In this document: in pieces, positions 1 to 64,000 of the stretch
Position numbering within the stretch: the stretch's first letter is position 1
How the letters are laid out: each line of letters begins with the position of its first letter
Source of the DNA: Candidatus Doudnabacteria bacterium
GTDB lineage: Bacteria > Patescibacteriota > Doudnabacteria > UBA920
Length of the DNA: 64,000 nucleotides
Assembly (NCBI GenBank): GCA_020850635.1
Contig: JADZEH010000024.1
Span: 8,617 to 72,616 of the forward strand
Direction of reading: 5' to 3'
The notes under the pieces: generated by a model
What the model saw: the letters and a program-made list of their open reading frames with translations, nothing else
What the model was told of the DNA's origin: nothing
The model's database searches: none
Made by a program: the position numbers and the translations under genes

Positions 1-1099
1 TAAAAGCTTTAATGGCGGCGATAGTGGTTTCGGGTACGGTTGAAAAAGAATCATCATAATATGCCACGCCGTTTAGTTTACCGACGAGTTGTAGTCGGTG
101 CTCAAGTCCGACAAATTTTTGAAGACTCTCATGAATAGCCTCAGGCTTAATCCCCATTTGAAGCGTGGTTAGAGTCGCAGCGCTGACATTTTGTAAGTTA
201 TGCAACCCTCGAAGCATTAAATCTTGTAATTTTACGAAGGGATTAGAAATTTCATCACCAAAACCAATAATAGTCACATTACCCTCATCGGAGATGAATG
301 CTCCTGGCACTAGTCGATTCTTTTGACTGACCCAGGCAATTTGAGCTGGGGTGAAAGTCTTAAATTCCTTGCTGGCTGGAAAATCAGCATTGATGACCGC
401 AAAGTCTTCTGTGGTTTGATGAGCCACAATGTTGCGTTTAGCTTCGTGGTATTCCCCGAGATTCTTATGATGATCTAAGTGATCTTGAGTGATCATTAAC
501 ACCACCGCAAACTTTGGACTTTTAGAAACATCTTGCAACTGAAAACTAGAAAGTTCAAAAACTACCACATCATTGTCAGTGAGGGTTTCTAAAATTTCGA
601 ATGGTTGAGTTTTACCAATGTTGCCAGTTAAATAAACCTTTGATTTTTCTGTAAGTTTGGACGAGTTATTAAAGGCTTTGATCTCGATTGCGTGCTTAAT
701 TATTTCATGAATCAAACTACTGGTTGTGCCTTTCCCTTTTGTCCCCGTAACTCCAATAACAACAGCTGGGGTATTTTCAAGAAACCATTTGGTTTGGCTG
801 GTAATTGTCGTACCATTTTTTTCAGCCTCAATGAGTTGAGAATTAAGACGGTGAATGCCCGGACTTCGAAAGACGACATTAAACTCGGCAATTTTGTTTA
901 AATAGTCAGCTCCGCTAATCACGCTTAGTTTATTTTCCGTTGCGAAATTGGCGTCTTTGTCAGCCCACTCATGAAAAGGTTTCTCATCTAAAATCACTGG
1001 CGCAAGATTTTGGGCCAGTAACCATCGAGTGGTAGCTTGTCCTTCTACACCGAATCCTAGAACAGCTATTTTTTTGTTTAATAGATCTTGCTTGGTCAT
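1..1099 (-). CDS. murD: UDP-N-acetylmuramoylalanine--D-glutamate ligase MurD (partial; C-terminus runs off window start)
   Basis: Reverse-complement of 1097-1099 is ATG, giving MTKQDLLNKKIAVLGFGVEGQ... with a Mur-ligase P-loop GVTGTKGKGTT and EHRLQLV motif. Not in the ORF track because it is truncated at the window edge. Its start overlaps the upstream gene stop (ATGA). Confidence 0.8.
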   Translation of the reverse strand, partial: MTKQDLLNKKIAVLGFGVEGQATTRWLLAQNLAPVILDEKPFHEWADKDANFATENKLSVISGADYLNKIAEFNVVFRSPGIHRLNSQLIEAEKNGTTITSQTKWFLENTPAVVIGVTGTKGKGTTSSLIHEIIKHAIEIKAFNNSSKLTEKSKVYLTGNIGKTQPFEILETLTDNDVVVFELSSFQLQDVSKSPKFAVVLMITQDHLDHHKNLGEYHEAKRNIVAHQTTEDFAVINADFPASKEFKTFTPAQIAWVSQKNRLVPGAFISDEGNVTIIGFGDEISNPFVKLQDLMLRGLHNLQNVSAATLTTLQMGIKPEAIHESLQKFVGLEHRLQLVGKLNGVAYYDDSFSTVPETTIAAIKAF

Positions 1100-2688
1100 G
1101 TCTGTCGTTTCCTTAGAACTTGGCCGCTTAGAGTCTTGAGTGTAATCCCAGACTTTACAGTGAGTTGGCCATTAATCAGAACATGTTCAATTCCTCGAGG
1201 AAAGCGATAGGGGCTTGTTAGGGTTGCTGTATCGACAATAGTAGAAGGGTTAAAAATAACGATATCGGCTTTTTTCCCAACAGCGAGTTCACCACGATCA
1301 GTAATACCCACGACTTGTGCAGCCGTACTTGTGAGTTTGCGAATCGCCTCGCTTAAAGAAATGGCATTAGTGTCTCGGACGTCAGCTAAAAATTTAGGGG
1401 CTGTGCCAAAACAACGAGGATGAACTAAGCGGTCGTTAACTACACCACTGGTGACGCCCTGTGGGTTGGGAAAGCCTGCTCCATCGGTAGCGACCAAAGA
1501 AAACGGATGCATTACCAAACTCTCAACAGTTTTAGAATCGAGGGTTTGATCAAAAACCATAATTTCTGTGCCACCGTGTTCAATGAGCAAGAGTAGAGCT
1601 TCTTCACTCGTTATTTCAAAATCCTTAGCAATGTGGGATAGTCTCTTGCCGATTACGTTAAGTTTGTTAGCCGTAGATACCACCAATAGTTCGGGTAAGG
1701 TCGAGTTAGTGTTATGCAAGTGTTCAATAACTTTTTTTCGTTTGGTTGGGTCTTTGAGTTCGCTTAAGATGTGATTTCTACCACCAATTCTAATCCATGA
1801 CGGTAAGTATCGAGTAATATTTTGCCAAACCGTATCGTATGGGTAAACATCAAACCAGACATCAACACCTTGATGGCGTGCGGTTTCAAGCCGGTCGATA
1901 ACATGTTCCAATACGTGCTTATCTTGTCCCCCACTTAATTTTAAGTGAGAGATTTTTAGTTTGACTCCAGTGTCCTTCGCGAGCTCCAAAACTTCATCAA
2001 GGCTTTCGATAATATTTTCATCTTCGTTGCGTAAATGCACCGAAAATAAACCTTTGGTTTTAGCGACGGCTTCAACAAAATCTTTTAGTTCAATCGGAGT
2101 GACTGATAGTTCATGTCCGTAACCTAGCCCATTAGATAAACCAAAGGCTCCTTGAGCTAAACTTTGTTCTAGAAAAGCGAGTAAGGTTTTAGATTCTTGA
2201 GTTTGAAGAGCGTTAGCGTTTCCTCCTACAAGCCCGCGACGAAGCGTGCTGTATCCGACAAGGCTAGCAACGTTACACCCAAGTTCACTCATCTGTAGTG
2301 TCTCTATAAATTCTGAAAAACTGCTCCAGTTAACGTTTGCCCCTTCTAGGGAATGCCATTTTTGCATAGCACTTAACGATTCTCTGGAAAGCAGTGGAGC
2401 TAGGCTTGCTCCACAGTGTCCAACCACAATAGTTGTAAAACCTTGAGCACGTAAACTATCTAAAGAGGGGTTATCAAAAAGTTGCCAGTAGCTGTCGCTA
2501 TGGTTTTGGACATCGATAAAACCTGGGCAGACCACAAGTCCTTGGGCATCGATGACTGTTTGTCCAGCTGTGTCGATGGAGTCGGCAATCCGAACGATTT
2601 GTTCGCCTTCAATCGCGATGTCACCGTGACGCGGTTGACTGCCGGTACCATCAATGATGCTGGCATTTTTAATAACAACTGAATACAT
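1096..2688 (-). CDS. Amidohydrolase of the D-aminoacylase / N-acyl-D-amino-acid deacylase family
   Basis: 530 aa. N-terminal IIDGTG...DIAIEGEQI...VCPGFIDVQNHSD metal-binding signature typical of the D-aminoacylase family. Confidence 0.7.
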   Translation of the reverse strand: MYSVVIKNASIIDGTGSQPRHGDIAIEGEQIVRIADSIDTAGQTVIDAQGLVVCPGFIDVQNHSDSYWQLFDNPSLDSLRAQGFTTIVVGHCGASLAPLLSRESLSAMQKWHSLEGANVNWSSFSEFIETLQMSELGCNVASLVGYSTLRRGLVGGNANALQTQESKTLLAFLEQSLAQGAFGLSNGLGYGHELSVTPIELKDFVEAVAKTKGLFSVHLRNEDENIIESLDEVLELAKDTGVKLKISHLKLSGGQDKHVLEHVIDRLETARHQGVDVWFDVYPYDTVWQNITRYLPSWIRIGGRNHILSELKDPTKRKKVIEHLHNTNSTLPELLVVSTANKLNVIGKRLSHIAKDFEITSEEALLLLIEHGGTEIMVFDQTLDSKTVESLVMHPFSLVATDGAGFPNPQGVTSGVVNDRLVHPRCFGTAPKFLADVRDTNAISLSEAIRKLTSTAAQVVGITDRGELAVGKKADIVIFNPSTIVDTATLTSPYRFPRGIEHVLINGQLTVKSGITLKTLSGQVLRKRQT

Positions 2689-2696
2689 AAATTTCT

Positions 2697-3743
2697 TTAG
2701 AGATATCGATCAAGGAAAAAAATTATAACTCCAATAATACTTGTGACTGCGGAAATAATCCAAAAACGCATGGTTACTTTAGTTTCGGGCCAGCCTAATG
2801 CTTCAAAGTGGTGATGTATCGGAGCTGATATAAATATTTTCCGTTTAAAGACTTTTTTAGAAAAGATTTGAATGATCGCGCTAAAAGCTTCGATTACAAA
2901 AATAAATCCAATCAAAGGCAGGAGTAAAACGGAGTTGGTTAAAAATGCGACAATAGCCAAAAGCACACCCAGACCCATAGAACCCGTATCGCCCATGATA
3001 AATCTCGCTGGGTATACGTTAAACCACAGGAAAGCTAGCAAGCCACCGATCGTGACTCCTAGAAACGCGGCTAAGTTTTCTCTTCCACTCATGTAAGAAA
3101 TCAAAGAGAAAGATAGAAAAGCAATTAACAGTGTGCCTCCAGCTAGCCCATCTAAGCCGTCGGTTTCATTCACAGCAAAACTAGTCCCAACCACGACTAA
3201 AATAAAGAATGGGATAAAGAGCCAGCCAATTTCTAAATTTCCATAAAAAGGAACATGCAAATAACTAAAATCTAATTTGAAATAAAACCACCACGCACCA
3301 ATTATGGCCACCAGTGTATACAAGAAAACTTTAAAGCGGAAAGGAAAACCCCGACCTTTATGGCCTAAGCGATTGATGTCTAGAAAATCGTCAGCGAGAC
3401 CAACGAGTGAGGCTCCAAGAAACGCACCAAGTGGCAGTAAGGTTTCGCGACGTGTCAAAAAGTTGAAACCATGTGCTCCGGGAATTTCAAAAATACGATC
3501 AGCAATCCAAAAAACCACAGCAATAATAACAACGGTACCCCAGACTAAAATTCCCCCCATGGTTGGGGTGCCTTTTTTATCTTTATGTAAGGCTGAGAAT
3601 ACTGGAGTACTCCCATCATCGCGAATATTTTTACCAAGTTTGTATTTATATAAAAAGTGGGTAAGCAGTGGAGTGGCTAGTAACGCAAAAACGAATCCAA
3701 TCGAGGTCAGAGTGAAAATTTTGGTCAAAATCAGTGAAGTCAT
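2697..3743 (-). CDS. mraY: Phospho-N-acetylmuramoyl-pentapeptide transferase MraY
   Basis: 348 aa polytopic membrane protein with NETDGLDGLAGG and PIHHHFE motifs. Confidence 0.95.
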   Translation of the reverse strand: MTSLILTKIFTLTSIGFVFALLATPLLTHFLYKYKLGKNIRDDGSTPVFSALHKDKKGTPTMGGILVWGTVVIIAVVFWIADRIFEIPGAHGFNFLTRRETLLPLGAFLGASLVGLADDFLDINRLGHKGRGFPFRFKVFLYTLVAIIGAWWFYFKLDFSYLHVPFYGNLEIGWLFIPFFILVVVGTSFAVNETDGLDGLAGGTLLIAFLSFSLISYMSGRENLAAFLGVTIGGLLAFLWFNVYPARFIMGDTGSMGLGVLLAIVAFLTNSVLLLPLIGFIFVIEAFSAIIQIFSKKVFKRKIFISAPIHHHFEALGWPETKVTMRFWIISAVTSIIGVIIFFLDRYL

Positions 3744-3768
3744 ATGTTTATATTATACCACAAAAGCC

Positions 3769-4746
3769 CTATTTTAAGGGCTCAGTAGTTTCTAATGAAT
3801 AACTTTCTTGCACTATAGTTTTTAAACGGGTGGTATCGCTGTCACGATAATCACTTCCCAAGACAATAACCGCGATCTCGTGACCTTGATGATCAAATTT
3901 TGTAACCATCGCACCTTGGGCACCTTCGGTGTATCCAGTTTTGATTCCGGTAATTGCTGAATCTTTTTGAATTAACTTATTTGTCGCTCTAACACGATAA
4001 GTGTTTCCAAAGCTTCCTGAAAAGCTATATTGAGATAGTCGACCAAGTTCAGAAAAGTTTTGATGTCTTAGGATTGCTTTGACTAAAATATGAACATCAT
4101 AAGCGGTTGAGAACTGTTTGGAGCTATCAAACCCAATCGGGTTTTCAAAACGAGTGTTTTGCATCCCAAGTGCTCCTGCTTTTTGGTTCATTAAATCAGC
4201 GATCTGAATTCCAGTTTTATCTGCGACAACTCTCCCTAAAAATACTGCGGCGTCATTTGCCGAACCAACGAGCATCGCATTGATAACGTCGTTAACTTTT
4301 ACCGATTCCCCAATTCGCAGTCTTAAAGATGGGGTTATGGTTAGACTATCTTTCGGGGTAACAACAATTTGTTCATCTAGTGCTAAGTATTCATAGGCCA
4401 ATAATGCCGTCATGAGTTTAGTTAGACTGGCGATTGAGGTTTTAGTGTCAGACTCCTTTTCAGTAAGAATTTGTCCTGTTTCAATATCAAACACAAAGAA
4501 ACTTCGGGCGGAAACACTGGTGGTATCAACAATCTTTTTAAGGACAAATTGTTGTGGTTTGAGTTCCGTGAAGCTCGGAAGAGCACTATCGGTAGCAGTC
4601 TCTGCCCCTAAGACTTTTGGTTCAGGCGAGCTTTTGGCGAGTTCTGTTGGCGCTGAGACAGTCGGGGTGAAGACTGCAAATAAAAAAAGCGCCAAAATTC
4701 CTGTGAGCATGCTAAAAACACTGATTTTTGTTTTGATTTCGTCCAT
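3769..4746 (-). CDS. D-alanyl-D-alanine carboxypeptidase (serine peptidase S11, PBP5-like)
   Basis: Signal peptide/TM at N-terminus. SLTK (SxxK), SAN (SxN) and KTG motifs. Confidence 0.85.
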   Translation of the reverse strand: MDEIKTKISVFSMLTGILALFLFAVFTPTVSAPTELAKSSPEPKVLGAETATDSALPSFTELKPQQFVLKKIVDTTSVSARSFFVFDIETGQILTEKESDTKTSIASLTKLMTALLAYEYLALDEQIVVTPKDSLTITPSLRLRIGESVKVNDVINAMLVGSANDAAVFLGRVVADKTGIQIADLMNQKAGALGMQNTRFENPIGFDSSKQFSTAYDVHILVKAILRHQNFSELGRLSQYSFSGSFGNTYRVRATNKLIQKDSAITGIKTGYTEGAQGAMVTKFDHQGHEIAVIVLGSDYRDSDTTRLKTIVQESYSLETTEPLK

Positions 4747-4844
4747 ATTTCTTTACTATAAGTATACACTAGATTCTTCGCATTTGTTGACAACGAAAAC
4801 CCTTTGTGGATAAGATACCTTGTAACCAAATTAACAAAAATATT

Positions 4845-5165
4845 ATGGATGAAGTAAACGTAACCGAAGAAACCTTTGACCAGGAAGTTCTTAAGTCAAA
4901 TGTCCCAGTGCTGGTCGACTTTTGGGCAGAATGGTGTGGGCCATGTAAAATTGTTCACCCTATTTTAGACGAAATTCGTCAAGAATATAGTGGTAAAATC
5001 AAGATCGCTAAAGTAAACGTGGATGAGCAAAATGCTCTCGCTGGACGATATAACGTGATGAGTATTCCGAATATGAAGATTTTCAAAGGTGGTCAACAAG
5101 TTGGTGAAATTGTTGGCGCCGCTCCTAAACAGTCTATCCTTGCCGAACTCTTGAAACACATGTAA
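4845..5165 (+). CDS. trxA: Thioredoxin
   Basis: WAEWCGPCK active site. The ORF opens at 4806 but the conserved start is the MDEVNVTEETF methionine at 4845. Confidence 0.9.
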   Translation: MDEVNVTEETFDQEVLKSNVPVLVDFWAEWCGPCKIVHPILDEIRQEYSGKIKIAKVNVDEQNALAGRYNVMSIPNMKIFKGGQQVGEIVGAAPKQSILAELLKHM

Positions 5166-5167
5166 AT

Positions 5168-5194
5168 AAAAACCCCGCTCACAAGCGGGGTTTT
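5168..5194. terminator. Bidirectional intrinsic terminator between convergent trxA and the ATPase gene
   Basis: A-run, ccccgc/gcgggg stem with 6-nt loop, then T-run. Confidence 0.6.
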
Positions 5195-5198
5195 AAAT

Positions 5199-7115
5199 TT
5201 AGAATTGGTGGACTTCACCGGGTTTTAAGACTTGAGGGCTTTCCTCAGCTGGTTTTGGTGGCTGTGGTACGGGCTGTGTGGCTGGTTCTGCTGGTTTATT
5301 GATTGCAACTTGAGACACAGCACTCTCCACTTTATTTAACAAATCGTCAGTCTTTGATTTATCAATTGTGTGTACGGTATCCCAAATAGGGTTTTCGTGT
5401 TTTTTGGGTTGTGGTTTTGGTTGACTTGGTCGGTCAGTACTTCGTCTTTGTGGTGGTCTATTTCGATCGCCGTGTCTTCGGTTATCATCAGAACGATGTT
5501 CTGAGCGTGGTTGATTATTACTACTACCACGATCTCTGCGTGAATCTCTGCCGCCAGATGAACGAGTGCGGTTCGGGTCTGAAGATTGCTCAACTTTAGG
5601 AATCAAAGGCTTCTCCTTGTATTCATCTTTCGGTTCAGCTGAAGGAACAGCTGAAGCCATGGCCTTGGGTTCGGTAGGACGTGGAGCGTCGGGAACTGTT
5701 TCCGAAGCTGTAAATGGTTTTTGTGGTGCTAAAATTTCTTGAATTTGACTTTTGCGTTCTGTGGTTGGGTTTTCATCAGCTCTTTCTTCGGTGCCAACTA
5801 ATACACCTGCTTGTTCATGGTATTCAGCGCCCATCCAACGACTAATTTTTTCTTCAACTTCTGCAACGTCATTACCATATCGTTCGCGGGAAACTTTAAT
5901 TACCTTCTCGGCATTTCCAGTTTTCCATAAGTCATTAACGGGCATCGTTACAGCAGAAAAAGGATCACTGGCTACACCATTGATCATCAATTTTAAAATA
6001 ATGTTGTACTTCGGTAAGTTCACAATATCGGTTGGAGTAAAGATTGGGTCGAATTCTGTTTCTAGGAATTCGGCATCGGCTGCGCCAACTCGGAATATTA
6101 CCATGGTACCAACGTTACCAAACACAGCATCGCGAACCTTCGTACTGTTGCGATCGGGAACTAACTGACCAATATACTGGTGACCCATTATCAAATTCAG
6201 TCGGTATTTACGAGCTTCGCTCAAAATTGTAGCGAAACTTTCGGTCACAAAGTTTTGAAACTCATCTACATATAAATAGAAATCTTTACGTTCTTCTTCG
6301 GGGATATCAACGCGAGACAAAGCCGCCAATTGAAGTTTGGTAATAATCATCGCACCAAGCAAAGCTGAGTTGTCTTCACCAACTTTACCTTTAGACAAAT
6401 CCAAGAGCATGATCTTTTGGTTATCCATCATACTACGTAGGTCTATAGTAGAGCGTGGTTGACCGATAATATTACGAATAATACCGGATGACAAGAACTG
6501 TCCAACTTTGTTTTGAATTGGGGCTACCGCTTCTGTTCGATACTTTTCAGCATAGTTGGCGTATTCATCAACCCAAAAAGCGCGGACCATAGGGTCTTTG
6601 ATGTTGTCGACAATCTTTTTACGATACTTTTTGTCGACGTACATGCGAACAATACCAAGCATGGTGTTACCCGGACTTTCGAGCAAAGCCAAAATGGTGT
6701 TGTTAAGAATGTATTCCATACGAGAGGACCAGGTGTTGGCCCAAATCTTGGTAAACACACCCATCAAACCAGAAGCAACTAAATGTTTGTACTTGGTATC
6801 AACGGCTTCAAGAATGTTAAACGCGATTGGGTGATCTAAATCAGCAGGGTTAAAGTAAATAACGTCGTTAACACGACTACTTGGAACATAATCGAGGATT
6901 TTAGCGACTGAATCACCATGTGGGTCGATAAAACACACACCGTGACCATTTCTGATGTCCTGGATGACCATATTTTCCATCAAAGTCGTCTTACCCATAC
7001 CGGTTTTACCGATAATGTACATGTGACGACGACGATCATCAGCTTTTATACCAAAAGGCACTTCTCGATTGCGGAAGTTGGTTTTAGCGAAAAAGTTAAT
7101 GTCAGTATTGGCCAT
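5199..7115 (-). CDS. VirD4/TraG/TraD-family coupling-protein-like P-loop ATPase with a long low-complexity basic C-terminal tail
   Basis: Walker A GKTGMGKT, CFIDPHGD, Walker B YLYVDEFQNF, and a SEARKYRLNLIMGHQYIGQL motif like the TraG-D_C domain. No N-terminal TM helices. The last ~170 aa are rich in R/S/D/P/Q. Confidence 0.6.
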   Translation of the reverse strand: MANTDINFFAKTNFRNREVPFGIKADDRRRHMYIIGKTGMGKTTLMENMVIQDIRNGHGVCFIDPHGDSVAKILDYVPSSRVNDVIYFNPADLDHPIAFNILEAVDTKYKHLVASGLMGVFTKIWANTWSSRMEYILNNTILALLESPGNTMLGIVRMYVDKKYRKKIVDNIKDPMVRAFWVDEYANYAEKYRTEAVAPIQNKVGQFLSSGIIRNIIGQPRSTIDLRSMMDNQKIMLLDLSKGKVGEDNSALLGAMIITKLQLAALSRVDIPEEERKDFYLYVDEFQNFVTESFATILSEARKYRLNLIMGHQYIGQLVPDRNSTKVRDAVFGNVGTMVIFRVGAADAEFLETEFDPIFTPTDIVNLPKYNIILKLMINGVASDPFSAVTMPVNDLWKTGNAEKVIKVSRERYGNDVAEVEEKISRWMGAEYHEQAGVLVGTEERADENPTTERKSQIQEILAPQKPFTASETVPDAPRPTEPKAMASAVPSAEPKDEYKEKPLIPKVEQSSDPNRTRSSGGRDSRRDRGSSNNQPRSEHRSDDNRRHGDRNRPPQRRSTDRPSQPKPQPKKHENPIWDTVHTIDKSKTDDLLNKVESAVSQVAINKPAEPATQPVPQPPKPAEESPQVLKPGEVHQF

Positions 7116-7156
7116 AGTTGTAGTATAAAGTTATTAGCTTAAAGTAGCTAATATTA

Positions 7157-8479
7157 TTAGTAGTCGCCAGTAGGCAAATCCACAGGAGGCTGAGCTTTTT
7201 TGCTTTCGACTGAGGCCACTGGTGGCTGAGTTGGGTTTAACGACAATGGTAAATGGAATATCGTTGCGATTTCTTCAGCATTTAAGACAGGCATAGGATT
7301 ACCAATAAAGATACTGCGCTCTTTATACCCAGTGAACATGTATTTCTTCAGGATTTTCTTTTGTCTATCTACGTAAGGTTTTTCAAGGGTTGGTGAAAGC
7401 TTGGCCTTAGGATCGGTCCAAGTTTTTTTAGTATCTGGTTTTAAAGCGTTTAAAGTCCCTGAACCGAGAACGCGCATCGCCCCAACCATTAATGCTTTCT
7501 TAGCTGGGTCAAATTTATCTTTAGGGGCAACGTACATGTGACGAACTTTAGTATAATAGCCAGCCTTAGAAGTTTTATTCTGCACAGCATTAACTGCGGT
7601 TTTTTCAACCTCAGTCATGTTGAGTAAGTTATTTTTCTGATCATTTTTTTGCTCAGGTTTGACCTCTGAAACAAGTAAACTAGAAAATTTAAAATCTGCG
7701 ACAAAGTCAAACGGTGTCATTAAGATATTCAAGAGGGAAACTTTTTTTGGTAATTTTTCGCCAAGAAGAAGTTTTGATTTTTTTAGGGCTTCTTCGCGCC
7801 AACCTTCAGCATCGCCCGCTGGTTGAATAATCACTTGCATACCATAAAATTCCCAAGGTTGCATTTTACCCATGGCTTCGAAAACTGGTGCTAAGGGGTC
7901 GATAATTTTTTGTTCGGCAGTTGGATGTTCAAATTCTTTCCAAGTTTTAATCGGAATCGACTGGTCGTTGACAAGAGTAAATTCTGTACCCCAAAGATCA
8001 AAATCACTGGTTTCAGGGTCATACTCGATGTTTTCCATGTAATCATTAACTTCCACAACTTCTGCTGCCGGATACTGACCATAAATAGCCGCTTCAACCA
8101 ACTCTTTGGTATCAATCGGCGCGCGAATAATGAAGTTAACCTTACCACCTAGGCTCACGACTTCTAAGGAATACCATAGCATCACCTTACCTTCAATATA
8201 CTTGTTGGCAAAAGTCAGGCTAGTAAATAAGGCGTGGAGTTGATTAAAGATTTGTTCAACTGCCAGAGTACTCGTAAGGTTTTCGCGAGGAACTTTAATA
8301 CTCAAAAACACCCATTTTTGACTAGCAATAAACTGGGTGACAATTTCAAAGTAATATAGTTTATAGAGAATATAGATGCCGACGCCAATAAAGGCGACCC
8401 AACCACCGTGCGCAATAATGTACCACAATGGTCCAAAAATATCCCCCAACCCTGCAAACGGATTTCCAAAAATTCCCAT
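7157..8479 (-). CDS. Hypothetical membrane protein (N-terminal TM segments), co-oriented 41 bp upstream of the ATPase
   Basis: 440 aa. Hydrophobic N-terminus (WYIIAHGGWVAFIGVGIYILY). No recognised motif. Confidence 0.5.
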   Translation of the reverse strand: MGIFGNPFAGLGDIFGPLWYIIAHGGWVAFIGVGIYILYKLYYFEIVTQFIASQKWVFLSIKVPRENLTSTLAVEQIFNQLHALFTSLTFANKYIEGKVMLWYSLEVVSLGGKVNFIIRAPIDTKELVEAAIYGQYPAAEVVEVNDYMENIEYDPETSDFDLWGTEFTLVNDQSIPIKTWKEFEHPTAEQKIIDPLAPVFEAMGKMQPWEFYGMQVIIQPAGDAEGWREEALKKSKLLLGEKLPKKVSLLNILMTPFDFVADFKFSSLLVSEVKPEQKNDQKNNLLNMTEVEKTAVNAVQNKTSKAGYYTKVRHMYVAPKDKFDPAKKALMVGAMRVLGSGTLNALKPDTKKTWTDPKAKLSPTLEKPYVDRQKKILKKYMFTGYKERSIFIGNPMPVLNAEEIATIFHLPLSLNPTQPPVASVESKKAQPPVDLPTGDY

Positions 8480-8514
8480 GTTTTTATTTCAAATAAAGTC
8501 CCAACAAACTAAAA

Positions 8515-9600
8515 CTAAACTAGAGCGTATAGATTCTTTGCAACCTTTTTAAATAGCTTCTTGTTTGATAGACCAACTAAGATAGTATTCTTTTTTACCA
8601 AACGACGTTCAAGTACAGCGTCTACTATTTCGTCTCGGGTCATTGGTTGACCTTTTTGCTCTAAGATCTCTTTAATCATATCAGAAACAACGCCAGGTTT
8701 ATATCCCCATTCAGCTAAAGCGTAAATTCCGCGACCAACAAGAACAAAACGAGTGTCTTTGATAAGTTTGTTATGAACAGTTTCTTTGTAAGCAGTACGG
8801 TTGTCGAGCTTATGTTTGTTAATAAGTTCAGTAATAGTAGCGTAATGTTCTGGTTTCTTGTGGTGACGCATGACCAAATAAGCTTTATCACCAACGTCTT
8901 TTGGATGAATTTCACTCCAATCGCTGAGACCAAACTCACCGAAGACATTTTGTTCAACTGGTTGGGCGGCGTGAAGGAAGTTAATTAAAACTCGGTCATG
9001 TAAATCTTGATGATGTTTGTTAAATAACTCAGTTTCCTTAACCTTTTCTAGGAAATGCTCAGTATGCATAGGCTTGCCATGCTTGTTGAACATAGACTTT
9101 ACTTCGGAAATAAAGTCTTTCAATAAATCTTTGTTAAAACTTGGCATTTTCCAAGATGGCTTGATGTGAGCCTCGTTATCAACAAGTTCTAATTCAGAAA
9201 TGAGGTGTAAAATAAAACGAATTGAGTTTTCTTGCTGAGGAGTTTGACTGTTAAGTAGTTCTAGTAAACGTTCTTCAGAGATAATTCCACCATGCTCTAA
9301 AACCATATTCACGATTAAATCACGAGCGAGTGAAAATACTTGTTCGTCATTGGCATTACGTTTTAAAGCTCCAAGAAGCTCCTTTTCAATTTGGCGAACG
9401 CGTTCACGGGTTAAGCCTTGTTCTTCACCAACAGTTTTCAGAGTGGCAACAGGACTACCGTTTAAACCATAACGCTTAATTAAGATGGTTTTTTCACGTT
9501 CTTTTAGAGGTTCTAAAAGCTTGGAGACAATCAAAGCATGCTCGAATTTCTCGAGGGTCTTTTGCTGTTGCGTATCAATAATTTGGTCTAAAATTCCCAT
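8515..9600 (-). CDS. DNA-binding protein with N-terminal sigma-70 region-4 HTH and C-terminal HARE-HTH-like domain
   Basis: LTRERVRQIEKEL matches sigma70 r4.2. The C-terminal ...RFVLVGRGIYALAEWGY resembles the HARE-HTH domain (RpoE delta N-terminal domain). Confidence 0.5.
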   Translation of the reverse strand: MGILDQIIDTQQQKTLEKFEHALIVSKLLEPLKEREKTILIKRYGLNGSPVATLKTVGEEQGLTRERVRQIEKELLGALKRNANDEQVFSLARDLIVNMVLEHGGIISEERLLELLNSQTPQQENSIRFILHLISELELVDNEAHIKPSWKMPSFNKDLLKDFISEVKSMFNKHGKPMHTEHFLEKVKETELFNKHHQDLHDRVLINFLHAAQPVEQNVFGEFGLSDWSEIHPKDVGDKAYLVMRHHKKPEHYATITELINKHKLDNRTAYKETVHNKLIKDTRFVLVGRGIYALAEWGYKPGVVSDMIKEILEQKGQPMTRDEIVDAVLERRLVKKNTILVGLSNKKLFKKVAKNLYALV

Positions 9601-9754
9601 ATATTTGTGATATTCTAAACAGATTTTTCAGATGTTCTAAAGTATAACATAAACTTTTATATAAGTCAAATAAACCATATAATACTGTTTTGGCCTGTGT
9701 ATAACCATTCACCCACCCTTAGAACCCTGTTATCGCCGGAAAATAGTATCGTTC

Positions 9755-9790
9755 AAAAAAACTGCCTCCATGGATGAAGACAGTTTTTTA
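9755..9790 (-). terminator. Intrinsic terminator downstream of secF
   Basis: 8-bp stem (ctgcctcc/gaagacag with GU wobbles), 6-nt loop, flanked by A-run and T-run. Confidence 0.4.
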
Positions 9791-9793
9791 AGC

Positions 9794-10687
9794 TTATGTT
9801 CGATTGGAGCGCCATCGTTGCCAGAGAACTAATAACGGTGAAGCTACGAAAATTGAGGAGTAAGTTCCAGCGATGATACCAATGAATAAGGCCAGGACGA
9901 AGTACTTAATTGTTTCGCCACCAAAGAGCAATAGAGCTAATAACACAAAGAGAACGGTTAAACTAGTGTTTAAGGAACGAACTATGGTCTGAGTAATGCT
10001 ATGGTTAACCACGAACTCAAAAGGCTGGCCAGCATAAACTTTTAAGTTTTCTCGAATTCTGTCGAAGACCACAATTGTGTCGTGAACACTAAACCCGAGA
10101 ACCGTAAGCATAGCGGTAACGAACAAGCTATCGATTTCAATGTCGTAATAATGGCCAAGGATTGAAAATATACCCAAGACAATTAATAAGTCGTGAAGTA
10201 AAGCGACAATAGCAGCTACACCAAATTGAAATGAGGTGATTGGTTTAGCAACTTTGCGAAACGCGTAAGAGATGTAGATAATGATACCAGCTGAAACGAG
10301 TAACAGCTGATAGATAGCCTTACGCTTAAGCTCGTCCCCTATTACTGGTCCGATAGATTCAAAGCGTTTTTCTTCAAATGCACCGACTTTAGTGCGAATG
10401 TCCTCGAGAAGCTTGTCATGCTGTTCTTTTTCAAGTGTCCCGGTGCGAATAATTACCCCGTTGTTGTCTGTTGACTGTAATTGAAACGAGCCAATGTTTT
10501 GTTCTTCGACTACGGTCTTTACGGTATTGATATCACGTGGTTCAGAAAATGACAGTTCAGAAACTGTACCACCTTTGAAGTCGATCCCAAGTCTCAACCC
10601 GAACACAGCTAACGAAATAACTCCAGCTATTAAAATAACCCCGGAAAAGACGAATAAGTATTTGTAGACAGAAAGTAGTTTAAACAT
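9794..10687 (-). CDS. secF: Protein translocase subunit SecF
   Basis: 297 aa. SecD/SecF family TM architecture, located immediately downstream of secD. Confidence 0.9.
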   Translation of the reverse strand: MFKLLSVYKYLFVFSGVILIAGVISLAVFGLRLGIDFKGGTVSELSFSEPRDINTVKTVVEEQNIGSFQLQSTDNNGVIIRTGTLEKEQHDKLLEDIRTKVGAFEEKRFESIGPVIGDELKRKAIYQLLLVSAGIIIYISYAFRKVAKPITSFQFGVAAIVALLHDLLIVLGIFSILGHYYDIEIDSLFVTAMLTVLGFSVHDTIVVFDRIRENLKVYAGQPFEFVVNHSITQTIVRSLNTSLTVLFVLLALLLFGGETIKYFVLALFIGIIAGTYSSIFVASPLLVLWQRWRSNRT

Positions 10688-10693
10688 AGTGGT

Positions 10694-12205
10694 TTATTGA
10701 TTGGCTCCAGCAGGTTCTGACTGGGTGGTTTTAATTTTCTTTGCTCCAAAGAGCCATGGATGTGACAGAATGCTCGCCCCTAAGAAAGTTTTAAGGAGCG
10801 TGCGGGTAATTGTAATCGCAGTAAACATTGAGATTAAAATACCAATTCCAAGTGTAATTGCGAAACCTTTAATCGACGGTGTACCAAACATGTACAGAAT
10901 GATTACCGTGATTAAGCTTGAAACGTTTGAATCGCGAATTGATGTCCAAGCACGAGCAAAACCATCCTGAACCGCTTTGTGAATATCTTTACCAGAATGA
11001 ATTTCTTCTTTCAAGCGTTCGAAAATTAAGATATTAGCATCAACCGCCATACCAATCGATAGGATAAACCCAGCAATACCAGCTAGAGTTAAAGTCACGG
11101 GAGCTAAACCACCTAAGAACAATAAAAGAATGTAACTAATTAGGGCTAGTGCTCCGAACCAGGCACTTACCGTAAGCCCAAGGAAGAAGAACAGACCCAC
11201 TAAGATAACAGCCGTAATTGAAATACCGATTTTAAAGACGGCAAATGAAATTAAGGCGTAGATAATTAAAGCAATAACAGCAAGTAGTCCTGGTAAGCGG
11301 TAGTTGTAAAGCATGAACACAATAATCAACAACATCCCGATAATACCAGCGATAATCGATTTTTGGATTGATTCTTGTCCAAGACTAGCCCCAACGTTTT
11401 GCTGGGATACTAAACTGATAGGAACAGGCAAAGCCCCACTGTTTAAATTCGTTGCTAAATCTTTAGCTGCTTTGATATCCCCAATACCTGTGATGTTAGC
11501 AATACCATCTGTGATTGGAGTTTGCACTGTCGGAGCGCTTAAAATTTGACCGTCGAGGAAAATCGCTACCCGTTTTCCTAAATTCTCCGAAGTAATTTTA
11601 GCGAATAAGTCTTTACCTTCGTCGTTAAATTCTAAACGGACCACGGCTTCGCTACCAATAGTACTGGTTCCCTGCTGAAGGATATCTGCAGTTGCTCGCT
11701 TCAGTTGCTTACCTGATAAACCAGTTGGCGCCCATAAATCTGCTGGATCAAGTACCATCTTACCAGTTGCATCAACACTGGCCTCTGGGTTAGCATTTGG
11801 ATTTTCTATGCGAAACTCCATAAATGGAGTTTGACCAATTTGTCGAATCGCTTCATTTACATCTTTAATTCCCGGGAGTTCAACTACAATTTTATCCTGA
11901 CCCTCAACTTGAACTAAGGGTTCAGCTACGCCGAAAGAGTTTACACGACGTTCAATAACCGTGCGAATCGAATTTAGGGCTTCTTCCCGATCTTCATCTG
12001 GAATATCTTTGAAGTCCGCTTGATAAACTAGGTGCGAGCCCCCTTGCAAATCTAATCCCAAATGAATACTAAATTGTTGTTCATAAGGAATCTTTAGTGG
12101 TTTTAAATTAATCTTACTACCTTGAGGATGCACGATCCATCCAGCTCCGGCGGCAACTATCAGTACAGCAAGTAAGGATAGTCCTAGACGTATTTTCTGT
12201 TTCAT
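10694..12205 (-). CDS. secD: Protein translocase subunit SecD
   Basis: 503 aa. N-terminal TM, periplasmic domain, C-terminal 6-TM SecD/F domain. Confidence 0.9.
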   Translation of the reverse strand: MKQKIRLGLSLLAVLIVAAGAGWIVHPQGSKINLKPLKIPYEQQFSIHLGLDLQGGSHLVYQADFKDIPDEDREEALNSIRTVIERRVNSFGVAEPLVQVEGQDKIVVELPGIKDVNEAIRQIGQTPFMEFRIENPNANPEASVDATGKMVLDPADLWAPTGLSGKQLKRATADILQQGTSTIGSEAVVRLEFNDEGKDLFAKITSENLGKRVAIFLDGQILSAPTVQTPITDGIANITGIGDIKAAKDLATNLNSGALPVPISLVSQQNVGASLGQESIQKSIIAGIIGMLLIIVFMLYNYRLPGLLAVIALIIYALISFAVFKIGISITAVILVGLFFFLGLTVSAWFGALALISYILLLFLGGLAPVTLTLAGIAGFILSIGMAVDANILIFERLKEEIHSGKDIHKAVQDGFARAWTSIRDSNVSSLITVIILYMFGTPSIKGFAITLGIGILISMFTAITITRTLLKTFLGASILSHPWLFGAKKIKTTQSEPAGANQ

Positions 12206-12295
12206 GAATTGATTAATTACTTAAAAATAGTTTAAACAAGCTTTAAAATCCTCACTAGTATAGCAAATTGTGAGGTTCTTTGGCAATTCTTGTTT

Positions 12296-13372
12296 TTAGA
12301 GGATTTTATGGAATGGCCAGGTTAAGACCTCAGCAATTTTTTGCCAAAGTTGACGGTGCCTCCACTGATGGCGTCGAATTTCTAATGAGCTCTCAATATC
12401 TTCGATAAATTGAGCCTTAACTTCTGCGGCAAATTTTTTGTCAGTACTGTTGATGTTCCCTTCGTAGTTGAAAAGTAAGCTTAAATTATCGAGATTTGAA
12501 CTTCCCACACTCGACCACTCATCATCAATTACTATAGTTTTGGCGTGCAGAACCGCATCGGCGTAAGTAAAAATTCTAATACCGGCTCTAAGCGCAATCC
12601 CAAAGTATGAGTACGTGGCAAGATCAACAATTGCGTGATCAGAAATTAAAGGCGTGATAATGCGAACATCTACCCCGCGTTTACTTGCCATGCGAAGAGC
12701 TCGGAAGATTGCAAGGTCAGGGATAAAGTAGGGCGAAGTGATAAATATATAATTTTCAGCTGATCGAATACTTGAAATTAGCTGTCTATATAGATAGCGT
12801 CTTTGGAAGTGGGGCGAGTTAGTAACATAATGAAAAGTTTCCGAGAAGTCTTTAGTTCGTGGATACCTCTGTGGTTTATTCGAAAGCTGTTTCGCTCTTA
12901 GATTGAAAAAAGCTTGTTCCATTTCCTTAACTACTAATCCTTTAATGCGCACGTGAGTGTCTCGCCAGTCTTTCATTCGTCCATTAATTCCGACTCCACC
13001 CGTATGACCGATCTCTGAATCGACCACTAGCAATTTTCGATGATCCCGGAAAAACCACGAAGTATAGTTATATGCTCGCCAAATGCTAATTGGTTTGAAA
13101 ATTAGTACTTCAACTCCCGCTTGCCTCATTTCAGCAATGAGATGTGAATATGTAAATAAATAACTACCAGCGCCGTCTAAAAGCAACTTAACTTTAATAC
13201 CTTCCTGCGCTTTCTTAATGAGCAGTTGCCCAAATTTATTCCCAATAACCGAATCATTGTTAAAAATATACTGCTCTAAACAAATAGAATGCTTGGCGGA
13301 CTCACAATCCTCATACATTGAATTCCAAGCGTCCTCAGCTTTAAGATAAAATTTCCATTCGGTGTTAGTCAT
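12296..13372 (-). CDS. Phospholipase D-family protein (cardiolipin synthase-like)
   Basis: Two HKD motifs: HRKLLVVDSEIGHTGGVGI and HAKTIVIDDEWSSVGSSNLD. Confidence 0.85.
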   Translation of the reverse strand: MTNTEWKFYLKAEDAWNSMYEDCESAKHSICLEQYIFNNDSVIGNKFGQLLIKKAQEGIKVKLLLDGAGSYLFTYSHLIAEMRQAGVEVLIFKPISIWRAYNYTSWFFRDHRKLLVVDSEIGHTGGVGINGRMKDWRDTHVRIKGLVVKEMEQAFFNLRAKQLSNKPQRYPRTKDFSETFHYVTNSPHFQRRYLYRQLISSIRSAENYIFITSPYFIPDLAIFRALRMASKRGVDVRIITPLISDHAIVDLATYSYFGIALRAGIRIFTYADAVLHAKTIVIDDEWSSVGSSNLDNLSLLFNYEGNINSTDKKFAAEVKAQFIEDIESSLEIRRHQWRHRQLWQKIAEVLTWPFHKIL

Positions 13373-14156
13373 GGAGTTTGTTCATCGTTGTTAAAAAAGC
13401 GTTTGCCCAGTTTTCGTAACCAATGTCTGACGGGTGAAATTGATCTTGAGCAAAAGTGATTTTTATATCTGGATATAGATGCCAGCCAAAATCATGGATT
13501 GGAACAACATGAACTCGATCGTTTTCTAGCTTGAGAAGTTCACGATTGACTACTTGGGCTTTGGCCTCAAGGACTTGTCTAAAAATCCATGGCAATAAAG
13601 GTGCGTCTTTTAAAATAGGAGTATTTGTTAGATAGATCTGAGCGTGAGTTTCAGCAAGTAATCTCTCAATAATAATTGAGTAATTTTCGACGATACTTGC
13701 GTTGCTTTTTAAATGGGTAATATCATTAGCCCCGATGGAGAGTGTGATGATGTCAGGATTCACCTCAATTATTTTGGGTAGTTGTTCTTCAATCACATTG
13801 TTTGTACGTGCTCCGCTTTTACCCACATGAACATATTTAACTTTATTTTGTTCAGACAGTCTTTGGAAAACTTTGTACGTATAAGTATGAGCAATGTCAC
13901 TGGCGCCTACACCAACAGAAGTACTATCACCAGCGGCAACATAAGTTAAGAGTTCGCCCGATCCCTGTTCACTATTTTGTTGAACGATTTCTGGCAATCG
14001 ATTACTTTTGAGTACATACAAGAATCGCCCATAAGAGACGGCGGCGTAAACAACAACAACGGCGAGAATTATGTACATTATTTTGAAGTTACGTTTTGAC
14101 AATTTGTTTGAGTTGTAAAAAGTCTTTGATAATTTCGGCTTTGACTTTTGGAGCAT
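13365..14156 (-). CDS. SGNH/GDSL hydrolase family protein
   Basis: GDS(T)S block VAAGDSTSVG, GAND block, DQFHPSD (DxxH). N-terminal TM. The likely start is the internal Met at 14078. Confidence 0.8.
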   Translation of the reverse strand: MLQKSKPKLSKTFYNSNKLSKRNFKIMYIILAVVVVYAAVSYGRFLYVLKSNRLPEIVQQNSEQGSGELLTYVAAGDSTSVGVGASDIAHTYTYKVFQRLSEQNKVKYVHVGKSGARTNNVIEEQLPKIIEVNPDIITLSIGANDITHLKSNASIVENYSIIIERLLAETHAQIYLTNTPILKDAPLLPWIFRQVLEAKAQVVNRELLKLENDRVHVVPIHDFGWHLYPDIKITFAQDQFHPSDIGYENWANAFLTTMNKLHD

Positions 14157-14661
14157 AAAGTGGAGCAGCAGGATGATAAGCTAACAAATATTTAATGCCA
14201 TCATTTTCGACAATAGTTCCGTGTTCTTTGGCAATAGAAATATTTTGCTTTAGTACAGCGAGTGCTGCAACTCGACCTAGTAAGACTACAACTTTAGGCT
14301 CAATGATAGCAAACTGCAGCAACAAGTGTTTGCGACCATGCGCAACTTCGGCTGGTGTTGGTGTAACGTGTTTCGGCAAGTACTTTACCGGACTTGTGAT
14401 GTAGACATCTTTTTCTTTTAAACCAACTTCATTGATTAAACCGCGAAGCAGCTTCCCTGCTCTACCGATAAATGGTCTGCCGGTTTTAGCTTCTTCTTTC
14501 CCAGGAGCTTCGCCAATAAAGACAATGTCAGCATCGGGATTGCCTTCACCGGGAACAGCAACCCCAATTTTATCCTTTTTACAAACACGGCACTGCGAAA
14601 TTTGCAGTGCGATAGTATCTAAGGCTTCTTGTTTTTGTTTCTTTGTCAGTTTCTTTGGCAT
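14089..14661 (-). CDS. Uracil-DNA glycosylase, family 4
   Basis: [25 protein letters not shown] motif plus Cys residues (CRVCKK). The ORF extends to 14772, but the Met at 14661 matches the conserved UDG4 N-terminus and avoids overlapping the neighbouring gene. Confidence 0.8.
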
Positions 14662-14719
14662 GTCTTGAGTATACGAAAAAAGCCCATCCTTGGGTAGGAG
14701 GAGCTTTTCCAAAATACTC

Positions 14720-15742
14720 TTATTGAATACAAATATAGTTCCAGGTTTCGGCTCCGCCAGTTGTAGAGGCAACGAAATTTAAGGTAAGAGCTGTGGTAGA
14801 CGAAGTTACATAAACCTTACCGGCATCTACTTGGCCAGTGTCCGTGGCTGGGCTTACAGTGCATACCGGAGCCGATGCGTAAGCGGTTTGGAAAGTAACA
14901 ACTAAAGTCCCTGCTCCAGCGCCGACAGTTGCTGAAATTTTTCCTTTAGTATCGCTACTTCCTGAACTCAAAGTGGCACCGCTATAACCAGCACCTGTAA
15001 CGCTGGGTGTTGGGGCTGTTGTCTGTGATGAAATCAAGTGAGAAGTCGCTGGTCCAAGTGTAACGTTAGTACCCACAGTTACACCACTTGCCGCGATAGT
15101 AACAACGGCCGTGGTTGGTCTAGCTGCAAAGCCACCCGTAAAACCAATTCCGATAGTACTAGCACTGTGTGGGTAAATTGCACCAACATTACCTGGGGTA
15201 TTCAGAGTATAACCAATTCCGGATCCTCCATAGAGAATAATTCCACCCGTACCTGCTCCATTTGCTTCTGACCCAATTGCCAGAGTACCATTACTACTCG
15301 CGCTTGCTACTGAACTTGCCGACAGTCGCATTATGGTGTCTGGGCTAACTGGATTTGCTCCTGGAGGTGACCACAGAAAATCGAATGATGGACTACCAGC
15401 AAAATCACCCATTGAAATATTAGTCCCTAACACACTCGTATCATCTAAATTGTACGAATTATAGGTAGCTGTTGGGGACATATTAAAAGTAAACTGTGAC
15501 AACCTTATCAAATCTGAAAGCACAGAAGAGGTGGCCATATGAGCATACATACCAGTTTCAGCAATTGGGATCCTTAAAGTTCCCGTTAAAGTAGTGTCCC
15601 CGGTGATTGCAACTGATGTCCCTTGCAAAGCAATTAAGCCGTCCGATGTTATCGTAGTCGAGCCAACTGTTAAAGCCGCTTGTGCGGATTTTGCACTAGT
15701 AAATAATAGTGCAATAAAAATTAAAAAATAGAGTTTTTTCAT
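14720..15742 (-). CDS. Secreted Gly/Thr/Ser-rich repeat protein (paralog 1; candidate surface/adhesin beta-solenoid)
   Basis: Signal peptide ...SAKSAQA. Conserved AALTVG...ITSDGL block shared with the 30749-31600 product. Low-complexity G/T/S/A repeats. C-terminal Cys pair (VCTVSP...NYICIQ). Confidence 0.6.
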   Translation of the reverse strand: MKKLYFLIFIALLFTSAKSAQAALTVGSTTITSDGLIALQGTSVAITGDTTLTGTLRIPIAETGMYAHMATSSVLSDLIRLSQFTFNMSPTATYNSYNLDDTSVLGTNISMGDFAGSPSFDFLWSPPGANPVSPDTIMRLSASSVASASSNGTLAIGSEANGAGTGGIILYGGSGIGYTLNTPGNVGAIYPHSASTIGIGFTGGFAARPTTAVVTIAASGVTVGTNVTLGPATSHLISSQTTAPTPSVTGAGYSGATLSSGSSDTKGKISATVGAGAGTLVVTFQTAYASAPVCTVSPATDTGQVDAGKVYVTSSTTALTLNFVASTTGGAETWNYICIQ

Positions 15743-15886
15743 TTATTTTTATTTAATTACGAGCTTTTATTAGGTATTGTATCAATACTCAATTGTAACA
15801 TATATGTGTGACATCGACTAAGTTAGAGCTACCCTAACTTTAATACAGAAGGCCACTTTTTAAATAGAAGCGAACTCGACAGTAAT

Positions 15887-18610
15887 TTATTTCTTAGCTA
15901 AGTTTTGTTGATGTTCAGGTGTGTTGAGTAATTCGCACTTCTTGTACTTCTTTCCGCTTCCACAAGGGCAAGGGTCATTACGGCCGACGTCGTTATTACT
16001 AGAAGCATCAGGGTCACCAGAAGCCGCTTGTGCGCCATCAGATGAGCTCAAAACGATGTTACCGGTCGCTTGTTGGACTTCTTGAGGGGCCTGCACCGTA
16101 ACTTTCAAAACCATCGACGCGATTTGCTTGTTTAATTCCTTTAGCAAGCCTTGGAACATAATAAAGCCTTCTTTTTTGTATTCAACTAACGGATCTCTTT
16201 GACCATAACCGCGTAAACGTACTGAGTCACGCAAGTGATCCATGGTATCTAAGTGTTCCATCCATAAGGTATCCAAAGTTTGCAACGCAATATAACGTAT
16301 GATTTGCTCATACTGCTTCTCGCCTAATTCTTGTTCTTTGATTGCAAAATAATCTTCAGCAGCCTTAGTTAAAGCATCAGTGATTGCAAACTCTTTGCTG
16401 GCAGCGTTTCTACTTGCTTCAACAACCTTTGCCTGTACTTCTGGCGTAACTGGTAAGATGGTGTTGGCTTGTTCGAAAATTGTTTTTAAGGCTTCCTGGG
16501 AATCTTCAATTGATTCTGTGTTGAAAGTGACTAACTCCGAAATTTCATTGCGAATAAATCCAAGAACCTCTTCCTTTACATCAAGAGCTTCTTCATTTTC
16601 GCCGATTACACCTAAGTAGCGCTTGCGACGTTTGTAAATTACGGTGCGTTGATGATTCAAGACATCATCAAATTCAAGAACATGTTTTCGAGTATCAAAG
16701 TTTAATCCTTCAATTTTTTTCTGAGCTTGTTCAATAGAACGAGATACGAGACTGGCTTCGATAGGCTGATCATCTTCAAGGCCTAAGCGAGTCATCATGT
16801 TTTTCATACGCTCGCCACCAAAGAGGCGCATGAGATCGTCTTCCATGCTGACAAAGAACTGACTGCGACCATTATCGCCTTGACGACCAGAACGTCCACG
16901 GAGCTGGTTATCAATACGACGAGATTCGTGTCGCTCTGTACCTAAAACGTATAAACCACCGGCGTCTTGAACACGCTTTGCTTCCTCAGGATCGATTGGA
17001 TTACCACCAAGCAGAATGTCGACACCACGACCAGCAATGTTTGTAGCGAGTGTTACCGCACCAAAACGACCAGCCTGAGCAATAATATTAGCTTCACGTT
17101 CATGGTTTTTAGCATTCAAGATTTCAAACTGAACCCCTGCTTTCTTTAGATGCTCAGCAAGAATTTCGTTTTTAGCAATACTAACCGTACCAATCAAAAT
17201 TGGTTGACCAACTTTATTACGCTCCTTAACTTCATTAGCAATGGCTTTAAACTTCGCTTCCTCAGTTTTGTACACTACATCTGGGGCGTCTTCACGAACC
17301 ATTGGTTTGTTGGTGGGAATTTGCTCAACGTGAAGTTTGTAGATTTTGAAAAATTCTTCTTCTTCGGTTTTAGCCGTACCGGTCATACCAGAAAGTCTGG
17401 AGTATAGGCGGAATAAGTTCTGGAACGTAATTGTGGCTAAAGTCTTGCTCTCTTGCTGAATTTTCACACCCTCTTTAGCTTCGATAGCTTGGTGGAGACC
17501 TTCGCTGTAACGACGACCAAACATCATGCGTCCAGTAAATTCATCAACGATAATAATTTCGTTGTCACGAACCACATAGTCTCGGTCGCGTTTAAACAAA
17601 GTTTTAGCACGAAGGGCTTGCTCAATATGATGTAAGGTTGTTACACCCTTACTGGTGTCGTAAATGTTTTCAACATTTAAAATCTTTTCAATTTTGTTGA
17701 TACCTTCATCGCTCAAGCTGGCTGACTTATGTTTTTCGTCAGTGGTATAGTCAGTGTCTTCTTGGAGACGATCAACGATTTTTGCAAACTCAATATATTT
17801 ATCGGTTGGATCGGTATCCGGCTGAGAAATGATTAAAGGAGTACGAGCTTCATCAATTAAAATGCTGTCGACTTCATCGACGATCACGAAAAACAAATCT
17901 CGCTGAACTAAACGCTCGGCGGATGGTACCATGTTATCGCGCAAATAATCGAAACCGTATTCATTGTTGGTACCGTAGGTAATGTCGGCGGCATAAGCTT
18001 CGCGACGAGTAATTGGTCGCATGTGCTTTACGTCCATAACCAAACCTTGAGTTTCGCTCTCTAAACGATCGATTTCTTCTTGTTCTGGTTGATAAGTTGG
18101 ATCGTAACGGAAAGACTGTTCGTGTTGAATAGAGGAGACAGAAAGACCAAGATAGTGGAAGATGGGACCCATTAAACTCGCATGCCAACGTGCCAAATAG
18201 TCGTTAACAGTAACCAAATGAGCACCACGTCCTGCTAAAGCGTGTAAAACTAAAGGTAAGGTTGCGGTTAAAGTTTTACCTTCACCAGTTTTCATTTCGG
18301 CAATCTTACCTTCTGACAAAACTAAACCACCAACGACTTGAACATCGTAGTGTGATTTGGCAATTGAACGATGTGAGGCTTCGCGAGTTAAAGCGAACAC
18401 ACGATTTCGAATCTCGGCAAGCTTTTTAAAAACTTTGTCTTCAGATTTTAGTTCCGCGAGTTCATCACGATATGTTTTAATCTCAGCCTGAATTTGTTCT
18501 TGGCTGAGATTTTTGATTTCATCAGCAAGTGCGTTAATCTCAGCAAGGTCCTTCTTATATGTGACTAGAGGATCTTTTTCAAAAGAGAATATCTTGGAAA
18601 TAAATGACAT
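15887..18610 (-). CDS. secA: Preprotein translocase ATPase SecA
   Basis: 907 aa. DEAD-like motor domains. C-terminal zinc-binding CPCGSGKKYKKC. Confidence 0.97.
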   Translation of the reverse strand: MSFISKIFSFEKDPLVTYKKDLAEINALADEIKNLSQEQIQAEIKTYRDELAELKSEDKVFKKLAEIRNRVFALTREASHRSIAKSHYDVQVVGGLVLSEGKIAEMKTGEGKTLTATLPLVLHALAGRGAHLVTVNDYLARWHASLMGPIFHYLGLSVSSIQHEQSFRYDPTYQPEQEEIDRLESETQGLVMDVKHMRPITRREAYAADITYGTNNEYGFDYLRDNMVPSAERLVQRDLFFVIVDEVDSILIDEARTPLIISQPDTDPTDKYIEFAKIVDRLQEDTDYTTDEKHKSASLSDEGINKIEKILNVENIYDTSKGVTTLHHIEQALRAKTLFKRDRDYVVRDNEIIIVDEFTGRMMFGRRYSEGLHQAIEAKEGVKIQQESKTLATITFQNLFRLYSRLSGMTGTAKTEEEEFFKIYKLHVEQIPTNKPMVREDAPDVVYKTEEAKFKAIANEVKERNKVGQPILIGTVSIAKNEILAEHLKKAGVQFEILNAKNHEREANIIAQAGRFGAVTLATNIAGRGVDILLGGNPIDPEEAKRVQDAGGLYVLGTERHESRRIDNQLRGRSGRQGDNGRSQFFVSMEDDLMRLFGGERMKNMMTRLGLEDDQPIEASLVSRSIEQAQKKIEGLNFDTRKHVLEFDDVLNHQRTVIYKRRKRYLGVIGENEEALDVKEEVLGFIRNEISELVTFNTESIEDSQEALKTIFEQANTILPVTPEVQAKVVEASRNAASKEFAITDALTKAAEDYFAIKEQELGEKQYEQIIRYIALQTLDTLWMEHLDTMDHLRDSVRLRGYGQRDPLVEYKKEGFIMFQGLLKELNKQIASMVLKVTVQAPQEVQQATGNIVLSSSDGAQAASGDPDASSNNDVGRNDPCPCGSGKKYKKCELLNTPEHQQNLAKK

Positions 18611-18760
18611 AATTTGTCTTATATATAAGCCTTTTCTGGCGTTAAGTTCTGTAAATACTAATATAGTATAGCTTAAAATGGCCTAAAAACCAATGGTTGT
18701 TCTTCTAAACTAAAGTACGTCACCACTTTATAGATGACGTACTAATTAAATCTTAAATTC

Positions 18761-19093
18761 TTATTTCGCTCGCTTGAACATCGCCCCAAGACGACGACGT
18801 AAACTTATTTTCTTATCTTTTTCTTTCGTCAGTTGTTCGCGAATTTTTGGAAGGACTAAATCTAAAGCGGCATAAAAATTATCAGAAGCAGCCTCGGCAT
18901 AATGACCATGTGGCTGGATACGAACTTCTACTCGCTGCACTTCTCCGCTTTGATGATGCTTATCAATCTCCAACTCTACGTGTACGGTCTCGTCTGGTTT
19001 TAAAAACTTCTCTAAAACAGAAAGTTTGTTTTCAATACCGGCACGTACAGAATCGGACACTGTAGTATTTGTCGCTTTTATATTGAGATTCAT
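18761..19093 (-). CDS. hpf: Ribosome hibernation promoting factor (HPF/RaiA/YfiA family)
   Basis: 110 aa. MNLNIKATNTTVSDSVRAGIENKL... is typical of the sigma-54 modulation / HPF fold. Confidence 0.85.
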   Translation of the reverse strand: MNLNIKATNTTVSDSVRAGIENKLSVLEKFLKPDETVHVELEIDKHHQSGEVQRVEVRIQPHGHYAEAASDNFYAALDLVLPKIREQLTKEKDKKISLRRRLGAMFKRAK

Positions 19094-19124
19094 AAGATCC
19101 TTTCACTTACTAATCTTACCTTAA

Positions 19125-20216
19125 TTATACCACGTTAAGCCTTCCTTCAAAACCAACAAACTCTGGTTCGTGCTCTAATTCAACCCCAGTTTTTGCTAGT
19201 ACCCCAGCTTTTACTTGATTATAGAGGGTGATTACGTCTTCTGCACTAGCTTTCCCTGTTTTATTCAAGATAATCGCTGGTTGAGCGGGATTAATTTGAG
19301 CTCCCCCAACCTCTAAACCCTTAAACCCACAAACATCAAGTAAAAATGCAGTAGGGGTTTTGTAGCCTTGAGGGACTTTAAGTCTATCTGCCATCGCTTC
19401 AAGGCGCTGAGCTTGTTCAGTTCCAAATAAATCTAGAACTTTCTTTTGCATGTCCGCAAACTCACTATCGCTTAATATTGGACCACGGAAAAATGAACCA
19501 GCATTACCGCGTTCGGGTGCATCTGGAAACGGAAACTTGGTATTTCTAATTTCAATAATCGCGCTTCTAATTTCGGCAAGGGTAATTGTTTGCGGATCAC
19601 GATCAGCAAACTTAATTTTCAAATCACCATAAGATAAATTTGGATTGGGTACTTTTGATAACACTAAGTTTGTATGTAATATAACGTAACGATTTTTTTC
19701 CGAGGTATTGAAGATACTTTTTCGATAACCAAACTCACACTCATCGCGAGAAATAATTTTTGTGTCATGTGTTTGTCGATCGAATACCAACACTGATTCT
19801 ACAACCTGACTGGCCTCTTGTCCGTAAGCCCCCACATTTTGAACTGTAAGTGCGCCAGTGTTGCCTGGGATGTGTGATAAGTTCTCAATGCCCCATAGCC
19901 CATGCTCAACGGCAAACGCCACCACAGAGTCCCAGTTTTGACCTGAGCCAATCGTCAGTCGAACCTGAGAATCTGAAATATCTTCTTGCTCAATACCTTC
20001 GTTAACCAGCTTTATAACTAGGCCATCAAAGCCTTTATCCGAAACGAGAACATTGCTACCACCACCCATAATCAAAACTTGGGCAGATTTTTGTTCTGCA
20101 AATTTTAAAGCCTCGTTAAGCTCATCGGTGGTTTTAGCTTCACAAAAATATTTAGCTAGACCGCCGATGTGAAAAGTGGTGTGCTCTGAAAGTAAAATGT
20201 TTTCTTGAATATCCAT
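19125..20216 (-). CDS. murB: UDP-N-acetylenolpyruvoylglucosamine reductase MurB
   Basis: LSEHTTFHIGG FAD-binding N-terminus. Sits in a mur gene context. Confidence 0.85.
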   Translation of the reverse strand: MDIQENILLSEHTTFHIGGLAKYFCEAKTTDELNEALKFAEQKSAQVLIMGGGSNVLVSDKGFDGLVIKLVNEGIEQEDISDSQVRLTIGSGQNWDSVVAFAVEHGLWGIENLSHIPGNTGALTVQNVGAYGQEASQVVESVLVFDRQTHDTKIISRDECEFGYRKSIFNTSEKNRYVILHTNLVLSKVPNPNLSYGDLKIKFADRDPQTITLAEIRSAIIEIRNTKFPFPDAPERGNAGSFFRGPILSDSEFADMQKKVLDLFGTEQAQRLEAMADRLKVPQGYKTPTAFLLDVCGFKGLEVGGAQINPAQPAIILNKTGKASAEDVITLYNQVKAGVLAKTGVELEHEPEFVGFEGRLNVV

Positions 20217-20228
20217 AAGTTAAATTGT

Positions 20229-20257
20229 TTGACTAACCTCTATTTTTATGATTAAAT
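20229..20257 (+). promoter_or_regulatory. Sigma70-like promoter TTGACT-17-TTAAAT for the high-GC ORF
   Basis: -35 at 20229-20234, -10 at 20252-20257. GAGGAGG Shine-Dalgarno at 20279-20288. Confidence 0.4.
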
Positions 20258-20294
20258 GTATAGCCGAGAGAACGACGAAGAGGAGGAGTTACCC

Positions 20295-20669
20295 ATGCCT
20301 GACGAAGCCCCGGACTTGTCGGTGATCAAGATGCCAACTGACGACGAGAAGAAGTACTTCCTGTACAGTAAGCTCAACACATACATGCGTCGCGGCGAGG
20401 AACAAGGTCTTGCTTACAGGGCTCCTGAGGCCATGAGCAGGGACGAGATCGACACTCACTACAAGACCTACATTCTCACTCACTTGATTGTGAATGATGA
20501 GATCCTCCCAGACCAAATGTCGGCCGCACTTGCAGGCCCTTATGGCTTGGAAACCGATATATTCTACAATGCCTGGATAGTCATCGATGACTATGCCACA
20601 ACAGGAGGTGAAAAGGCTCGCGCCGGCAAATCCTGGAATCTCCCGCCTGAGGAGGACCCCCCGAACTGA
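20295..20669 (+). CDS. Hypothetical acidic protein, compositionally foreign (~52% GC)
   Basis: ATG at 20295 is preceded by aagaggaggag (the ORF track starts earlier at 20256). 124 aa, MPDEAPDLSVIKMPTDDEKKYFLYSKL... Terminator immediately downstream. Antisense to murB/murC. Confidence 0.55.
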   Translation: MPDEAPDLSVIKMPTDDEKKYFLYSKLNTYMRRGEEQGLAYRAPEAMSRDEIDTHYKTYILTHLIVNDEILPDQMSAALAGPYGLETDIFYNAWIVIDDYATTGGEKARAGKSWNLPPEEDPPN

Positions 20670-20684
20670 TCGGGGGCTTTTTTA
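20657..20684 (+). terminator. Strong intrinsic terminator (cccccga/tcggggg stem, T6) for the high-GC ORF
   Basis: 7-bp GC stem with the TGA stop in the loop, followed by TTTTTT. The T-run overlaps the murC stop codon on the opposite strand. Confidence 0.7.
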
Positions 20685-22106
20685 TATACTCTCTATAAAC
20701 TCGTAAGCCAACTTATTGAAACTTCCCACAGCCATAACAATAATTACATCATCGTTTATTGCCTCGTCTTTCAAAATTTCTAATGCCGCGTCTTTGTTCG
20801 CCACCAACCTGACGTCCTTGTGATGCTTACTGATCGCTTTAACTACGTCCTGCCCGCTGATTGTGGCATCTTTAACATTTTCACGAGCCGGATAAATTTC
20901 AGCGATTAAAACATGATCAGCGGCATCAAAACTTTTTACCAGCTCTGGTAACGTTGCCGATGTACGACTAAAGGTATGTGGTTCAAAGATTGCCCAAATT
21001 CGTTTCTCACTGTATCGAGAACGAGCCGCTTCCAAAGTTTCGCGAACCGCTGTTGGATGATGAGCGTAATCGTCAATAACGGTAATTCCGTTTCGTTTGC
21101 CGAGTAATTCAAAGCGACGCTTAACTCCTTTGTATTCACTCAACGGGGCACTAAGTAACTCATGCGAAAAGCCCAAAGCTCTCACGGTTGCAATACAAGC
21201 TAAAGCGTTGTAAACGTTAATTTTCCCTGGCAAAGAGATTGCGTAACTTTCCAGCTTTTCGTTAGCTTCGTTTTTCTTGTCTCGAACTTGAAAAGTAGTT
21301 TGTTCTGGGCCAAAGAAAATATCACTCGCGGTATACTCGCTCATTTCCTTTAAGCTGTAACCGAAACTAGCTACGTTTGTTTCGAAAGCCAATTTGGCTG
21401 CGTTCACATCATCAGCGTTGTATATAAGTAGGCCATCGGCTGGCATGGCGTGAATCAGTAATTTAAATTCTTCCAAGATTTCTTCAATGCTACCGAACAT
21501 ATCGGGATGATCGAATTCAATGTTGTTAAGAATCACGATGTCTGGTCGATAATATTGGAACTTTGGAGTAGGGTCATCAAAAGTAGCTTTGTATTCATCA
21601 CCTTCGAATACGAAATAATGACCATCACCTTTGTGGAAATTGGTTTCAGAACCTTGCAAAACAGCCCCAACCACAAACGAACTATCATCCAGTTCCCTTA
21701 AAACACTCCCCAATAAACCAGCTGTGGTAGATTTGCCATGAGTTCCTGCCACCACAATGCGTAATTTGTCTTTAGAGAGCTCATATAACAATTCAGAAAA
21801 CGACACATAAGGTAAGTCGTTATCAACAATGTATTTGACTTCAGGATTATTTAAATCTTCCCCAGCACTAAGCACATACAGATCAGCTGGATTATTAATA
21901 ATATTTTGAGCGTCGTAACCAGTAAAATAGTCGATGCTGTATTTATCTAAAACATCTTTTGCAGGCGCGTAGACAGTTTTAGCATCACTGCCAAGGACCG
22001 TATAACCTTCGTCGCGGGCTATTCCTGCCGTGGCAGACATCGCAATACCGCCAATCCCAACAAAATAGATATTATGGATTTCACTTAGATTCATGAGTTT
22101 GTTCAT
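20682..22106 (-). CDS. murC: UDP-N-acetylmuramate--L-alanine ligase MurC
   Basis: NIYFVGIGGIAMSATAGI N-terminus, GTHGKSTT P-loop, Mur ligase C-domain. Probable start at the MNLSEIHN methionine. Confidence 0.9.
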   Translation of the reverse strand: MNKLMNLSEIHNIYFVGIGGIAMSATAGIARDEGYTVLGSDAKTVYAPAKDVLDKYSIDYFTGYDAQNIINNPADLYVLSAGEDLNNPEVKYIVDNDLPYVSFSELLYELSKDKLRIVVAGTHGKSTTAGLLGSVLRELDDSSFVVGAVLQGSETNFHKGDGHYFVFEGDEYKATFDDPTPKFQYYRPDIVILNNIEFDHPDMFGSIEEILEEFKLLIHAMPADGLLIYNADDVNAAKLAFETNVASFGYSLKEMSEYTASDIFFGPEQTTFQVRDKKNEANEKLESYAISLPGKINVYNALACIATVRALGFSHELLSAPLSEYKGVKRRFELLGKRNGITVIDDYAHHPTAVRETLEAARSRYSEKRIWAIFEPHTFSRTSATLPELVKSFDAADHVLIAEIYPARENVKDATISGQDVVKAISKHHKDVRLVANKDAALEILKDEAINDDVIIVMAVGSFNKLAYEFIESI

Positions 22107-23067
22107 AGTTAGTAATCAATTTTCTAATTTGTGGAATATTTTCTAAAGCTGCTTTGCGACCTTCTTCATAATTTTGCTGCATCTGTTCAACCGCATACGA
22201 CTGTCGTCCACGTTTCATCTCATGACGAATAAGCAAGTCTGAATCTTTGAAAACGTCGTACTTATCTTTTTTATTCTGTGCAGCAATAGCCAAATCTAAA
22301 GATTTTCCAAGGACACTAAATAACCCTTGTCGGTTAGAAAAATCGGACTCATTTAAATTAACATCAGCAAAAAAATCAAAGATATCCATTTGCTCAAATG
22401 ACTTAGCCATAGTACTCCACAACCGTTCGGCATAAGAAACTAGGAAAACTTTTTTCAAAGTTTTTAAAGCTCGGTGAATCCTGACTTGATATGGCAAAAA
22501 AATATGTTCCACCGCTCTAATGTTAACCCCAATAACAATATCCATACCAGCTTGCCTGACTACATCACACGGTACAATGCTCAACAAACCACCATCGACT
22601 AAAGTCCGATTCCCCCAAACAACTGGTTCAAAAACTCCAGGAACTGTGCAAGAAATACGAGCAGCGTGAGCAATATCACCCATCGATAACACGACTTGCT
22701 CACCCTTATCTATATCAACTGTAACAAAACCCATTAAAGGTCGAACTTCTTCAAATTTTTTATCTCCAGTAAATTTGCGTATTTGCTCTTCAACTTTATC
22801 AAGGTTATAAATTCCACCCTTCGTGCCATTGCGATTTAATAAACTAAATACCACGTCTTTATTTAGTTTAAATAAGTATTGTTTAAGCTCAGGAAGAGTA
22901 CCACACGCGTAACTCGCTGCTATAATAGTTCCACCCGAGCAAGCAGCAATATAATCAATGGGTATGTTGTGTTCATTTAGAACTTCTAAAAATCCAATAT
23001 GAAAACCGGAACGCGATGAAGCGCCACTTAAAGCCAGGCCAATTTTAGGAATTCGTTTCTCGTTCAT
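22081..23067 (-). CDS. Patatin-like phospholipase family protein
   Basis: GLALSGASSRSGFHIGFL oxyanion block, ACSGGT nucleophile region, LVDGGLLS (DGG). Confidence 0.75.
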   Translation of the reverse strand: MNEKRIPKIGLALSGASSRSGFHIGFLEVLNEHNIPIDYIAACSGGTIIAASYACGTLPELKQYLFKLNKDVVFSLLNRNGTKGGIYNLDKVEEQIRKFTGDKKFEEVRPLMGFVTVDIDKGEQVVLSMGDIAHAARISCTVPGVFEPVVWGNRTLVDGGLLSIVPCDVVRQAGMDIVIGVNIRAVEHIFLPYQVRIHRALKTLKKVFLVSYAERLWSTMAKSFEQMDIFDFFADVNLNESDFSNRQGLFSVLGKSLDLAIAAQNKKDKYDVFKDSDLLIRHEMKRGRQSYAVEQMQQNYEEGRKAALENIPQIRKLITNYEQTHESK

Positions 23068-23069
23068 AT

Positions 23070-24167
23070 CTACTGTGCTAGTGAATAAATAACCTTGGCG
23101 ATTCTTTGCTCAGCACCAGCGGGCATTATCTCAGCTAAATTAGAAGTTATACTTTTTTGTAAATTTCCATCAAGCAGTAGATTGCGGACACCCTTCAGAA
23201 GCTCATCAACTTCCGTGCCATCTTGATCAAAAACTATTGCAGCTTTTTTACTCCACAACATGGCCGCGTTAGATTCTTGGTGGGTTTTAGGCATCGGTAT
23301 AATAATCGCTGGTTTATGAAGAACGCTTAATTCACTTATCGCCGAGAGACCGGCGCGAGAAATCACCACATCAGCAGCGGCATAAGCCATGTCCATGCGT
23401 TCAATATATTTATAAGGGTGATAGTTCGGCAAAGATTTCTCACTTGGTTTACCGGTAGTGTGAATAATTTGAGCGAAACTTAAAAGTTTAGGCAAAGCTT
23501 TTTCAACTAACTTATTAAGACCTTCCGCACCTGAACTTCCACCGGTAATTAGAACCACTGGTAATTCTGAATGAAGTTTAAAAAACTTTAAGGCAGCTGA
23601 TTTAGCTGGTAATTCTTTGGTATTAAAGCGCACAGGATTTCCCGCCCATAACACCTTATTATTAGCTTCTGAAAACAAACCACTCCCCTGAGAAAAATCA
23701 CGGATGGAATGCTCAAAGGTCACAGTGATTTTTGTGGCAATTGGCGCACAGAGTGAATTTGATAAAGTACGCTCCACATCTTGTTGATGAATTAATATTG
23801 GAATTCTTAATACCCAAGCCGCGTACATTAATGGGACTTGAACAAATCCCCCAGCTCCCACAACTACGTTAGGTTTATACGAAACAATAATGAATAGTGA
23901 TTGTAAAAACCCAAGAAGAATCGCGAAAGGAGACCATAACGTCTGCAAGGAAAAATATCGTCGCAACTTACCCGAAAAAATCGCTTTAAAGTCTATCCCT
24001 AAGCCATGAGCGGCTTTTTTTTCTGGTCCATGATATGTTCCAACCAATAGAAACTTCGTCTCTGGTTTTTCATTATAGATATGGTCTGCGATGGCTAAGA
24101 GCGGAGACACTGGTCCCATAGTTCCGCCACCAACTAAAATAATTTTAAAAATAGAATGTTTTGTCAT
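23070..24167 (-). CDS. murG: MurG-type glycosyltransferase (GT28; undecaprenyl-PP-MurNAc-pentapeptide GlcNAc transferase)
   Basis: ILVGGGTMGPVSPLLAIA N-terminal motif and ITGGSSGAEGLN C-terminal UDP-sugar binding motif. Confidence 0.8.
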   Translation of the reverse strand: MTKHSIFKIILVGGGTMGPVSPLLAIADHIYNEKPETKFLLVGTYHGPEKKAAHGLGIDFKAIFSGKLRRYFSLQTLWSPFAILLGFLQSLFIIVSYKPNVVVGAGGFVQVPLMYAAWVLRIPILIHQQDVERTLSNSLCAPIATKITVTFEHSIRDFSQGSGLFSEANNKVLWAGNPVRFNTKELPAKSAALKFFKLHSELPVVLITGGSSGAEGLNKLVEKALPKLLSFAQIIHTTGKPSEKSLPNYHPYKYIERMDMAYAAADVVISRAGLSAISELSVLHKPAIIIPMPKTHQESNAAMLWSKKAAIVFDQDGTEVDELLKGVRNLLLDGNLQKSITSNLAEIMPAGAEQRIAKVIYSLAQ

Positions 24168-24170
24168 GAT

Positions 24171-25352
24171 TTATTGGTCATCTTCTGGTTCAGGTTCGTA
24201 AGTTTCGGGTTGAGGCTCAACTGGTTTGAGCTCTTTAGCTGTTTGTCGATAAATTTCTAAAGTTTGCTTGGCTGCAATATCCCAGTCAAAATACTGGGAA
24301 CGGACTAAGCTTTTTTGTTGCATCTGTTGATGAAACTGAGTATCTTTCGCTAACAAGTAAAACTTTTCAGCCATATCTTCTAAATTATAAGGATCAAAAT
24401 ATAAAGCTGCGTTATCATAAACCTCATTAAACACTTCTATATTAGACACGGCCAGAGGTAAACCAAAACGCATCGCTTCTACACCTGGTAAGCCAAAACC
24501 TTCGTGCAATGAAGCATTGGCATAAGCATAGGCGCCTTGATAGAGAGCAGATAAATCTGTATCAGAAATATAGTCAGTGAAGACTAAACGGTTTTTATGA
24601 ATAACATCCATCGCCTGAAATTTGATCTCCGGGTAATGCGGGTCTGGTTTACCTGCAATGACCAAATCCATATCCAAATTATACTTTGATAAAAACTCAT
24701 CGAAACCATGAGTTAACTGAACCACATTCTTTTTTCGTTCTAAAGTCCCAACAAATAAAAAGTATGGTCGAGACAGTAAATATGAGCGCTTTACATCTGC
24801 AATTTGTTTGTCCGACACTGGCTCTAAAGTGGTGCCTTCATAAACAACATCAATCTTATCTAAAGACACTTTCAAGGTTTTGGCAATATCCTTTTTTGAC
24901 GCTTCTGAGACCGTGATAATTCTAATGGCTTTTTTGGCTGCAGTCTCAATAATTTTCTTGTATGCCATGAATTTCCAATAACGCCCAATTTTGTGGCCAC
25001 TAATTTTATGGTGAACCACGTCATGGATAGTTACAACATAAGGTCTGTTATACCAAATGGGGACATTAAAATTTGGAAAATGAACGATGTCTAACTTAGC
25101 TTTGTTTAACTGTCGTAAAAAGATCAACTGTTCCGAAAACGAATAATGCCTGGCGTTAGTTGAGACTAAAGTTACTTGAGAAAACTTTTGTAAAGCTATT
25201 AAATCTTCGTCAGCAATGGCGTCGGGTTTGTAAAACACAATAAACTCGTTATCTCGATCGCGTTTTAACATGGCAATAAGCAACGCAAAAGAGTACCGAC
25301 CAATGCCGGCATGCATGCTCCCACCCATTCTTAAATCAAATCCGATGCGCAT
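24171..25352 (-). CDS. Glycosyltransferase family 4 (GT-B)
   Basis: EGFGLPGVEAMRFGLPLAVS E-x7-E-like donor-binding motif. Confidence 0.85.
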   Translation of the reverse strand: MRIGFDLRMGGSMHAGIGRYSFALLIAMLKRDRDNEFIVFYKPDAIADEDLIALQKFSQVTLVSTNARHYSFSEQLIFLRQLNKAKLDIVHFPNFNVPIWYNRPYVVTIHDVVHHKISGHKIGRYWKFMAYKKIIETAAKKAIRIITVSEASKKDIAKTLKVSLDKIDVVYEGTTLEPVSDKQIADVKRSYLLSRPYFLFVGTLERKKNVVQLTHGFDEFLSKYNLDMDLVIAGKPDPHYPEIKFQAMDVIHKNRLVFTDYISDTDLSALYQGAYAYANASLHEGFGLPGVEAMRFGLPLAVSNIEVFNEVYDNAALYFDPYNLEDMAEKFYLLAKDTQFHQQMQQKSLVRSQYFDWDIAAKQTLEIYRQTAKELKPVEPQPETYEPEPEDDQ

Positions 25353-25361
25353 ATGAGTATT

Positions 25362-26486
25362 TTATCTCAGGCTATTAAATACCGCGAGAGTTTGTTCTGC
25401 GGTTCGCTCCCAGCTAAATCGTTCGGCTCTAGCACTTCCTTTGGCAATTAATTGTGATCGAACGCTTTCATTTGTAAGTACTTCAGACAGTGCGAACGCT
25501 AAATCATCAATATTATAGGGATTAACGAGTAAGGCAGCGTCCCCGACAATTTCGGGGATAGCTGAAACCTGACTTGTGACTACGGGGACGCCTAGACTCA
25601 TCGCTTCTAGTGGTACGAAGCCAAACCCTTCGTAAAAGCTTGGGTAGACAACTGCTCGAGCAAGTTTCATAATCGCAGGTTTGTCTGTTTCATCAACATA
25701 GCCCAAGTATTTTATTGAGCGCTTTTTTTTGCTCTTTCCGAGCGCTTCTAAAATTTCACCGTACTTCCAACCAAGCTTACCAACAATCACTAAATGGGCA
25801 TCAGAGTCTGTAGCTTCAAAAGCTTTGATTAAACCAATCAAGTTTTTTCGTGGCTCGAGAGTACTAACAAACAATAAATATTTTCCTGGTAAGCCATAAA
25901 CATTTCTAGCATCACGAAGTCTATCTGCAGGAATGTGCGAATCAAAAGTTGAACGGTCAATTCCAGGATTAATCACAGAAATTTTTGATTCCTCGATACC
26001 TGTTAGCTTTATGAGATCGTGCTTGGTGTGTTCTGAAACGGCTATGAGTTGATCCGCTCGTTCATAGATTTTCTTTACGTTTAGAAACTTGTGCCATAAA
26101 CGACCTTTCATACTGTAATATTGCGGGGTGATTATTGGTGAGAGATCGTGAACCGTAATAACTAATTTTTTTCCACTACTAATTCCAAAACGGTTGGCGT
26201 TTGGTAAAAATAATATATCGAAGTCACCGATAAGTTGTTCAAAGTGAGGACGACTAAAAACTTTAAGTGAGAGGTTTAAAACTCGATTTGGAATGCGGGT
26301 TTGAACAATCTTTGAATTAACATATTGTAAATGCTCAAAACTCTCTGGTAATAATGAATTTGAAAAAAACACATACTGATTATCTTGGTCGATTGCCAGC
26401 AGGTGCTCCAAAAGATTGAGGATATAATTTTCAACCCCGCTGACCACGCCTGTTTGTAAGCTTCTTAAATCAACAGCTATTTTCAT
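25362..26486 (-). CDS. Glycosyltransferase family 4 (GT-B)
   Basis: EGFGFVPLEAMSLGVPVVTS motif. Confidence 0.85.
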   Translation of the reverse strand: MKIAVDLRSLQTGVVSGVENYILNLLEHLLAIDQDNQYVFFSNSLLPESFEHLQYVNSKIVQTRIPNRVLNLSLKVFSRPHFEQLIGDFDILFLPNANRFGISSGKKLVITVHDLSPIITPQYYSMKGRLWHKFLNVKKIYERADQLIAVSEHTKHDLIKLTGIEESKISVINPGIDRSTFDSHIPADRLRDARNVYGLPGKYLLFVSTLEPRKNLIGLIKAFEATDSDAHLVIVGKLGWKYGEILEALGKSKKKRSIKYLGYVDETDKPAIMKLARAVVYPSFYEGFGFVPLEAMSLGVPVVTSQVSAIPEIVGDAALLVNPYNIDDLAFALSEVLTNESVRSQLIAKGSARAERFSWERTAEQTLAVFNSLR

Positions 26487-27583
26487 AACGTTTCGGTTAT
26501 AGGCTTCATAAATTCAGTGAGCTTTCGTTTAAACGACTCTTTACTGAACTTGTTAGCATGGTTTTGTAAAGCTTGCAGGTTATATTTTAAATGATCCCAA
26601 GCTTGGATATACGTTTTGATGCTGTCTTTCGTAACGTCAGAAAATAGTTCGCCGCTAACCCCAGGTTCTATTGTCTCCAACGAGCCGCCTCTGGCCAAGC
26701 CAAGAGTTGCTGTACCACAAGCCGCAGCCTCAAGTGGCATCATCCCGAAGTCTTCAAATTGAGGGTAAATGTACCCTTTGGCCCCACTATATTCATCTCT
26801 AAGGACTTCGTCACTTACTCGACCCAGAAAAGTTATATTTGGCTTAGCGATGGACCTTAAATACTCTTCTTGTCTACCAGTGCCAACCACATGAAGCGGC
26901 CAACCAAGTTCATTGAAGATCTCAACAATCTTTTCATTGTTTTTGTGAGCGTGAAGACGACCAGCAATCAAAAAGTAATCTTGTTTACTACGTGTGGGTT
27001 TCCAAAAATTCACATCAACAAATGGATGAATTACCACACTGTCGCGGTTATAATATTTCTTTATACGGCTTTGAACTTCTGCGGAGTTCGCAATGAAGTG
27101 CGTAACTTTTTGAGCATGAGCATAATCCCACTTTTGCATCCATGACAAATACTTCATCAAAAGAGGATAAAGAGGTTTTAAAATTTTTGGTAATTCCTGG
27201 GCGGCATATTCTTGCTCACCCCATAAAAATCTTGCCGGTGTGTGACAATAATTTACGTGAATAGAATTTTTATCAACGTTAAGATTACGGATAAAGCTTG
27301 AGCTGGATGACAATACCACCTTAGCTTGGGGTTTCATAAACTTTAACGCTAACGGAATAAATATCAACCAGTACTGTAAATTCTTTTTGATTAAATAAAG
27401 ATGCTGAATAAAACTTGTACGTAAGTCCCAATCGTCAAACAAGTTTCGATATTTCTCATCCGCAACTAAAGTGTAAACTGGGGCGTCTGGGTAGAGTTCA
27501 TGAATACAATCAAAAACCCGCTCAGAGCCGCCGAGCTGGGTAAAAGAATCGTGAGCAAGGGCAATATTAATTTCAGGTTTCAT
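26483..27583 (-). CDS. Glycosyltransferase (GT4-like)
   Basis: FEDFGMMPLEAAACGTATLG motif. 4-nt overlap with the upstream GT. Confidence 0.75.
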   Translation of the reverse strand: MKPEINIALAHDSFTQLGGSERVFDCIHELYPDAPVYTLVADEKYRNLFDDWDLRTSFIQHLYLIKKNLQYWLIFIPLALKFMKPQAKVVLSSSSSFIRNLNVDKNSIHVNYCHTPARFLWGEQEYAAQELPKILKPLYPLLMKYLSWMQKWDYAHAQKVTHFIANSAEVQSRIKKYYNRDSVVIHPFVDVNFWKPTRSKQDYFLIAGRLHAHKNNEKIVEIFNELGWPLHVVGTGRQEEYLRSIAKPNITFLGRVSDEVLRDEYSGAKGYIYPQFEDFGMMPLEAAACGTATLGLARGGSLETIEPGVSGELFSDVTKDSIKTYIQAWDHLKYNLQALQNHANKFSKESFKRKLTEFMKPITETL

Positions 27584-27601
27584 TAATCTATATTTGATAA
27601 C

Positions 27602-29038
27602 TTAGAAGTCTTCTTTTGGCTTTTTCGCAAAAAACAACATCCAAAAACTGTTAGCTAAAACTTTAATGTCTAGCCATAAACTCCAATTTTCAATGTAAAA
27701 CATATTAAGACGCATTTCTTCTTCGAAAGGTAAGAGTGGGCGAGAAATAATTGCCAACTGTGATAGACCAAAAATTCCCGGCTTGATACTTAACACTCGT
27801 GGATAGATATGCTTGTAATTTTCAAGTTCAGGTAAAACGTGTGGTCTTGGACCAACCATACTGATATCACCTTTTAAAACGTTCACGAACTGAGGTAATT
27901 CATCTAACTTAGTCTTACGTAAAAACCGTCCAAAGCGGGTCACCCGTGGGTCATCTTTAAATTTAGAGACGGCACCGTCGCTCCCACCACGGGCATTGTT
28001 TTGGCGCATTTCCAACCATAATTTTTCAGCTTCTTCTCCGCCATAACCCTCACCTACGCTTAGATGAGCGTGCATACTACGAAATTTGTAAAACCAAAAA
28101 GCTTTGTTACGACTCCCTCTTTGCGCAGAGTAAATTACAGGACCACGACTATCAAGTTTGATTCCAATTGCGATTAATATAAACAGTGGACTGGTTATAA
28201 CAATACAAATAGTGCTAACAATAATATCGAAAATTCGTTTGACTACTTTCCCCCATCCATCTAATGGTGTGTTTTTTAAACTAATAATTGGGATACCTTT
28301 AACCGTACTTACCTCGACAACATTTCGTTGCACCTCAAAAAGATTTGGGACGAAACTAAATTGTAACCCGTGCTTACGAACAAACTCAACGATTTTAAAA
28401 TTAGCTGTGTCACTTAATGACGCATTGGTTTGCATAATTTCATCAAACCGATTTTCAGCATAAAGCTTCTCAAGCTCCGACATCGTATTGTTGTCATATG
28501 GTAACTCTGCAACCAAGCGATATCCCAGACTTTTGTTCTTATACACCGACTCAATTATCTTTGACTCTTGATTGTTACCATTGATAATAACCAACCGATG
28601 TAGTCCAAGTCCGCGTTTGAATAAAACTTTTTGAATATTTTTTAAAATCAGTCGTCCGAAAACAACCAAGATAATACTCAAAACCCAAGTAGCTAAAACA
28701 ATAAAGCGTGAGGGAAAGAGTTCGCGATTAAAGAAGAATAAAATTATAACCAAAAATAGACCAAGAGACACGCCCAAAACCACTCGCCAGAACTCCTGAC
28801 TAAATTTTCTCGTCCCCTTCAAATTATACAAACCAAGACTTCCAAAAATGAGCAACATAATTGGAATGACAAAAGTCAGAACTCCTAAAAATTCAGAAAG
28901 TTGCAAGTTGTAGATGACTGGGCCAACTAACTCTTCAAAACGAAGTCGACTGTAAAAAGAAAAAATCCCCGCCGCCACGAGCATCAAGGCATCTACTGGC
29001 ACAGAGACTATATTAAATACAAGTTCCGGTTTCTTCAT
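27602..29038 (-). CDS. Polyprenyl-phosphate glycosylphosphotransferase (bacterial sugar transferase, WbaP/CpsE-like initiating enzyme)
   Basis: N-terminal TM bundle. KRIFDIIVSTICIVITSPLFILIAIGIKLDSRGPVIY...KFRSM...GDISMVGPRP signature. Confidence 0.85.
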   Translation of the reverse strand: MKKPELVFNIVSVPVDALMLVAAGIFSFYSRLRFEELVGPVIYNLQLSEFLGVLTFVIPIMLLIFGSLGLYNLKGTRKFSQEFWRVVLGVSLGLFLVIILFFFNRELFPSRFIVLATWVLSIILVVFGRLILKNIQKVLFKRGLGLHRLVIINGNNQESKIIESVYKNKSLGYRLVAELPYDNNTMSELEKLYAENRFDEIMQTNASLSDTANFKIVEFVRKHGLQFSFVPNLFEVQRNVVEVSTVKGIPIISLKNTPLDGWGKVVKRIFDIIVSTICIVITSPLFILIAIGIKLDSRGPVIYSAQRGSRNKAFWFYKFRSMHAHLSVGEGYGGEEAEKLWLEMRQNNARGGSDGAVSKFKDDPRVTRFGRFLRKTKLDELPQFVNVLKGDISMVGPRPHVLPELENYKHIYPRVLSIKPGIFGLSQLAIISRPLLPFEEEMRLNMFYIENWSLWLDIKVLANSFWMLFFAKKPKEDF

Positions 29039-29191
29039 AAGACTTTTACTGGTCTATAACTAATCATTTTCAGATAGAATTGCCCCGTTATTATAGCATT
29101 TTCTAAGACATTTCTCAAAACTGCCCCAAAATCCTAGGTTTAACATAGTTTAGGCAGTATGATAGTATATTAGTACGTTTATTCAGAAATT

Positions 29192-30235
29192 ATGACAGAA
29201 ACTCTACATTACAAAACAGCTGTTCTGTTCGGTGGCGCAGGATTTATCGGGACTCATTTGGCAGCAAGCTTGCTTAAAAGTTCTACTGTTGAAGAAGTCT
29301 TTTTAGCTGACCTCGTCTCTACTCCAACCAACCTCTGGCCAAAAGAGCTTCAAGAATTTAGTACTCAGGGAAAAGTCCATTTTGTGGAGTTGGATGTGAG
29401 GAAGCCAATACAACATTCTGATCTCCCACAAAACGTTGACTTAATCGTAAACTTAGCTGCCATTCATAAACAACCTGGACACAACGAACAGGAGTACTTT
29501 GAAACGAACTTGGCCGGTGCAGAAAATGTATGCGCCTGGGCCATTCAAGTTAAGTGTAACAAAATGATTTTTACAAGTAGTATTGCCACGTTTGGCAAAG
29601 CCACTGAACCTAAAACAGAAGACTCACTACCAACCCCAAACACTCCTTACGGTATTTCCAAACTTGTCGCTGAAAAAATTCACTTAACCTGGCAAGCTGG
29701 TAACTCCTCACGACGTTTATTAATCGTTCGTCCTGGAGTTATTTTTGGTCATAACGAAAATGGCAACGTTACCCGCATGATTAAAGCAGTTTTGGGACGA
29801 TATTTCTTTTATACCGGGAATAAAAAAGTTCGCAAAGCTGGAGGATACGTAAAAGAACTTTGTAATTCAATGATGTGGATGCTTAGACATCAAAATATAA
29901 AAGATCAACCAGTTCTTTTATATAATTTCAGCATGGACCCAGCACCAACAGTAGAAGATTATGTTCATGCTATAAACAAAACCGTAAATCGAAGCAACTT
30001 CACTCCTAACGTTCCCCATACCCTACTCCTCACCGCTTCTTACTTTATCGAAGCCCTTGCCCGTGTCTTGAAAATCAAACAACCGATTAGCCCAGTAAGA
30101 ATGAAAAAGCTCGTGCATCAAAATTTGATTGTGCCAACTGTACTCAAAGATTCAGGCTACACTTACCAGTACACTTTAGAGTCAGCGATGGCTGATTGGA
30201 AACAGGAATGGCCGGAAGACTGGTCAAAGAAGTAA
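29192..30235 (+). CDS. NAD-dependent epimerase/dehydratase (SDR family)
   Basis: VLFGGAGFIGTHLAASLL Rossmann motif. Divergent from the sugar-transferase operon. Confidence 0.85.
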   Translation: MTETLHYKTAVLFGGAGFIGTHLAASLLKSSTVEEVFLADLVSTPTNLWPKELQEFSTQGKVHFVELDVRKPIQHSDLPQNVDLIVNLAAIHKQPGHNEQEYFETNLAGAENVCAWAIQVKCNKMIFTSSIATFGKATEPKTEDSLPTPNTPYGISKLVAEKIHLTWQAGNSSRRLLIVRPGVIFGHNENGNVTRMIKAVLGRYFFYTGNKKVRKAGGYVKELCNSMMWMLRHQNIKDQPVLLYNFSMDPAPTVEDYVHAINKTVNRSNFTPNVPHTLLLTASYFIEALARVLKIKQPISPVRMKKLVHQNLIVPTVLKDSGYTYQYTLESAMADWKQEWPEDWSKK

Positions 30236-30254
30236 TTCAAGCTCAAATAGATAA

Positions 30255-30292
30255 ATAAAAAATCCTTTCGAAATTAATCGAAAGGATTTTTT
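30255..30292. terminator. Bidirectional intrinsic terminator (aatcctttcg/cgaaaggatt) shared by the epimerase gene (+) and rnpB (-)
   Basis: 10-bp stem, 8-nt loop, flanked by A-run and T-run. Confidence 0.6.
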
Positions 30293-30295
30293 ATA

Positions 30296-30621
30296 CTTTT
30301 AGCAAACTCGTAAGCCGAATTCTGTTTCTAAATAATCATCTATCTTGTCCTGCTGTTACCACCAGGATCATGCTGCCTACCAAATTTGGCATTGCACTCA
30401 GGTAAGGATTTGGCCGTTTCACCCTCTACATTACTGCAAAGGTTCACCCCGAAGGGTGCTCTTGGCTTGCGCCGCCAGCGTCACTGTTCGCACCTCTAAA
30501 ATTACTTTCGACGGGAATTACCCGCTACCCTTGTTAATGACTCTATAGTGGCCATCAACTAAGTGTTCGGACTTTCCTCTCTTAGCCTTGCGGTAAGAGC
30601 GATTATTCGATTTGCTAAAAG
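30296..30621 (-). ncRNA. rnpB: RNase P RNA (bacterial type; M1-like ribozyme)
   Basis: The minus strand carries GAGGAAAGUCCGAACAC (P4 5-prime strand), GGGUGAAACGG, ACAGAAUUCGGCUUAC (P4 3-prime strand). Terminal P1 pairing is CUUUUAGCAAAU / GUUUGCUAAAAG. No ORF. About 326 nt. Confidence 0.8.
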
Positions 30622-30628
30622 CCCCAAA

Positions 30629-30657
30629 ATAATATCATATTTGGGGGCTTTTGTCAA
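30629..30657 (-). promoter_or_regulatory. Sigma70-like promoter TTGACA-17-TATTAT upstream of rnpB
   Basis: Reverse complement of tgtcaa (30652-30657) and ataata (30629-30634), with a 17-bp spacer. Confidence 0.45.
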
Positions 30658-30689
30658 ACAAATCGCTACTGTTTAATTTCTGGAATACG

Positions 30690-30713
30690 AAAAACCCCTC
30701 CATGCGGAGGGGC
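30690..30713 (-). terminator. Intrinsic terminator after the secreted repeat protein gene (cccctcc/ggagggg)
   Basis: 7-bp GC stem with a tetraloop, then T-run on the minus strand. Confidence 0.55.
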
Positions 30714-30748
30714 TTTAAATTGATATTTGCTACTAAGCAAACTCATGA

Positions 30749-31600
30749 TTAAGGACTGGCATCAGCCCAAGCTGCGCCGGTACAAATCCACAAAATAGCG
30801 GCATCAGTCTCAACGTAAATTCTTCCAGCTTCTCCAGCTGCGTCACAATCGGTACCGGTAGGGGTAGCTGTTCCTGAAGGGATTTCTAGTAAACCAGCAA
30901 TGTTTGTAGTAGAGGTTGCGTGACCTATGTTAACTACATCTGTGGAAGGAACACCCTGAGTAGCAACAATGTTAACGGTTCTTGTACCAGCTAAAGCAGC
31001 TGCATTAGAAATGTTAACAGTTGTATTTCCACTACCCAGTGTATTGTTTGCAATGTTAAGAGTAGTTGTTGTGCCAGCGGCATTTACACCATTGGCAATA
31101 TTTACGGTTTGAATGTTTGTGCCACTTAAGTTAGCAGAACCAATATTAATAATATTTGAAGTACCGTTTGATTGACCAATAGTAATGGTACCTGTCTGAG
31201 CTGTTCCACCGATAGTGATTGTACCAGTAGTCATCGCGGCACCAATAGCAACGGATCCAGCGGTTTGAGTATTACCGATAGCGATAACGTTAGCTCCGGT
31301 TCCACCAACGCTAATGGTTTTAACCACAGCGGCACCAGTACCAATGTTAATTGTCTGTGCGGCTGTTCCAGTTCCCAAGCCAATGGTACCAGTTTGTCCC
31401 GTACCACCTAAAGTCAAAGTTCCAGCAACTGCAGCAGAACCAAGAACGATATCAGAACCTGCAGCAGCTTCCATTGATAAAGCACCATCGCTAGTAACAG
31501 CTAGGGCACCTACAGTCAAAGCTGCTCCGGCAGAACCCGGAACCATCAACGCGATAATTGCCAAACTCGCGGTGGCAATTTGCATTCCTTTTAGTTTCAT
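30749..31600 (-). CDS. Secreted Gly/Thr-rich beta-solenoid-like repeat protein (paralog 2)
   Basis: Signal peptide ...GSAGA. AALTVGALAVTSDGAL block shared with paralog 1. About 14-aa periodic T-x-T-I-x-I-G / N-I-x-N repeats. C-terminal CD...GEAGRIYVETD...LWICTGAAW. Confidence 0.6.
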   Translation of the reverse strand: MKLKGMQIATASLAIIALMVPGSAGAALTVGALAVTSDGALSMEAAAGSDIVLGSAAVAGTLTLGGTGQTGTIGLGTGTAAQTINIGTGAAVVKTISVGGTGANVIAIGNTQTAGSVAIGAAMTTGTITIGGTAQTGTITIGQSNGTSNIINIGSANLSGTNIQTVNIANGVNAAGTTTTLNIANNTLGSGNTTVNISNAAALAGTRTVNIVATQGVPSTDVVNIGHATSTTNIAGLLEIPSGTATPTGTDCDAAGEAGRIYVETDAAILWICTGAAWADASP

Positions 31601-31695
31601 TTTATCTTTCCTTTATTTCAAATATTTTCTATTTGAACAAGTTATTTTATGCATTAATTATACCACACTTTTAATACGCAAGGTGGATAACCTCG

Positions 31696-33012
<1,317 letters not shown>

Positions 33013-33065
33013 TTATTATACAAAGGATTGAGAGAAATAAAAAGAGCCGCAACATGCGGCACTAG

Positions 33066-33608
33066 TTAAACGATAAACTCGTGAATCGTTTCGTTATCAA
33101 GATCTCTTTCTTTAACATCACTAAATAAATGGTACATCAAGCGAATAATTCCAGCATGGGTGATAGCTAATATCACTTTATCATCTGTATGAGTTTGTCT
33201 GAGAAAATCAAGAAAAGTAGTTACACGTTTTTTTACATCGTTAAAATCTTCGCCACCAAACTCATGGTAGTCATATTCCTGTCTGAAATCTTTGTGTCGA
33301 TAGTCTGGCCCAAACTCTTCCAGAATATCTTTCCATGATCGGCCATTTAGAGAGCCGAAGTCGCGTTCAATTAATTCATCCCTATAGACAACAGGTAATT
33401 TAAGCTTTGTCGAAACAACTTCTGCCGTCTGATGCGTCCGCATTAAAGGCGAGGCGTAAATGGCATCAATATGATGTTCGGTGAGCTGGTCGGCCATTAC
33501 TGCAACTTGTTTCTCACCCACTTCGTTAATTGGCAAGTCCAAGTGACCATAGACTATCTCATTTTTATTACCATCTGTTTGCCCATGACGGATCATCAGT
33601 AATTTCAT
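33066..33608 (-). CDS. Histidine phosphatase family protein (phosphoglycerate mutase-like)
   Basis: LMIRHGQTDGN catalytic RHG motif. 180 aa. Confidence 0.8.
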   Translation of the reverse strand: MKLLMIRHGQTDGNKNEIVYGHLDLPINEVGEKQVAVMADQLTEHHIDAIYASPLMRTHQTAEVVSTKLKLPVVYRDELIERDFGSLNGRSWKDILEEFGPDYRHKDFRQEYDYHEFGGEDFNDVKKRVTTFLDFLRQTHTDDKVILAITHAGIIRLMYHLFSDVKERDLDNETIHEFIV

Positions 33609-34331
33609 CTATTTTCCCATTCTTCGTTCACGCTTGGCAAAATCTGCGAGCGCAAGTTCTAATTGATCAACGTTAAAAGCGGGCCACAACGTTTCGGTAA
33701 AATAAAATTGGCTGTTAGCTGTATGCCACATCATAAATCCTGCTGACCAGTGTGGTTCACCGCCAGTACGTACTACTAAATCGACTTCTGGTAGAAACCC
33801 AGTAGACAATGATTGTTTGACGTCTTCATAGGAAAGTTTTTGGTCAGTGGGGTTTAACTTTGGGATCGCATCAAGCATTTCTTCAATTCCACTGTATCCA
33901 AATAACACAGTGATAGTACGTTTTGTAAAATGGGCTGTTTTGCTTTCTAAGTCAGTAATAGATTTTGCTAAATCGGTATCGTTTAAAATCTCATTCCATT
34001 TCCCAACCACCCGAACTTTAATTTCATTTTTAATTAACTCTTCAAGCAATTTTGAATCAGATGATTTGCTTTTTGCTATAAAAGCAAGGAATTGAACTTC
34101 AAAGGGGGTTCTTTTTCGTAAGTTATCACCGGATGCTCCCCAAAAAGTAACGTAGTTTACGCCTTTCTTAAACAAGGCTTCACTGAGTTCCCAGAAACGT
34201 TTAATCCCTTCTTCATGCCCTGCAGTGGGCACAAGCCCTTGGCTCTTAGCCCAACGACGATTTCCGTCTGGAATAAGCGCTACGTGATTCGGTATATTTT
34301 CATCAGTCATACAACTGATTGTATCATACAA
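33609..34331 (-). CDS. uppS: Isoprenyl transferase (undecaprenyl-diphosphate synthase)
   Basis: HVALIPDGNRRWAK signature. Abuts the downstream gene with no spacer. Confidence 0.9.
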   Translation of the reverse strand: MYDTISCMTDENIPNHVALIPDGNRRWAKSQGLVPTAGHEEGIKRFWELSEALFKKGVNYVTFWGASGDNLRKRTPFEVQFLAFIAKSKSSDSKLLEELIKNEIKVRVVGKWNEILNDTDLAKSITDLESKTAHFTKRTITVLFGYSGIEEMLDAIPKLNPTDQKLSYEDVKQSLSTGFLPEVDLVVRTGGEPHWSAGFMMWHTANSQFYFTETLWPAFNVDQLELALADFAKRERRMGK

Positions 34332-34361
34332 AAACGCCCCAGAATAGGGACGTTTTGAAGT

Positions 34362-35852
34362 TTAATCTTTAGGAACAGTATGCCAGTAAATCTTGCTTGG
34401 ATCAGGGCGATTATTGCGTCTGTTAGGCTTACTACCAAACGGAGATTTGGCTGCACTTGGGCCTGTAGGACGCTGTGGTCGACCAGACTGAGAACTTGGA
34501 CCGCTGGGACGAGTAGTCCCCGCGCTTGGCCCTGAAGGACGAACTGGTCTGTCTGATTGAGCTGAATGAGCTCGTGGGCCACTAGGGCGAGCTGAGGAAC
34601 GAGGAGAACTGGAGACTGATCGAGTACTTCCGTAACTTGGACGAGTATTTGGTCTTGAACCAAACGAACGAGGAGGTCGGCTTGAACGCTCTGGTCGTTC
34701 TGGTCCTTCTAAAACAACGGCTTGTAAATTTTTGGGAGTTTCTTTAACAGGCAACGGCATTTTGATAACGCGTTCAATACTGCGAACATCAAATTTTTGA
34801 TCTGGCGTGACGAAAGAAATGGCTTTACCGATTTTTCCCGCACGAGCAGTACGACCAATTCGATGGACATAATCTTCAGCGTGTTCTGGTAAATCGTAGT
34901 TAACGACTAAGTTAATCCCGGAAACATCAATCCCGCGAGCCGCAATATCTGTTGCGACTAAAACGCGGTACTTTCCACTTTTGAAACCAGCCAAAGCTTC
35001 TTTGCGTTGAGACAAAGAACGATTGGAGTGAATTTCGGCAGCAGTGCTACCAAGTTTATTAATATGATGAGTAACTTTCTTGGCTCCGTACTTGGTACGA
35101 GTGAACACTAAAATAGTTTGATGACTTTCTTCAAGCAATTGCTGAAGTAAAGCCGGCTTTTCTTTGGGATGAACGAAAATGATTTCTTGAGTAACTTTTT
35201 CTGCAGTAGAACCAGCTGGCGCAACTTCCACACGAACAGGTAACTGCATGTAAGAGGTAGCTAAGGCAACAATTTCATTAGGCATGGTTGCAGAAAACAA
35301 CATGGTCTGACGATTGGTTGGCATCTTTTTGAAAACTTCTTTAATCTGAGGCGCAAAACCCATATCGAGCATACGATCAGCTTCATCTAAAACGACAACG
35401 CGAACTTTGTCGAGTTTAACTGTGCCTTGCTTTAAATGATCATTCAAACGACCAGGAGTCGCAATGAAAACATGAGGCTGCAGGCGCAAGCTACGAATTT
35501 GTTTAGAGATAGGCTCACCACCAATAAGCACGGTGGTCTTGAGACCGAGATCTCTACCGATGACGTGAAGTGATTCCTCAACTTGCAAAGCCAGTTCGCG
35601 AGTTGGAACAACAACTAAACCGTTGTTACCTTTGTGCTCACTTAAACGCTGAAGCATCGGAATACCGAAAGCTAAAGTTTTTCCGGTACCAGTTTGAGCA
35701 ATACCAATGACATCTGTACCAGTAATAGCCACAGGAATGGCCTGAGCCTGGATAGGAGTTGGTGTTGTGTACTTATTTTTTTCGAGTATCGTGAGAAACT
35801 TCTGATCAATGCCTAAAGAGGCAAAACCTTGTTCTGAGTGTGTAGTATCCAT
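34362..35852 (-). CDS. DEAD-box ATP-dependent RNA helicase with R/S/P-rich C-terminal tail
   Basis: Q-motif, AQTGTGKT, DEAD (VLDEADRMLD), SAT, ARGIDV. The last ~100 aa are low-complexity. Confidence 0.9.
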   Translation of the reverse strand: MDTTHSEQGFASLGIDQKFLTILEKNKYTTPTPIQAQAIPVAITGTDVIGIAQTGTGKTLAFGIPMLQRLSEHKGNNGLVVVPTRELALQVEESLHVIGRDLGLKTTVLIGGEPISKQIRSLRLQPHVFIATPGRLNDHLKQGTVKLDKVRVVVLDEADRMLDMGFAPQIKEVFKKMPTNRQTMLFSATMPNEIVALATSYMQLPVRVEVAPAGSTAEKVTQEIIFVHPKEKPALLQQLLEESHQTILVFTRTKYGAKKVTHHINKLGSTAAEIHSNRSLSQRKEALAGFKSGKYRVLVATDIAARGIDVSGINLVVNYDLPEHAEDYVHRIGRTARAGKIGKAISFVTPDQKFDVRSIERVIKMPLPVKETPKNLQAVVLEGPERPERSSRPPRSFGSRPNTRPSYGSTRSVSSSPRSSARPSGPRAHSAQSDRPVRPSGPSAGTTRPSGPSSQSGRPQRPTGPSAAKSPFGSKPNRRNNRPDPSKIYWHTVPKD

Positions 35853-35966
35853 AAAAAAATTCTGACCCCATTCCTTGGGCCAGAAAAATTCAGAGCATTA
35901 AGGTCAGAGTCTATTAATATCAATGATTATAACATAGAACTATTCATTTGTCAAAAGAATACCCTT

Positions 35967-37397
35967 TTATTTTATCTCTACGGTATAACCTTTTTCCGGC
36001 ATAGTTACGCTAACATTTGGATGACTGGCCTGAAGAGCCTCAACGAATGCCGTTCCTTGATCAACTTCAGTATGAACTACGAAAATCGATTTCAAACCCT
36101 TTAACTGCTTAATATAGTTCAATAAACCATTTTGATCAGCGTGAGCACTCAATTCATTGATCTTGCGAATCTGAGCTTTAACATGAAATTGCTTCCCAAA
36201 AATTCTCACCGGGCTTATTCCTTCAATAATTTTTCGACCAAGGGTATGCTGGGCTTGATACCCGGTAAACATAATAATACTGTTGGGATCTTCAATATTG
36301 TGCTTGAGGTGATGAAGAATACGGCCACCTTCAGCCATACCCGAAGCTGAAATAATCATCATCGGACCTTTCATATCGTTAATCGCTTTAGATTCTTCGA
36401 CGGAATGAGTGTAAATTAAATTTCGAAAAGCCAAAGGAGCCTCCCCTTTTGAACCAAACGCCACCCATGATTCATGGTCGAAGTCTTCTGCGTGCGCCAT
36501 GAAAACATCAGTGAGATGACCAGCTAGTGGACTATCTATATATATCGGCAAACGAGGGATTTCACCATCGTCAGTTAACTCATGAAGTAAATACACTAAC
36601 TCTTGAGTGCGACCAAGTGAAAAGGCTGGAACAATAATTTTGCTTTTGTGCTTGTAAGCATATTCAATCAGCTCACGCAATTCTTTTTTCGCATCATTAA
36701 TCGGACGATGATTACGAAAACCATAAGTCGCCTCAGTTAGAAATGTTTCAACAGGTTCCTGAATAACTTCGGGTGCGTGTAAAATTGGCGCAGGTGCTCG
36801 TCCTAAGTCTCCTGTAAATCCTAGGCTGTGAGTTTTCCCATTCTCGACACACTCTAAATAGATAACACTCGAACCTAAAATGTGACCGGCATCATAAAGC
36901 TTGAAGCGAATCCGCTCATTGAGAATTGTCCATTGTGGTCGAATTCTAAAGTATGGAATGGGCCGAACCTGTTTCATCATTATCTCTACGTCTTCAGTTG
37001 TATAAAGGGGTGAGATTGGGTCTTCGCCCTCTGGTAAACGATTATTATAGTACTCGGCATCTTGTTCTTGAATCTTGGCCGAATCGAGAAGAATCCAGCG
37101 CATCACTTCGGCTGTGGCGTTGGTACAATAGATATGACCAGTAAAACCTTGCTTGACGAGCAGGGGCAACATCCCGCAGTGATCTGCATGTCCATGAGAG
37201 ACAATCACCGCATTTATAGAACGAGCTTCGAATGGTAATTCACTATTTTGCTCACGGGCTTCACTACGACGTCCTTGAAACAAACCGCAATCTAAAAGCA
37301 CTCGATACCCTTGGGATTGAATCAAGTGTTTAGAACCAGTAACGTTTTGTGCGGCACCATAAAAAGTAATTTGCATTTTTGTTTTTGCAAGACCCAA
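35967..37397 (-). CDS. MBL-fold beta-CASP ribonuclease (CPSF-73/RNase J-like)
   Basis: VSHGHADHCGMLP metallo-beta-lactamase motif. About 476 aa with a beta-CASP-like C-terminal region. Confidence 0.7.
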   Translation of the reverse strand: MGLAKTKMQITFYGAAQNVTGSKHLIQSQGYRVLLDCGLFQGRRSEAREQNSELPFEARSINAVIVSHGHADHCGMLPLLVKQGFTGHIYCTNATAEVMRWILLDSAKIQEQDAEYYNNRLPEGEDPISPLYTTEDVEIMMKQVRPIPYFRIRPQWTILNERIRFKLYDAGHILGSSVIYLECVENGKTHSLGFTGDLGRAPAPILHAPEVIQEPVETFLTEATYGFRNHRPINDAKKELRELIEYAYKHKSKIIVPAFSLGRTQELVYLLHELTDDGEIPRLPIYIDSPLAGHLTDVFMAHAEDFDHESWVAFGSKGEAPLAFRNLIYTHSVEESKAINDMKGPMMIISASGMAEGGRILHHLKHNIEDPNSIIMFTGYQAQHTLGRKIIEGISPVRIFGKQFHVKAQIRKINELSAHADQNGLLNYIKQLKGLKSIFVVHTEVDQGTAFVEALQASHPNVSVTMPEKGYTVEIK

Positions 37398-37399
37398 TT

Positions 37400-38461
37400 T
37401 TATTTCTTAGGATTTTTGTCGGCGATTTGCTTCTGTCTATTGTGTTCAATAATTTTAAGGTAAACTTTCTCGTAACCAGTCACCATTTTTTCAACACTGA
37501 AATATTTTAAGGCACGCTTACGAGTCGCTTCCCGACTGATTTTATCAATAGATTTTATAGCTCGAACCATTTCCCCAACTGAATTAACCACATAACCACT
37601 TTCTTTATGTTGAACGACTTCTGGCACCGAACCCTTGTTCCAACCAATAACCGGGGTACCGCAAGACATCGCTTCGATCATAACCAAACCAAACACTTCA
37701 TCATACTGAGTTGGAAACAACAAACCTTTCGCGTTCTGTAAATATTTTACTTTCTCAGTTACACCAACATGGCCGATAAACTTGATTGTTTTTCCATTAA
37801 TAAATGGCTCGATCTTGCTTTGCCAGTATTTTTCATCAGGGTAACTATTGCCAGCAATTATTAAATTTACACCAGCAGTAATCGCCGCTTCAATAGCCAA
37901 GTGAACTCCTTTTTCATCTGTAATACGACCGATATAAAAGAAGTAGTCTTCTGGGTGAGGGTTAAAGCTAAACAAAGACGTATCAATCCCGTGGTAAATA
38001 TTAGCTGCCCAGTTTAGCTCTGGCATCTGTTTGCGTTGAGCTAAAGAAAAAGAAACGTAATAATTTTTAGGAAAAAATTGTAAAACTTTTTTAATATGCT
38101 CATCGAGCGGACTATGAACTGACTGTAGGGTTGGCGTTTTGACTAACCCGCTATAATATGAACTTAACAACGAAAAGTGTGAATGAATAATATCAAACTC
38201 ACTAGCTTTTTCGTAACACTTTGAAATAAGAACGTGTAAGTACTGCTTACGTAAATACTCCGCTAACCCAGCTTCACGAGTTGCAATTGGTGATACCGCT
38301 TGAAGAGTTGCATTTGTAACCGAATCCCCACTGCCAAAAAGCGTAACATCGTTACCACGTGACACAAGGCCATTAGTTAACCAGGCAGCTTGGGAATAGA
38401 TTCCCATACCGCTATGTGGATTAACCGCATATTCGTTTGAGACAAGCTGAGCTATTCTCAT
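37400..38461 (-). CDS. Glycosyltransferase family 4
   Basis: EVFGLVMIEAMSCGTPVIGW motif. Confidence 0.8.
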   Translation of the reverse strand: MRIAQLVSNEYAVNPHSGMGIYSQAAWLTNGLVSRGNDVTLFGSGDSVTNATLQAVSPIATREAGLAEYLRKQYLHVLISKCYEKASEFDIIHSHFSLLSSYYSGLVKTPTLQSVHSPLDEHIKKVLQFFPKNYYVSFSLAQRKQMPELNWAANIYHGIDTSLFSFNPHPEDYFFYIGRITDEKGVHLAIEAAITAGVNLIIAGNSYPDEKYWQSKIEPFINGKTIKFIGHVGVTEKVKYLQNAKGLLFPTQYDEVFGLVMIEAMSCGTPVIGWNKGSVPEVVQHKESGYVVNSVGEMVRAIKSIDKISREATRKRALKYFSVEKMVTGYEKVYLKIIEHNRQKQIADKNPKK

Positions 38462-39663
38462 TTCTTTGATATTACTTTTTTAAATAGACTCTCATACTGT
38501 TTAAAGATTGCCTCTGGATGATTATGGCTTATAATATAATTGACCAACTTCTTTGGTGGGGATGTTTTTGCTATCTTTTTGATTTTTCCGATGACCGTCT
38601 TAGGATTGTTAAATTGAGTAATCCAAGCGTTAAGTCCGAATTGTTTAAGCATATCCCCTGTGCCAACAGTTGGAGAAACTATAACTGGGCGGCCTTGCAA
38701 CAAAGCTTCGATAACTACACCGCAGAAAGTTTCAAAATATGATGGTACAACAATTAAATCCATTTCCTGATAAAACTTTTTGAGTTTCTCAGGTGGCATC
38801 GGATCAATTTGAGTTATGTAATTATTAAAAGATTTTACATGAGCATCAAGCCACGAATTCGGCACTGGATTTGTGACTGCGTAAAATTCCCAGGCCAAGC
38901 CCTGCTTTCTGGCTTCTTTTGCAATCGCGATGTATGCTGGAAAATTCTTAACTGCATCCCATCTTGCAACTATCCCAATCTTGATGACTTTCTTATCTTT
39001 GGTAAATGGTTTTGCTTTTACTTTGCTGACAAAAACTGGATTGTATGGCAACGCAATGTACTCAACTTGAGACTTAGGAACTTTCAATAAACGTTTAGAA
39101 TACTCTCGCTGACTCAAGGGCGTTAAGAAGATATTCTTTTTCGAATACCTCGCTAAATCTGATTCAACTTTACGACGAAACTCTAAATCATTTTTACTAA
39201 AAATTTTCTTAACTCTCTGAACGGCTTCTGTTTCTTTAATCCATAAGCCATGGTGAGTAGCCACAATAGGAATGCCAGCACGGTGAGCCGCAATAAAAAG
39301 CAAATAAGCCAAGGCTGAAAAACCGTTCATAAAGAACAAGTCCGGTTTCTGCGCGTTGATTATGCTCGCGAGTTTATCTAAAACCTTTCTTACGTCCTTA
39401 CTTTCTTTCCCAGAGTGAATTTTCAAAATTTCAGCGGTAGGAATCCAAAGTTTTACCACAATCCACTGATGCTTACCCCGCTTAAAAGTTTTGTAACTGA
39501 TTCCTAGCTTTTTGTCTTTAGGTCGTTCAAACACAAACGCAATATAACTATGCTTGGTTTTATCCCAATACATAGCAAACATGTTGGTAAAGTGCTGTGC
39601 CCCAACATAACCACTACCTAAGTTCTTTAAAAACTCGCGGTGACTGTTAAATAAAATTTTCAT
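38458..39663 (-). CDS. Glycosyltransferase (GT-B, GT4-like)
   Basis: ETFCGVVIEALLQGRPVIVSP motif. 4-nt overlap with the downstream GT. Confidence 0.75.
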   Translation of the reverse strand: MKILFNSHREFLKNLGSGYVGAQHFTNMFAMYWDKTKHSYIAFVFERPKDKKLGISYKTFKRGKHQWIVVKLWIPTAEILKIHSGKESKDVRKVLDKLASIINAQKPDLFFMNGFSALAYLLFIAAHRAGIPIVATHHGLWIKETEAVQRVKKIFSKNDLEFRRKVESDLARYSKKNIFLTPLSQREYSKRLLKVPKSQVEYIALPYNPVFVSKVKAKPFTKDKKVIKIGIVARWDAVKNFPAYIAIAKEARKQGLAWEFYAVTNPVPNSWLDAHVKSFNNYITQIDPMPPEKLKKFYQEMDLIVVPSYFETFCGVVIEALLQGRPVIVSPTVGTGDMLKQFGLNAWITQFNNPKTVIGKIKKIAKTSPPKKLVNYIISHNHPEAIFKQYESLFKKVISKK

Positions 39664-39687
39664 TTGCTGTTTTGATTTTTATATCAA

Positions 39688-40050
39688 CTACCTTACTGCT
39701 TTGCGATAACGCAACGGTCGAAGTGTAAACTTGGCGTCAGCAGCTAACTGGGAAATTTCTAACAACTGTTTTATCTTTTGGGTGAACAATTCTTTTTCTT
39801 TTTTTTGTGTCGCATCTTTACCCGTGAGAGCTTTGACTTCTTTTTCAAATTTGATTAGTTCTGGAGAGTAGTCATTATATTCAACTTTGCCATTAATCAG
39901 ACCGAGAAGCATGGCAATAATCTCATCTTCAATTACAGCAAACTTCACTCGAAGCATATTCGCAGCTTCTGAAGAGAGCTTGTCAGCAAAAGGAGTCGTA
40001 TGGTAGTTGCGCATTTCTACCAAGATTTTTTCTTTATTCGGTGAGGCCAT
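39688..40050 (-). CDS. Hypothetical protein
   Basis: 120-aa ORF in operon-like spacing after the GT pair. No recognised motif. Confidence 0.4.
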   Translation of the reverse strand: MASPNKEKILVEMRNYHTTPFADKLSSEAANMLRVKFAVIEDEIIAMLLGLINGKVEYNDYSPELIKFEKEVKALTGKDATQKKEKELFTQKIKQLLEISQLAADAKFTLRPLRYRKAVR

Positions 40051-40162
40051 ACGAGTGATTAATTAAGGCTATATCTCTATATTACTCCTATTTTGGGAAT
40101 AAAGATAGGGGTAAAGGATACTAAAAACACCGCGAGAGGCGGTGCTTTGAGAAAAACCCTAC

Positions 40163-40717
40163 TTATTTGAACTCGGCATAACTAAACAAAACAGAGAATG
40201 CTTTACACCAAATAAGGACTTTGTTGTACTTGCTGATATCGGTTCCTTCGGGAACTGTGTAATTTACATTTCCTTGTGTCGCTTTTAAATCACCCAAACT
40301 TACATAGTCGGCATCACCTAATTCGGATGATAAGTAAACATCGACATCTGGTCCATTGATAGTTTCAAAATTCTCGAATCGGACTACATGCTTACCATTC
40401 TGTTCAATGAGTATGGCCTTTCCAGAAACAGCGTGCGCCCGAGGTTTAAACTCAGCTGAGGCGACTATCTTAGCTTGATTTGATGGTACAGAATCAGACA
40501 TAACCATGACTTTATCTTTCATAGCCAAGGTCTCTTGTTCAAATCGCTCTTTGGTTTCAGGACTCATATTATCCAGATCATCCTTAACTACTTGAGAACC
40601 TACGGTGAGTGGTGATTCTTCATTCAACTCTTTGTTATTCCAAAACGGGGATATCAAATAATATGCAATCCCTAAAACCACTATTATCCCAACACTTAGT
40701 AAAACTTTTTTATTCAT
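40163..40717 (-). CDS. Secreted/membrane-anchored DM13-like domain protein
   Basis: N-terminal TM/signal. HAVSGKAILIEQNGKHVVRFENFETINGPDVDVYL resembles the DM13 domain consensus. Confidence 0.5.
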   Translation of the reverse strand: MNKKVLLSVGIIVVLGIAYYLISPFWNNKELNEESPLTVGSQVVKDDLDNMSPETKERFEQETLAMKDKVMVMSDSVPSNQAKIVASAEFKPRAHAVSGKAILIEQNGKHVVRFENFETINGPDVDVYLSSELGDADYVSLGDLKATQGNVNYTVPEGTDISKYNKVLIWCKAFSVLFSYAEFK

Positions 40718-40786
40718 ATGCTTGCATTAAAAATTTAACTACTTCTAACTTACTTGTTTAAAAGTATAACAAAAATCGCCACCTTG

Positions 40787-40860
40787 TGGCAGGGGCTGTA
40801 GGAATCGAACCTACGCAAATGGTTTTGGAGACCATTGTACTACCATTATACGAAGCCCCC
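40787..40860 (-). tRNA. tRNA-Trp (anticodon CCA)
   Basis: Reverse complement GGGGGCUUCGUAUAAUGGUAGUAC...CUCCAAA...GGUUCGAUUCC...CCA. Cloverleaf folds with anticodon CCA. CCA is encoded. Confidence 0.9.
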
Positions 40861-40930
40861 ATCAAAAGATGGTGATTATGTGCTAACCCAGTAAGTATAG
40901 CAAACCCCGAGGCTGTCCCCGGGGTAAATA

Positions 40931-41086
40931 CTACTTGGTTTCTTTGTGAACAGACATTTTCTTGCAGTGCTTACAAAACTTCTTGATTTCCAAGCGAGCT
41001 GGGGTGTTTTTCTTGTTCTTGCTCGTCATGTAATTCAAGTTTTTGCAAACCGTACATTCCAAATCGATTCGGTTATCTTGAGACAT
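40931..41086 (-). CDS. rpmG: 50S ribosomal protein L33
   Basis: 51-aa product [51 protein letters not shown] with two CxxC pairs. Below the ORF-track size cutoff. Confidence 0.85.
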
Positions 41087-41159
41087 AAAAAATGTTTTAA
41101 GTTGTTACAATTGTTTCAGCTATTGCAGCCAGGATCCGTTGGATACTTTTCTGAAACTA

Positions 41160-41235
41160 TGGAGCCGGCTGTCGGACTCGAACCGACCACCTACGGTTTA
41201 CAAAACCGTTGCTCTACCAGATGAGCTAAGCCGGC
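41160..41235 (-). tRNA. tRNA-Thr (anticodon UGU)
   Basis: Reverse complement GCCGGCUUAGCUCAUCUGGUAGAGCAACGGUUUUGUAAACCGU...GGUUCGAGUCC...GCCGGCUCCA. Confidence 0.9.
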
Positions 41236-41320
41236 ATCTAAAACTGACTTTTATTGCGTAGATAAAAGCCAAAATATTGTACCATAAACCCTGGAAAAAA
41301 TCCAGTCTTAATATAGTCGA

Positions 41321-41349
41321 TTGACATCAGCAGAAATTTATAGCATAAT
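41321..41349 (+). promoter_or_regulatory. Consensus-like sigma70 promoter TTGACA-17-CATAAT for the high-GC ORF
   Basis: -35 at 41321-41326, -10 at 41344-41349. AAGGAGGAG Shine-Dalgarno at 41386-41394. Confidence 0.5.
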
Positions 41350-41398
41350 ACTCAATCGACAGACACCAAATTCTGACGAGCTTCTAAGGAGGAGACCG

Positions 41399-41932
41399 AT
41401 GACTTTTGACCGCAGAGATAACGAACCATATCTCAAGCTCAACGACCAACTATACCAACGAACGTTAAGCGGAAGTATGGCAACAAACCATGCCCTGTTT
41501 CACTCCATCGTCATAGAGGCGATGAAGATGTTCGCAGACGTGCCCGGATGGGAGGAAAGAACTGGAGCGTACTGGGCAATTGCGGGCATCTACACCGAAG
41601 AGTCTTACGCTGCGGGCTACGCGGGTAACAACGGTTACTCAGCAGGTGAACAATTTCGATTGCGATGCAAAGAAAAGCTGGCACGTTTGGCGTCGCACCG
41701 ACATCACTTGAGCAGTGCCGAAAGCCGGAACCCTGATCGGCTCCAATTCGGAGGAGCGATCCGTACCAACTGGTACATGCTCTCGATGTCGGGACTACCC
41801 GAAGACGGCGACGAAATCTGCGTGCTCAAATTCGCTGTGGAGCGCTCCTGGCTCACCGACGACCAGGCAAAGCAGATCGCCGAGATCAGCGACAACTGGC
41901 TTTGGAAAGAGTTCTCTGAATTGCTCTTCTAG
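41399..41932 (+). CDS. Hypothetical protein, compositionally foreign (~53% GC), inserted within a tRNA cluster
   Basis: ATG at 41399 after a strong SD. The ORF-track start at 41321 is a TTG that coincides with the -35 box. 177 aa, MTFDRRDNEPYLKLNDQLYQRTLSGS... No recognised domain. Confidence 0.55.
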   Translation: MTFDRRDNEPYLKLNDQLYQRTLSGSMATNHALFHSIVIEAMKMFADVPGWEERTGAYWAIAGIYTEESYAAGYAGNNGYSAGEQFRLRCKEKLARLASHRHHLSSAESRNPDRLQFGGAIRTNWYMLSMSGLPEDGDEICVLKFAVERSWLTDDQAKQIAEISDNWLWKEFSELLF

Positions 41933-41962
41933 CAGACTGCGCCACAACGGCGCGACGTTCCA

Positions 41963-42001
41963 CCCTGCCCCTCCATCTCGGAGCGGCAGGGGATTTTTTT
42001 A
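41963..42001 (+). terminator. Intrinsic terminator (ccctgcc...ggcaggg, T7) for the high-GC ORF
   Basis: GC-rich stem with a nested ctcc/ggag inner stem, followed by seven Ts. Confidence 0.7.
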
Positions 42002-42012
42002 TCCAATAACAA

Positions 42013-42038
42013 AAGACACCTCATTTGAGGTGTCTTTT
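42013..42038. terminator. Bidirectional hairpin terminator (aagacacctc/gaggtgtctt) that also ends the tRNA-Thr/tRNA-Tyr transcript on the minus strand
   Basis: 10-bp stem, 4-nt loop, with A-run and T-run flanks. Directly abuts the tRNA-Tyr 3-prime end. Confidence 0.6.
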
Positions 42039-42039
42039 G

Positions 42040-42125
42040 TGGTGGGCCGAGAAGGATTCGAACCTTCGAAGGCAAAAGCCAGCAGATTTACAGTCTGCCC
42101 CCGTTGACCGCTTGGGTATCGACCC
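42040..42125 (-). tRNA. tRNA-Tyr (anticodon GUA), class II with long variable arm
   Basis: Reverse complement GGGUCGAUACCCAAGCGGUCAACGGGGGCAGACUGUAAAUCUGC...GGUUCGAAUCC...CCCACCA. 86 nt. Confidence 0.9.
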
Positions 42126-42201
42126 TGGAGCCGTTTTGCGGGATCGAACCGCAGACCTTCTCCTTACCATGGAGATGCTCTACCAACTGAGCTAAAACGG
42201 C
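42126..42201 (-). tRNA. tRNA-Thr (anticodon GGU)
   Basis: Reverse complement GCCGUUUUAGCUCAGUUGGUAGAGCAUCUCCAUGGUAAGGAGA...GGUUCGAUCCC...AAACGGCUCCA. Immediately adjacent to tRNA-Tyr. Confidence 0.9.
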
Positions 42202-42233
42202 ACACTATACTATCAAAATACCAAAAAACTATA

Positions 42234-42983
42234 TCATCGTTTCCGCTTCTTGTCTAGATCGGCATGCAGGTGTTGATACTTTTTATTCAGCGGTTCAAGC
42301 GCTAAAGCTTTCTCCGCGGTCTCAACGGCTAAGTCTAACTCCCCTGCACCCTCGTATGCCAAAGCAAGATTGTAAAAACGATTGGGATGAGTCGCATCTA
42401 ACGCTACAGACTTTTCATAAAGACGAGTAGCTTCAACCGCAAACCCTAAACGTAACTTACAGTAGCCGAACTTAGCATAGTAACTGCTATTGGCTGTATC
42501 ATGGTTTACTAGATACTCATAAACATTTGAAGCTTCACTATAGTTACGCAAATCTAAATAGTACTCACCAAGATTTTTGTAGTGCTCAAGATTATGCGGA
42601 TCTTTTTTGATGAGCATGAGAAAATAGTTCTCATCACGAATCATCTGAGGTTCAGGTCGGGCTGACAGTCCATCGATACCGTTACGTTTTGGTTTAGGTT
42701 TAAAGATTTGTTTGATCTTGTAACCGACCACAGCCTGATGACGCATTCCTTTTGCTTCCAAAACAAAATTCCATAAACGTTTAAGCCAATATGAAAACTT
42801 AGCTTTAATCACCCCAACCCAACGACGAAAGTCATCACGGGTTAAGAACCCTAAACGTTCACCACGCTTTTCTTCTTCCTCTTCTGTTAGCGCAGCCGCT
42901 TCCGGCAATCGTCGAACTATCAGCATAATAATGCCGACAATCCCGATGAGTAAAATTATGTTTGGAAATATTTGGTAAGCCAC
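42234..42983 (-). CDS. Membrane-anchored TPR-repeat protein
   Basis: N-terminal TM helix followed by tetratricopeptide-like repeats (YYLDLRNYSEASNVYEYL, YNLALAYEGAGELDLAVETAEKAL). Confidence 0.65.
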   Translation of the reverse strand: MAYQIFPNIILLIGIVGIIMLIVRRLPEAAALTEEEEEKRGERLGFLTRDDFRRWVGVIKAKFSYWLKRLWNFVLEAKGMRHQAVVGYKIKQIFKPKPKRNGIDGLSARPEPQMIRDENYFLMLIKKDPHNLEHYKNLGEYYLDLRNYSEASNVYEYLVNHDTANSSYYAKFGYCKLRLGFAVEATRLYEKSVALDATHPNRFYNLALAYEGAGELDLAVETAEKALALEPLNKKYQHLHADLDKKRKR

Positions 42984-43038
42984 TGTTACGAAACGTGGGC
43001 GCAGGAAAGTTTTGTCCTACACCCACGAGAGTTTAATT

Positions 43039-43629
43039 TTAACTACCTAAAACGTAACGAGCAAAACGACGAACCTGAACGTTCTCACCCATCTTGGCCA
43101 CACCATTACTAATGAGCTGGCTGATTTTCACATTTGGGTCTTTAACAAAAGGTTGTTCAAGTAAACAGACTTCTTCAAAGAATTTCTCAAGCTTGCCTTC
43201 AATCATCTTCGCGACGACATCATCTGGTTTACCTTGGCCAGCAGACTGCTCCTTGTAAATTTCACGTTCTTTCTCAATAACTTCGGCAGGAACTTCTTCA
43301 CGACTGACATACAATGGATTTGCTGCTGCAATATGAAGAGAGAGTTCTTTAGCTAAATTTTTGAAGTCATCAGTGCGAGCAACGAAGTCAGTTTCGCAGT
43401 TGAGTTCAACTAGAACACCGACGCGACCACCAGCATGAATGTAACTTTCAACGATACCTTCACGAGCTTCACGGTCGGCTTTCTTAGCGAGTTTAGTTAC
43501 GCCCTTTTTGCGAAGGAGTTCCATCGCCTTTTCTTTATCACCACCGGCTTCAGAAAGTGCGCTTTGCACATCAAGAATACCAGCACCAGTTATTTCACGG
43601 ATTTCTTTAATGAGATTATTATCTGCCAT
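43039..43629 (-). CDS. tsf: Elongation factor Ts (short form)
   Basis: [44 protein letters not shown]-terminal UBA-like domain. 196 aa. Confidence 0.95.
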
Positions 43630-43657
43630 GATTTATCTTTTAGTTTATTGTGAGAGA

Positions 43658-44395
43658 TTAAGCTGCAGCTGGTACAGAGTCTGTAGGCTTGGCTTCAATT
43701 TTAGAAGCGCCAGCTACTTTACCAGTATTGATCGCATCAGCAACGGACGCCGCAACTAATTCAATTGCTTGAGTCGCATCATCGTTTGCAGGAATTGGAT
43801 AGTCAGCTAATTCTGGGTTACTGTTGGTATCTACAACACCAACAATTTTGATTTTCATCTTACGAGCTTCTTTCAACGCAATTTCATCGTGATCGATAGA
43901 AGCGATGAACACTGCTTCTGGCATACGATGTAAGTCTTTGATACCAGCGAACAACTTCTGAAGTTTTTCAACTTCACGTTCAATAAGTAAACGTTCTTTC
44001 TTCGTGTAGCGCTGAGTGTAGGAATCGCTCTGTTGCTGTTCCATCAACTTTTCCATTTTGCGAATAGTTTTTTGGATAGTTCGGAAGTTAGTAAAAGTTC
44101 CACCTAACCAACGAACGTTAACGTAGGGCATGCCACAGCTTTCTGCGGCTTTCTTAACGATGTCGCGAGACTGACGTTTGGTGGCAATGAACAATACAGT
44201 ACCGCCACGGCTAGCTACATCGTGAACAAAACTAGTTGCTTTAAGCAATGCTTTCTTAGTTTTTTCGAGATCCAAAATATGGATATCATTACGAACCGTA
44301 TAAATATACGGTTTCATCTTCGCGTTCCATCTTGATGTTTTATGACCAAAATGAGCTCCGCTTTTAAGCAGATCTAACAAACTTACTTCTTTCAT
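43658..44395 (-). CDS. rpsB: 30S ribosomal protein S2
   Basis: LLKSGAHFGHKTSRWNAKMKPYIY signature. Upstream of tsf as in most bacteria. Confidence 0.95.
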   Translation of the reverse strand: MKEVSLLDLLKSGAHFGHKTSRWNAKMKPYIYTVRNDIHILDLEKTKKALLKATSFVHDVASRGGTVLFIATKRQSRDIVKKAAESCGMPYVNVRWLGGTFTNFRTIQKTIRKMEKLMEQQQSDSYTQRYTKKERLLIEREVEKLQKLFAGIKDLHRMPEAVFIASIDHDEIALKEARKMKIKIVGVVDTNSNPELADYPIPANDDATQAIELVAASVADAINTGKVAGASKIEAKPTDSVPAAA

Positions 44396-44508
44396 ACTAT
44401 ATCCTTATGCGTCCACCTCGCTACCGATAGTTCAGCCCGCAAGCGTTCCTAAAGGAGGATAAATGTGAGGTGTGCGTGATTAATAATGCCGCATTATTGT
44501 ACCATGCC

Positions 44509-44537
44509 TTGACGAAAATGGCAAATCCCGGTATACT
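44509..44537 (+). promoter_or_regulatory. Sigma70-like promoter TTGACG-17-TATACT upstream of rpmE
   Basis: -35 at 44509-44514, -10 at 44532-44537. Confidence 0.4.
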
Positions 44538-44560
44538 GATGTAACTTAACTCAAATCCCC

Positions 44561-44842
44561 ATGAAAAACGGAATTCACCCAGAATATAATACTGACACTG
44601 TTGTAAAATGCGCTTGTGGCAACACTTTCACTACCGGTTCTGTAGTCAAAGAAATCACTACTGAAATCTGCAGTAACTGCCACCCTTTTTACACTGGTAA
44701 GCAGAAACTCATCGATACTACTGGTACCGTTGATCGTTTCCGCAAAAAGCTCGAAGCAGCAACTAAACTTAAAGCTGTTAAAGCTGAGAAGAAACCTCGC
44801 AAAACTCGCGAGACCAAAGTTACCAAAACTGTCACCAAGTAA
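44561..44842 (+). CDS. rpmE: 50S ribosomal protein L31 with K-rich C-terminal extension
   Basis: [27 protein letters not shown]...[13 protein letters not shown]. Confidence 0.9.
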
Positions 44843-44909
44843 CTATTATATCTTACATTCAAAACCGTCCCTGACTTTGGGGATGGTTTTATGTTAGACT
44901 AAGACTATT

Positions 44910-45974
44910 ATGAACCAAGCATTTACTGAAATTCTCAAAGAATATAACGGAATCACCGAACAATTAAGTTCTGGTGCAAGTGTTGATATGGCCGCGTTAG
45001 GGAAACGTCAATCTGAACTTTTACCCACTGTTGAGAAAATCCAACATTTAGAAAAGCTGGAGGCGGAACGAGCTGGTAATGAAAACTTACTTGAAAGCAC
45101 TGATCCTGAAATCAAAAGCATGGCTTTTGAAGAAGCTAAGATGCTTGAACAACAAATTCTCGAAATTACTGAGGCCATTGAAACCGATTTAATTCCCAAA
45201 GATGAGTATGATGACAAAAATGTCATCATTGAAATGCGCGCTGGGGCGGGTGGGGATGAATCCACTTTATTTGCTGCCGAAATGTTTCGAGCTTACAGCA
45301 AGTATGCCGAAAAACAAAAGTGGTCTATTCACATTGTCTCGTCTTCCAAAAGCGAAGTTGGTGGCTTTAAAGAAATTATTTTTGAAGTTAATGGCCGTGG
45401 TAACCCTGGACCTTACAGTAAGTTTAAATATGAATCTGGCGTACATCGTGTACAGCGTGTGCCAGAAACTGAAAAAGCGGGGCGAGTTCATACTTCTACG
45501 ATTACTATCGCTGTAATCCCCCAACTTGAAGAAAAAGACTTTTCGATTGAACTCAAGGACTTAAAGATTGAAGCCACAACTTCATCCGGTGCTGGTGGTC
45601 AGAGTGTTAACACAACTTACTCCGCGATTCGTATTGTCCACATTCCAACTGGCATCGTGGCCACTTGTCAGGACGAACGCTCGCAGTCTCAGAACAAAGA
45701 AAAGGCTATGGAAGTTATTCGTTCACGTGTTGCTGCGTATTATAGAGAGATTGAAGAGAAGAAAGCGACTGATGCCCGTCGTAGCCAAATTGGTACCGGC
45801 GATCGCAGTGAAAAAATTCGTACTTATAACTTCCCTCAAGATCGCATTACCGATCATCGTATTAACGAAAACTTCAACCAGATAAGCTTGGTTTTAGAAG
45901 GTCAGCTTGAAGATATTTTTGATGCTCTTGAAAAAGCTGACTTGCGTATGAAAAAAGAAAGCTTGCAGAAATAA
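44910..45974 (+). CDS. prfA: Peptide chain release factor 1
   Basis: GGQ motif ([11 protein letters not shown]) and PET (PxT-type) tripeptide [17 protein letters not shown]. Confidence 0.95.
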
Positions 45975-45975
45975 A

Positions 45976-46341
45976 ATGGCCGAAAAACTTTCACTTGAAC
46001 AGCACGAGCAAAACGACGAAGAGTTCCAAGAGTGGTACAACGCGGCTAAGGACACCTTAGCTGACCATTACGGTGTGACAGACCTTACCCCGATAGAAGC
46101 AACTCGACTGCAGCAGATTCTTCGAGAGGTGCTGGAGGATAATGCTTACTATATACGGAAGCGTGACTCAGAAAGTGAAAAAAGAGCTGATCATAATATT
46201 GTCATGCCTAATTCTGAAGCTATTGCGCGATGGTTTCTGGATTACAACATTAACATAAAAACTGATCCCGACGTAGAAAATAACATGGGGCGGTTCAAAG
46301 AAAATCTACGCTTTCTCCGCGAACAAGCACATAACCCATGA
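45976..46341 (+). CDS. Hypothetical protein wedged between prfA and prmC
   Basis: 121 aa. Starts 2 nt after the prfA stop, and its stop overlaps the prmC start (ATGA). Acidic, no recognised motif. Confidence 0.45.
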   Translation: MAEKLSLEQHEQNDEEFQEWYNAAKDTLADHYGVTDLTPIEATRLQQILREVLEDNAYYIRKRDSESEKRADHNIVMPNSEAIARWFLDYNINIKTDPDVENNMGRFKENLRFLREQAHNP

Positions 46342-47150
46342 CCATACAGGAGACCTTAAGTCTTTATTCAGATGCTGAATCTGATTTATTACTCTCTTTC
46401 GTACTAAAAAAGTCGAGAGATTTTTTGTATATCCATCCAGAAAAAAAGCTTACAACAAAACAACTAAAAGCTTTTAAGTCTCTAGTTGCACGACGCAAAA
46501 AAGGTGAGCCTGTAGCTTACCTATTGAGATATAAAGATTTCTTTGGATTGAAATTCAAAGTTACCAAAGATACGTTAGTTCCTCGTCCTGAAACCGAATG
46601 GGTTGTGGATCATATCCTCAATCAAAAACTTTCAAACAACACTTCAATTCTCGATTTAGGAACCGGCTCTGGATGTATCGCGATCAGCATAAAAAAGAAC
46701 ACTCCTAAACTTTCTGTAACTGCAAGCGATGTTTCGAAAAAAGCTTTACTTGTAGCAAAACAAAACGCCCGATCCCACAAAACTAAAATTAACTTTGTTC
46801 ACTCAAACTTACTTAGTAACTTATCAAACAAACATTTTGATATTATTATCGCTAACCTTCCTTACGGCTGGAATGTTTGGAAAAATAATAGCTCTATCGA
46901 AGCAAAAAGTTTAAAGTTTGAACCACAATTAGCACTATTTACCAAAGAAAACGGCTTATACCTCTATCGCCTTTTACTGCAACAAGTTTCAAAACTCAAA
47001 AAACAACCTAGCGTAATCTATTTAGAATTCGATCCACGACAAAAAACTAAACTCGCTAAACTTATAAAAACAATACTACCTAAAGCCAAAACTATTTTTC
47101 ATAAAGATTTAGCTGGGTTGTGGCGATACGTAGAAATAAAACGAGGCTAG
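46338..47150 (+). CDS. prmC: Release factor glutamine methyltransferase PrmC (HemK)
   Basis: SAM-binding LDLGTGSGCIAISI and IANLPYGW (NPPY-type) motif. Confidence 0.85.
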   Translation: MTIQETLSLYSDAESDLLLSFVLKKSRDFLYIHPEKKLTTKQLKAFKSLVARRKKGEPVAYLLRYKDFFGLKFKVTKDTLVPRPETEWVVDHILNQKLSNNTSILDLGTGSGCIAISIKKNTPKLSVTASDVSKKALLVAKQNARSHKTKINFVHSNLLSNLSNKHFDIIIANLPYGWNVWKNNSSIEAKSLKFEPQLALFTKENGLYLYRLLLQQVSKLKKQPSVIYLEFDPRQKTKLAKLIKTILPKAKTIFHKDLAGLWRYVEIKRG

Positions 47151-47602
47151 CCAAAATGCGCTAACCTCATGCTCTGACCCGGGTAACACTCGTCAAGTCC
47201 CCGAAGCATGAGCCCAGTCCTTGGATGAGCGGGGTCCATTGAGATTCTATGACGGACCACAGCCGCCTTTTTCTCGTCCTGTCCAAGATAGTGATACATC
47301 ACGTTCGATACCTGAATGATCATCTTAACTATTTCTCGCTTCCCTTCTTGGGGAAAGCGCGAGATAACAGCCTTAATGCTTCGCTCGCTCGGTATCATCT
47401 TCAACGCAAAAGCTGCATAGGTAATCGGCGCGGTCCTCCCTTCGCTCCCGATCACATAGTACGCTTTGTTCCGCCCTCGCAAGGTTATCTGATATTCGAA
47501 CCTCACGGACACGCCAGACCTGACAAACTCCGAAAAACCATGCAGGTCTCCAGACTCCTTCTGACACAGCTGAGAAAACACCGAGACCACCCTTCTTGCC
47601 AT
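47147..47602 (-). CDS. Hypothetical protein, compositionally foreign (~52% GC)
   Basis: ATG at 47600-47602 (minus) preceded by GGTAGGAGGT SD. The ORF track extends to 47635. 151 aa, MARRVVSVFSQLCQKESGDL... Putative promoter on minus at 47630-47658 (TTGACA, then TATGCT-like -10). Its stop overlaps the convergent prmC stop within GCTAGC. Confidence 0.5.
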   Translation of the reverse strand: MARRVVSVFSQLCQKESGDLHGFSEFVRSGVSVRFEYQITLRGRNKAYYVIGSEGRTAPITYAAFALKMIPSERSIKAVISRFPQEGKREIVKMIIQVSNVMYHYLGQDEKKAAVVRHRISMDPAHPRTGLMLRGLDECYPGQSMRLAHFG

Positions 47603-47670
47603 CACACACCTCCTACCCATTGATGACATTAGCATACTCGAACATCAAAGTTTGTCAAAATCTACACAAC

Positions 47671-47696
47671 AAAAAACCCGCCACATCGGCGGGTTT
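47671..47696 (-). terminator. Intrinsic terminator after rplY (cccgcc/ggcggg)
   Basis: On the minus strand, hairpin followed by T6. Confidence 0.6.
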
Positions 47697-47702
47697 AAAA
47701 TG

Positions 47703-48377
47703 TTATTCTTTTTTCTCAGCGTCTTTATTTTCAGCACCTTCTTCAGCTGGCTTGTCTTCAGCCGCGCCTTCAACAGCACTAATATCTTCAACAACAGGTT
47801 CAGCGAGTTCAGCTTCGATATCACGAGGAGCTTGTGTGTTAGCCACAGTTTCTTCGGGATCAGATGTTACAACAACACCCTTTGGAAGCTTGATGTCCTT
47901 AACCAAAATAGAATCATCAAAAGTTTTCAATACCGAAATATCAATTTCAAGACTGTGAGGCAAATCGCCTGGCAAACATTCAACTTCAATTTCGTCGATA
48001 ACCTTAAGTAAAGTTCCACCTAAGATCTTGACTGCATCAGACTCACCTACGAATTCCAAAGGAACTGTAGCGGTAAGTTTTTCAGTCATACTAACTTCGT
48101 AGAAATCAACGTGAGTAATGGTACCAGTTAAGTAATGCTTCTGAATGGCTTGGATCAAAACGTTATGGGTTTTGCCATCATCTGTTTTAAGTTCAACAAT
48201 CGTACTTTCACCAGCTTTGCGGAAAAGTTTTTCAAACTCACCCTGAGCGACAGTTACGTGTACGTTGGGAATGTTATGTCCATACAAAACCGCTGGAATA
48301 GAACCCTGACCGCGCACGTTGTTTGCGGTAGCAGCCTGAACCTCTCGCGCTTTTGCTTGTAATTGCAGTTTTTCCAT
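47703..48377 (-). CDS. rplY: 50S ribosomal protein L25 / general stress protein Ctc
   Basis: 224 aa. L25 beta-barrel N-domain plus acidic C-terminal extension typical of Ctc forms. Confidence 0.9.
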   Translation of the reverse strand: MEKLQLQAKAREVQAATANNVRGQGSIPAVLYGHNIPNVHVTVAQGEFEKLFRKAGESTIVELKTDDGKTHNVLIQAIQKHYLTGTITHVDFYEVSMTEKLTATVPLEFVGESDAVKILGGTLLKVIDEIEVECLPGDLPHSLEIDISVLKTFDDSILVKDIKLPKGVVVTSDPEETVANTQAPRDIEAELAEPVVEDISAVEGAAEDKPAEEGAENKDAEKKE

Positions 48378-48446
48378 TGCTATCTGAGTAAATAATATCT
48401 GCTAAAGTATACCAAATACTGATGTTTTTGGCAAGTCCTATATCCA

Positions 48447-48476
48447 AAAAGCCCCCGCATCTGCGGGGGCTTTTAA
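48447..48476. terminator. Bidirectional hairpin terminator (agcccccgca/gcgggggctt)
   Basis: 9-bp GC stem with A-run and T-run flanks, located after the 120-aa gene on the minus strand. Confidence 0.55.
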
Positions 48477-48484
48477 AAGTTTAT

Positions 48485-48847
48485 CTATATCTTCCCTATG
48501 GCTTTAACTAAGTTGCCATCGAACTTCTTGAGAGTTTTGTGAATATTGATAATGTCGTCAGTATTAATTGGGTTGTATTTGCGGAACTTTATTGTGTCTT
48601 TACTGGTGAGATCGGTGATCATTCCAACACTAACAATATCAGGGCCAGTAATATCAATATTACACATCACCGAACTTTTACACTTTTCACAGTCGGCGTG
48701 AATCATAACGCGAGCGTCATTGGTCTGTTCATCATAAATAGTTTCGATCACTTGGATCCGTTCAAAATTATATTTAAACTGACAAATCTGACAGCGTAAA
48801 ACCACGCCGAGCCACGCAATCACTTTTTTAAAATCAATGTTTTTCAT
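48485..48847 (-). CDS. Hypothetical zinc-ribbon-like protein
   Basis: 120 aa with CQICQ...CEKCK (two CxxC pairs). Confidence 0.45.
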   Translation of the reverse strand: MKNIDFKKVIAWLGVVLRCQICQFKYNFERIQVIETIYDEQTNDARVMIHADCEKCKSSVMCNIDITGPDIVSVGMITDLTSKDTIKFRKYNPINTDDIINIHKTLKKFDGNLVKAIGKI

Positions 48848-48904
48848 AATGGGCAGTTCAATTCTTTACAGCAATTACATTAATATCAGTATATCAACGC
48901 CTTT

Positions 48905-50005
48905 TTAAAAACGCAATGTTTTTGATTGTCTGGCGATATTCTGCACAATTCCCAGCGCAATTAAGACAGTTAACAGCGAACTCCCACCATAACTTAAGAA
49001 TGGAAGCGGAATTCCTGTGACAGGCATCAAACCAATATTCATACCAATGTTAATCGAAATTTGACCAAATAACATAAATAAAACTCCACCGACAATATAA
49101 TAAGCTAAGTCATCTTTAGTGTTACGCATTATATAGAGGAGTCGGTTAAGCAACAAAAAGTATAGAATTAACAAAGCTGAAACACCAACGAATCCAATTT
49201 CTTCACTTGCGGATGCGAAAATGAAATCCGTTTGGCGTTCTGGTAAAAAGTTTAACTGCCCTTGCAGTCCCTGGCCCAAACCCCGCCCAAAAATTTGACC
49301 ACTCCCAACGGCAATCGTCGCCTGCCGAACATTATAACCTTGACCGCGCGGATCAAGCTCCGGATTAATAAATACTTCGATGCGCCGTTTCTGATAATCA
49401 TGCAAGACAAACTTCCAAGATATACCAGAAACTATCAAAGCTAAAATAATCAAAGCGGCTAAATATTTTTTGTGCATGGGACTAATTAAAATCAACCCAG
49501 CCCACACCCCGATCAAAATAATACTGGAGCCAAGATCGGGTTCGCGCATAATTAAAATTGCTGGAATACCAGTGTATAACAGAGTTATAGCAATACTTTT
49601 CCAAGTGTTAATTTGGCCACGCTTCAAATATAGCCAGCGTGATAACCCAACAATAACTACAATCTTTGCAAACTCAGCTGGTTGCAATTGGAAAAACCCA
49701 AGATCAATCCAACGAGTACTTCCTTTAATCTCACGACCAAAAACCAAAACGAAAATCAATAACAATAAAATTGCGATATAACCGTACTTACTGACTTTGG
49801 ACAGACTTTGGTAATCATAAAATGAAAAAAAGAAATAAACTGCTAAGCCAATTCCAGCAAATAAGAGTTGACGCCAAAAAATTTCCATGTTCGCCCCCGA
49901 TACCGAAGTCCCATAAAGAATAACTAGTCCTATTAAAAGCAAAAGGCCGCAGATTATCTGCAGCGGAACATCAAAAGATTTAAATTTGCTAAAAAAATTA
50001 AACAT
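48905..50005 (-). CDS. SEDS-family cell cycle protein (FtsW/RodA)
   Basis: 10-TM architecture with FIFASASEEIGFVGV and SYGGSSLL motifs. Confidence 0.9.
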   Translation of the reverse strand: MFNFFSKFKSFDVPLQIICGLLLLIGLVILYGTSVSGANMEIFWRQLLFAGIGLAVYFFFSFYDYQSLSKVSKYGYIAILLLLIFVLVFGREIKGSTRWIDLGFFQLQPAEFAKIVVIVGLSRWLYLKRGQINTWKSIAITLLYTGIPAILIMREPDLGSSIILIGVWAGLILISPMHKKYLAALIILALIVSGISWKFVLHDYQKRRIEVFINPELDPRGQGYNVRQATIAVGSGQIFGRGLGQGLQGQLNFLPERQTDFIFASASEEIGFVGVSALLILYFLLLNRLLYIMRNTKDDLAYYIVGGVLFMLFGQISINIGMNIGLMPVTGIPLPFLSYGGSSLLTVLIALGIVQNIARQSKTLRF

Positions 50006-50010
50006 GTGTT

Positions 50011-50934
50011 TTAGTAGAAATCAGTGTCTGGCCTGTCTAGACTTGAGCCTCCAACTGAGGGCAAATCTTCTAAAATTAAATTATTACCATTTAAAGAATT
50101 GGTTTCAGCAAACACTTCAACTCGAGCCACTTCGGACTCATACAAACCTGGCCATCGTTGAACGTAAGCTCGTCTTTCGCTCGAACGAACACTAAACTCA
50201 CTGCGTTCACTTATTCCTATAATCTCACCGCTGGCATCATACAACACAAAAGTGATACGAACTGTACCCAAACGATACGGACTTTCGTTGACAATAACTC
50301 CCTCCGCAACAAATTGGAGCGGATTTACTTCTTCGTATGTGGTTGGGGCAGGGGTCCGAATAACGATTTTAGGGATTGCAGCTTTCTTTTGCCAATTTAC
50401 TTGAGACAGAACAACTTTTGCCGAAGTTATCACTTCAGTTGAAACAACGTTTGAAACAACAATGTACTTTTCTTGATCGGGCAACAAAAACAAACCACCC
50501 TGCTGAGTTTTAACGACATCACCACTGTTATTAAAGAACGTGAATTCGTAACGCGCATCTTGCAAAGCTAAATCCAAATTTCTATTTTTGATTTTGGTAT
50601 AAACCGAGTATAGGTTATCACCACTGCGAATAACTTTAGCAGTCCCAACTTCAACATCTTGACTTGATTGGAATGCGGGCGCAGCCACAACTCTTAAATC
50701 TTTGTACTGCCAGTTCCAAAATGCGAAAGACCCATACTTCGCAATAAAAAATGCGGGGATCATGGCCACCAGACAGACAATTAAAACCAATCGCTTACCT
50801 CTTGGAAGTTCTTGAAAACTTCGCAAAACCACGAGAATGATTTCTTGAATTTTTAGCCACAGATCTTGAAGCATTTTAAAGTTTTTTCGAGTTTTTGTTT
50901 TAACTTTAGGTTCTATTAATAGTATAACAAACAA
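50011..50934 (-). CDS. Hypothetical single-pass membrane protein upstream of the SEDS gene
   Basis: 307-aa ORF with one TM helix near the N-terminus. Probable start at the internal MLQDLWLK. No recognised domain. Confidence 0.45.
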   Translation of the reverse strand: MFVILLIEPKVKTKTRKNFKMLQDLWLKIQEIILVVLRSFQELPRGKRLVLIVCLVAMIPAFFIAKYGSFAFWNWQYKDLRVVAAPAFQSSQDVEVGTAKVIRSGDNLYSVYTKIKNRNLDLALQDARYEFTFFNNSGDVVKTQQGGLFLLPDQEKYIVVSNVVSTEVITSAKVVLSQVNWQKKAAIPKIVIRTPAPTTYEEVNPLQFVAEGVIVNESPYRLGTVRITFVLYDASGEIIGISERSEFSVRSSERRAYVQRWPGLYESEVARVEVFAETNSLNGNNLILEDLPSVGGSSLDRPDTDFY

Positions 50935-51001
50935 GTGCGATTTTTGATATACTATAATGGTTATATCTCTCCATTGTGCGCACGCAATTTTACTATAAAA
51001 A

Positions 51002-54000
51002 ATGACTTTTACCCACCTCCATTGCCATACGCACTACTCCCTCCTCGACGGATTATCTAAAATTGGTCCGTTAGTTGATGAAGCCAAAAAGCTGGGAATG
51101 ACTAGCTTGGCTATGACCGATCATGGAGTGATGTATGGAGCTATTGAGTTTTACAACACCTGTCTTGAAGCTGGCATCAAACCAATTATCGGGATGGAAA
51201 GTTACGTCGCCCCTCGAACTAGATTTGATAAAGAAGGAAAAACCGACGCCGACTATTTTCACATCACCTTACTAGCCAAAAACGATACTGGCTACAAAAA
51301 TTTAATCCAACTTACTACCAAAGCCCATACTGAAGGGTTTTACTATAAACCCCGAGTCGACAAAGAACTACTAACACTTCATGCTGAAGGGTTAATCGCG
51401 CTGTCGGGATGCCAACGTGGGGAAGTTGCTCGAGCTGTAATGGAAAGTGAAACCAAAGGCAAAGAAATACTTGAGCTCTATATTAAGATTTTTGGGACAA
51501 ACAACTTCTTTATAGAAATTCAACGAAACGCTGAAGATCCCAACGACCAAAAACGCGAAACCGAACTCAATCGTCGCCTAATGGCTCTTGCAAAAGAGTA
51601 CAAGCTCTCACTGGTAGCCACAGGTGACTGTCATTATATTCACCCTGAAGACAAAGAAGCTCAAGATGTTTTGGTATGTATTGGCACTGGTCGAACTGTG
51701 CAAGACGAAAATCGCTTAGACATGCGCAGTCATGGTTTATGGCTGAGATCGAGCGTGGAAATGGCCGAACTGTTTAAAGATGTTCCGGAAGCAATAACCA
51801 ACACCCAAAAAGTCGCGGACCTCTGTCAGCTCGATATTCCGATTAATCAAAGATATTTCGCCAACGTTAAACTTCCGTCGAACACTAATGCAGAAGAGTT
51901 TCTCACCGTTGAAGTCGAAACTCAAGTTCATAAAATGTACGCTGACAAAAACGGCGTACTCCCCGATGAAATTCGTGAACGTGTTGATTACGAATTAGGA
52001 ATTATCAAACCCAAAGGTTTTGCCCCATATTTTATTATGGTGGCAGATATTGTAAAAGGGGCACACTCAATTGGTGCGATTACTAACACTCGTGGTTCAG
52101 CTGCGGGTAGTATTGTCGGACATGTTTTAGGGATCAGCGCAATTGACCCAATCTATTATCAGTTGCCTTTTGAACGTTTTTTAACGGCCTCTCGTCCAAC
52201 CCCACCTGATGTTGATTTGGACATTTCCGATACACGTCGTGATGAAACTATTGAATGGATTACGGAACAGTATGGGCGTGATAAAGTCGCGCAGATTATT
52301 ACTTTTGGAACAATGATGGCGCGCGCCGCCGTCCGCGATGTCGGTCGGGCTCTAGCCGTCCCTTATGGTAAATGTGATCGCATCGCCAAGATGATCCCTA
52401 TTGGTAAACAAGGTTTTCAAATGACGCTGAGCAAGGCTTTAGAAATGAACCCTGAGCTCAAGCAGGTCTACAACACCGATGCCGAAACCAAAAAAGTTGT
52501 CGACGTCGCCCGAAAACTAGAAGGTGGCGCACGCCACGCTTCCATTCACGCCGCGGCTCTAGCCATCACCCCAACTCCCCTCACCGACTATACCCCACTT
52601 CAAAAAGAACCTGATGGCGAACGCATGATTACGCAATACGACATGTACTCTCTTGATGTTGGTGCCGACAGTCACGCTATTGGTGTAATCAAAATGGACT
52701 TACTCGGAATACGCAACTTGAGTATTTTGGAAGAAGCCTTGAAGTTAGTGAAAGACAGGCACGGTGTTACGATTGATATTAACAAGCTTCCTCAACCCGA
52801 TCCCAAAACCATGAAACTCTTGTCCGATGGTCACACCTTTGGCGTGTTTCAACTTGGCTCATCGGGTATGACTCGTTATCTCAAAGAGCTAAAGCCACAA
52901 AACATTTTTGATATCATGGCCATGATCGCTCTGTATCGTCCGGGGCCAATGGGAATTATTCCAGAATATATTTCGCGCAGGCATAATCCACGAGCCATTC
53001 AATTTTTTGATCCGCGGATGAAAGATTACCTCGAACGCTCTTTGGGACTATTGGTCTACCAAGAAGATGTTTTACTCACAGCAATTAACATCGCTGGCTA
53101 CTCATGGGAAGAAGCGGACAAACTCCGCAAAGCTATGGGTAAAAAAATCCCTGAAGAAATGACTAAGCAAAAAGTGAAGTTCACCGAAGGCTGTGTTAAC
53201 GGTGGGATGCGCCCCGATCGTGCTGAGGAGTTGTTTAAACTCATCGAACCGTTTGCCGCGTATGGGTTTGGTAAAGCCCATGCCGCCAGTTACGCCCAAG
53301 TCTCCTATCAAACCGCCTATATGAAAGCCAATTATCCCGTGGAGTTCATGGCTGCGGTTATGACCGCCGAAAGCGGTAACGAAGACAAGATCTACGCTGC
53401 AGTAGAAGAATGTAAAGCTCTGGGTATAAAAGTTTTACCGCCAGATGTGAACGAATCACAAGGCGACTTTACCGTGGTTGATGATCATACAATTCGTTTT
53501 GGCATGAACGCCATCAAAAATTTAGGAACAGACGTTGTCGCTAAGATTATCGAATGCAACGAGGGCGGTAAAAAACATTTCGAATCAATAGAAGACTTTT
53601 TAGTGCGCTGTCATGCCAAAAACTTTAACAAGCGTTCATGGGAAGCCTTAGTTAAAGCTGGGGCGTTAGACAAGTTCGACGAACGAGGTAAACTCCTCGC
53701 CAACACCGATTACGTTTTAGATTTTGTGCGTGACCATTTTAAATCTGAGAACTCTGGACAAAATTCCCTGTTTGGCGCATCGCTGAAAATTGGCAAACTT
53801 CGCTTACAAGATGCACCACCGGCTACTCAAGAAGAGATGTTGTTATGGGAAAAGGAACATCTTAATTTTTATATCTCCGCGCACCCACTCGATAACTACA
53901 AATCTGTACTCAAAACTTTCCCCACCATCCGCGAAGTTCAAGCGCTGGAAGGAGAACAACTTGTGACTATCGGTGGAATTATTTCCAAAATGAAACGAAC

Positions 54001-54466
54001 TTTAACCAAGAAGAATGAGCCGATGGCGTTCTTCACTTTAGAAGACTCGACTGGATCACTCGAAGTACTAGTCTTTCCTAAAGTTATGCCAATCGCTTTA
54101 CCGTTCTTAGAACTGGATAAAATTGTTCAAGTTACGGGACGACTGTCAGACAAAGACGGCGAAGCCAAAGTTATCGCCAATGAACTCCAACAAATGCCCA
54201 ACGATGAACTTTATTTCATGGCATTATCTGAAATGGAAAAAAATAAGCAAGTTGTGATTCACATGATCAACGCCAATAACCCTGAAGTCTTAAACAAAAT
54301 CAAAGATGTGATTGTGATGTATCCTGGTAATGCCCAAGTTTATCTTAGTGTAGGAAACGGCAACAACTCCAAGAAGATCAAGACAAAATCACAGGTTCGC
54401 ATTAGCCTCGACCTTATCACTGCGCTCAAAGAAATTCCAGAAATAACCATGGTTAGCCAAAACTAG
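51002..54466 (+). CDS. dnaE: DNA polymerase III alpha subunit (DnaE-type)
   Basis: 1154 aa. PHP domain HLHCHTHYSLLDG at the N-terminus, polymerase core, OB fold. Confidence 0.97.
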   Translation: MTFTHLHCHTHYSLLDGLSKIGPLVDEAKKLGMTSLAMTDHGVMYGAIEFYNTCLEAGIKPIIGMESYVAPRTRFDKEGKTDADYFHITLLAKNDTGYKNLIQLTTKAHTEGFYYKPRVDKELLTLHAEGLIALSGCQRGEVARAVMESETKGKEILELYIKIFGTNNFFIEIQRNAEDPNDQKRETELNRRLMALAKEYKLSLVATGDCHYIHPEDKEAQDVLVCIGTGRTVQDENRLDMRSHGLWLRSSVEMAELFKDVPEAITNTQKVADLCQLDIPINQRYFANVKLPSNTNAEEFLTVEVETQVHKMYADKNGVLPDEIRERVDYELGIIKPKGFAPYFIMVADIVKGAHSIGAITNTRGSAAGSIVGHVLGISAIDPIYYQLPFERFLTASRPTPPDVDLDISDTRRDETIEWITEQYGRDKVAQIITFGTMMARAAVRDVGRALAVPYGKCDRIAKMIPIGKQGFQMTLSKALEMNPELKQVYNTDAETKKVVDVARKLEGGARHASIHAAALAITPTPLTDYTPLQKEPDGERMITQYDMYSLDVGADSHAIGVIKMDLLGIRNLSILEEALKLVKDRHGVTIDINKLPQPDPKTMKLLSDGHTFGVFQLGSSGMTRYLKELKPQNIFDIMAMIALYRPGPMGIIPEYISRRHNPRAIQFFDPRMKDYLERSLGLLVYQEDVLLTAINIAGYSWEEADKLRKAMGKKIPEEMTKQKVKFTEGCVNGGMRPDRAEELFKLIEPFAAYGFGKAHAASYAQVSYQTAYMKANYPVEFMAAVMTAESGNEDKIYAAVEECKALGIKVLPPDVNESQGDFTVVDDHTIRFGMNAIKNLGTDVVAKIIECNEGGKKHFESIEDFLVRCHAKNFNKRSWEALVKAGALDKFDERGKLLANTDYVLDFVRDHFKSENSGQNSLFGASLKIGKLRLQDAPPATQEEMLLWEKEHLNFYISAHPLDNYKSVLKTFPTIREVQALEGEQLVTIGGIISKMKRTLTKKNEPMAFFTLEDSTGSLEVLVFPKVMPIALPFLELDKIVQVTGRLSDKDGEAKVIANELQQMPNDELYFMALSEMEKNKQVVIHMINANNPEVLNKIKDVIVMYPGNAQVYLSVGNGNNSKKIKTKSQVRISLDLITALKEIPEITMVSQN

Positions 54467-54487
54467 AGCTTGTGGTATACTGAAGGC

Positions 54488-54742
54488 AATTTGCACTAAA
54501 GAGAATTGGCTTTCCCCTGGTCCAGCTAGTTACCCTCGCCTTTAGGAACATGTTTGAGACAATCGGCCCCACATACTGGAGAGTAGTTACTCCAGACATT
54601 CCCCACCTAAGAGCCAATTCTCACAATCGGTCAGTAGTGAATACCAGTCCAACAAGGAGGACTATCAAGCGCCTAGGCGCTTACCCCAAGTAGCACACCC
54701 AGTCACAGCGTTCCCGCGCAATGGTGTTGCTTGGGTTTTTTT
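54488..54742 (+). ncRNA. Candidate structured small RNA (~255 nt) with extended -10 promoter and intrinsic terminator; family unknown
   Basis: TGgTATACT extended -10 at 54473-54481. No ORF of 60 aa or more on this strand. Long-range stem GAGAAUUGGCU (54502-54512) pairs with AGCCAAUUCUC (54610-54620). Internal hairpins (cuggag/cuccag; GCGCCUAGGCGC). Terminal stem cccaag/cttggg followed by T7. Confidence 0.35.
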
Positions 54743-54744
54743 AT

Positions 54745-54773
54745 TTGACAAAAAGGGGTAATAGTCCTAGAAT
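54745..54773 (+). promoter_or_regulatory. Consensus-like sigma70 promoter TTGACA-17-TAGAAT
   Basis: -35 at 54745-54750, -10 at 54768-54773. GGAGAAAG Shine-Dalgarno before the ATG at 54855. Confidence 0.45.
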
Positions 54774-54854
54774 GAGCAAAGTTTCAACTAGAAGCACGGC
54801 TCATACAGCGTGTTTATCACCCAACGCCCAGCCGAAGCGAATTGGAGAAAGCTC

Positions 54855-55346
54855 ATGAAGAGTCTCCTTTCGATGCTGTCCGTTGCAATCGTCTTCGCTT
54901 TCGTGTCACCTCTGGTGGCCGACCTCGAGGCGAAAGCGAGTTCGACCAACAAATCGCCGCCGAGCATTACCATCACGGGTCAGCGCATCCATTACGGATC
55001 TGACGATGTGAACACGATGCCGATGGCCGACCAAACGCCGCTCGAGACGATCACCACGTCCGCCAGCATGGACAAGGTTTTCGCTCCACCGGCGATCAAC
55101 AGTTCGAAGATGACCGGGTCCACCGACGGGAAATCGGTGAACGATCCGGCCGCCACGCTCGCGGGAACCGACCCGTACATTGTTCTGTACATCAACGTCG
55201 CCATTCAACGGACGATGATACCGGCAATGGCAGGATGCAACGAGGCGATTTTGCGCGCACCCCGCAAGTCGGCACGTTCGGGTCCCGAGATCCAACGAGC
55301 CTGGCGCCCGTTCGCCGGCCTCGATCTCAACTCCTCGAAGCCCTGA
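54855..55346 (+). CDS. Small secreted hypothetical protein, high GC (~58%)
   Basis: ATG at 54855 (the ORF track opens at 54810). Signal peptide MKSLLSMLSVAIVFAFVSPLVADLEAKA. 163 aa. The antisense ORFs here are high-GC artefacts. Confidence 0.5.
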   Translation: MKSLLSMLSVAIVFAFVSPLVADLEAKASSTNKSPPSITITGQRIHYGSDDVNTMPMADQTPLETITTSASMDKVFAPPAINSSKMTGSTDGKSVNDPAATLAGTDPYIVLYINVAIQRTMIPAMAGCNEAILRAPRKSARSGPEIQRAWRPFAGLDLNSSKP

Positions 55347-55393
55347 AACTTGTTCGCAAAAGCGAACACTCACGACCTCCTCACGGAGGGACC

Positions 55394-55433
55394 CCGCTCT
55401 CGACATCTACGGATGTCGGAGCGGTCTTTTTTT
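55394..55433 (+). terminator. Intrinsic terminator (ccgctc-t-cgacatc / gatgtcggagcgg, T7)
   Basis: About 13-bp stem with one bulge and a tetraloop, followed by seven Ts. Confidence 0.65.
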
Positions 55434-55442
55434 ATTTAAAGA

Positions 55443-55471
55443 TTGACATTTAGCATTATTTTCTGTAGATT
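55443..55471 (+). promoter_or_regulatory. Sigma70-like promoter TTGACA-17-TAGATT
   Basis: -35 at 55443-55448 (the ORF-track TTG start is this box), -10 at 55466-55471. AAGGAGGA Shine-Dalgarno at 55482-55489. Confidence 0.45.
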
Positions 55472-55496
55472 GATATATCGCAAGGAGGAACGCGAC

Positions 55497-56012
55497 ATGA
55501 ACTCACTCCGCCATGTTTTGCTTTATGCAATTGTCATCCTGTTCATCTCGGTTATTGCCGCTATCCTGTACTGGCTATTCGGCATTCAACCGATCAACAC
55601 AGTCTACGGAACTATTGTAGTTTTCGTAGTTTGTTTTCTCTGGCTCTCTTGGGAAAATTTTGTGATTTCACCAAGAAGAATTCAAATAATCCTGCAAATC
55701 TTAGCCATGGATGGCGGAGAAATGACAACCTTAGAAATCATCGAGCAGGGCAAGGGCGAACTAAGCAGGGCTGCTATCCACTCCGAGTTAAATTACCTGA
55801 TTGAGAAAGATCTTGTGAGTAAACGTATCGAGGAACGAACCACACCATATATTCCGCTCAGCTACTTCAAGATCACACCCAACGGAAGACGAGAACAACA
55901 CGCCAAGATTACTTCGAAGTTGAGACTTAGCTGGCAACGTACGTGGAGCCAGTCCGGACAGACAATGTCCGGTCTTTTTTTATCCTCAAGATTTTTGACA
56001 CAAACAGTTTGA
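55497..56012 (+). CDS. Membrane-anchored winged-helix (PadR/MarR-like) protein
   Basis: ATG at 55497. Two N-terminal TM helices, then ILQILAMDGGEMTTLEIIE...SELNYLIEKDLVSKRIEE...YFKITPNGRRE resembling PadR-type wHTH. An intrinsic terminator lies inside the last ~20 codons. Confidence 0.5.
   Translation: MNSLRHVLLYAIVILFISVIAAILYWLFGIQPINTVYGTIVVFVVCFLWLSWENFVISPRRIQIILQILAMDGGEMTTLEIIEQGKGELSRAAIHSELNYLIEKDLVSKRIEERTTPYIPLSYFKITPNGRREQHAKITSKLRLSWQRTWSQSGQTMSGLFLSSRFLTQTV
55954..55981 (+). terminator. Intrinsic terminator (ccggaca/tgtccgg, T7) embedded in the 3-prime end of the wHTH ORF
   Basis: 7-bp stem, 5-nt loop, TTTTTTT. Confidence 0.6.
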
Positions 56013-56023
56013 GCATCTATAAT
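55995..56023 (+). promoter_or_regulatory. Perfect consensus sigma70 promoter TTGACA-17-TATAAT
   Basis: -35 at 55995-56000, -10 at 56018-56023. Overlaps the stop codon (56010-56012) of the upstream ORF. Confidence 0.5.
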
Positions 56024-56029
56024 GGTCGC

Positions 56030-56378
56030 GGTTGTGAACTCGGAAGACAAGCACGTCCGGGCACTTACAATCATGCATTAAAGGAACCGATGCAAGGGAA
56101 TCAGAACTGGCTGAATACGCTTTCACCGCTTCAGCAATTTCTGGTCCGAGTTGCCCCTTACGTTGGGAAGTTCCACACTTTAAAAATCCCAAGATGCACC
56201 CACCCAAATCGGTAGAGCCGTGATGGGCAATGACCACCGGTTTTCCCTAGGAAGATAAGGTAGCTCTAAATCAGCGCCAATCGTGACCATGAAACTTTTG
56301 ACCTAGGCACAACAACAAGGAGAATACGAGACAGAAAACCCACCGTTCAGATTCAGAGCTTCTGAACGGTCTTTTTTA
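56030..56378 (+). ncRNA. About 350-nt transcription unit: either a non-coding RNA or mRNA for a 41-aa peptide (MQGNQNWLNTLSPLQQFLVRVAPYVGKFHTLKIPRCTHPNR, 56090-56215) with a 125-nt 3-prime UTR
   Basis: Defined by the perfect promoter upstream and the 10-bp-stem terminator at 56342-56377. Only a weak SD (AAAGGA) before the ATG at 56090. Confidence 0.3.
56342..56377 (+). terminator. Intrinsic terminator (accgttcaga/tctgaacggt, T6)
   Basis: Perfect 10-bp stem, 9-nt loop, TTTTTT. Confidence 0.7.
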
Positions 56379-56385
56379 TCCCCGG

Positions 56386-56414
56386 TTGATTTTCAAAAGC
56401 TTATTTACTATACT
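56386..56414 (+). promoter_or_regulatory. Sigma70-like promoter TTGATT-17-TATACT
   Basis: -35 at 56386-56391, -10 at 56409-56414. Confidence 0.4.
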
Positions 56415-56420
56415 ATTAAT

Positions 56421-56578
56421 AGATTCTGCAAGCGCTGATCCGACTACCACTCGGGAAGTTTGCCCAAATTAAATACAAAAGGTCGCACCATAAGATGCGA
56501 CGAACTGGGACGGAAACGTCTATAAAAAGACCCCAGCATATTGTTCTGAACAAGTTCAGAGCAGCATGCTGGGTTTTT
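56421..56578 (+). ncRNA. Candidate small RNA (~158 nt) between promoter and bidirectional terminator
   Basis: No ORF. Internal hairpin gucgca/ugcgac. Ends in a compound hairpin cccagcat...atgctggg followed by T5. Confidence 0.3.
56532..56578. terminator. Bidirectional compound hairpin terminator (cccagcat...ctgaac/gttcag...atgctggg)
   Basis: 8-bp outer stem plus 6-bp inner stem. T-run on plus and on minus (ctttttat). Confidence 0.55.
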
Positions 56579-56584
56579 GAGAGA

Positions 56585-56854
56585 TCATTTGCACAAAAAG
56601 TAAATGAAGAGGATGGCAACTGAGGCTATGAGAATCAACAGGTTTTCTTTTTGGAAGAGCCACCGGAATGCCCCAAGGCTCATAACGCCAAAGCCAGTAA
56701 GCAAATAAACGCCACCTTCGTGTAACTCGCGATTGAAATCGCAAATCACTCTTCCTTCTGGAAGTAGTCCATACCCATGTATGGCAATACAACATCCGAT
56801 AAGAAAAAGTGAGACGAACACAACTTTCTTTGCACAGATCCACACAAACTTCAT
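56585..56854 (-). CDS. Small hypothetical membrane protein (2 TM), divergent from thrS
   Basis: 89 aa, MKFVWICAKKVVFVSLFLIGCCIAIHGYGLL... GGGGGA SD 6 nt upstream. The larger overlapping ORF (56556-56888) is in another frame. Confidence 0.4.
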   Translation of the reverse strand: MKFVWICAKKVVFVSLFLIGCCIAIHGYGLLPEGRVICDFNRELHEGGVYLLTGFGVMSLGAFRWLFQKENLLILIASVAILFIYFLCK

Positions 56855-56916
56855 GACAAATCCCCCTTTGTCGAAAGTCTATAAGCATATCATTACGAAA
56901 TTAAATTAGCAAAATT

Positions 56917-58731
56917 ATGAACCAAGACGAACAACTTTCAAATATTCGCCACTCATTGGCTCACTTACTTGCATCAAGCGTGCTTGAAGTTTTCCCTGAC
57001 GCCAAACTTGGTGTTGGTCCAGTAATAGACAATGGCTTTTATTACGATTTTCAATTACCACGTCCTTTAACTCCCGATGACCTCAAAGACATTGAGAAAA
57101 AGATGAAAAAGCTCGTGGGTAAAAAATTAGCGTTTGAACGCCAAGAACTTTCTACCACTGAGGCCACAAAGTTTTTTAAAGACGCTGATCAACCTTTCAA
57201 GCTCGATCTAATTAGCGCCTTAGAAAAATTTGGAACGACTAGTGCTGATGAAATTCTTAACGCTGAGCAAGCAACTTCAAGTGAGCAAAGTGGTGGAGTT
57301 GATACAGTCTCACTTTACAAAACGGGTGAATTTACAGACCTTTGCCGTGGCGGTCACGTGGAGAACACATCGGAAATTGATGCAGATAGTTTTAAGCTTG
57401 ATAAGATTGCTGGAGCCTACTGGCGTGGTGATGAAAAAAATCCTCAACTCACTCGTATTTACGGACTAGCTTTTGAAAACAAAGAAGCGCTTGATGAATA
57501 CTTGCACATGCGCGAAGAAGCTGAAAAGCGCGACCACAAAAAACTTGGACGTGAATTAAAACTCTTTACCATTTCTGACTTAGTCGGTGCTGGCCTGCCT
57601 TTGATTCAACCAAAAGGTATGGTTATCCGCAAAACGATTGAAGATTATTTATGGTCACTCCACGCTGATAAAGGTTACTCACGAGTCTGGACACCTCATA
57701 TTGCGAAAGAGGCTTTATACGAAACTTCTGGTCACGCCGCTAAATTCGGTGATGAACTTTTCCGTGTACAAGGAAAAGAGGACAAATTCATCATGAAGCC
57801 CATGAACTGCCCACATCACATGCAACTCTACGCGGATAATCAATTCTCGTATCGTGATATGCCTGTTCGTTACTTTGAACCCGCTACAGTCTATCGTGAT
57901 GAAAAATCAGGACAACTTGGTGGATTGACTCGCGTTCGAAGCATTACGCAAGACGATGGTCATTTATTCTGTCGCGTCTCACAAATCGAACAAGAAGTTA
58001 GTATGATCGTTTCTGTCATCACCGAATTTTATAGCTCCGTAGGAATGTTAGATAGCTATTGGGTAAGTCTTTCGGTTCGTGGTGAAGATAAATCTAAATA
58101 CTTGGGTGAGGATAGTGTCTGGGAAATGGCTGAAAGTAGCCTCGAACAAGCTGCCAAAGCGAATAATTTGCCTTACAAACGAATGGTCGGTGAAGCCGCG
58201 TTCTATGGACCAAAGCTCGACTTTATGTTTAAAGATTCGATTGGCCGTGAGTGGCAATTAGCTACCATTCAATGTGACTTTAACCTACCCGCACGGTTTG
58301 AATTAGCTTACAAAAATGAAAAAGGCGAAGATGAACAACCAGTTGTTATTCACCGTGCTATTTCAGGCTCACTCGAGCGCTTTATGGGAATTCTAATCGA
58401 ACATTATGCTGGAGCGTTCCCAGTGTGGTTAGCACCTGTCCAAGCTTCTGTCTTACCAATCTCAGACAAACATTTAGATTACGCTCAAGACGTAAAACAA
58501 CAACTTCACGAAGCTGGTATCCGAGTTGAACTCGATGACCGTAGTGAATCAATCGGGAAGAAAATTCGTGAAGCCACCAAGCAAAAAGTTCCTTACATGC
58601 TCGTTGTTGGTGACAAAGAAGTCGAAGCTGGTAAAGTCGCCATTCGAAATTTGGCCGGTGATGATCTTGGCACAATGACAATCCCAGACTTGATCAACAA
58701 ACTCCAACAAGAAATTACAACTAAAGCCTAA
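56917..58731 (+). CDS. thrS: Threonine--tRNA ligase
   Basis: 604 aa. Class II aaRS motifs and a ThrRS catalytic core (HRAISGSLERFMGILIEHYAG), C-terminal anticodon-binding domain. Confidence 0.97.
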   Translation: MNQDEQLSNIRHSLAHLLASSVLEVFPDAKLGVGPVIDNGFYYDFQLPRPLTPDDLKDIEKKMKKLVGKKLAFERQELSTTEATKFFKDADQPFKLDLISALEKFGTTSADEILNAEQATSSEQSGGVDTVSLYKTGEFTDLCRGGHVENTSEIDADSFKLDKIAGAYWRGDEKNPQLTRIYGLAFENKEALDEYLHMREEAEKRDHKKLGRELKLFTISDLVGAGLPLIQPKGMVIRKTIEDYLWSLHADKGYSRVWTPHIAKEALYETSGHAAKFGDELFRVQGKEDKFIMKPMNCPHHMQLYADNQFSYRDMPVRYFEPATVYRDEKSGQLGGLTRVRSITQDDGHLFCRVSQIEQEVSMIVSVITEFYSSVGMLDSYWVSLSVRGEDKSKYLGEDSVWEMAESSLEQAAKANNLPYKRMVGEAAFYGPKLDFMFKDSIGREWQLATIQCDFNLPARFELAYKNEKGEDEQPVVIHRAISGSLERFMGILIEHYAGAFPVWLAPVQASVLPISDKHLDYAQDVKQQLHEAGIRVELDDRSESIGKKIREATKQKVPYMLVVGDKEVEAGKVAIRNLAGDDLGTMTIPDLINKLQQEITTKA

Positions 58732-58737
58732 CATAAA

Positions 58738-58770
58738 AAAAACAGCATCTCTCACTCGATGCTGTTTTTT
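58738..58770. terminator. Bidirectional terminator between convergent thrS and map (aacagcatc/gatgctgtt)
   Basis: 9-bp stem, 9-nt loop, A7 and T6 flanks. Confidence 0.65.
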
Positions 58771-58777
58771 ATTTACT

Positions 58778-59539
58778 TTAAGTTAATATTCGAGAACCTT
58801 TGTCTGTAATGGCAATAGTGTGTTCGAAGTGAGCGGCAAGTCCACCATCTTGAGTACGAATTGTCCAACCATCTTCATCAAAATAAATTTCAGGGTGCTT
58901 TTCTGTGAACATTGGTTCAATAGCAATAACTAAACCTGGCTCGAGTTTTAAACCTTTCCCGCGCTTACCATACCCAGGAACGTTCGGCTCTTCATGCACC
59001 GCATAACCCACGCCATGGCCAACCAAGTCTCGAACCGTGGACACACCATTACTTTCTGCAATTTCTTGGATAACTGCACCAATGTCACCTATCGTGTTTC
59101 CAGGTTTGGCTTCGGCAATCGCCGCATCTAAAGCTTGCTTGGTAAGCTTCATTAACTTTTCTGCTACAAAACTAACTTTCCCTACAGGTACCGTAATAGC
59201 CGTATCTGTGTATAAGCCTTTGTAAATCATGCCAATATCAAGGCCAATAATGTCCCCTTCTTGAAGAAAATCACGAGCAGAAGGAACTCCATGAACAATC
59301 ACGTCATTGATAGATGTACATAGTCCGGCCGGGAAAGGATTTTTCTTTGTGCCATAACCAATAAAGCTTGGTTTACCACCAACTTTTAGCATTTCTCGTT
59401 CAGCAAAACTATTTAACTCAGCGGTTGTAATCCCCGGCTTCACCAGCTCAGCTGTGCGCAATAAAATATCACGAAGGAGTTTACCGCCTTCGTTGATAGT
59501 TTCTATCTCTGCTTGAGTTTTAATCATTCGTGACTTCAT
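58778..59539 (-). CDS. map: Methionine aminopeptidase type I
   Basis: 253 aa with metal-ligand pattern (D...D...H...E...E) in pita-bread fold regions. Sits at the typical adk-map locus. Confidence 0.95.
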   Translation of the reverse strand: MKSRMIKTQAEIETINEGGKLLRDILLRTAELVKPGITTAELNSFAEREMLKVGGKPSFIGYGTKKNPFPAGLCTSINDVIVHGVPSARDFLQEGDIIGLDIGMIYKGLYTDTAITVPVGKVSFVAEKLMKLTKQALDAAIAEAKPGNTIGDIGAVIQEIAESNGVSTVRDLVGHGVGYAVHEEPNVPGYGKRGKGLKLEPGLVIAIEPMFTEKHPEIYFDEDGWTIRTQDGGLAAHFEHTIAITDKGSRILT

Positions 59540-59541
59540 GT

Positions 59542-60207
59542 CTAATTGGAACGCTGTCGGGCTTTTCTGGCGCTAGGATGATGTTGTGCTACCAACTTTC
59601 GTTCGTGCTTAGTAATCACCGCTTGCATTCGTTTTTGCACATCTGCTACAGTACCGATCCCGCTCACTTCAATAAATGTATATTCTTTTTTAAAAAACTT
59701 AATAACTTCGGCGACATTTTTGCGATAATAGCTTTGGCGGTTCTTTAAAGCCGCAACTGTATCGTCGGGACGCTTCCCATATTTCCCAGCAAAGTAACCC
59801 AAACGACCTGACATTCGTTTTACCGTTTCAGAAACTGGAACTTTCAAATATATAACCAGTGGTTTGACGCGATAAGTTTCGCGAAGCCATTTTCTGACTA
59901 AACGAGCTTCACCAACCATTTTGGGATGACCATCAAACAAAATCCCTTTAGAGACTGGTGTGGCATGAATTACTTCGTCTAAAATTTCTCGTACAATTTT
60001 TGTTGGTGTGAGTTTGCCTTCGTCATTAAAGACTCGCAGCATCTTATCCAACGCTTTATCTTTCTTACGGCGACGCATCAACTCTGCTCCCATGTCAAAA
60101 TCATATAACTTGTATTTTTTGACGAGCAACTTTGCTTGAGTGGCCTTACCTGCAGCAGGGTCACCAAGTAAAATTATATTTAATGGATGCGTAGACTTTT
60201 TAGACAT
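59542..60207 (-). CDS. Adenylate kinase family protein (NMP kinase paralog 2)
   Basis: P-loop GDPAAGKATQA and ILFDGHPK (DGFPR-like) motif. Short form without zinc lid. Confidence 0.75.
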   Translation of the reverse strand: MSKKSTHPLNIILLGDPAAGKATQAKLLVKKYKLYDFDMGAELMRRRKKDKALDKMLRVFNDEGKLTPTKIVREILDEVIHATPVSKGILFDGHPKMVGEARLVRKWLRETYRVKPLVIYLKVPVSETVKRMSGRLGYFAGKYGKRPDDTVAALKNRQSYYRKNVAEVIKFFKKEYTFIEVSGIGTVADVQKRMQAVITKHERKLVAQHHPSARKARQRSN

Positions 60208-60838
60208 AGTCGAGATGAAGCGCGGTGTTAATTGCCACTCTCACTTCTGGGATAGAAGGAGTTCCATTGATTTCGATATGAGTAGTTTCCTTACGAAGTA
60301 AATCTATCACTGGTAAAGTTTCTTTGTCATACATCTGGAGTCGATACTCAATAGCTTCCCTGGTGTCATCTTTGCGAAATTCATGATGAGCTCGTTCCAA
60401 AAGTCTGGCTACAGAAATATCGTGGGGAATATCGAGGAAGATAGTAACAAAGTTCGTTCGGCCATGTTCTCGTAAATAGCTCAACAAAAACTGAGCTTGG
60501 CCAACGCGTCTGGGTACTCCATCGAAAATAATCCCTCTATCAGTTGGTAACTCCTTTAACTTCTCAACCATAACTTTGTAAAGATCTTCATCGTCTAACA
60601 AATGACCGTTATTGATGAGTTCAGCGATATGCTTTCCTAAAGGTGTGTCTTTCTGAGCTTCTTCACGTAAGATTGCCCCCATTTCAAAGTGATAAAAACC
60701 AAGTTGTTCTGCGAGCTGACGTGCCTGAGTCCCTTTGCCTGAGCCTTGGGGGCCAATGAAGAAAATTATATCAAGATCCATGAAGTGTGTTTCTATGTGA
60801 ATTGCTTTTACTATAGAGGATTTTGAGAAGATTATCAA
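60200..60838 (-). CDS. adk: Adenylate kinase
   Basis: GPQGSGKGTQA P-loop, IIFDGVPRRVGQA NMP-binding motif. Probable start at the internal MDLDIIFFIG. Confidence 0.85.
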   Translation of the reverse strand: MIIFSKSSIVKAIHIETHFMDLDIIFFIGPQGSGKGTQARQLAEQLGFYHFEMGAILREEAQKDTPLGKHIAELINNGHLLDDEDLYKVMVEKLKELPTDRGIIFDGVPRRVGQAQFLLSYLREHGRTNFVTIFLDIPHDISVARLLERAHHEFRKDDTREAIEYRLQMYDKETLPVIDLLRKETTHIEINGTPSIPEVRVAINTALHLDYV

Positions 60839-60882
60839 CTTTTTCTAAAGTTTTTTGATGATAACAGCAAAAATATGGTATA

Positions 60883-62604
60883 GTGAAGAAAACATTTCGT
60901 CCGAAACTAAAATCAAACGTGCACTCAATTTTCTTTGATCTTACAATAATTTTCCTGCTGGCCGGAACCGCTGCGTTCATTGTCAGCTTTTTCAAACAAC
61001 CTAGTTTAATCGCTTACATTGCTACAGGGGTTATCATTGGCCCACTGGGTTATTATCGTTTAAGCGAAGGCGATATTCTCAAAGGTTTGTCTGAGCTGGG
61101 GATTACTTTACTACTGTTTATGGTCGGACTCGATCTCGATTTTTCGGGTCTGAAAAAAATGGGTCGAGTTGCGCTAACAGCCGGTCTGGCCCAAATTGTT
61201 TTTACTAGTGCTGCTGGATTTGGTGTAGCTCGTTTGATTGGTTTTGATGTTGTGCCTGCCGCTTACATTGCGCTTGCTTTAACTTTTTCCTCAGGTATCA
61301 TCGCGGTTAAACTTTTGAACGAGAAAAAGGATTTGCACAGTTTGTATGGAAAGTTAGCTGTCGGAATTTTATTGATCCAAGATTTAGCCATCATGCTAAC
61401 TTTGATTTTACTAACTGGGACATCAATCAATGACGGCAGTGTCCCCTTGTGGGAAAACATTTTCTTTACACTAGTTAAAACTGGAGTAATCGCCGTTATA
61501 ATTATTTGGCTCAGTACCAAAGTTTTCCCGATAATTTTACGTCATGCGGGAAAATCTGATGAACTCTTGCTGGTCTGTAGTTTAGCTTGGGCTTTAGGCT
61601 TCTCGGCGTTTGTGTCGTTACCGTTTATTGGTTTGAATCTGGAGATCGGTGGATTTTTAGCTGGACTGGCTTTAGCTAATACTGCTTCGCATTATCAAAT
61701 TGGTGCGCGTATAAAATCGTTACGCGATTTCTTTTTAATTTTGTTTTTGATCTCCTTAGGCTCACAACTCGTTTTCACCAGGATGGATGAACTGTTTTCA
61801 CCAATAATTATTCTGTCGCTGTTTGTTCTAATCGCTAATCCGTTAATTATTTTGTTCATTCTTGGTGTCTTGGGTTACAAACCTCGCACAGGATTACTGA
61901 CCGGTTTAACCTTGGCACAAGTCTCAGAATTTAGTTTGATCATTATCGGTCTTGGTTACAAACTCGAACACATTAGCCAAGGAGTGGCCAGCCTCGTCAC
62001 TATCGTCACAGTTATTACAATGATCGTTTCATCATATTTAGTCACTCACGCCAACGCCATTTACCGCATCACTCAACCGTTTATAAAGCGCTTTGATTTC
62101 CGCAAAGGAAAAGCCGAAAAAAGTTTACAAGAAATTACTTTCAAAAATCACATTGTTTTAGTTGGGGCACATCGACTGGGCTCGCACTTGATTCATTCTT
62201 TGCAAAAACAGCAACAAGACTTTATTATCATCGACCATGATCCCCAGATTGTTGAAAATTATCAAAAAGATGGCCTGGTCTGTATTTGTGGAGATGTCGC
62301 CGATCCTTACATTCAAGAACTTGGTAATTTAGACAAAGCGAGCTTGATTATTTCTACTGTTCCCGACTTTCATGATAACTTAGCGTTGATTGAAAGCATT
62401 AAAACCAAGAACCCGCGCATCAAAATGATTTTTGCTGCTCATGATGAAGCCGAAGCTCTAGAACTCTACGACAAGAAAGTTGATTACGCGTTGCTTCCCC
62501 ACTTTATTGGTGGCGAACACTTAGCGCAGATCTTCGAAGACAAAAAAGGTTTGGCTGGTCTGAAAAAACTTAAAGACAATCATCTCAAAACCCTTCGTTC
62601 TTAA
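60883..62604 (+). CDS. CPA2-family cation:proton antiporter with C-terminal RCK/TrkA-N domain (Kef-type)
   Basis: 12-13 TM Na+/H+ exchanger core, then HIVLVGAHRLG Rossmann RCK domain. Confidence 0.85.
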   Translation: MKKTFRPKLKSNVHSIFFDLTIIFLLAGTAAFIVSFFKQPSLIAYIATGVIIGPLGYYRLSEGDILKGLSELGITLLLFMVGLDLDFSGLKKMGRVALTAGLAQIVFTSAAGFGVARLIGFDVVPAAYIALALTFSSGIIAVKLLNEKKDLHSLYGKLAVGILLIQDLAIMLTLILLTGTSINDGSVPLWENIFFTLVKTGVIAVIIIWLSTKVFPIILRHAGKSDELLLVCSLAWALGFSAFVSLPFIGLNLEIGGFLAGLALANTASHYQIGARIKSLRDFFLILFLISLGSQLVFTRMDELFSPIIILSLFVLIANPLIILFILGVLGYKPRTGLLTGLTLAQVSEFSLIIIGLGYKLEHISQGVASLVTIVTVITMIVSSYLVTHANAIYRITQPFIKRFDFRKGKAEKSLQEITFKNHIVLVGAHRLGSHLIHSLQKQQQDFIIIDHDPQIVENYQKDGLVCICGDVADPYIQELGNLDKASLIISTVPDFHDNLALIESIKTKNPRIKMIFAAHDEAEALELYDKKVDYALLPHFIGGEHLAQIFEDKKGLAGLKKLKDNHLKTLRS

Positions 62605-62664
62605 ACCTTAGGCGCCAAAAATGGGCGTCTTTCTTGAAGTAACTAAAAATGATACTATGTAGCT

Positions 62665-64000
62665 ATGCTTACACTCTTTGATACCCTATCTAAATCTAAA
62701 AAGGATATAAATATTTCTAGTAGACCAGTCCGACTTTATTCTTGTGGCCCCACTGTTTACGACCACGCTCACATCGGCAACCTCCGCAGTTTTATCTTTG
62801 CTGACACAATTGCTCGGACTCTTGAGTACAACGGACAGGAAGTTGACTGGGTAATGAACATCACTGATGTTGATGACAAGACGATCAAAAAAACTATTGA
62901 AGAGTTTGGAGAGAACGCCACCCCAAACGAATTAAAACAGCTAACTACTCGTCACGCAAAAACTTTCTTAGCTGACTTAGAAGCCCTGAATATAGACACA
63001 AAACGAATTCGCTTCATTAATGTAAGTGATGTCATCCCCCAGATTCAAGAATTTATCTTAGGGCTTCTCGATAAAGGATATGCTTACACCGCCGATGATG
63101 GCAGTGTTTACTTTAATATCGAAAAGTATCAAGCTGACTTTAAAGATTACGGCGAGCTAGTTGGTGCTGGATTTATAGAAGGCAAAAAAGTTGGGGCACG
63201 AGTTGCCGTAGATGAATACGAGAAAGATAACCTCAGCGACTTTGCGTTATGGAAAGCTCGTCACACTGACGATGGCCAAATTTTTTGGACTCACGACAAA
63301 TTAGCGGATGGTCGTCCAGGATGGCACATTGAATGTTCGGTGATCAACAACATTGCTTTTGATGGCCAACCAACGGATATCCACACTGGCGGCATTGATT
63401 TGATCTTCCCTCATCACACCAATGAAATTGCTCAGAGCCAACCGTTTTACAAACCTTTCTCCGCACATTGGACACACAGCGGCCACTTGTTAGTTGATAA
63501 TAAGAAGATGGCCAAGAGCGCTGGGAGCTACCTTACATTGTCTAATTTGCAAAAGAAAACCGCTTTAGCTGGTCCGACATTGCGCTATCTATGTTTACAA
63601 AATGACATGCGTAATCAACAAAACTTTACAGATGAAGCATTTGAAGCAGCACGCAATGGACTACAACGCTTATATGGTACTTACGAAAGCGCATCAAGTG
63701 ATGATAAAGCGGAAGTTCTTGAAAAATTCAGCTCTAGTTTGAATAATGATCTAAACACAGCTGAGGCTGTGGCTGTAATGCATGCATCTGGGCTCTCAAA
63801 AGCCAGCATGGACACAATGGATAAAGTATTTGGGCTTGGTCTTGGACAAACAGCAGCAGAACTTCCTAGTGAAGTTGCCGAGCTCGCAAAGTCTCGCCAG
63901 GACGCACGCGACAGTAAAGACTTTGCAAAATCAGATGAACTCCGCACACAAATAGAAACACTAGGATACGAAGTCAAAGACACTAACGACGGACAAAAAG
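62665..64000 (+). CDS. cysS: Cysteine--tRNA ligase (partial; continues beyond window end)
   Basis: ATG at 62665. CGPTVYDHAHIGN (HIGH) and KMAKSAGS (KMSKS) class I motifs. No stop reached by 64000. Confidence 0.9.
   Translation, partial: MLTLFDTLSKSKKDINISSRPVRLYSCGPTVYDHAHIGNLRSFIFADTIARTLEYNGQEVDWVMNITDVDDKTIKKTIEEFGENATPNELKQLTTRHAKTFLADLEALNIDTKRIRFINVSDVIPQIQEFILGLLDKGYAYTADDGSVYFNIEKYQADFKDYGELVGAGFIEGKKVGARVAVDEYEKDNLSDFALWKARHTDDGQIFWTHDKLADGRPGWHIECSVINNIAFDGQPTDIHTGGIDLIFPHHTNEIAQSQPFYKPFSAHWTHSGHLLVDNKKMAKSAGSYLTLSNLQKKTALAGPTLRYLCLQNDMRNQQNFTDEAFEAARNGLQRLYGTYESASSDDKAEVLEKFSSSLNNDLNTAEAVAVMHASGLSKASMDTMDKVFGLGLGQTAAELPSEVAELAKSRQDARDSKDFAKSDELRTQIETLGYEVKDTNDGQK

Follow-up and report, generated by a model that had tools for sequence, protein, structure and literature searches.

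The interval between dnaE and thrS in the window (the whole analyzed stretch of 64,000 nucleotides of Candidatus Doudnabacteria DNA) is probably, with a probability of roughly 0.75, a stack of self-contained transcription units that varies between strains and lies inside a conserved dnaE-(T-box)-thrS junction. Each cassette would carry its own near-consensus sigma-70 promoter and end in an intrinsic terminator, the stack having presumably been built up inside that junction.

Organization and turnover of the dnaE-thrS interval

The interval is bordered by dnaE, coding for DNA polymerase III alpha (Pfam PHP/DNA_pol3_alpha domains were found on the dnaE of locus L002, identical to that of the window), and by thrS, coding for threonyl-tRNA synthetase (Pfam tRNA_SAD/tRNA-synt_2b/HGTP_anticodon). 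The initial annotation had proposed five plus-strand promoter-to-terminator units between these genes, and all five promoter strings that it quoted are present there (Table 1); promoters, terminators, and RNA ends throughout the interval are predictions from sequence. Promoter-like sites in 53500-58000 numbered 13 versus 5.7±2.3 in shuffles, and three of the 26 sites of the whole window matching at least 10 of 12 positions are packed into 1.25 kb of the interval. A strong terminator for each unit was likewise recovered, as a stable hairpin with a T-run (-14 to -27 kcal/mol; z-scores -2.7 to -6.9). The two announced protein units correspond to plus-strand ORFs of 163 and 171 aa (sec163 and wHTH171), the "PadR-like" character of the second being sub-threshold only. 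No conserved ORF was found in units 1, 4, and 5, which agrees with their description as lacking a convincing ORF, and the small minus-strand gene at the right edge exists as an 89-aa ORF (mem89). The claimed island-wide rise in GC did not hold: the 59-61% peak is restricted to 54900-55350, which is sec163, and the interval outside this gene has 43-49% GC versus a window mean of 41%, dnaE itself reaching 48-50% in parts. Recalculation left one strong outlier, sec163 (GC 0.60; GC3 0.75 versus 0.348±0.036 in 46 neighbouring genes, z = 11), the GC3 of wHTH171 and mem89 being 0.49 and 0.47. The anomaly in composition is thus confined to sec163.

Table 1. Coordinates of the features in and around the dnaE-thrS interval (window positions).
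Feature	Position	Strand	Remark
dnaE	51002..54466	+	1154-aa ORF, stop TAG at 54466; left anchor of the junction
Unit 1	54454..54745	+	promoter 1, ~260-nt non-coding RNA candidate, terminator T1
Promoter 1	54472-54481	+	extended -10 TGgTATACT (54473-54481); predicted
Unit 1 long-range helix	54501-54511 with 54612-54622	+	two compensatory pairs
Terminator T1	54686-54744	+	end of unit 1
Unit 2	54745..55434	+	promoter 2, 80-nt leader, sec163 CDS, terminator T2
Promoter 2	54745-54773	+	TTGACA-17-TAGAAT; predicted
sec163 CDS	54855-55346	+	163 aa; signal-peptide-like N-terminal helix
Terminator T2	55394-55434	+	end of unit 2
14-nt direct repeat CGGTCTTTTTTTAT, copy 1	55422..55435	+	tail of T2
Unit 3	55443..56012	+	promoter 3, SD AAGGAGG, wHTH171 CDS, terminator T3
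Promoter 3	55443-55471	+	TTGACA-17-TAGATT; predicted
wHTH171 CDS	55497-56012	+	171 aa; two N-terminal TM helices, then winged-helix-like region
Terminator T3	55954-55982	+	inside wHTH171 ORF
14-nt direct repeat, copy 2	55970-55983	+	tail of T3
Unit 4	55995..56380	+	promoter 4, ~350-nt RNA candidate (about 56030-56379), terminator T4
Promoter 4	55995-56023	+	consensus TTGACA-17-TATAAT; predicted
14-nt direct repeat, copy 3	56367-56380	+	tail of T4; one T fewer
Unit 5, thrS T-box leader	56386..56578	+	leader 56428-56578; covariance model and covariation
Promoter 5	56386-56414	+	TTGATT-17-TATACT; predicted
T-box Stem I	56428-56463	+	specifier loop CUACCAC 56444-56450, Thr codon ACC 56446-56448
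T-box Stem III	56482-56501	+	
Antiterminator helix A1	56505-56509/56532-56536	+	
T-box bulge ACGGAAAC	56510-56517	+	between A1 and A2
Antiterminator helix A2	56518-56521/56528-56531	+	
T-box terminator	56530-56578	+	
mem89	56585..56854	-	ORF for 89-aa small membrane protein, SD AAGGGGGA
thrS	56917..58731	+	604-aa ORF; right anchor of the junction

Terminators 2, 3, and 4 share the end motif CGGTCTTTTTT(T)AT, which has no other occurrence in the 64 kb; the earlier statement that there was no flanking repeat was wrong in this detail, since three terminator tails repeat one motif. Whole units were found to be present or absent in other loci (prefix L). L088 is devoid of unit 1, the dnaE stop being directly followed by the terminator and promoter 2. 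L089 lacks unit 3, the wHTH cassette, with the deletion/insertion junction placed exactly in the 14-nt repeat, and this cassette is missing as a whole from L089, L171, L172, and L175. Unit 4 is absent in L171 and L172; L171, devoid of units 3 and 4, has a different sec gene and a different membrane gene, and L175 contains units 1, 2, 4, and 5 and lacks unit 3 and mem89. These comparisons showed that the cassettes upstream of the T-box have been gained or lost singly, with boundaries at the terminator tails. The proposed modular architecture was borne out by this presence or absence of whole autonomous units between strains, and by promoters that keep their hexamers while spacers diverge: promoter 2 does so with 13 of 17 spacer bases differing between strains, and promoter 4 retains both hexamers despite substituted spacer bases.

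wHTH171 gave weak, sub-threshold Pfam matches to winged-helix families (PadR, E 0.068; Penicillinase_R, E 0.005) and forms a single 90% cluster among 5.8 billion protein clusters. mem89 is convergent with the T-box leader and lies downstream of the T-box terminator, ahead of thrS; on its strand, a promoter-like site (56941-56914, minus) overlaps the start codon of thrS. No homologue of mem89 was found in the relatives compared (L171, L175, L172, L173, and L091): in L171 its slot is taken by an unrelated membrane ORF of 128 aa on the minus strand, and the other four have no membrane ORF there. As judged from this distribution, wHTH171 (a putative membrane-anchored winged-helix protein) and mem89 can be regarded as strain-level accessory genes.

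Candidate RNA units and the thrS leader

Homologues of unit 1 were found in L002, L171, and L175. Its long-range helix is preserved through compensatory changes in three lineages, its hairpin CUGGA/UCCAG and its terminator are likewise preserved, and the indels between strains have lengths that are not multiples of 3. Unit 4 has a homologue in L175 that matches it perfectly in blocks, one of them a 26-mer (56108-56133), and 13 of the 97 pairs predicted by RNAalifold show compensatory changes. The sole candidate ORF of this unit (41 aa, start 56090) is cut short by a stop codon in L089 and lacks an ATG in L175. These analyses, based on two to four effectively independent sequences, showed units 1 and 4 to be candidates for non-coding, conserved, structured RNAs, which may be independently transcribed as sRNAs. 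It is doubtful that they are instead decayed protein cassettes (pseudogenes or spacers) retaining promoter and terminator and non-functional as RNA. Decay would fit the Shine-Dalgarno-like AAGGAG upstream of the terminator in both units, the dispensability of each in some strains, the absence of matches in an Rfam scan, a target complementarity not above shuffled controls, and, for unit 4, a folding z-score that alone is just -1.07. However, the identity blocks of unit 4 persist although the neighbouring sec gene has dS ~1, and the compensatory pairs of both units and the hexamers retained beside changed spacers also speak against decay.

Unit 5 was shown by sequence comparison to be, in all likelihood, the native, ancestral T-box attenuator of thrS in a stripped-down form. 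A covariance model (R1), built solely from distant Patescibacteria thrS leaders with the window clade excluded, gave a sole significant match in the 64 kb (56428-56537; 37.1 bits, E 1.2e-6) and 31 matches in other loci, all of them on the thrS strand and immediately upstream of thrS. Counted on the model-fitted alignment, 91.7% of cells were paired and double changes occurred in 19 of 22 pairs, with a covariation score of 0.595 versus 0.05-0.14 when partners were slid. Of 109 loci, ~33 have the motif GG(G)UGGAACC at a distance of 80-220 nt before thrS, accompanied in every case by a specifier loop of the CUACCAA type, and the tRNA-Thr genes have an encoded CCA and a discriminator U that matches the bulge A. 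L175, L172, L173, and L091 have homologous leaders immediately before thrS, the L175 bulge being identical to the window variant and 45 nt from the thrS ATG. The Rfam T-box model RF00230 did not detect unit 5; it aligned with the discriminator half of the sister leader L143 (18.3 bits versus a threshold of 93). In 19 of the 80 Patescibacteria genome loci compared, thrS immediately follows dnaE, and the junction of L173 and L091 holds dnaE, T-box, and thrS only; dnaE-T-box-thrS thereby appears as the ancestral arrangement.

Following the T-box mechanism, the anticodon of uncharged tRNA-Thr(GGU) would pair with the ACC specifier, displayed in the loop that caps the short Stem I, and the tRNA 3' end with (C/U)GGA in the bulge. 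Binding would stabilize the weak antiterminator (CUGGG/CCCAG plus GUCU/AGAC; -9 kcal/mol) against the stronger terminator (-26.8 kcal/mol), and RNA polymerase would then proceed into thrS; in the window strain this read-through would also have to traverse 340 nt antisense to mem89. In the bulge of the window clade C replaces the near-universal U, the partner of tRNA A76, and the window bulge additionally reads AAC where ACC is expected, so that a reduced or altered tRNA sensing is possible. We consider it unlikely that unit 5 is a degenerate T-box relic that has lost tRNA sensing and now functions only as a bidirectional mem89 terminator and a leader that is constitutive or leaky. The two altered, normally conserved positions of ACGGAAAC versus UGGAACC would suit a relic, as would the position of mem89 between leader and thrS and the T-runs flanking the terminator hairpin on both strands. 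Nevertheless, the C variant is common to five lineages (window, L171, L175, L172, and L173), in three of which (L175, L172, and L173) the leader adjoins thrS with nothing between; the specifier loop, Stem III, and both antiterminator helices are preserved with compensatory changes, and a promoter scan found no further plus-strand promoter-like site from the T-box terminator to thrS.

The sec163 gene and the origin of the interval

The sec163 frame is open in every allele, with indels in multiples of 3 and a dN/dS of ~0.23 across the N-terminal 50 codons. Its allelic variants (90%, 45%, and others more distant) conserve the 5' leader, the signal peptide, and the C-terminal 17 residues around a very divergent centre, which falls to 45% identity between strains with flanks ~99% identical; recombination tracts at the gene are mosaic. 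Related lineages have, at the same slot, an ORF for a secreted protein of 160-166 aa with high GC3, the sec genes in the dnaE-thrS slot of L171, L172, and L175 having a GC3 of 0.78-0.87. Similarity of the L171 and L172 proteins to sec163 was not detectable, and a shared family at this position is established for no sequences other than the window alleles, L088, P0125, and L175/P0127. A profile search of 1.84 billion representative proteins yielded just three real clusters of the family and no donor homologue. By these sequence data, sec163 was shown to belong to a family of ~160-aa proteins that appears to be restricted to the clade, evolves very fast, and has a GC3 of 0.75-0.87 throughout; the sec163 product may be exported and act at the cell surface or on a host. 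The persistently high GC3 of sec genes falls outside the cassette-stack account.

The initial annotation had favoured a single horizontally acquired island, and had argued from Saccharibacteria and their actinobacterial hosts, which is not applicable because the genome belongs to Ca. Doudnabacteria. Recent acquisition of the interval from a high-GC donor (e.g., a host organism), with insertion between dnaE and thrS, is quite unlikely. The GC3 of sec163 would be in line with it, as would the orphan status of all three interval proteins (no Pfam or NCBIfam family) and the lack of such genes between dnaE and thrS in the more distant L173, L091, and 19 genome loci. However, the strong deviation concerns one gene only, the profile search found no member beyond the small sec family, and unit 5 is by the above evidence native and ancestral; with this leader assigned to thrS and no donor found, the single island is not supported. 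The GC3-rich ORFs occupying the same slot in related lineages also speak against it: they have diverged past BLAST recognition or to dS ~1, which suggests a feature that is old and not ameliorated. Occurrence of the same genes between dnaE and thrS in relatives was partly confirmed (units 1 and 4, the T-box, and a gene of the sec family among L171, L172, and L175), and the sec gene is equally GC3-rich in all three. The interval contains no integrase, no IS element, and no attachment site next to a tRNA gene, and phage, plasmid, and viral collections gave no match to it. Engineered cassettes or an assembly chimera, which the near-consensus promoters, tidy unit boundaries, and repeated terminator tails might suggest, can be dismissed, since the interval was found in about nine independent metagenome assemblies (the arrangement being assembled independently from DRR783843, SRR14932697, SRR2135036, ERZ27258492, ERZ27258496, ERZ15185638, SRR10571211, and SRR34753047) with natural SNPs, indels, and cassette differences, has diverged versions in related lineages, and contains no marker or vector sequence and no plasmid match.

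Comparison with known systems

Unit 5 resembles the T-box riboswitch (RF00230) in being a thrS leader with ACC followed by A displayed in the Stem I loop, a GA/K-turn-type internal loop at the base of Stem I, a Stem III flanked by purines, and a two-helix antiterminator around a GGA-ACC-type bulge opposed to a stronger intrinsic terminator. It differs in having a Stem I of just ~11 bp, whose terminal 7-nt loop contains the specifier, no distal platform for the tRNA elbow, 18 unpaired nt as linker instead of Stem II or the IIA/B pseudoknot, and an 8-nt bulge that begins A-C instead of U in the window clade; the element lies far under the Rfam threshold. Actinobacterial ileS T-boxes, reportedly described by Sherwood, Grundy, and Henkin in 2015, are said to have an "ultrashort" Stem I. 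These share with unit 5 a naturally truncated Stem I without the elbow-binding distal motif, the specifier being in the terminal hairpin loop because of this truncation. However, they retain Stem II and the IIA/B pseudoknot, called essential if Stem I is truncated (PMC7583486), and act on translation, whereas unit 5 is devoid of Stem II and has a transcription terminator at its end. Glycine T-boxes of the glyQS type are similar in their transcriptional control, the absence of a Stem II domain, and a linker from Stem I to Stem III and the antiterminator; unlike unit 5, they possess the distal tRNA-elbow platform on a long Stem I and rely on an all-G-C codon-anticodon duplex, the codon of unit 5 being ACC.

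Phage "morons" (Hendrix, Juhala) are said to be autonomous units of promoter, ORF, and terminator that are inserted between conserved genes and have a deviant base composition. The interval units are likewise wedged between two conserved genes, with their own sigma-70-type promoters and factor-independent terminators, vary in presence between near-identical genomes, and include in sec163 a gene of strongly deviant composition. They differ in lying among chromosomal housekeeping genes with no prophage (no phage genes at the interval, and no matches in a PHROG search) and in that two of them are RNA candidates and not protein-coding. Finally, although the 64-kb window showed no silent cassette copies, no DGR template, and no reverse transcriptase, and sec163 no internal repeats, this gene resembles hypervariable or contingency surface-protein loci in its conserved ends, divergent centre, and mosaic recombination between conserved flanks.

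Unit layout and origin of the dnaE-thrS interval

The 2450 bases between dnaE and thrS are organised in five plus-strand units, each running from a promoter to a terminator: two candidate RNAs (units 1 and 4), sec163, coding for a 163-aa secreted-type protein (unit 2), wHTH171, coding for a 171-aa winged-helix-like protein (unit 3), and the thrS leader (unit 5). A gene for an 89-aa membrane protein (mem89) lies on the minus strand. The five promoter strings quoted in the initial annotation were all present on the plus strand between dnaE and thrS, each of the five units ended in a hairpin followed by a T-run (-19.2, -23.9, -14.0, -14.9 and -26.8 kcal/mol; z-scores from -2.7 to -6.9), and the two plus-strand and one minus-strand ORFs were found as described there, so that by promoter, terminator and ORF evidence the unit structure is real. 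A consensus scan gave 13 promoter-like sites in 53500-58000 versus 5.7±2.3 in shuffled sequences; matches at 10 or more of the 12 positions numbered 26 in the whole window, three of them in a 1.25-kb stretch of the interval.

Coordinates of the features discussed in the text (window positions unless a locus is named)
Feature	Position	Strand	Details
dnaE	51002-54466		stop codon TAG
Promoter, unit 1	54472-54481	+	TG-extended TATACT
Promoter, unit 2	54745-54773	+
sec163	54855-55346	+	ORF
Promoter, unit 3	55443-55471	+
wHTH171	55497-56012	+	ORF
Promoter, unit 4	55995-56023	+
Promoter, unit 5	56386-56414	+
Specifier codon	56446-56448		ACC, next base A; loop CUACCAC
Linker	56464-56481		18 unpaired A-rich nt
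Stem III with purine flanks	56477-56504		AAAAG-GUCGCA..UGCGAC-GAA
Antiterminator, 5' strand	56505-56509		CUGGG
Antiterminator, 3' strand	56532-56536		CCCAG
T-box terminator	56530-56578
mem89	56585-56854	-	ORF
mem89 promoter-like site	56941-56914	-	TTGAAA-16-CATAAT
thrS	56917 (start)
tRNA-Thr(GGU) gene	42126-42201
Second GC-rich cassette	41321-41990	+	promoter TTGACA-17-CATAAT; SD AAGGAGG; ORF; terminator
177-aa orphan ORF	41399-41932	+	in second GC-rich cassette
162-aa orphan ORF	47147-47635	-
RNase P RNA, class A	30295-30618	-
Inverted-repeat spacer, L130	8110-8190
Inverted-repeat spacer, L106	8235-8350
Inverted-repeat spacer, L143	8105-8185
Inverted-repeat spacer, L149	7825-7860
Inverted-repeat spacer, L129	5890-6010

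The interval had been read as one foreign, GC-rich island. The rise in GC is real and peaks at 59-61%, but it is confined to 54900-55350, that is, to the single gene sec163; elsewhere in the interval GC was 43-49% versus a window mean of 41%, and dnaE itself contains stretches at 48-50%. The GC3 of sec163 was 0.75 versus 0.348±0.036 for 46 other genes (z = 11), and wHTH171 and mem89 had values of 0.49 and 0.47; strong deviation was therefore a property of sec163 alone and not of the whole interval. No homologue of the interval proteins was found outside the clade that could point to a donor, neither blastn against phage and plasmid collections nor a scan of viral contigs with a conserved unit-4 26-mer gave any match, and the sec family (sec163 and its homologues), unit 1 and unit 4 also occurred in sister lineages instead of being absent from close relatives. 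The reading as one foreign island is thus not supported, since only sec163 deviates, relatives share units and one of the RNA units is the putative native T-box described below. As reported earlier, no integrase or transposase ORF was found in the interval; the accompanying statement that no flanking repeat was seen did not stand in detail, 14-nt terminator-tail repeats, the only ones found, being present between cassettes. Finally, engineered cassettes, also considered at that stage, and an assembly chimera are excluded, because the arrangement was assembled independently from DRR783843, SRR14932697, SRR2135036, ERZ27258492, ERZ27258496 and ERZ15185638, the DRR783843 locus (L002) spanning dnaE to thrS at 98.2% identity to the window; variant forms occurred in SRR10571211 and SRR34753047. 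The organism had been taken for a member of Saccharibacteria, which was wrong: a 'Candidatus Doudnabacteria bacterium' MAG encodes, on an 86-kb contig, proteins identical to two of the interval (MCC7356534.1 and MCC7356535.1; locus tags IT410_02890 and IT410_02895).

Two further small ORFs of the window were compositional outliers. One (177 aa; GC 0.53, GC3 0.64, z = 7.9) belongs to a second self-contained GC-rich cassette, sited between tRNA-Thr(UGU) and tRNA-Tyr, the terminator tail of which, GGGGATTTTTTTATCC, resembles the tails of interval terminators 3 and 4; it had no Pfam, PHROG or PADLOC match. The other (162 aa; GC 0.51, GC3 0.60, z = 7.0) had no family match, and its end overlaps by 4 nt that of an adjacent methyltransferase-like gene.

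The putative thrS T-box leader

Unit 5 was recognised through L091, the closest relative in the metagenome scan (DnaE 74% and ThrS 61% identical), whose dnaE-thrS spacer is only 262 nt long and homologous to unit 5. By its sequence features, unit 5 is predicted to be the native T-box leader of thrS. In the window and L091, Stem I has an outer stem of 6 bp and an inner one of 5 bp, with an asymmetric xxxGA/GA internal loop between them, and ends in a 7-nt loop, CUACCA(C/A), which contains the Thr codon ACC followed by A; the specifier loops of relatives read CUACCAA, CCACCAA or ACUACGAAC, with Thr codons ACC or ACG, and the window carries a tRNA-Thr(GGU) gene. The xxxGA/GA loop at the base of Stem I, K-turn-like by sequence pattern alone, did not vary among eight related leaders; it reads GCUGA/(G)AA in the window and GCUGA/GA in L171. 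Stem III and its purine flanks fit the RRRxG-Stem III-AA motif (as defined in PMC7583486), and 4/4 modelled pairs of its helix show compensatory changes. The antiterminator sequence of the window and L091 is CUGGG-A(C/U)GGAA(A/C)C-GUCU…AGAC-CCCAG, corresponding to helix A1, bulge and helix A2. Its CCCAG can pair either with CUGGG (antiterminator, -9.0 kcal/mol) or inside the terminator (-26.8 kcal/mol, followed by a U-run), and the two structures are exclusive alternatives.

Since both tRNA-Thr genes of the window have U as discriminator and encode CCA, the GGA of the bulge can pair with U73-C74-C75; A76 of the tRNA faces the bulge C in the window. The canonical T-box bulge has 7 nt, 5'-UGGN-ACC-3', its UGGN being complementary to NCCA at the tRNA 3' end. 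In the window clade the bulge has 8 nt and begins with A-C (ACGGAAAC, A-CGGAAAC, in the window, L171 and L175; ACGGAACC, A-CGGAACC, in L172 and L173), and the variant position is U in L091 (A-UGGAACC) and in all distant Patescibacteria leaders (UGGAACC). Because the C is common to five lineages and lies 45 nt from the thrS ATG in L175, the A-C form is probably a functional, clade-specific bulge rather than a decayed one.

In L175, L172, L173 and L091, 45-60 nt separate the end of the homologous leader from the thrS ATG. The leader of the window, on the thrS strand, lies 340 nt upstream of thrS with mem89 in between. The mem89 gene has a good SD and is convergent with the leader, whose terminator has a T-run after it on either strand; the promoter-like site of mem89 extends over the thrS start codon (CATAAT being ATTATG in reverse complement). 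Since a scan found no plus-strand promoter-like site between the T-box terminator and thrS, expression of thrS in the window strain should depend on T-box read-through antisense to mem89, and the mem89 mRNA and the read-through transcript would be fully antisense over ~330 nt.

Two parts of a T-box are absent from this leader. The distal Stem I platform (AG bulge and distal loop, for the tRNA elbow) is missing, Stem I closing in the specifier loop after 5 bp, and so are Stem II, the S-turn and the Stem IIA/B pseudoknot, the linker being unpaired. For detection, a covariance model (R1) was trained on five distant metagenome leaders (L130, L143, L149, L147 and L129), none from the window clade; a single-subgroup model was used because a MAFFT alignment across both T-box subgroups was not structure-consistent. 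On the 64-kb window its sole significant match was 56428-56537 (+), at full length (37.1 bits, E = 1.2e-6). It also matched L171, L172, L173, L091 and 26 further leaders, and all 31 matches in other loci were on the thrS strand and upstream of thrS. In the alignment fitted to the model, 91.7% of cells were paired, 19 of the 22 pairs had changed on both sides, and the covariation score was 0.595 versus 0.05-0.14 for slid partners. Across many Patescibacteria groups, ~33 of 109 fetched loci carried the string GG(G)UGGAACC at a distance of 80-220 nt before thrS, and in all of these a CUACCAA-type hairpin loop lay further upstream.

The Rfam T-box model RF00230 gave no match in the window or L091 at E<=10, and its gathering score (93 bits) was reached in none of 13 related loci. 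Against L143 it aligned to Stem III and the antiterminator with 18.3 bits, indicating that the discriminator half is recognisably T-box and Stem I is not. The putative T-box of the window is a new minimal variant, below the Rfam threshold. The T-box taxa in TBDB and earlier surveys are Firmicutes, Actinobacteria, Chloroflexi, Deinococcus-Thermus and a few others, and our literature search found no paper coupling T-boxes with CPR/Patescibacteria. Many Patescibacteria carry a putative thrS T-box overlooked by the curated Rfam model, with the form devoid of platform and Stem II in the window and several metagenome lineages.

A second Patescibacteria T-box form was seen in the thrS leaders of L056, L146, L132, L039, L117 and L124, in which AGAGAUUG…CUAAUCU closes a junction with the CUACCAA specifier hairpin and another hairpin; it also scored below the Rfam gathering score. 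The class A RNase P RNA of the window scored 108.6 bits, barely above its Rfam gathering score of 100, which shows how much drift separates this lineage's structured RNAs from curated models.

Proteins and candidate RNAs of units 1 to 4

The plus frame of sec163 is the real one: it is open in all alleles, indels come in multiples of three, GC3 is higher than GC1 or GC2, and in the diverged 50 N-terminal codons dN (0.18) is below dS (0.79). A minus-strand ORF of 166 aa over it, called by some pipelines, was rejected on the GC3 periodicity, the open plus frame and plus-frame dN<dS. On inspection, the N-terminal sequence MKSLLSMLSVAIVFAFVSPLVA… resembles a signal peptide. In strains with ~99% identical flanks, alleles were 90% and 45% identical; leader, signal peptide and the C-terminal QRAWRPFAGLDLNSSKP were conserved and the centre was nearly saturated (dS 1.26, dN 0.94), a pattern typical of diverged alleles brought in by recombination. 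Generation of this variation by a DGR or silent cassettes was considered. No stretch of sec163 is duplicated in the window, on which ground silent cassettes were rejected. A DGR is unlikely, there being no template copy in the window, and the alleles differ by many indels and all substitution types instead of the indel-free changes at template adenines that a DGR produces.

A word-indexed search of 5.8 billion protein clusters returned three clusters for sec163, and a HMMER profile search of 1.84 billion representatives retrieved only the family members P0002, P0125 and P0127, the last occupying the sec slot in L175; two repetitive proteins also retrieved were evidently spurious. By BLASTP, no similarity to sec163 was detectable in the secreted ORFs of L171 and L172, which nevertheless agree with it in position, size, GC3, signal peptide and type of promoter. 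The sec family is clade-restricted, fast-evolving and persistently GC3-rich, and these properties, with no visible donor, argue against a single recent transfer. That one gene family keeps a GC3 of 0.75-0.87 across lineages, in a genome with GC3 of 0.35 and with no detectable donor, is an unexplained compositional phenomenon, and a caution against taking GC islands for recent transfer. As an extremely fast-evolving secreted orphan, sec163 is a candidate host-interaction factor. Its AlphaFold model (three-sequence alignment; pLDDT 46) was unusable, as was that of wHTH171 (single sequence; pLDDT 51).

Searches of the three interval proteins against Pfam, NCBIfam, PHROGs and PADLOC gave only sub-threshold winged-helix matches, all for wHTH171, which forms a single cluster in the protein database and has two predicted N-terminal TM helices. 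Its earlier description as PadR-like was not upheld: PF03551 scored 13.6 bits versus a cut-off of 27 (E 0.068), the best Pfam score being that of Penicillinase_R (17.6 versus 22.6 bits, E 0.005); a Csa3 wHTH match had E 1.6e-4. The ORF passes through its own terminator hairpin and T-run (from 55954) and the -35 of promoter 4 to a stop at 56010-56012, which suggests a recent rearrangement at the terminator tail; if terminator 3 is efficient, most wHTH171 transcripts would lack a stop codon.

Units 1 and 4 were confirmed to hold no convincing ORF, their candidate ORFs being broken in relatives: the 47-aa ORF of unit 1 by frame-breaking indels, and the 41-aa ORF of unit 4 by a stop codon in L089 and the lack of a start codon in L175. 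Unit 1 (~260 nt) has homologues in L002, L171 and L175, and every frame is broken by strain indels. Its long-range helix GAGAAUUGGCU/AGCCAAUUCUC is kept via compensatory changes (AGGAUUGG/CCAAUCCU in L171, GGUU/AACC in L175), as is its terminator (CCAAG/CUUGG to CCAGG/CCUGG), and the hairpin CUGGA/UCCAG and the TG-extended -10 are conserved. Unit 4 (~350 nt) has a homologue in L175, with blocks of perfect identity (GCUGAAUACGCUUUCACCGCUUCAGC, AAGAUGCACCCA and AGCCGUGAUGGGC); RNAalifold predicted 97 pairs, 13 of them with compensatory changes. At its gathering threshold and at permissive ones, Rfam gave no match for units 1, 4 or 5, whether in the window, in L091 or in L175. Identity of units 1 and 4 with tmRNA, SRP, 6S or RNase P RNA was rejected, ARAGORN and Rfam being negative and RNase P RNA lying elsewhere in the window. 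A search of their conserved blocks against 54 translation-initiation regions of the window gave no better targets than shuffled controls. We regard both units as new clade-restricted structured sRNA candidates, judged on two to four effectively independent sequences.

Cassette turnover at the junction and comparison with known systems

In 19 of 80 Patescibacteria genome loci dnaE lay directly upstream of thrS, and none of these 19 contained homologues of the interval proteins. Only the T-box stands between the two genes in L173 (ThrS 76% identical) and L091. In L172 (78%) it is preceded by a promoter, a 160-aa secreted ORF (GC3 0.84) and a terminator; in L171 (92%) by unit 1 and a different 166-aa secreted ORF (GC3 0.87), and an unrelated 128-aa minus-strand membrane ORF comes after it; L175, which resembles L171, has unit 1, P0127 (GC3 0.78), unit 4 and the T-box. 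The dnaE-thrS junction is ancestral, and the other units represent cassette turnover. Only four stretches were homologous between the window and L171: the end of dnaE with the unit-1 promoter, terminator 1 with promoter 2, the 43 nt immediately preceding thrS and, at 83%, the T-box.

Turnover was also seen within the species of the window. Unit 1 is missing from L088, where the dnaE stop is followed directly by the counterpart of terminator 1 and promoter 2, and the whole wHTH171 cassette is absent from L089, with the junction exactly in the 14-nt repeat CGGTCTTTTTTTAT. This repeat ends terminators 2 and 3; terminator 4 has a copy with one T fewer, and the rest of the window has none. From these differing arrangements, each unit except the T-box is individually dispensable, with boundaries at terminator tails; the differences between strains may be insertions or deletions alike. 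The earlier view of the interval as modular and built of autonomous units held, and these units vary between strains. Genomes of this type are supposedly streamlined, and yet cassettes at a housekeeping junction differ between strains otherwise 98-100% identical.

Further irregularities were observed around the junction. Strains also diverge in a second cluster where dnaE begins, with 43 differences from L002 over 600 nt (51000-51600), followed by 2.6 kb of near identity; therefore, recombination tracts lie on both sides of dnaE. In several groundwater Patescibacteria, the spacer between T-box terminator and thrS contains short inverted-repeat elements (GTCATCCCGA…GGGATC…GGATGAC) that resemble miniature mobile repeats, and insertions seem to favour this spacer in general. 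Two relatives at a greater distance (L094 2667-2760 and L092 1030-1310) have, after dnaE, a bidirectional terminator (AAAAAGAGCGACCCCAGGG…CCCUGGGGUUUU in L094) and then a small minus-strand membrane-protein gene, a layout that echoes mem89 and the T-box terminator of the window.

A broader reading is that the dnaE-thrS junction is a dedicated cassette-exchange site, at which promoter-to-terminator modules move in and out by recombination at the shared tail CGGTCTTTTTTTAT. The modules would include two new structured RNAs and a hypervariable secreted protein, whose high GC3 would be maintained by some process specific to the locus or by a gene pool of its own, and next to them would lie a T-box working without either auxiliary contact (distal Stem I platform or Stem II) that current structural models take to be necessary. 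Taken as a whole this is improbable, and we give it a probability of roughly 0.15. If true, reduced episymbiont genomes would have a modular accessory locus of a new kind, together with a minimal natural T-box.

The closest known systems are moron-like autonomous cassettes and the T-box riboswitch. Like phage morons, the interval has autonomous promoter-gene-terminator units, one of them of deviant composition; unlike them, its context is not a prophage, with neither PHROG nor phage matches. The unit-5 T-box resembles the 'ultrashort' ileS T-boxes of actinobacteria in its truncated Stem I with the specifier in the terminal loop, and differs from them in having no Stem II or IIA/B and in its predicted regulation via a transcription terminator. 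According to a 2020 review (PMC7583486), Stem II is essential when Stem I is truncated, and glycine T-boxes dispense with it owing to their all-G-C codon-anticodon duplex. Within that scheme the window T-box would have neither auxiliary contact, distal Stem I platform or Stem II, and a T-box with codon-anticodon and 3'-end contacts alone would offer a direct test of the Stem II-essential model and a very small tRNA sensor.

Follow-up and report, generated by a model that had tools for sequence, protein, structure and literature searches.

Locus and genomic context

The stretch of DNA analysed here (64,000 nt, hereafter the window) belongs to Candidatus Doudnabacteria (Patescibacteria/CPR), its DnaE protein being identical to that of a MAG deposited at NCBI and having its nearest relatives in Doudnabacteria MAGs. 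Elsewhere in the Doudnabacteria, a promoter, a T-box-like leader of conserved structure and thrS come right after dnaE, with no island between them, while in the window the thrS leader is displaced 1.9 kb downstream. Since the leader is displaced in comparison with the relatives, the candidate RNA located 3' of dnaE and named here RNA-A can be regarded as the first unit of an island of about 1.9 kb, lying between dnaE and the thrS leader. Within it, RNA-A is followed by a promoter, a GC-rich secreted ORF, a membrane protein (weak wHTH match) and RNA-B, in this order. The features of the locus are as follows.

51002-54466, + strand: dnaE, directly upstream of RNA-A
54488-54742, + strand: predicted RNA-A transcript, about 255 nt
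54745-54773: next promoter, TTGACA-17-TAGAAT, near-consensus, directly after the RNA-A terminator
54855-55346: GC-rich orphan secreted ORF with the promoter 54745-54773 and a terminator at about 55395-55435
55497-56012: gene of a 171-aa predicted membrane protein with hydrophobic segments at the N-terminus
55996-56378: RNA-B, a second promoter-to-terminator unit without an ORF (body about 350 nt, from 56030)
56386-56580: T-box-like thrS leader
56556-56888, - strand: antisense ORF of a 110-aa predicted membrane protein, between the thrS leader terminator and the thrS start
56917-58731: thrS, 2.2 kb from RNA-A, with its own leader in front

The GC-rich ORF encodes 163 aa, has 57-61% GC (42% in the genome) and a signal-peptide-like N-terminus. 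A Pfam search gave no match for it, and just 4 relatives were retrieved among 1.84 billion representative proteins, one of them being a 1542-aa protein (residues 29-59 repeated nine times); a protein search with the GC-rich ORF of locus L012 gave no matches. Two assemblies of relatives, L161 and L162, end 27 nt into this ORF. As to the 171-aa membrane protein, its similarity to a winged-helix domain (Penicillinase_R, E=0.005) is weak and stays below the cut-off; the identical sequence is encoded on six further contigs, and the gene is present or absent among the island variants. RNA-B has the promoter TTGACA-17-TATAAT (55996-56024) and a terminator at 56343-56375; it was found in L166 too, and L163 and L165 lack it. 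The fold of RNA-B does not reach significant stability (z -1.07), and no Rfam family matches it. In the position of the antisense ORF 56556-56888, L165 carries a different ORF of 128 aa and L163 none. Because of the location of this ORF in the window, read-through transcripts from the thrS leader must cross an antisense gene. Elsewhere in the window, the class A RNase P RNA (30295-30618, - strand, 324 nt) reaches only 108.6 bits, the gathering score being 100; its shortness and low score suggest a reduced RNase P RNA.

Architecture of RNA-A

The following elements were recognized in and immediately before RNA-A.

54454-54481, + strand: RNA-A promoter (-35 TAGCCA at 54454-54459, 16-nt spacer, extended -10 TGgTATACT at 54473-54481)
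54501-54513, + strand: 5' arm of helix P1, GAGAAUUGGCUUU, the most conserved block across the alleles
54514-54575, + strand: J1, the C/A-rich, G-poor interior of P1, predicted to be mostly unpaired
54576-54595, + strand: hairpin P2, CUGGAG-AGUAGUUA-CUCCAG, 6 bp, enclosed by P1
54610-54622, + strand: 3' arm of P1, AGAGCCAAUUCUC
54623-54666, + strand: spacer J3, found in alleles 1 and 2 and reduced to 9 nt in allele 3
54667-54682, + strand: hairpin P3, AAGCGC-CUAG-GCGCUU, the 16-nt palindrome AAGCGCCTAGGCGCTT
54685-54742, + strand: intrinsic terminator (12-bp stem 54685-54696 / 54724-54735, 27-nt structured loop, T7 at 54736-54742)

The -35 element is weak and lies within the final dnaE codons. 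As the RNA-A terminator is the first one after dnaE, RNA-A would also constitute the dnaE 3' UTR. The extended -10, the perfect palindrome and the long terminal hairpin followed by T7, all of them listed in the preliminary description of the region, were found again at the positions given above, and P2 corresponds to the enclosed local hairpin mentioned there. The long-range helix of 11 bp is present as well, although its coordinates were off by 1-2 nt (54502-12 / 54610-20): the perfect 11-bp inverted repeat spans 54501-54511 / 54612-54622, and one G-U and one A-U pair extend it to the 13-bp helix P1 (54501-54513 / 54610-54622). By our estimate, about 0.015 perfect inverted repeats of 11 bp are expected by chance in about 360 nt.

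The interior of P1 is unusual in its composition. The first 200 nt of RNA-A contain 9 CCC triplets; tiles of 200 nt taken across the window average 1.6, and just 0.08% of them reach 9. The C-runs of J1 (54514-17, 54533-35 and 54567-70) have a predicted probability of being unpaired of 0.6-0.8, and J1 ends with a conserved CCCACA immediately 5' of P2; in all three alleles described below the C-runs are predicted to be unpaired. Spacer J3 carries an SD-like AAGGAGGA (54654-54661), which no start codon follows.

Folding gave z-scores of -2.24 (whole RNA-A), -2.2 (5' domain) and -4.1 (P3 with the terminator); the largest share of the signal thus comes from the latter part, for which the values range from -4.1 to -6.4 across the three alleles. 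When folded separately, each of the alleles gave the same four helices, and both the MFE and the centroid folds consist of a 5' domain closed by P1 and two separate 3' hairpins, the ends being unpaired.

Alleles and haplotypes among the relatives

All relatives of RNA-A fall within the 90% DnaE cluster of the window's genus, and their orthology was read from synteny. The haplotypes are as follows.

Allele 1: the window only; RNA-A present
Allele 2: L161, L162, L166, L167, L169 and L175 (six contigs from at least five samples), the commonest allele
Allele 3: L012/L165, 55% divergence at dnaE fourfold sites; same architecture, different sequence
L163/L164: no RNA-A, 12 contigs, 52% fourfold divergence; the region from the dnaE stop to the inside of the terminator is missing
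L168: no RNA-A, a short unrelated spacer only; the contig holds the last 64 nt of dnaE (2 differences)

Allele 2, whose dnaE differs from that of the window at 2.6% of fourfold sites (as measured on L161), has a single difference from the window in the first 79 nt, the remainder being diverged. Its P1 3' arm reads GAGCCAGCUCU, which makes P1 interrupted (4+7 bp with an AA bulge), and its 5' domain folds no better than shuffled sequences (z -0.52). The P3 loop differs from that of allele 1 too; in P3 and the terminator alike, the loops change between alleles 1 and 2 while the stems stay intact.

Allele 3 retains the -10 in the form TGcTATAAT, P1 (AGGAUUGGCU/GGCCAAUCCU), P2, a P3-like hairpin and the terminator, so both promoter and terminator are conserved in it. 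Within the P1 5' arm GAUUGGCUUUC is identical, and so is the 11-nt block GATTGGCTTTC, despite the 55% divergence at fourfold sites. P1 of this allele shows one compensatory pair (A-U to G-C) and a shortening by one pair on both strands; the hairpin in the position of P3, GGCGA-GUAA-UCGCC, provides two more compensatory pairs. Five base pairs of P2 (CUGGA/UCCAG) are invariant across all alleles, the loop being variable. Alleles 1 and 3 disagree at most of the unpaired positions, and the identity of their 5' domains is below 50%, i.e., near the 45% identity of the dnaE fourfold sites; the C-runs are not positionally conserved between them, except CCCACA before P2.

In L163/L164 and L168 the -10 is deleted, and the -35 is kept since it lies inside the dnaE coding sequence; in L163 the 3' arm of the terminator is still present. 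Both RNA-A-less haplotypes retain the GC-rich ORF and its promoter; the latter (54745-54773) is retained in every haplotype.

Similarity searches with blastn and nhmmer against the loci of 80 relatives yielded only a 28-nt terminator/promoter match in L012 and missed the RNA-A body. A covariance model of the P1 domain retrieved no copies beyond the known alleles in the window and 177 loci, which amount to about 1.46 Mb of Patescibacteria dnaE neighbourhoods and not to whole genomes. Look-up of the window's thrS gave no further RNA-A allele, and the closest match in a metagenome scan with the dnaE C-terminus was at 69%. A pattern scan of viral contigs produced 2 hits, both to the same phage sequence and lacking the P1 3' arm, with about 2 expected by chance.

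Evidence for and against selection on the structure

The alignment of the three alleles was curated by hand and fitted to the structure, and is therefore biased toward it. It comprises 35 pairs, with 95% of the cells pairing, and in this structure-fitted alignment 4 of the 35 pairs are compensatory, with P1 and the terminator having one each and P3 two; the terminator additionally shows one G-U to A-U change. Pairing and compensation of the hand-curated alignment were matched by 15 of 500 shuffles, and slid-partner controls pair at 26-46%. The G-U pairs in P1 and in the terminator are compatible with the + strand only. The covariation rests on four pairs, because only three alleles, all of one genus, are at hand. 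Covariation in relatives, on which the preliminary description would have its candidate judged, amounts to these four pairs in three alleles, with P1 being weakened in allele 2. Taken as a whole, RNA-A looks like a real transcription unit, non-coding, structured and unclassified, whose promoter and terminator are its own.

The same data have to be weighed against a decaying or neutral hypervariable spacer, in which just the terminator of dnaE and the next gene's promoter would be at work, while the helices and the promoter-like site would be leftovers of a former cassette and have no RNA function today. The absence of RNA-A from L163/L164 and L168, without visible replacement, is in line with such a spacer, and so are the divergence of the RNA-A body, which roughly keeps pace with that of dnaE fourfold sites, the weakening of P1 in the commonest allele and the fact that island modules come and go among strains. 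However, the preservation of GATTGGCTTTC, the extended -10 and CUGGA/UCCAG, together with four compensatory pairs, at 55% divergence would be unexpected in the absence of selection. The stems of P3 and the terminator, moreover, are intact next to changing loops in alleles 1 and 2. We consider a neutral spacer rather unlikely, though deserving serious attention.

The inverted repeat itself could, in principle, be a property of the DNA and not an RNA helix, with 54501-54622 being a MITE-like element. Terminal inverted repeats of 11 bp, perfect and separated by about 100 nt, would suit it, and so would the recombination-prone island, but the covariance model detected a single copy in the window and 177 loci, the flanks show no target-site duplication, and the arm sequence is barely enriched in the 64-kb window (7 matches with up to 2 mismatches versus 2.9 expected). 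Moreover, covariation of the arms between species (A-U to G-C) and the presence of G-U pairs in them are in keeping with a helix formed in RNA. A mobile element is thus very improbable, and we rejected this candidate on account of its single copy in the window and these loci and its covarying arms.

Coding potential and known RNA families

None of the + strand ORFs in the RNA-A region exceeds 47 aa, in agreement with the earlier statement that no ORF of 60 aa or more exists on this strand, and the longest one has no conserved counterpart in the other alleles. A conserved small ORF, named in the preliminary description as a finding that would speak against an RNA, was not found among the alleles: the ORFs of 7, 26 and 43-47 aa are unconserved and none of them has a well-spaced SD, and the small-ORF reading was therefore rejected.

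Comparison with Rfam, at the gathering score and at E<=10 (for the window, the latter search covered 54300-54950), produced only noise (Esr41, bglG and others) for all three alleles, none of which is matched by any family, RsaE and the other Rsa families included. ARAGORN predicted no tmRNA at RNA-A and Rfam detected no SRP and RNase P signals there, so the lack of tmRNA, SRP and RNase P signatures noted previously holds. What RNA-A does display are the generic marks of an sRNA gene: its own promoter, an intrinsic terminator and no conserved ORF. As for small RNAs of Candidate Phyla Radiation bacteria, we found no literature on them.

The earlier proposal of a 6S-like or novel regulatory RNA is supported in part, as regards an unclassified non-coding structured unit, and its 6S-like half fails by fold, by RF00013 and by distribution. 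In favour of a 6S-like or other housekeeping RNA one could cite a length near 250 nt, the strong promoter and the lack of an ORF, and RNA-A resembles 6S RNA (RF00013) as a small, abundant-looking non-coding RNA gene of around 200 nt with its own promoter. It has, however, another fold: in the three alleles the ends stay unpaired, and the extended hairpin of 6S RNA, whose large central bubble imitates an open promoter, is lacking. The RF00013 covariance model gives no match at the gathering score or at E<=10, and the searches for SRP RNA, tmRNA and RNase P RNA were equally negative. Furthermore, RNA-A is not conserved even among close strains, being absent from L163/L164, L168 and all other Patescibacteria dnaE neighbourhoods examined. 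This absence in close relatives contradicts a housekeeping role, and a lineage-restricted and dispensable RNA cannot be a housekeeping one; a 6S-like RNA is hardly conceivable here.

The thrS leader and cis-acting alternatives

The conserved structured RNA that follows dnaE in the relatives, a piece of context beyond the preliminary description, is the thrS leader, and it is unrelated to RNA-A. It was located in the window, in L001 (about 7480-7670), L163 (8200-8390) and L012 (4520-4730), and also in L002, L058 and L090; the Rfam T-box model missed it even at E<=10. The 7-nt loop of its Stem I, CUACCAC (CUACCAN in the family), contains the Thr codon ACC, which matches the tRNA-Thr(GGU) encoded at 42126-42201 (discriminator U). 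The conserved GGGACGGAAACGUC puts CGGA at the canonical T-box UGGN position, and the sister clades L010, L011, L014 and L070 have the canonical T-box UUGGGUGGAACC at the position of GGGACGGAAACGUC. The antiterminator CUGGG/CCCAG overlaps the terminator, and in seven leaders compensatory changes affect 17 of 33 pairs.

With such a leader directly 3' of dnaE in the relatives, it could be supposed that RNA-A is a diverged duplicate of it; a 13-nt string, GTTTGAGACAATC, is even common to RNA-A and the leader of L009, and RNA-A shares with T-box leaders (RF00230), including that of Doudnabacteria thrS, the slot just after dnaE and the succession of a structured 5' part and a terminator. However, by our estimate about 0.04 occurrences of this 13-mer are expected by chance, and the window's own leader does not contain it. 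An HMM built from 15 leaders recognized the window leader with E=5e-54 and nothing beyond the T-run in the RNA-A alleles, in agreement with the negative result of the Rfam T-box search. RNA-A lacks a specifier-codon loop (cf. CUACCAC), a T-box bulge (UGGN/CGGA) and an antiterminator, there being no sequence able to pair with the terminator 5' arm CCCAAGUAGCAC. Finally, the gene next to it is not that of an aminoacyl-tRNA synthetase: a promoter and an orphan secreted ORF follow instead. We regard the duplication of the thrS leader as highly implausible.

A cis-acting leader of another kind (a riboswitch or an attenuator) would control the GC-rich ORF 54855-55346 by read-through of the RNA-A terminator. 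Where present, RNA-A always lies directly upstream of this ORF, and a structured 5' domain followed by a terminator is a layout reminiscent of transcriptional riboswitches. On the other hand, the interior of the putative aptamer is poorly conserved, no antiterminator competing with the terminator 5' arm was seen in the sequence or the fold, and TTGACA-17-TAGAAT follows the terminator in every haplotype, those without RNA-A included. Control by read-through is improbable because of this strong promoter behind the terminator.

Hypervariable patches

Over 6.4 kb the window and L169 are about 99.7% identical, apart from two sharply bounded patches of about 30% divergence. The first of them (54567-54780, 71 differences) spans the 3' two-thirds of RNA-A and the spacer of the next promoter, and the second (54878-54990, 42 differences) the N-terminus of the GC-rich ORF; the 5' UTR between the patches is identical. 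The substitutions are mixed, mostly transitions, and are accompanied by indels. This pattern suggests that the patches arose by recombination with diverged alleles, rather than by adenine-directed mutagenesis. DGR-like diversification was considered and rejected, as a repeat of this region occurs nowhere else in the window and the changes are not adenine-specific.

These patches might be given a wider meaning, if the locus were a hypervariable cassette island, new to science, whose self-contained promoter-gene-terminator modules (two non-coding RNAs, a GC-rich secreted orphan, a membrane wHTH protein and small membrane proteins) are swapped between strains of an episymbiotic CPR bacterium. RNA-A would then be a new class of structured RNA, varying together with the secreted protein and adjusting host interaction or defence, and the patches would reflect diversifying selection on the RNA. 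We mention this as a speculation to which we give little credence.

Proposed nature of RNA-A and its significance

In our opinion, the data are best explained by RNA-A being a lineage-restricted, dispensable and independently transcribed sRNA gene, for which we propose action in trans via accessible C-rich stretches; we assign to this explanation a probability of roughly 0.45. Transcription would start from its own extended -10 promoter, with the -35 in the last dnaE codons, and would end at the long intrinsic terminator shared with dnaE, which is the layout of a 3'-UTR-type sRNA with an ORF-internal promoter. The 5' domain of the transcript would be closed by the 10-13 bp of P1, enclosing P2 and the mostly single-stranded, C/A-rich and G-poor interior, with P3 and the terminator placed 3' of this domain. 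Ribosome-binding regions and similar G-rich sites may be the pairing partners of the C-rich stretches, which, alternatively, may bind a protein that prefers C-rich RNA. We infer discrete expression, action in trans and the role of the C-runs as the active part. No special complementarity was found between RNA-A and the neighbouring 5' UTR, the duplex energy being worse than that of shuffled sequences.

RNAs of the DapZ/MicL type are Hfq-dependent and have short defined seeds. DapZ and MicL of enterobacteria are 3'-UTR-type sRNAs with an ORF-internal promoter and the terminator shared with the mRNA (cf. Miyakoshi, Chao and Vogel 2015). RNA-A is like them in having its -35 in the upstream coding sequence and its -10 just after the stop codon, and in using the first terminator, whereby the same sequence makes both the mRNA 3' UTR and a separate (in our case, predicted) transcript. 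It differs from them in being much longer, and there is no sequence relation.

Another comparison is offered by RsaE/RoxS and the UCCC-motif Rsa RNAs of Staphylococcus aureus, which represent the Firmicutes sRNAs with C-rich regions. RsaE/RoxS and RNA-A are alike in several accessible C-runs (predicted in the case of RNA-A) and in the intrinsic terminator, and for neither of them does Hfq need to be assumed. By analogy, this likeness suggests that RNA-A could pair with G-rich ribosome-binding sites. The differences are that RNA-A has no Rfam match and that its C-runs are mostly unaligned between alleles 1 and 3; besides, RsaE is widely conserved, whereas RNA-A is genus-restricted and dispensable.

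As its promoter and terminator are clear and three alleles can be compared, RNA-A is a concrete target for metatranscriptome work on CPR bacteria. Its presence/absence polymorphism and the recombination patch running through it would point to rapid turnover of accessory regulatory RNA in reduced genomes. The patchwise hypervariability of the island and the thrS leader missed by Rfam are more reusable observations than RNA-A itself, and this leader may prove the more useful lead for the annotation of CPR genomes.

Follow-up and report, generated by a model that had tools for sequence, protein, structure and literature searches.

A PadR-like gene with a predicted membrane anchor and a reading frame that passes through its terminator, in a variable locus of Doudnabacteria

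Background

Proteins of PadR subfamily 2, which include LmrR of Lactococcus lactis (PF03551), have a winged helix-turn-helix (wHTH) of about 100 residues followed by a single C-terminal helix. This helix makes the dimer in PadR-s2 proteins. LmrR and the other PadR structures matched in this analysis are soluble chains that lack N-terminal helices. A link between a PadR-like wHTH and the membrane has been described in the envelope-stress HAAS-PadR-like wHTH dyads, in which the PadR-like domain is functionally coupled to a membrane-associated sensing module. The membrane-linked HAAS protein of these dyads is a separate polypeptide, encoded beside a standalone PadR (PMC11237479).

Other known systems concern the 3' ends of genes. 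In E. coli, arfA and lacI are expressed from non-stop mRNAs, and this has a regulatory role; for arfA, a circuit that includes truncation of the message by RNase III has been demonstrated (PMC3985003). In compact bacterial genomes, terminators may overlap stop codons, with the hairpin starting within the last codons. Here we analyze an ORF that recalls both the PadR proteins and these 3' ends. It lies between dnaE and thrS in a 64-kb stretch of DNA from Candidatus Doudnabacteria; the whole of this stretch is called the window.

Results

The ORF is predicted to be a real accessory gene that is transcribed as a single-gene unit, since a promoter, a Shine-Dalgarno sequence, and an intrinsic terminator all belong to it (Table 1). 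A preliminary description, made from the sequence, had the feature span 55497-56023. The start is correct and the end is not: the -10 hexamer of the next promoter ends at position 56023, and the ORF at 56012. The -35 hexamer, the -10 hexamer, and the 5' UTR are all kept in the related lineage L007 and kept in part in L011, and the Shine-Dalgarno sequence AAGGAGGA is kept in both. The same 171-residue protein was called, identical, on six independent metagenome contigs, and wastewater is among the sources of the sequencing runs in which the organism occurs. Strains L001-L006 are identical over 55400-57700, and their comparison is uninformative on purifying selection on the ORF. A spurious ORF is ruled out by the conserved Shine-Dalgarno sequence and promoter, the existence of homologues at 30-51% identity, and the PadR fold.

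The region around the transcription start contains a candidate operator. The palindrome GATATATC occurs once in the window and is found in the same place in L007 and L011. One copy is expected by chance in 43% of shuffles, and its candidacy therefore rests on position and conservation, not on count. The whole window has two perfect 12/12 TTGACA-17-TATAAT sites. Near-consensus promoters are also found 5' of an RNase P RNA and a tRNA cluster, so this type of promoter is evidently used by the organism. The RNase P RNA is of class A (30295-30618, minus strand), with a score of 108.6 bits that is barely above the Rfam threshold of 100, and its promoter lies at 30629-30657.

Table 1. Features of the dnaE-thrS gap and loci of the thrS leader unit in other lineages.
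Feature	Position	Strand	Remarks
Unit A	54454-54744	+	Directly follows the dnaE stop
Unit B	54745-55430	+	56-61% G+C, compared with about 42% around it
Unit C			The PadR-like gene
Promoter of the PadR-like gene, TTGACA-17-TAGATT	55443..55471	+	10/12 in a consensus scan
Perfect 8-bp palindrome GATATATC, candidate operator	55472..55479	.	Directly 3' of the -10 hexamer
Shine-Dalgarno sequence AAGGAGGA	55482..55489	+	8 nt 5' of the ATG; read from the sequence
ORF, predicted membrane-anchored PadR-like protein	55497..56012	+	171 residues plus TGA; ATG at 55497, TGA at 56010-56012
Two hydrophobic helices, predicted membrane hairpin	55497..55667	+	Residues 1-57; Kyte-Doolittle, AF2
Predicted PadR-s2-type winged helix (a1-a3, beta wing) and C-terminal helix 128-152	55668..55952	+	Residues 58-152
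Non-conserved tail	55953..56009	+	Residues 153-171; encoded by the hairpin, the T-tract, and the -35 and spacer of the next promoter
Intrinsic-terminator-like hairpin and T7	55954..55981	+	Stem 55954-55972, T7 55975-55981
Perfect sigma-70-type promoter of unit D	55995..56023	+	TTGACA 55995-56000, 17 nt, TATAAT 56018-56023; 12/12
Unit D	55995-56378	+	
Unit D body, about 345 nt, conserved and probably non-coding	56030..56378	+	Terminator 56342-56377
Unit E	56386-56580	+	Promoter and four helices; contains the thrS leader
thrS leader	56421-56580	+	Within unit E
Unit M, hydrophobic membrane ORF	56585-56854	-	89 residues; strong Shine-Dalgarno sequence; divergent from thrS
Unit E in L007	600-806		
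Unit E in L011	905-1110		
Unit E in L016	4512-4730		
Unit E in L017	150-345		
Unit E in L019	2990-3168		
Unit E in L021	385-592		

Hydropathy and structure prediction support a protein in which a two-helix membrane hairpin is fused directly to a winged helix of the PadR-s2/LmrR type. Both parts of this architecture had been proposed in the preliminary description, and both are supported. Kyte-Doolittle peaks are found at residues 7-25 (score 2.9) and 33-57 (about 2.0). The AF2 model, built on a shallow family alignment of 10 sequences (pLDDT 76.8, pTM 0.53), has helices at residues 2-28 and 32-72. Its winged helix-turn-helix is made up of a helix at 57-72, a2 at 78-84, a3 at 91-103, and a wing with strands at 107-112 and 121-126. 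It is followed by one C-terminal helix at 128-152, so that the winged helix-turn-helix plus single helix of PadR subfamily 2 is present in the model. Residues 152-171 have a pLDDT below 50 and are predicted to be disordered.

Comparisons of structure and of profiles agree on the PadR family, and subfamily 2 gives both the best structural and the best sequence-profile matches. With Foldseek, the best PDB matches to the AF2 model are LmrR and other PadR-s2 structures, with a TM score of about 0.7 on the target. There are 30 PDB matches with E <= 0.001, and the top ones are LmrR or other PadR-family proteins, plus the PadR-related Pex. These best matches have E values of about 1e-4 at a sequence identity of about 17%. 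When the family profile was compared to the PDB, almost all matches were PadR or LmrR chains, the top one being the PadR protein 5dym (E 5e-5). The single sequence has sub-threshold matches in Pfam and NCBIfam to Penicillinase_R (0.005), MarR_2, PadR (0.068), and Lrs14; its score against Pfam PadR (PF03551) is 13.6 bits (E 0.068), below the gathering cut-off of 27. Six of the ten family members match Pfam PadR at E<=0.01, the best at 5.3e-10, and the L007 protein, P0002, carries a precomputed PadR match. A search of PHROGs gave marginal regulator matches alone.

The N and C termini are most likely both cytoplasmic. The hydrophobic helices are flanked by one and two basic residues, and the positive-inside signal is weak. 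The DNA-binding domain is predicted to be in the cytoplasm because the number of helices is even and the domain must reach DNA. An anti-sigma-like role, which had been suggested as a possibility, finds no support: the gene lacks an adjacent sigma factor gene, and no anti-sigma domain was matched in Pfam or NCBIfam. The neighbors of the gene are non-coding units, an ORF for a secreted protein, dnaE, and thrS.

The family appears to be tiny and patchy, and its architecture to be rare and specific to CPR. Searched alone against a word index of proteins, the sequence retrieved nothing but itself, and an exhaustive search was needed. Exhaustive phmmer over 1.84 billion representatives gave seven relatives, and a profile search over 5.8 billion sequences gave two more, bringing the family to 10 sequences in two billion-scale searches that were exhaustive or nearly so. 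Seven of the ten have both N-terminal hydrophobic helices, and the other three are bare winged helices. The positions of the wHTH are kept among members at 30-50% identity.

The reading frame passes through a hairpin and T-tract that are predicted, by consensus, to act as an intrinsic terminator. The stem CCGGACA/TGTCCGG has 7 bp, five of them G-C pairs, with a loop of 5 nt, and is followed by the T7 tract; a G+C-rich hairpin thus leads directly to a U-tract, as in intrinsic terminators. The segment 55940-55985 folds at -15.7 kcal/mol (z = -2.86), and only 1 of 200 shuffles is as good. The 171-codon ORF crosses both elements, and its TGA sits in the spacer of the perfect unit D promoter, 29 nt past the T-tract, as the preliminary description had reported. 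In L011 the promoter of unit D is TTGACA-17-TACAAT. Related lineages conserve the hairpin, the T-tract, and the promoter that follows, so these are not chance matches. Because the stop lies past the T-tract, a transcript that ended at the terminator would carry no stop codon. A survey of hairpins with T-tracts near ORF ends in the window found about 14 ORFs that stop before the hairpin and two that stop inside their own (at 20669 and 47147). Among about 17 terminator-associated ORF ends in the 64 kb, the PadR-like ORF is the only credible gene that stops beyond the T-tract.

Comparison of orthologues suggests that the conserved 3' element is the hairpin and supports the view that the last 20 or so residues are incidental. 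Four orthologous loci of the dnaE-thrS gap were aligned (the window, L007, L011, and L017). All four share the stem CCGGAC/GTCCGG and the T-tract without change, while the coding sequence just 5' of them has diverged, and no two loci have their stop codon at the same place. In the window (protein P0001) it is the TGA in the unit D promoter spacer, and in L007 (P0002, 51% identity) it is a TAA immediately after the TATAAT of the unit E promoter. In L011 (P0003, 43% identity) the wing is followed directly by a TAG, which lies 60 nt short of the hairpin and removes the C-terminal helix. In L017, where the protein is not numbered, a TAG precedes an identical hairpin by 8 nt. Two distant members are found in other genomic contexts: P0004 (L010) has its stop in the loop of a terminator hairpin, and the frame of P0005 (L008) passes a hairpin into a convergent gene.

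The hairpin is conserved outside the ORF in L011 and L017, and therefore the constraint is on an RNA or DNA element and not on the protein. The tails beyond the T-tract are unrelated (LSSRFLTQTV in P0001 and PVDFQELIYYN in P0002). Since the stop position varies among orthologues, the tails are unrelated, and residues 152-171 are predicted to be disordered, the tail appears to be incidental, which was one of the two readings first offered for it. It had also been stated that homologues ending well before the hairpin would mean a shorter protein. L011 and L017 do end before it, but L007 runs on like the window. An mRNA with no in-frame stop before its 3' end is thus predicted in the window and L007 only, and not in L011 or L017.

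The gap between dnaE and thrS is a presence/absence hot spot for cassettes that extend from promoter to terminator. It is 2.45 kb long (dnaE ends at 54466 and thrS starts at 56917) and stacks self-contained units, each with a promoter-like site and each ending at a hairpin and T-tract. The window has units A, B, C, D, E, and M. L011 has C, D, E, and M; L007 has B, C, and E; L017 has C, E, and M; L016 and L018 have A, B, E, and M'; L019 has B and E; and L021 has E only. The PadR-like gene is a dispensable cassette, since L016/L018, L019, and L021 have the same gap without unit C. Units meet where the T-tract of one terminator gives way to the next -35. A direct repeat, CGGTCTTTTTT(T)ATCC, lies on either side of unit D at 55970-55985 and 56367-56381.

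The remaining units of the gap are diverse. Unit A combines a promoter-like site of the extended -10 type (TGgTATACT) with a weak terminator; it has about 255 nt free of ORFs and a fold z-score of -2.6. Strain L001 is 98% identical to the window and shows 190 differences from it in 9 kb, of which 114, indels among them, are concentrated in 54500-55000. Within dnaE, about 44 substitutions relative to L001 lie in the 500 bp at 51100-51600, in a gene that is otherwise nearly identical, and this second cluster may be a recombination tract. Unit B has its own consensus promoter, a double-hairpin terminator, and an ORF of about 160 residues with a signal peptide (54855-55346). Three lineages have a unit B at this position, namely the window, L016 (3810-4520), and L019 (2225-2985). 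Their unit B proteins are not recognizably homologous (17-24% identity) and match no Pfam family. In L001, gene callers chose the opposite strand of unit B. Unit M sits between the thrS leader terminator and the start of thrS and is present in L011 and L017. In L016/L018 it is replaced by an ORF of 128 residues (M'), and it is absent from L007, L019, and L021. Transcription that reads through the thrS leader would run antisense to unit M.

Unit D is unclassified and is probably a non-coding RNA. It has a strong promoter and a strong terminator that are conserved in L011 (535-912), with 71% blastn identity over 635 bp and 80% mean column identity in a two-sequence MAFFT alignment. Conserved blocks include ACGCTTTCACCGCTTCAGC. 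There is no ORF common to the window and L011, and unit D has no Rfam match in either. Identification as tmRNA, SRP RNA, 6S RNA, or another known RNA was also considered and rejected, because neither ARAGORN nor Rfam gave a match in the window or in L011. The fold z-score of -1.07 is unremarkable, and the consensus fold of the two sequences has 10 compensatory pairs, too little for a judgment. Unit D is not present in L007, L017, or L016. From L007 it had been assumed to be an insertion into the window lineage, but the more distant L011 also has it. The two terminator ends are similar, and loss in L007 and L017 through recombination between them is no less likely than insertion.

Unit E, which lies directly 5' of the thrS ATG in L007, L019, and L021, looks like an undescribed attenuator. 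Its mean column identity is 88% in a three-lineage alignment and 75% across seven lineages, and it is far better conserved than the neighboring units. In the seven-lineage alignment, helices P1-P2-P3-P4 reach 95% pairing, and 10 of their 18 pairs show compensatory changes. None of 500 shuffles reaches these values of pairing and covariation, and slid controls have 24-40% pairing. The P4 antiterminator (CUGGG/CCCAG) and a terminator stem with equal support cannot form at the same time. The P1 loop of 7 nt, C[U/C]ACCA[C/A], always displays the Thr codon ACC and is complementary to the anticodon loop of the tRNA-Thr(GGU) encoded in the window. No T-box or other Rfam family was matched in any lineage, and no report of T-box riboswitches in CPR was found in a search of one collection of papers. 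Pattern scans gave one locus in genome contigs and one in metagenome contigs, so the clade is sparsely sampled. Unit E is thus a candidate for a tRNA-Thr-sensing, or at least amino-acid-specific, attenuator in Doudnabacteria-like CPR.

Discussion

The most probable explanation is that the ORF is a real accessory gene for a membrane-tethered PadR protein, and that its tail is read-through noise past a conserved terminator; we are fairly confident of this joint reading. The most likely role of the protein would be that of a transcriptional repressor located at the membrane. Autoregulation is probable and would take place through the palindrome at the gene's own transcription start. DNA binding and termination efficiency are predictions as well. 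In the window and in L007, the stop codon expected before or within the hairpin is missing, and the frame would simply idle across hairpin, T-tract, and downstream promoter alike and end at whichever stop happens to come first. The last 20 or so residues would then be evolutionary noise, and on transcripts ending at the T-tract, which have no stop codon, ribosomes would have to be rescued. A closely trailing ribosome could instead suppress the hairpin, giving read-through into unit D.

The missing stop might have a function of its own. Two lineages whose proteins are about 50% identical both lack a stop before the terminator, and this state could be tolerated for a reason rather than being neutral. 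There is little chance, in our estimation, that the missing stop is functional in the sense that read-through of the terminator, or the capacity for ribosome rescue, controls how much protein is made and that expression is coupled to unit D. One form of this idea is that the terminator inside the ORF sets the output, as in a non-stop circuit of the ArfA or LacI kind: the non-stop mRNAs would undergo trans-translation, the tagged protein would be degraded, and stable protein would come from read-through alone. The absence of an in-frame stop before a good hairpin and T7 in both the window and L007 (51% protein identity) is in keeping with it, as are the unique position of this gene among the terminator-associated ORF ends of the window and the regulatory precedents of LacI and ArfA (PMC3985003). 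However, the no-stop state is not conserved, since two of the four orthologous loci (L011 and L017) stop before the hairpin and P0004 stops in the loop, and we consider this explanation unlikely. ARAGORN found no tmRNA in the 64-kb window.

Another form holds that the hairpin is a conditional terminator sensitive to translation. A trailing ribosome would block the hairpin and allow the gene and unit D to be co-transcribed, and an untranslated message would be stopped. The ORF spans the entire hairpin and T-tract, both read-through ORFs end inside or right after the next promoter, and in the sampled loci unit D is found only together with the PadR-like gene (window and L011). But L011 has unit D and stops 60 nt before the hairpin, so it would have no ribosome cover, and in L007 and L017 the gene is present while unit D is absent. 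These distributions make a conditional terminator very doubtful. The interleaving of transcription and translation that had been offered as the second reading of the layout is not needed to account for it; it keeps a small probability, since two lineages do have no stop before the terminator. It is highly improbable that the protein is not a transcription factor at all and is instead a DNA-membrane tether or a decaying accessory gene without current function. The cassette is missing from close relatives, the premature TAG of L011 deletes the C-terminal helix, the family is tiny and patchy, and no adjacent target gene is evident, all of which would fit decay or tethering. On the other hand, an identical protein of 171 residues comes from six independent metagenomes, the wHTH positions are kept across members at 30-50% identity, and the promoter and Shine-Dalgarno sequence are intact and conserved.

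What is new in the PadR-like gene is an architectural variant of a well-known regulator family, and it is of modest interest. As it stands it matters little: the known membrane-tethered regulators gain one in which a two-helix anchor is joined to a PadR winged helix. The gene also illustrates cleanly that, in compact genomes, ORF callers can carry a gene on through its terminator. If the no-stop layout were to regulate expression, the finding would matter more. The surroundings give the locus more value, with a variable stack of cassettes and a thrS leader that seems not to have been described before. The idea that unit E is a new tRNA-sensing attenuator of Patescibacteria can be put to a direct test.

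Comparison with known systems

The predicted protein shares with PadR subfamily 2 the winged helix-turn-helix followed by a single C-terminal helix. Unlike LmrR and the other matched structures, it has a two-helix membrane hairpin fused to a1. The HAAS-PadR dyads also link a PadR-like wHTH to a membrane part. In contrast to those dyads, the membrane segment here is fused to the wHTH, the gene is monocistronic, and it has no HAAS, PspC, or Toastrack neighbor.

At its 3' end the gene resembles arfA and lacI in that a structure within the coding region, or ending it, may end the mRNA before any stop codon. Unlike the demonstrated arfA circuit, the no-stop state here is a prediction that holds for two of four orthologues. 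The hairpin starts within the last codons, as do the terminators that overlap stop codons in compact bacterial genomes. Two other genes of the window and P0004 end inside their hairpins, whereas here the frame clears both the hairpin and the T-tract and ends 29 nt past the latter, in the promoter of the next unit.
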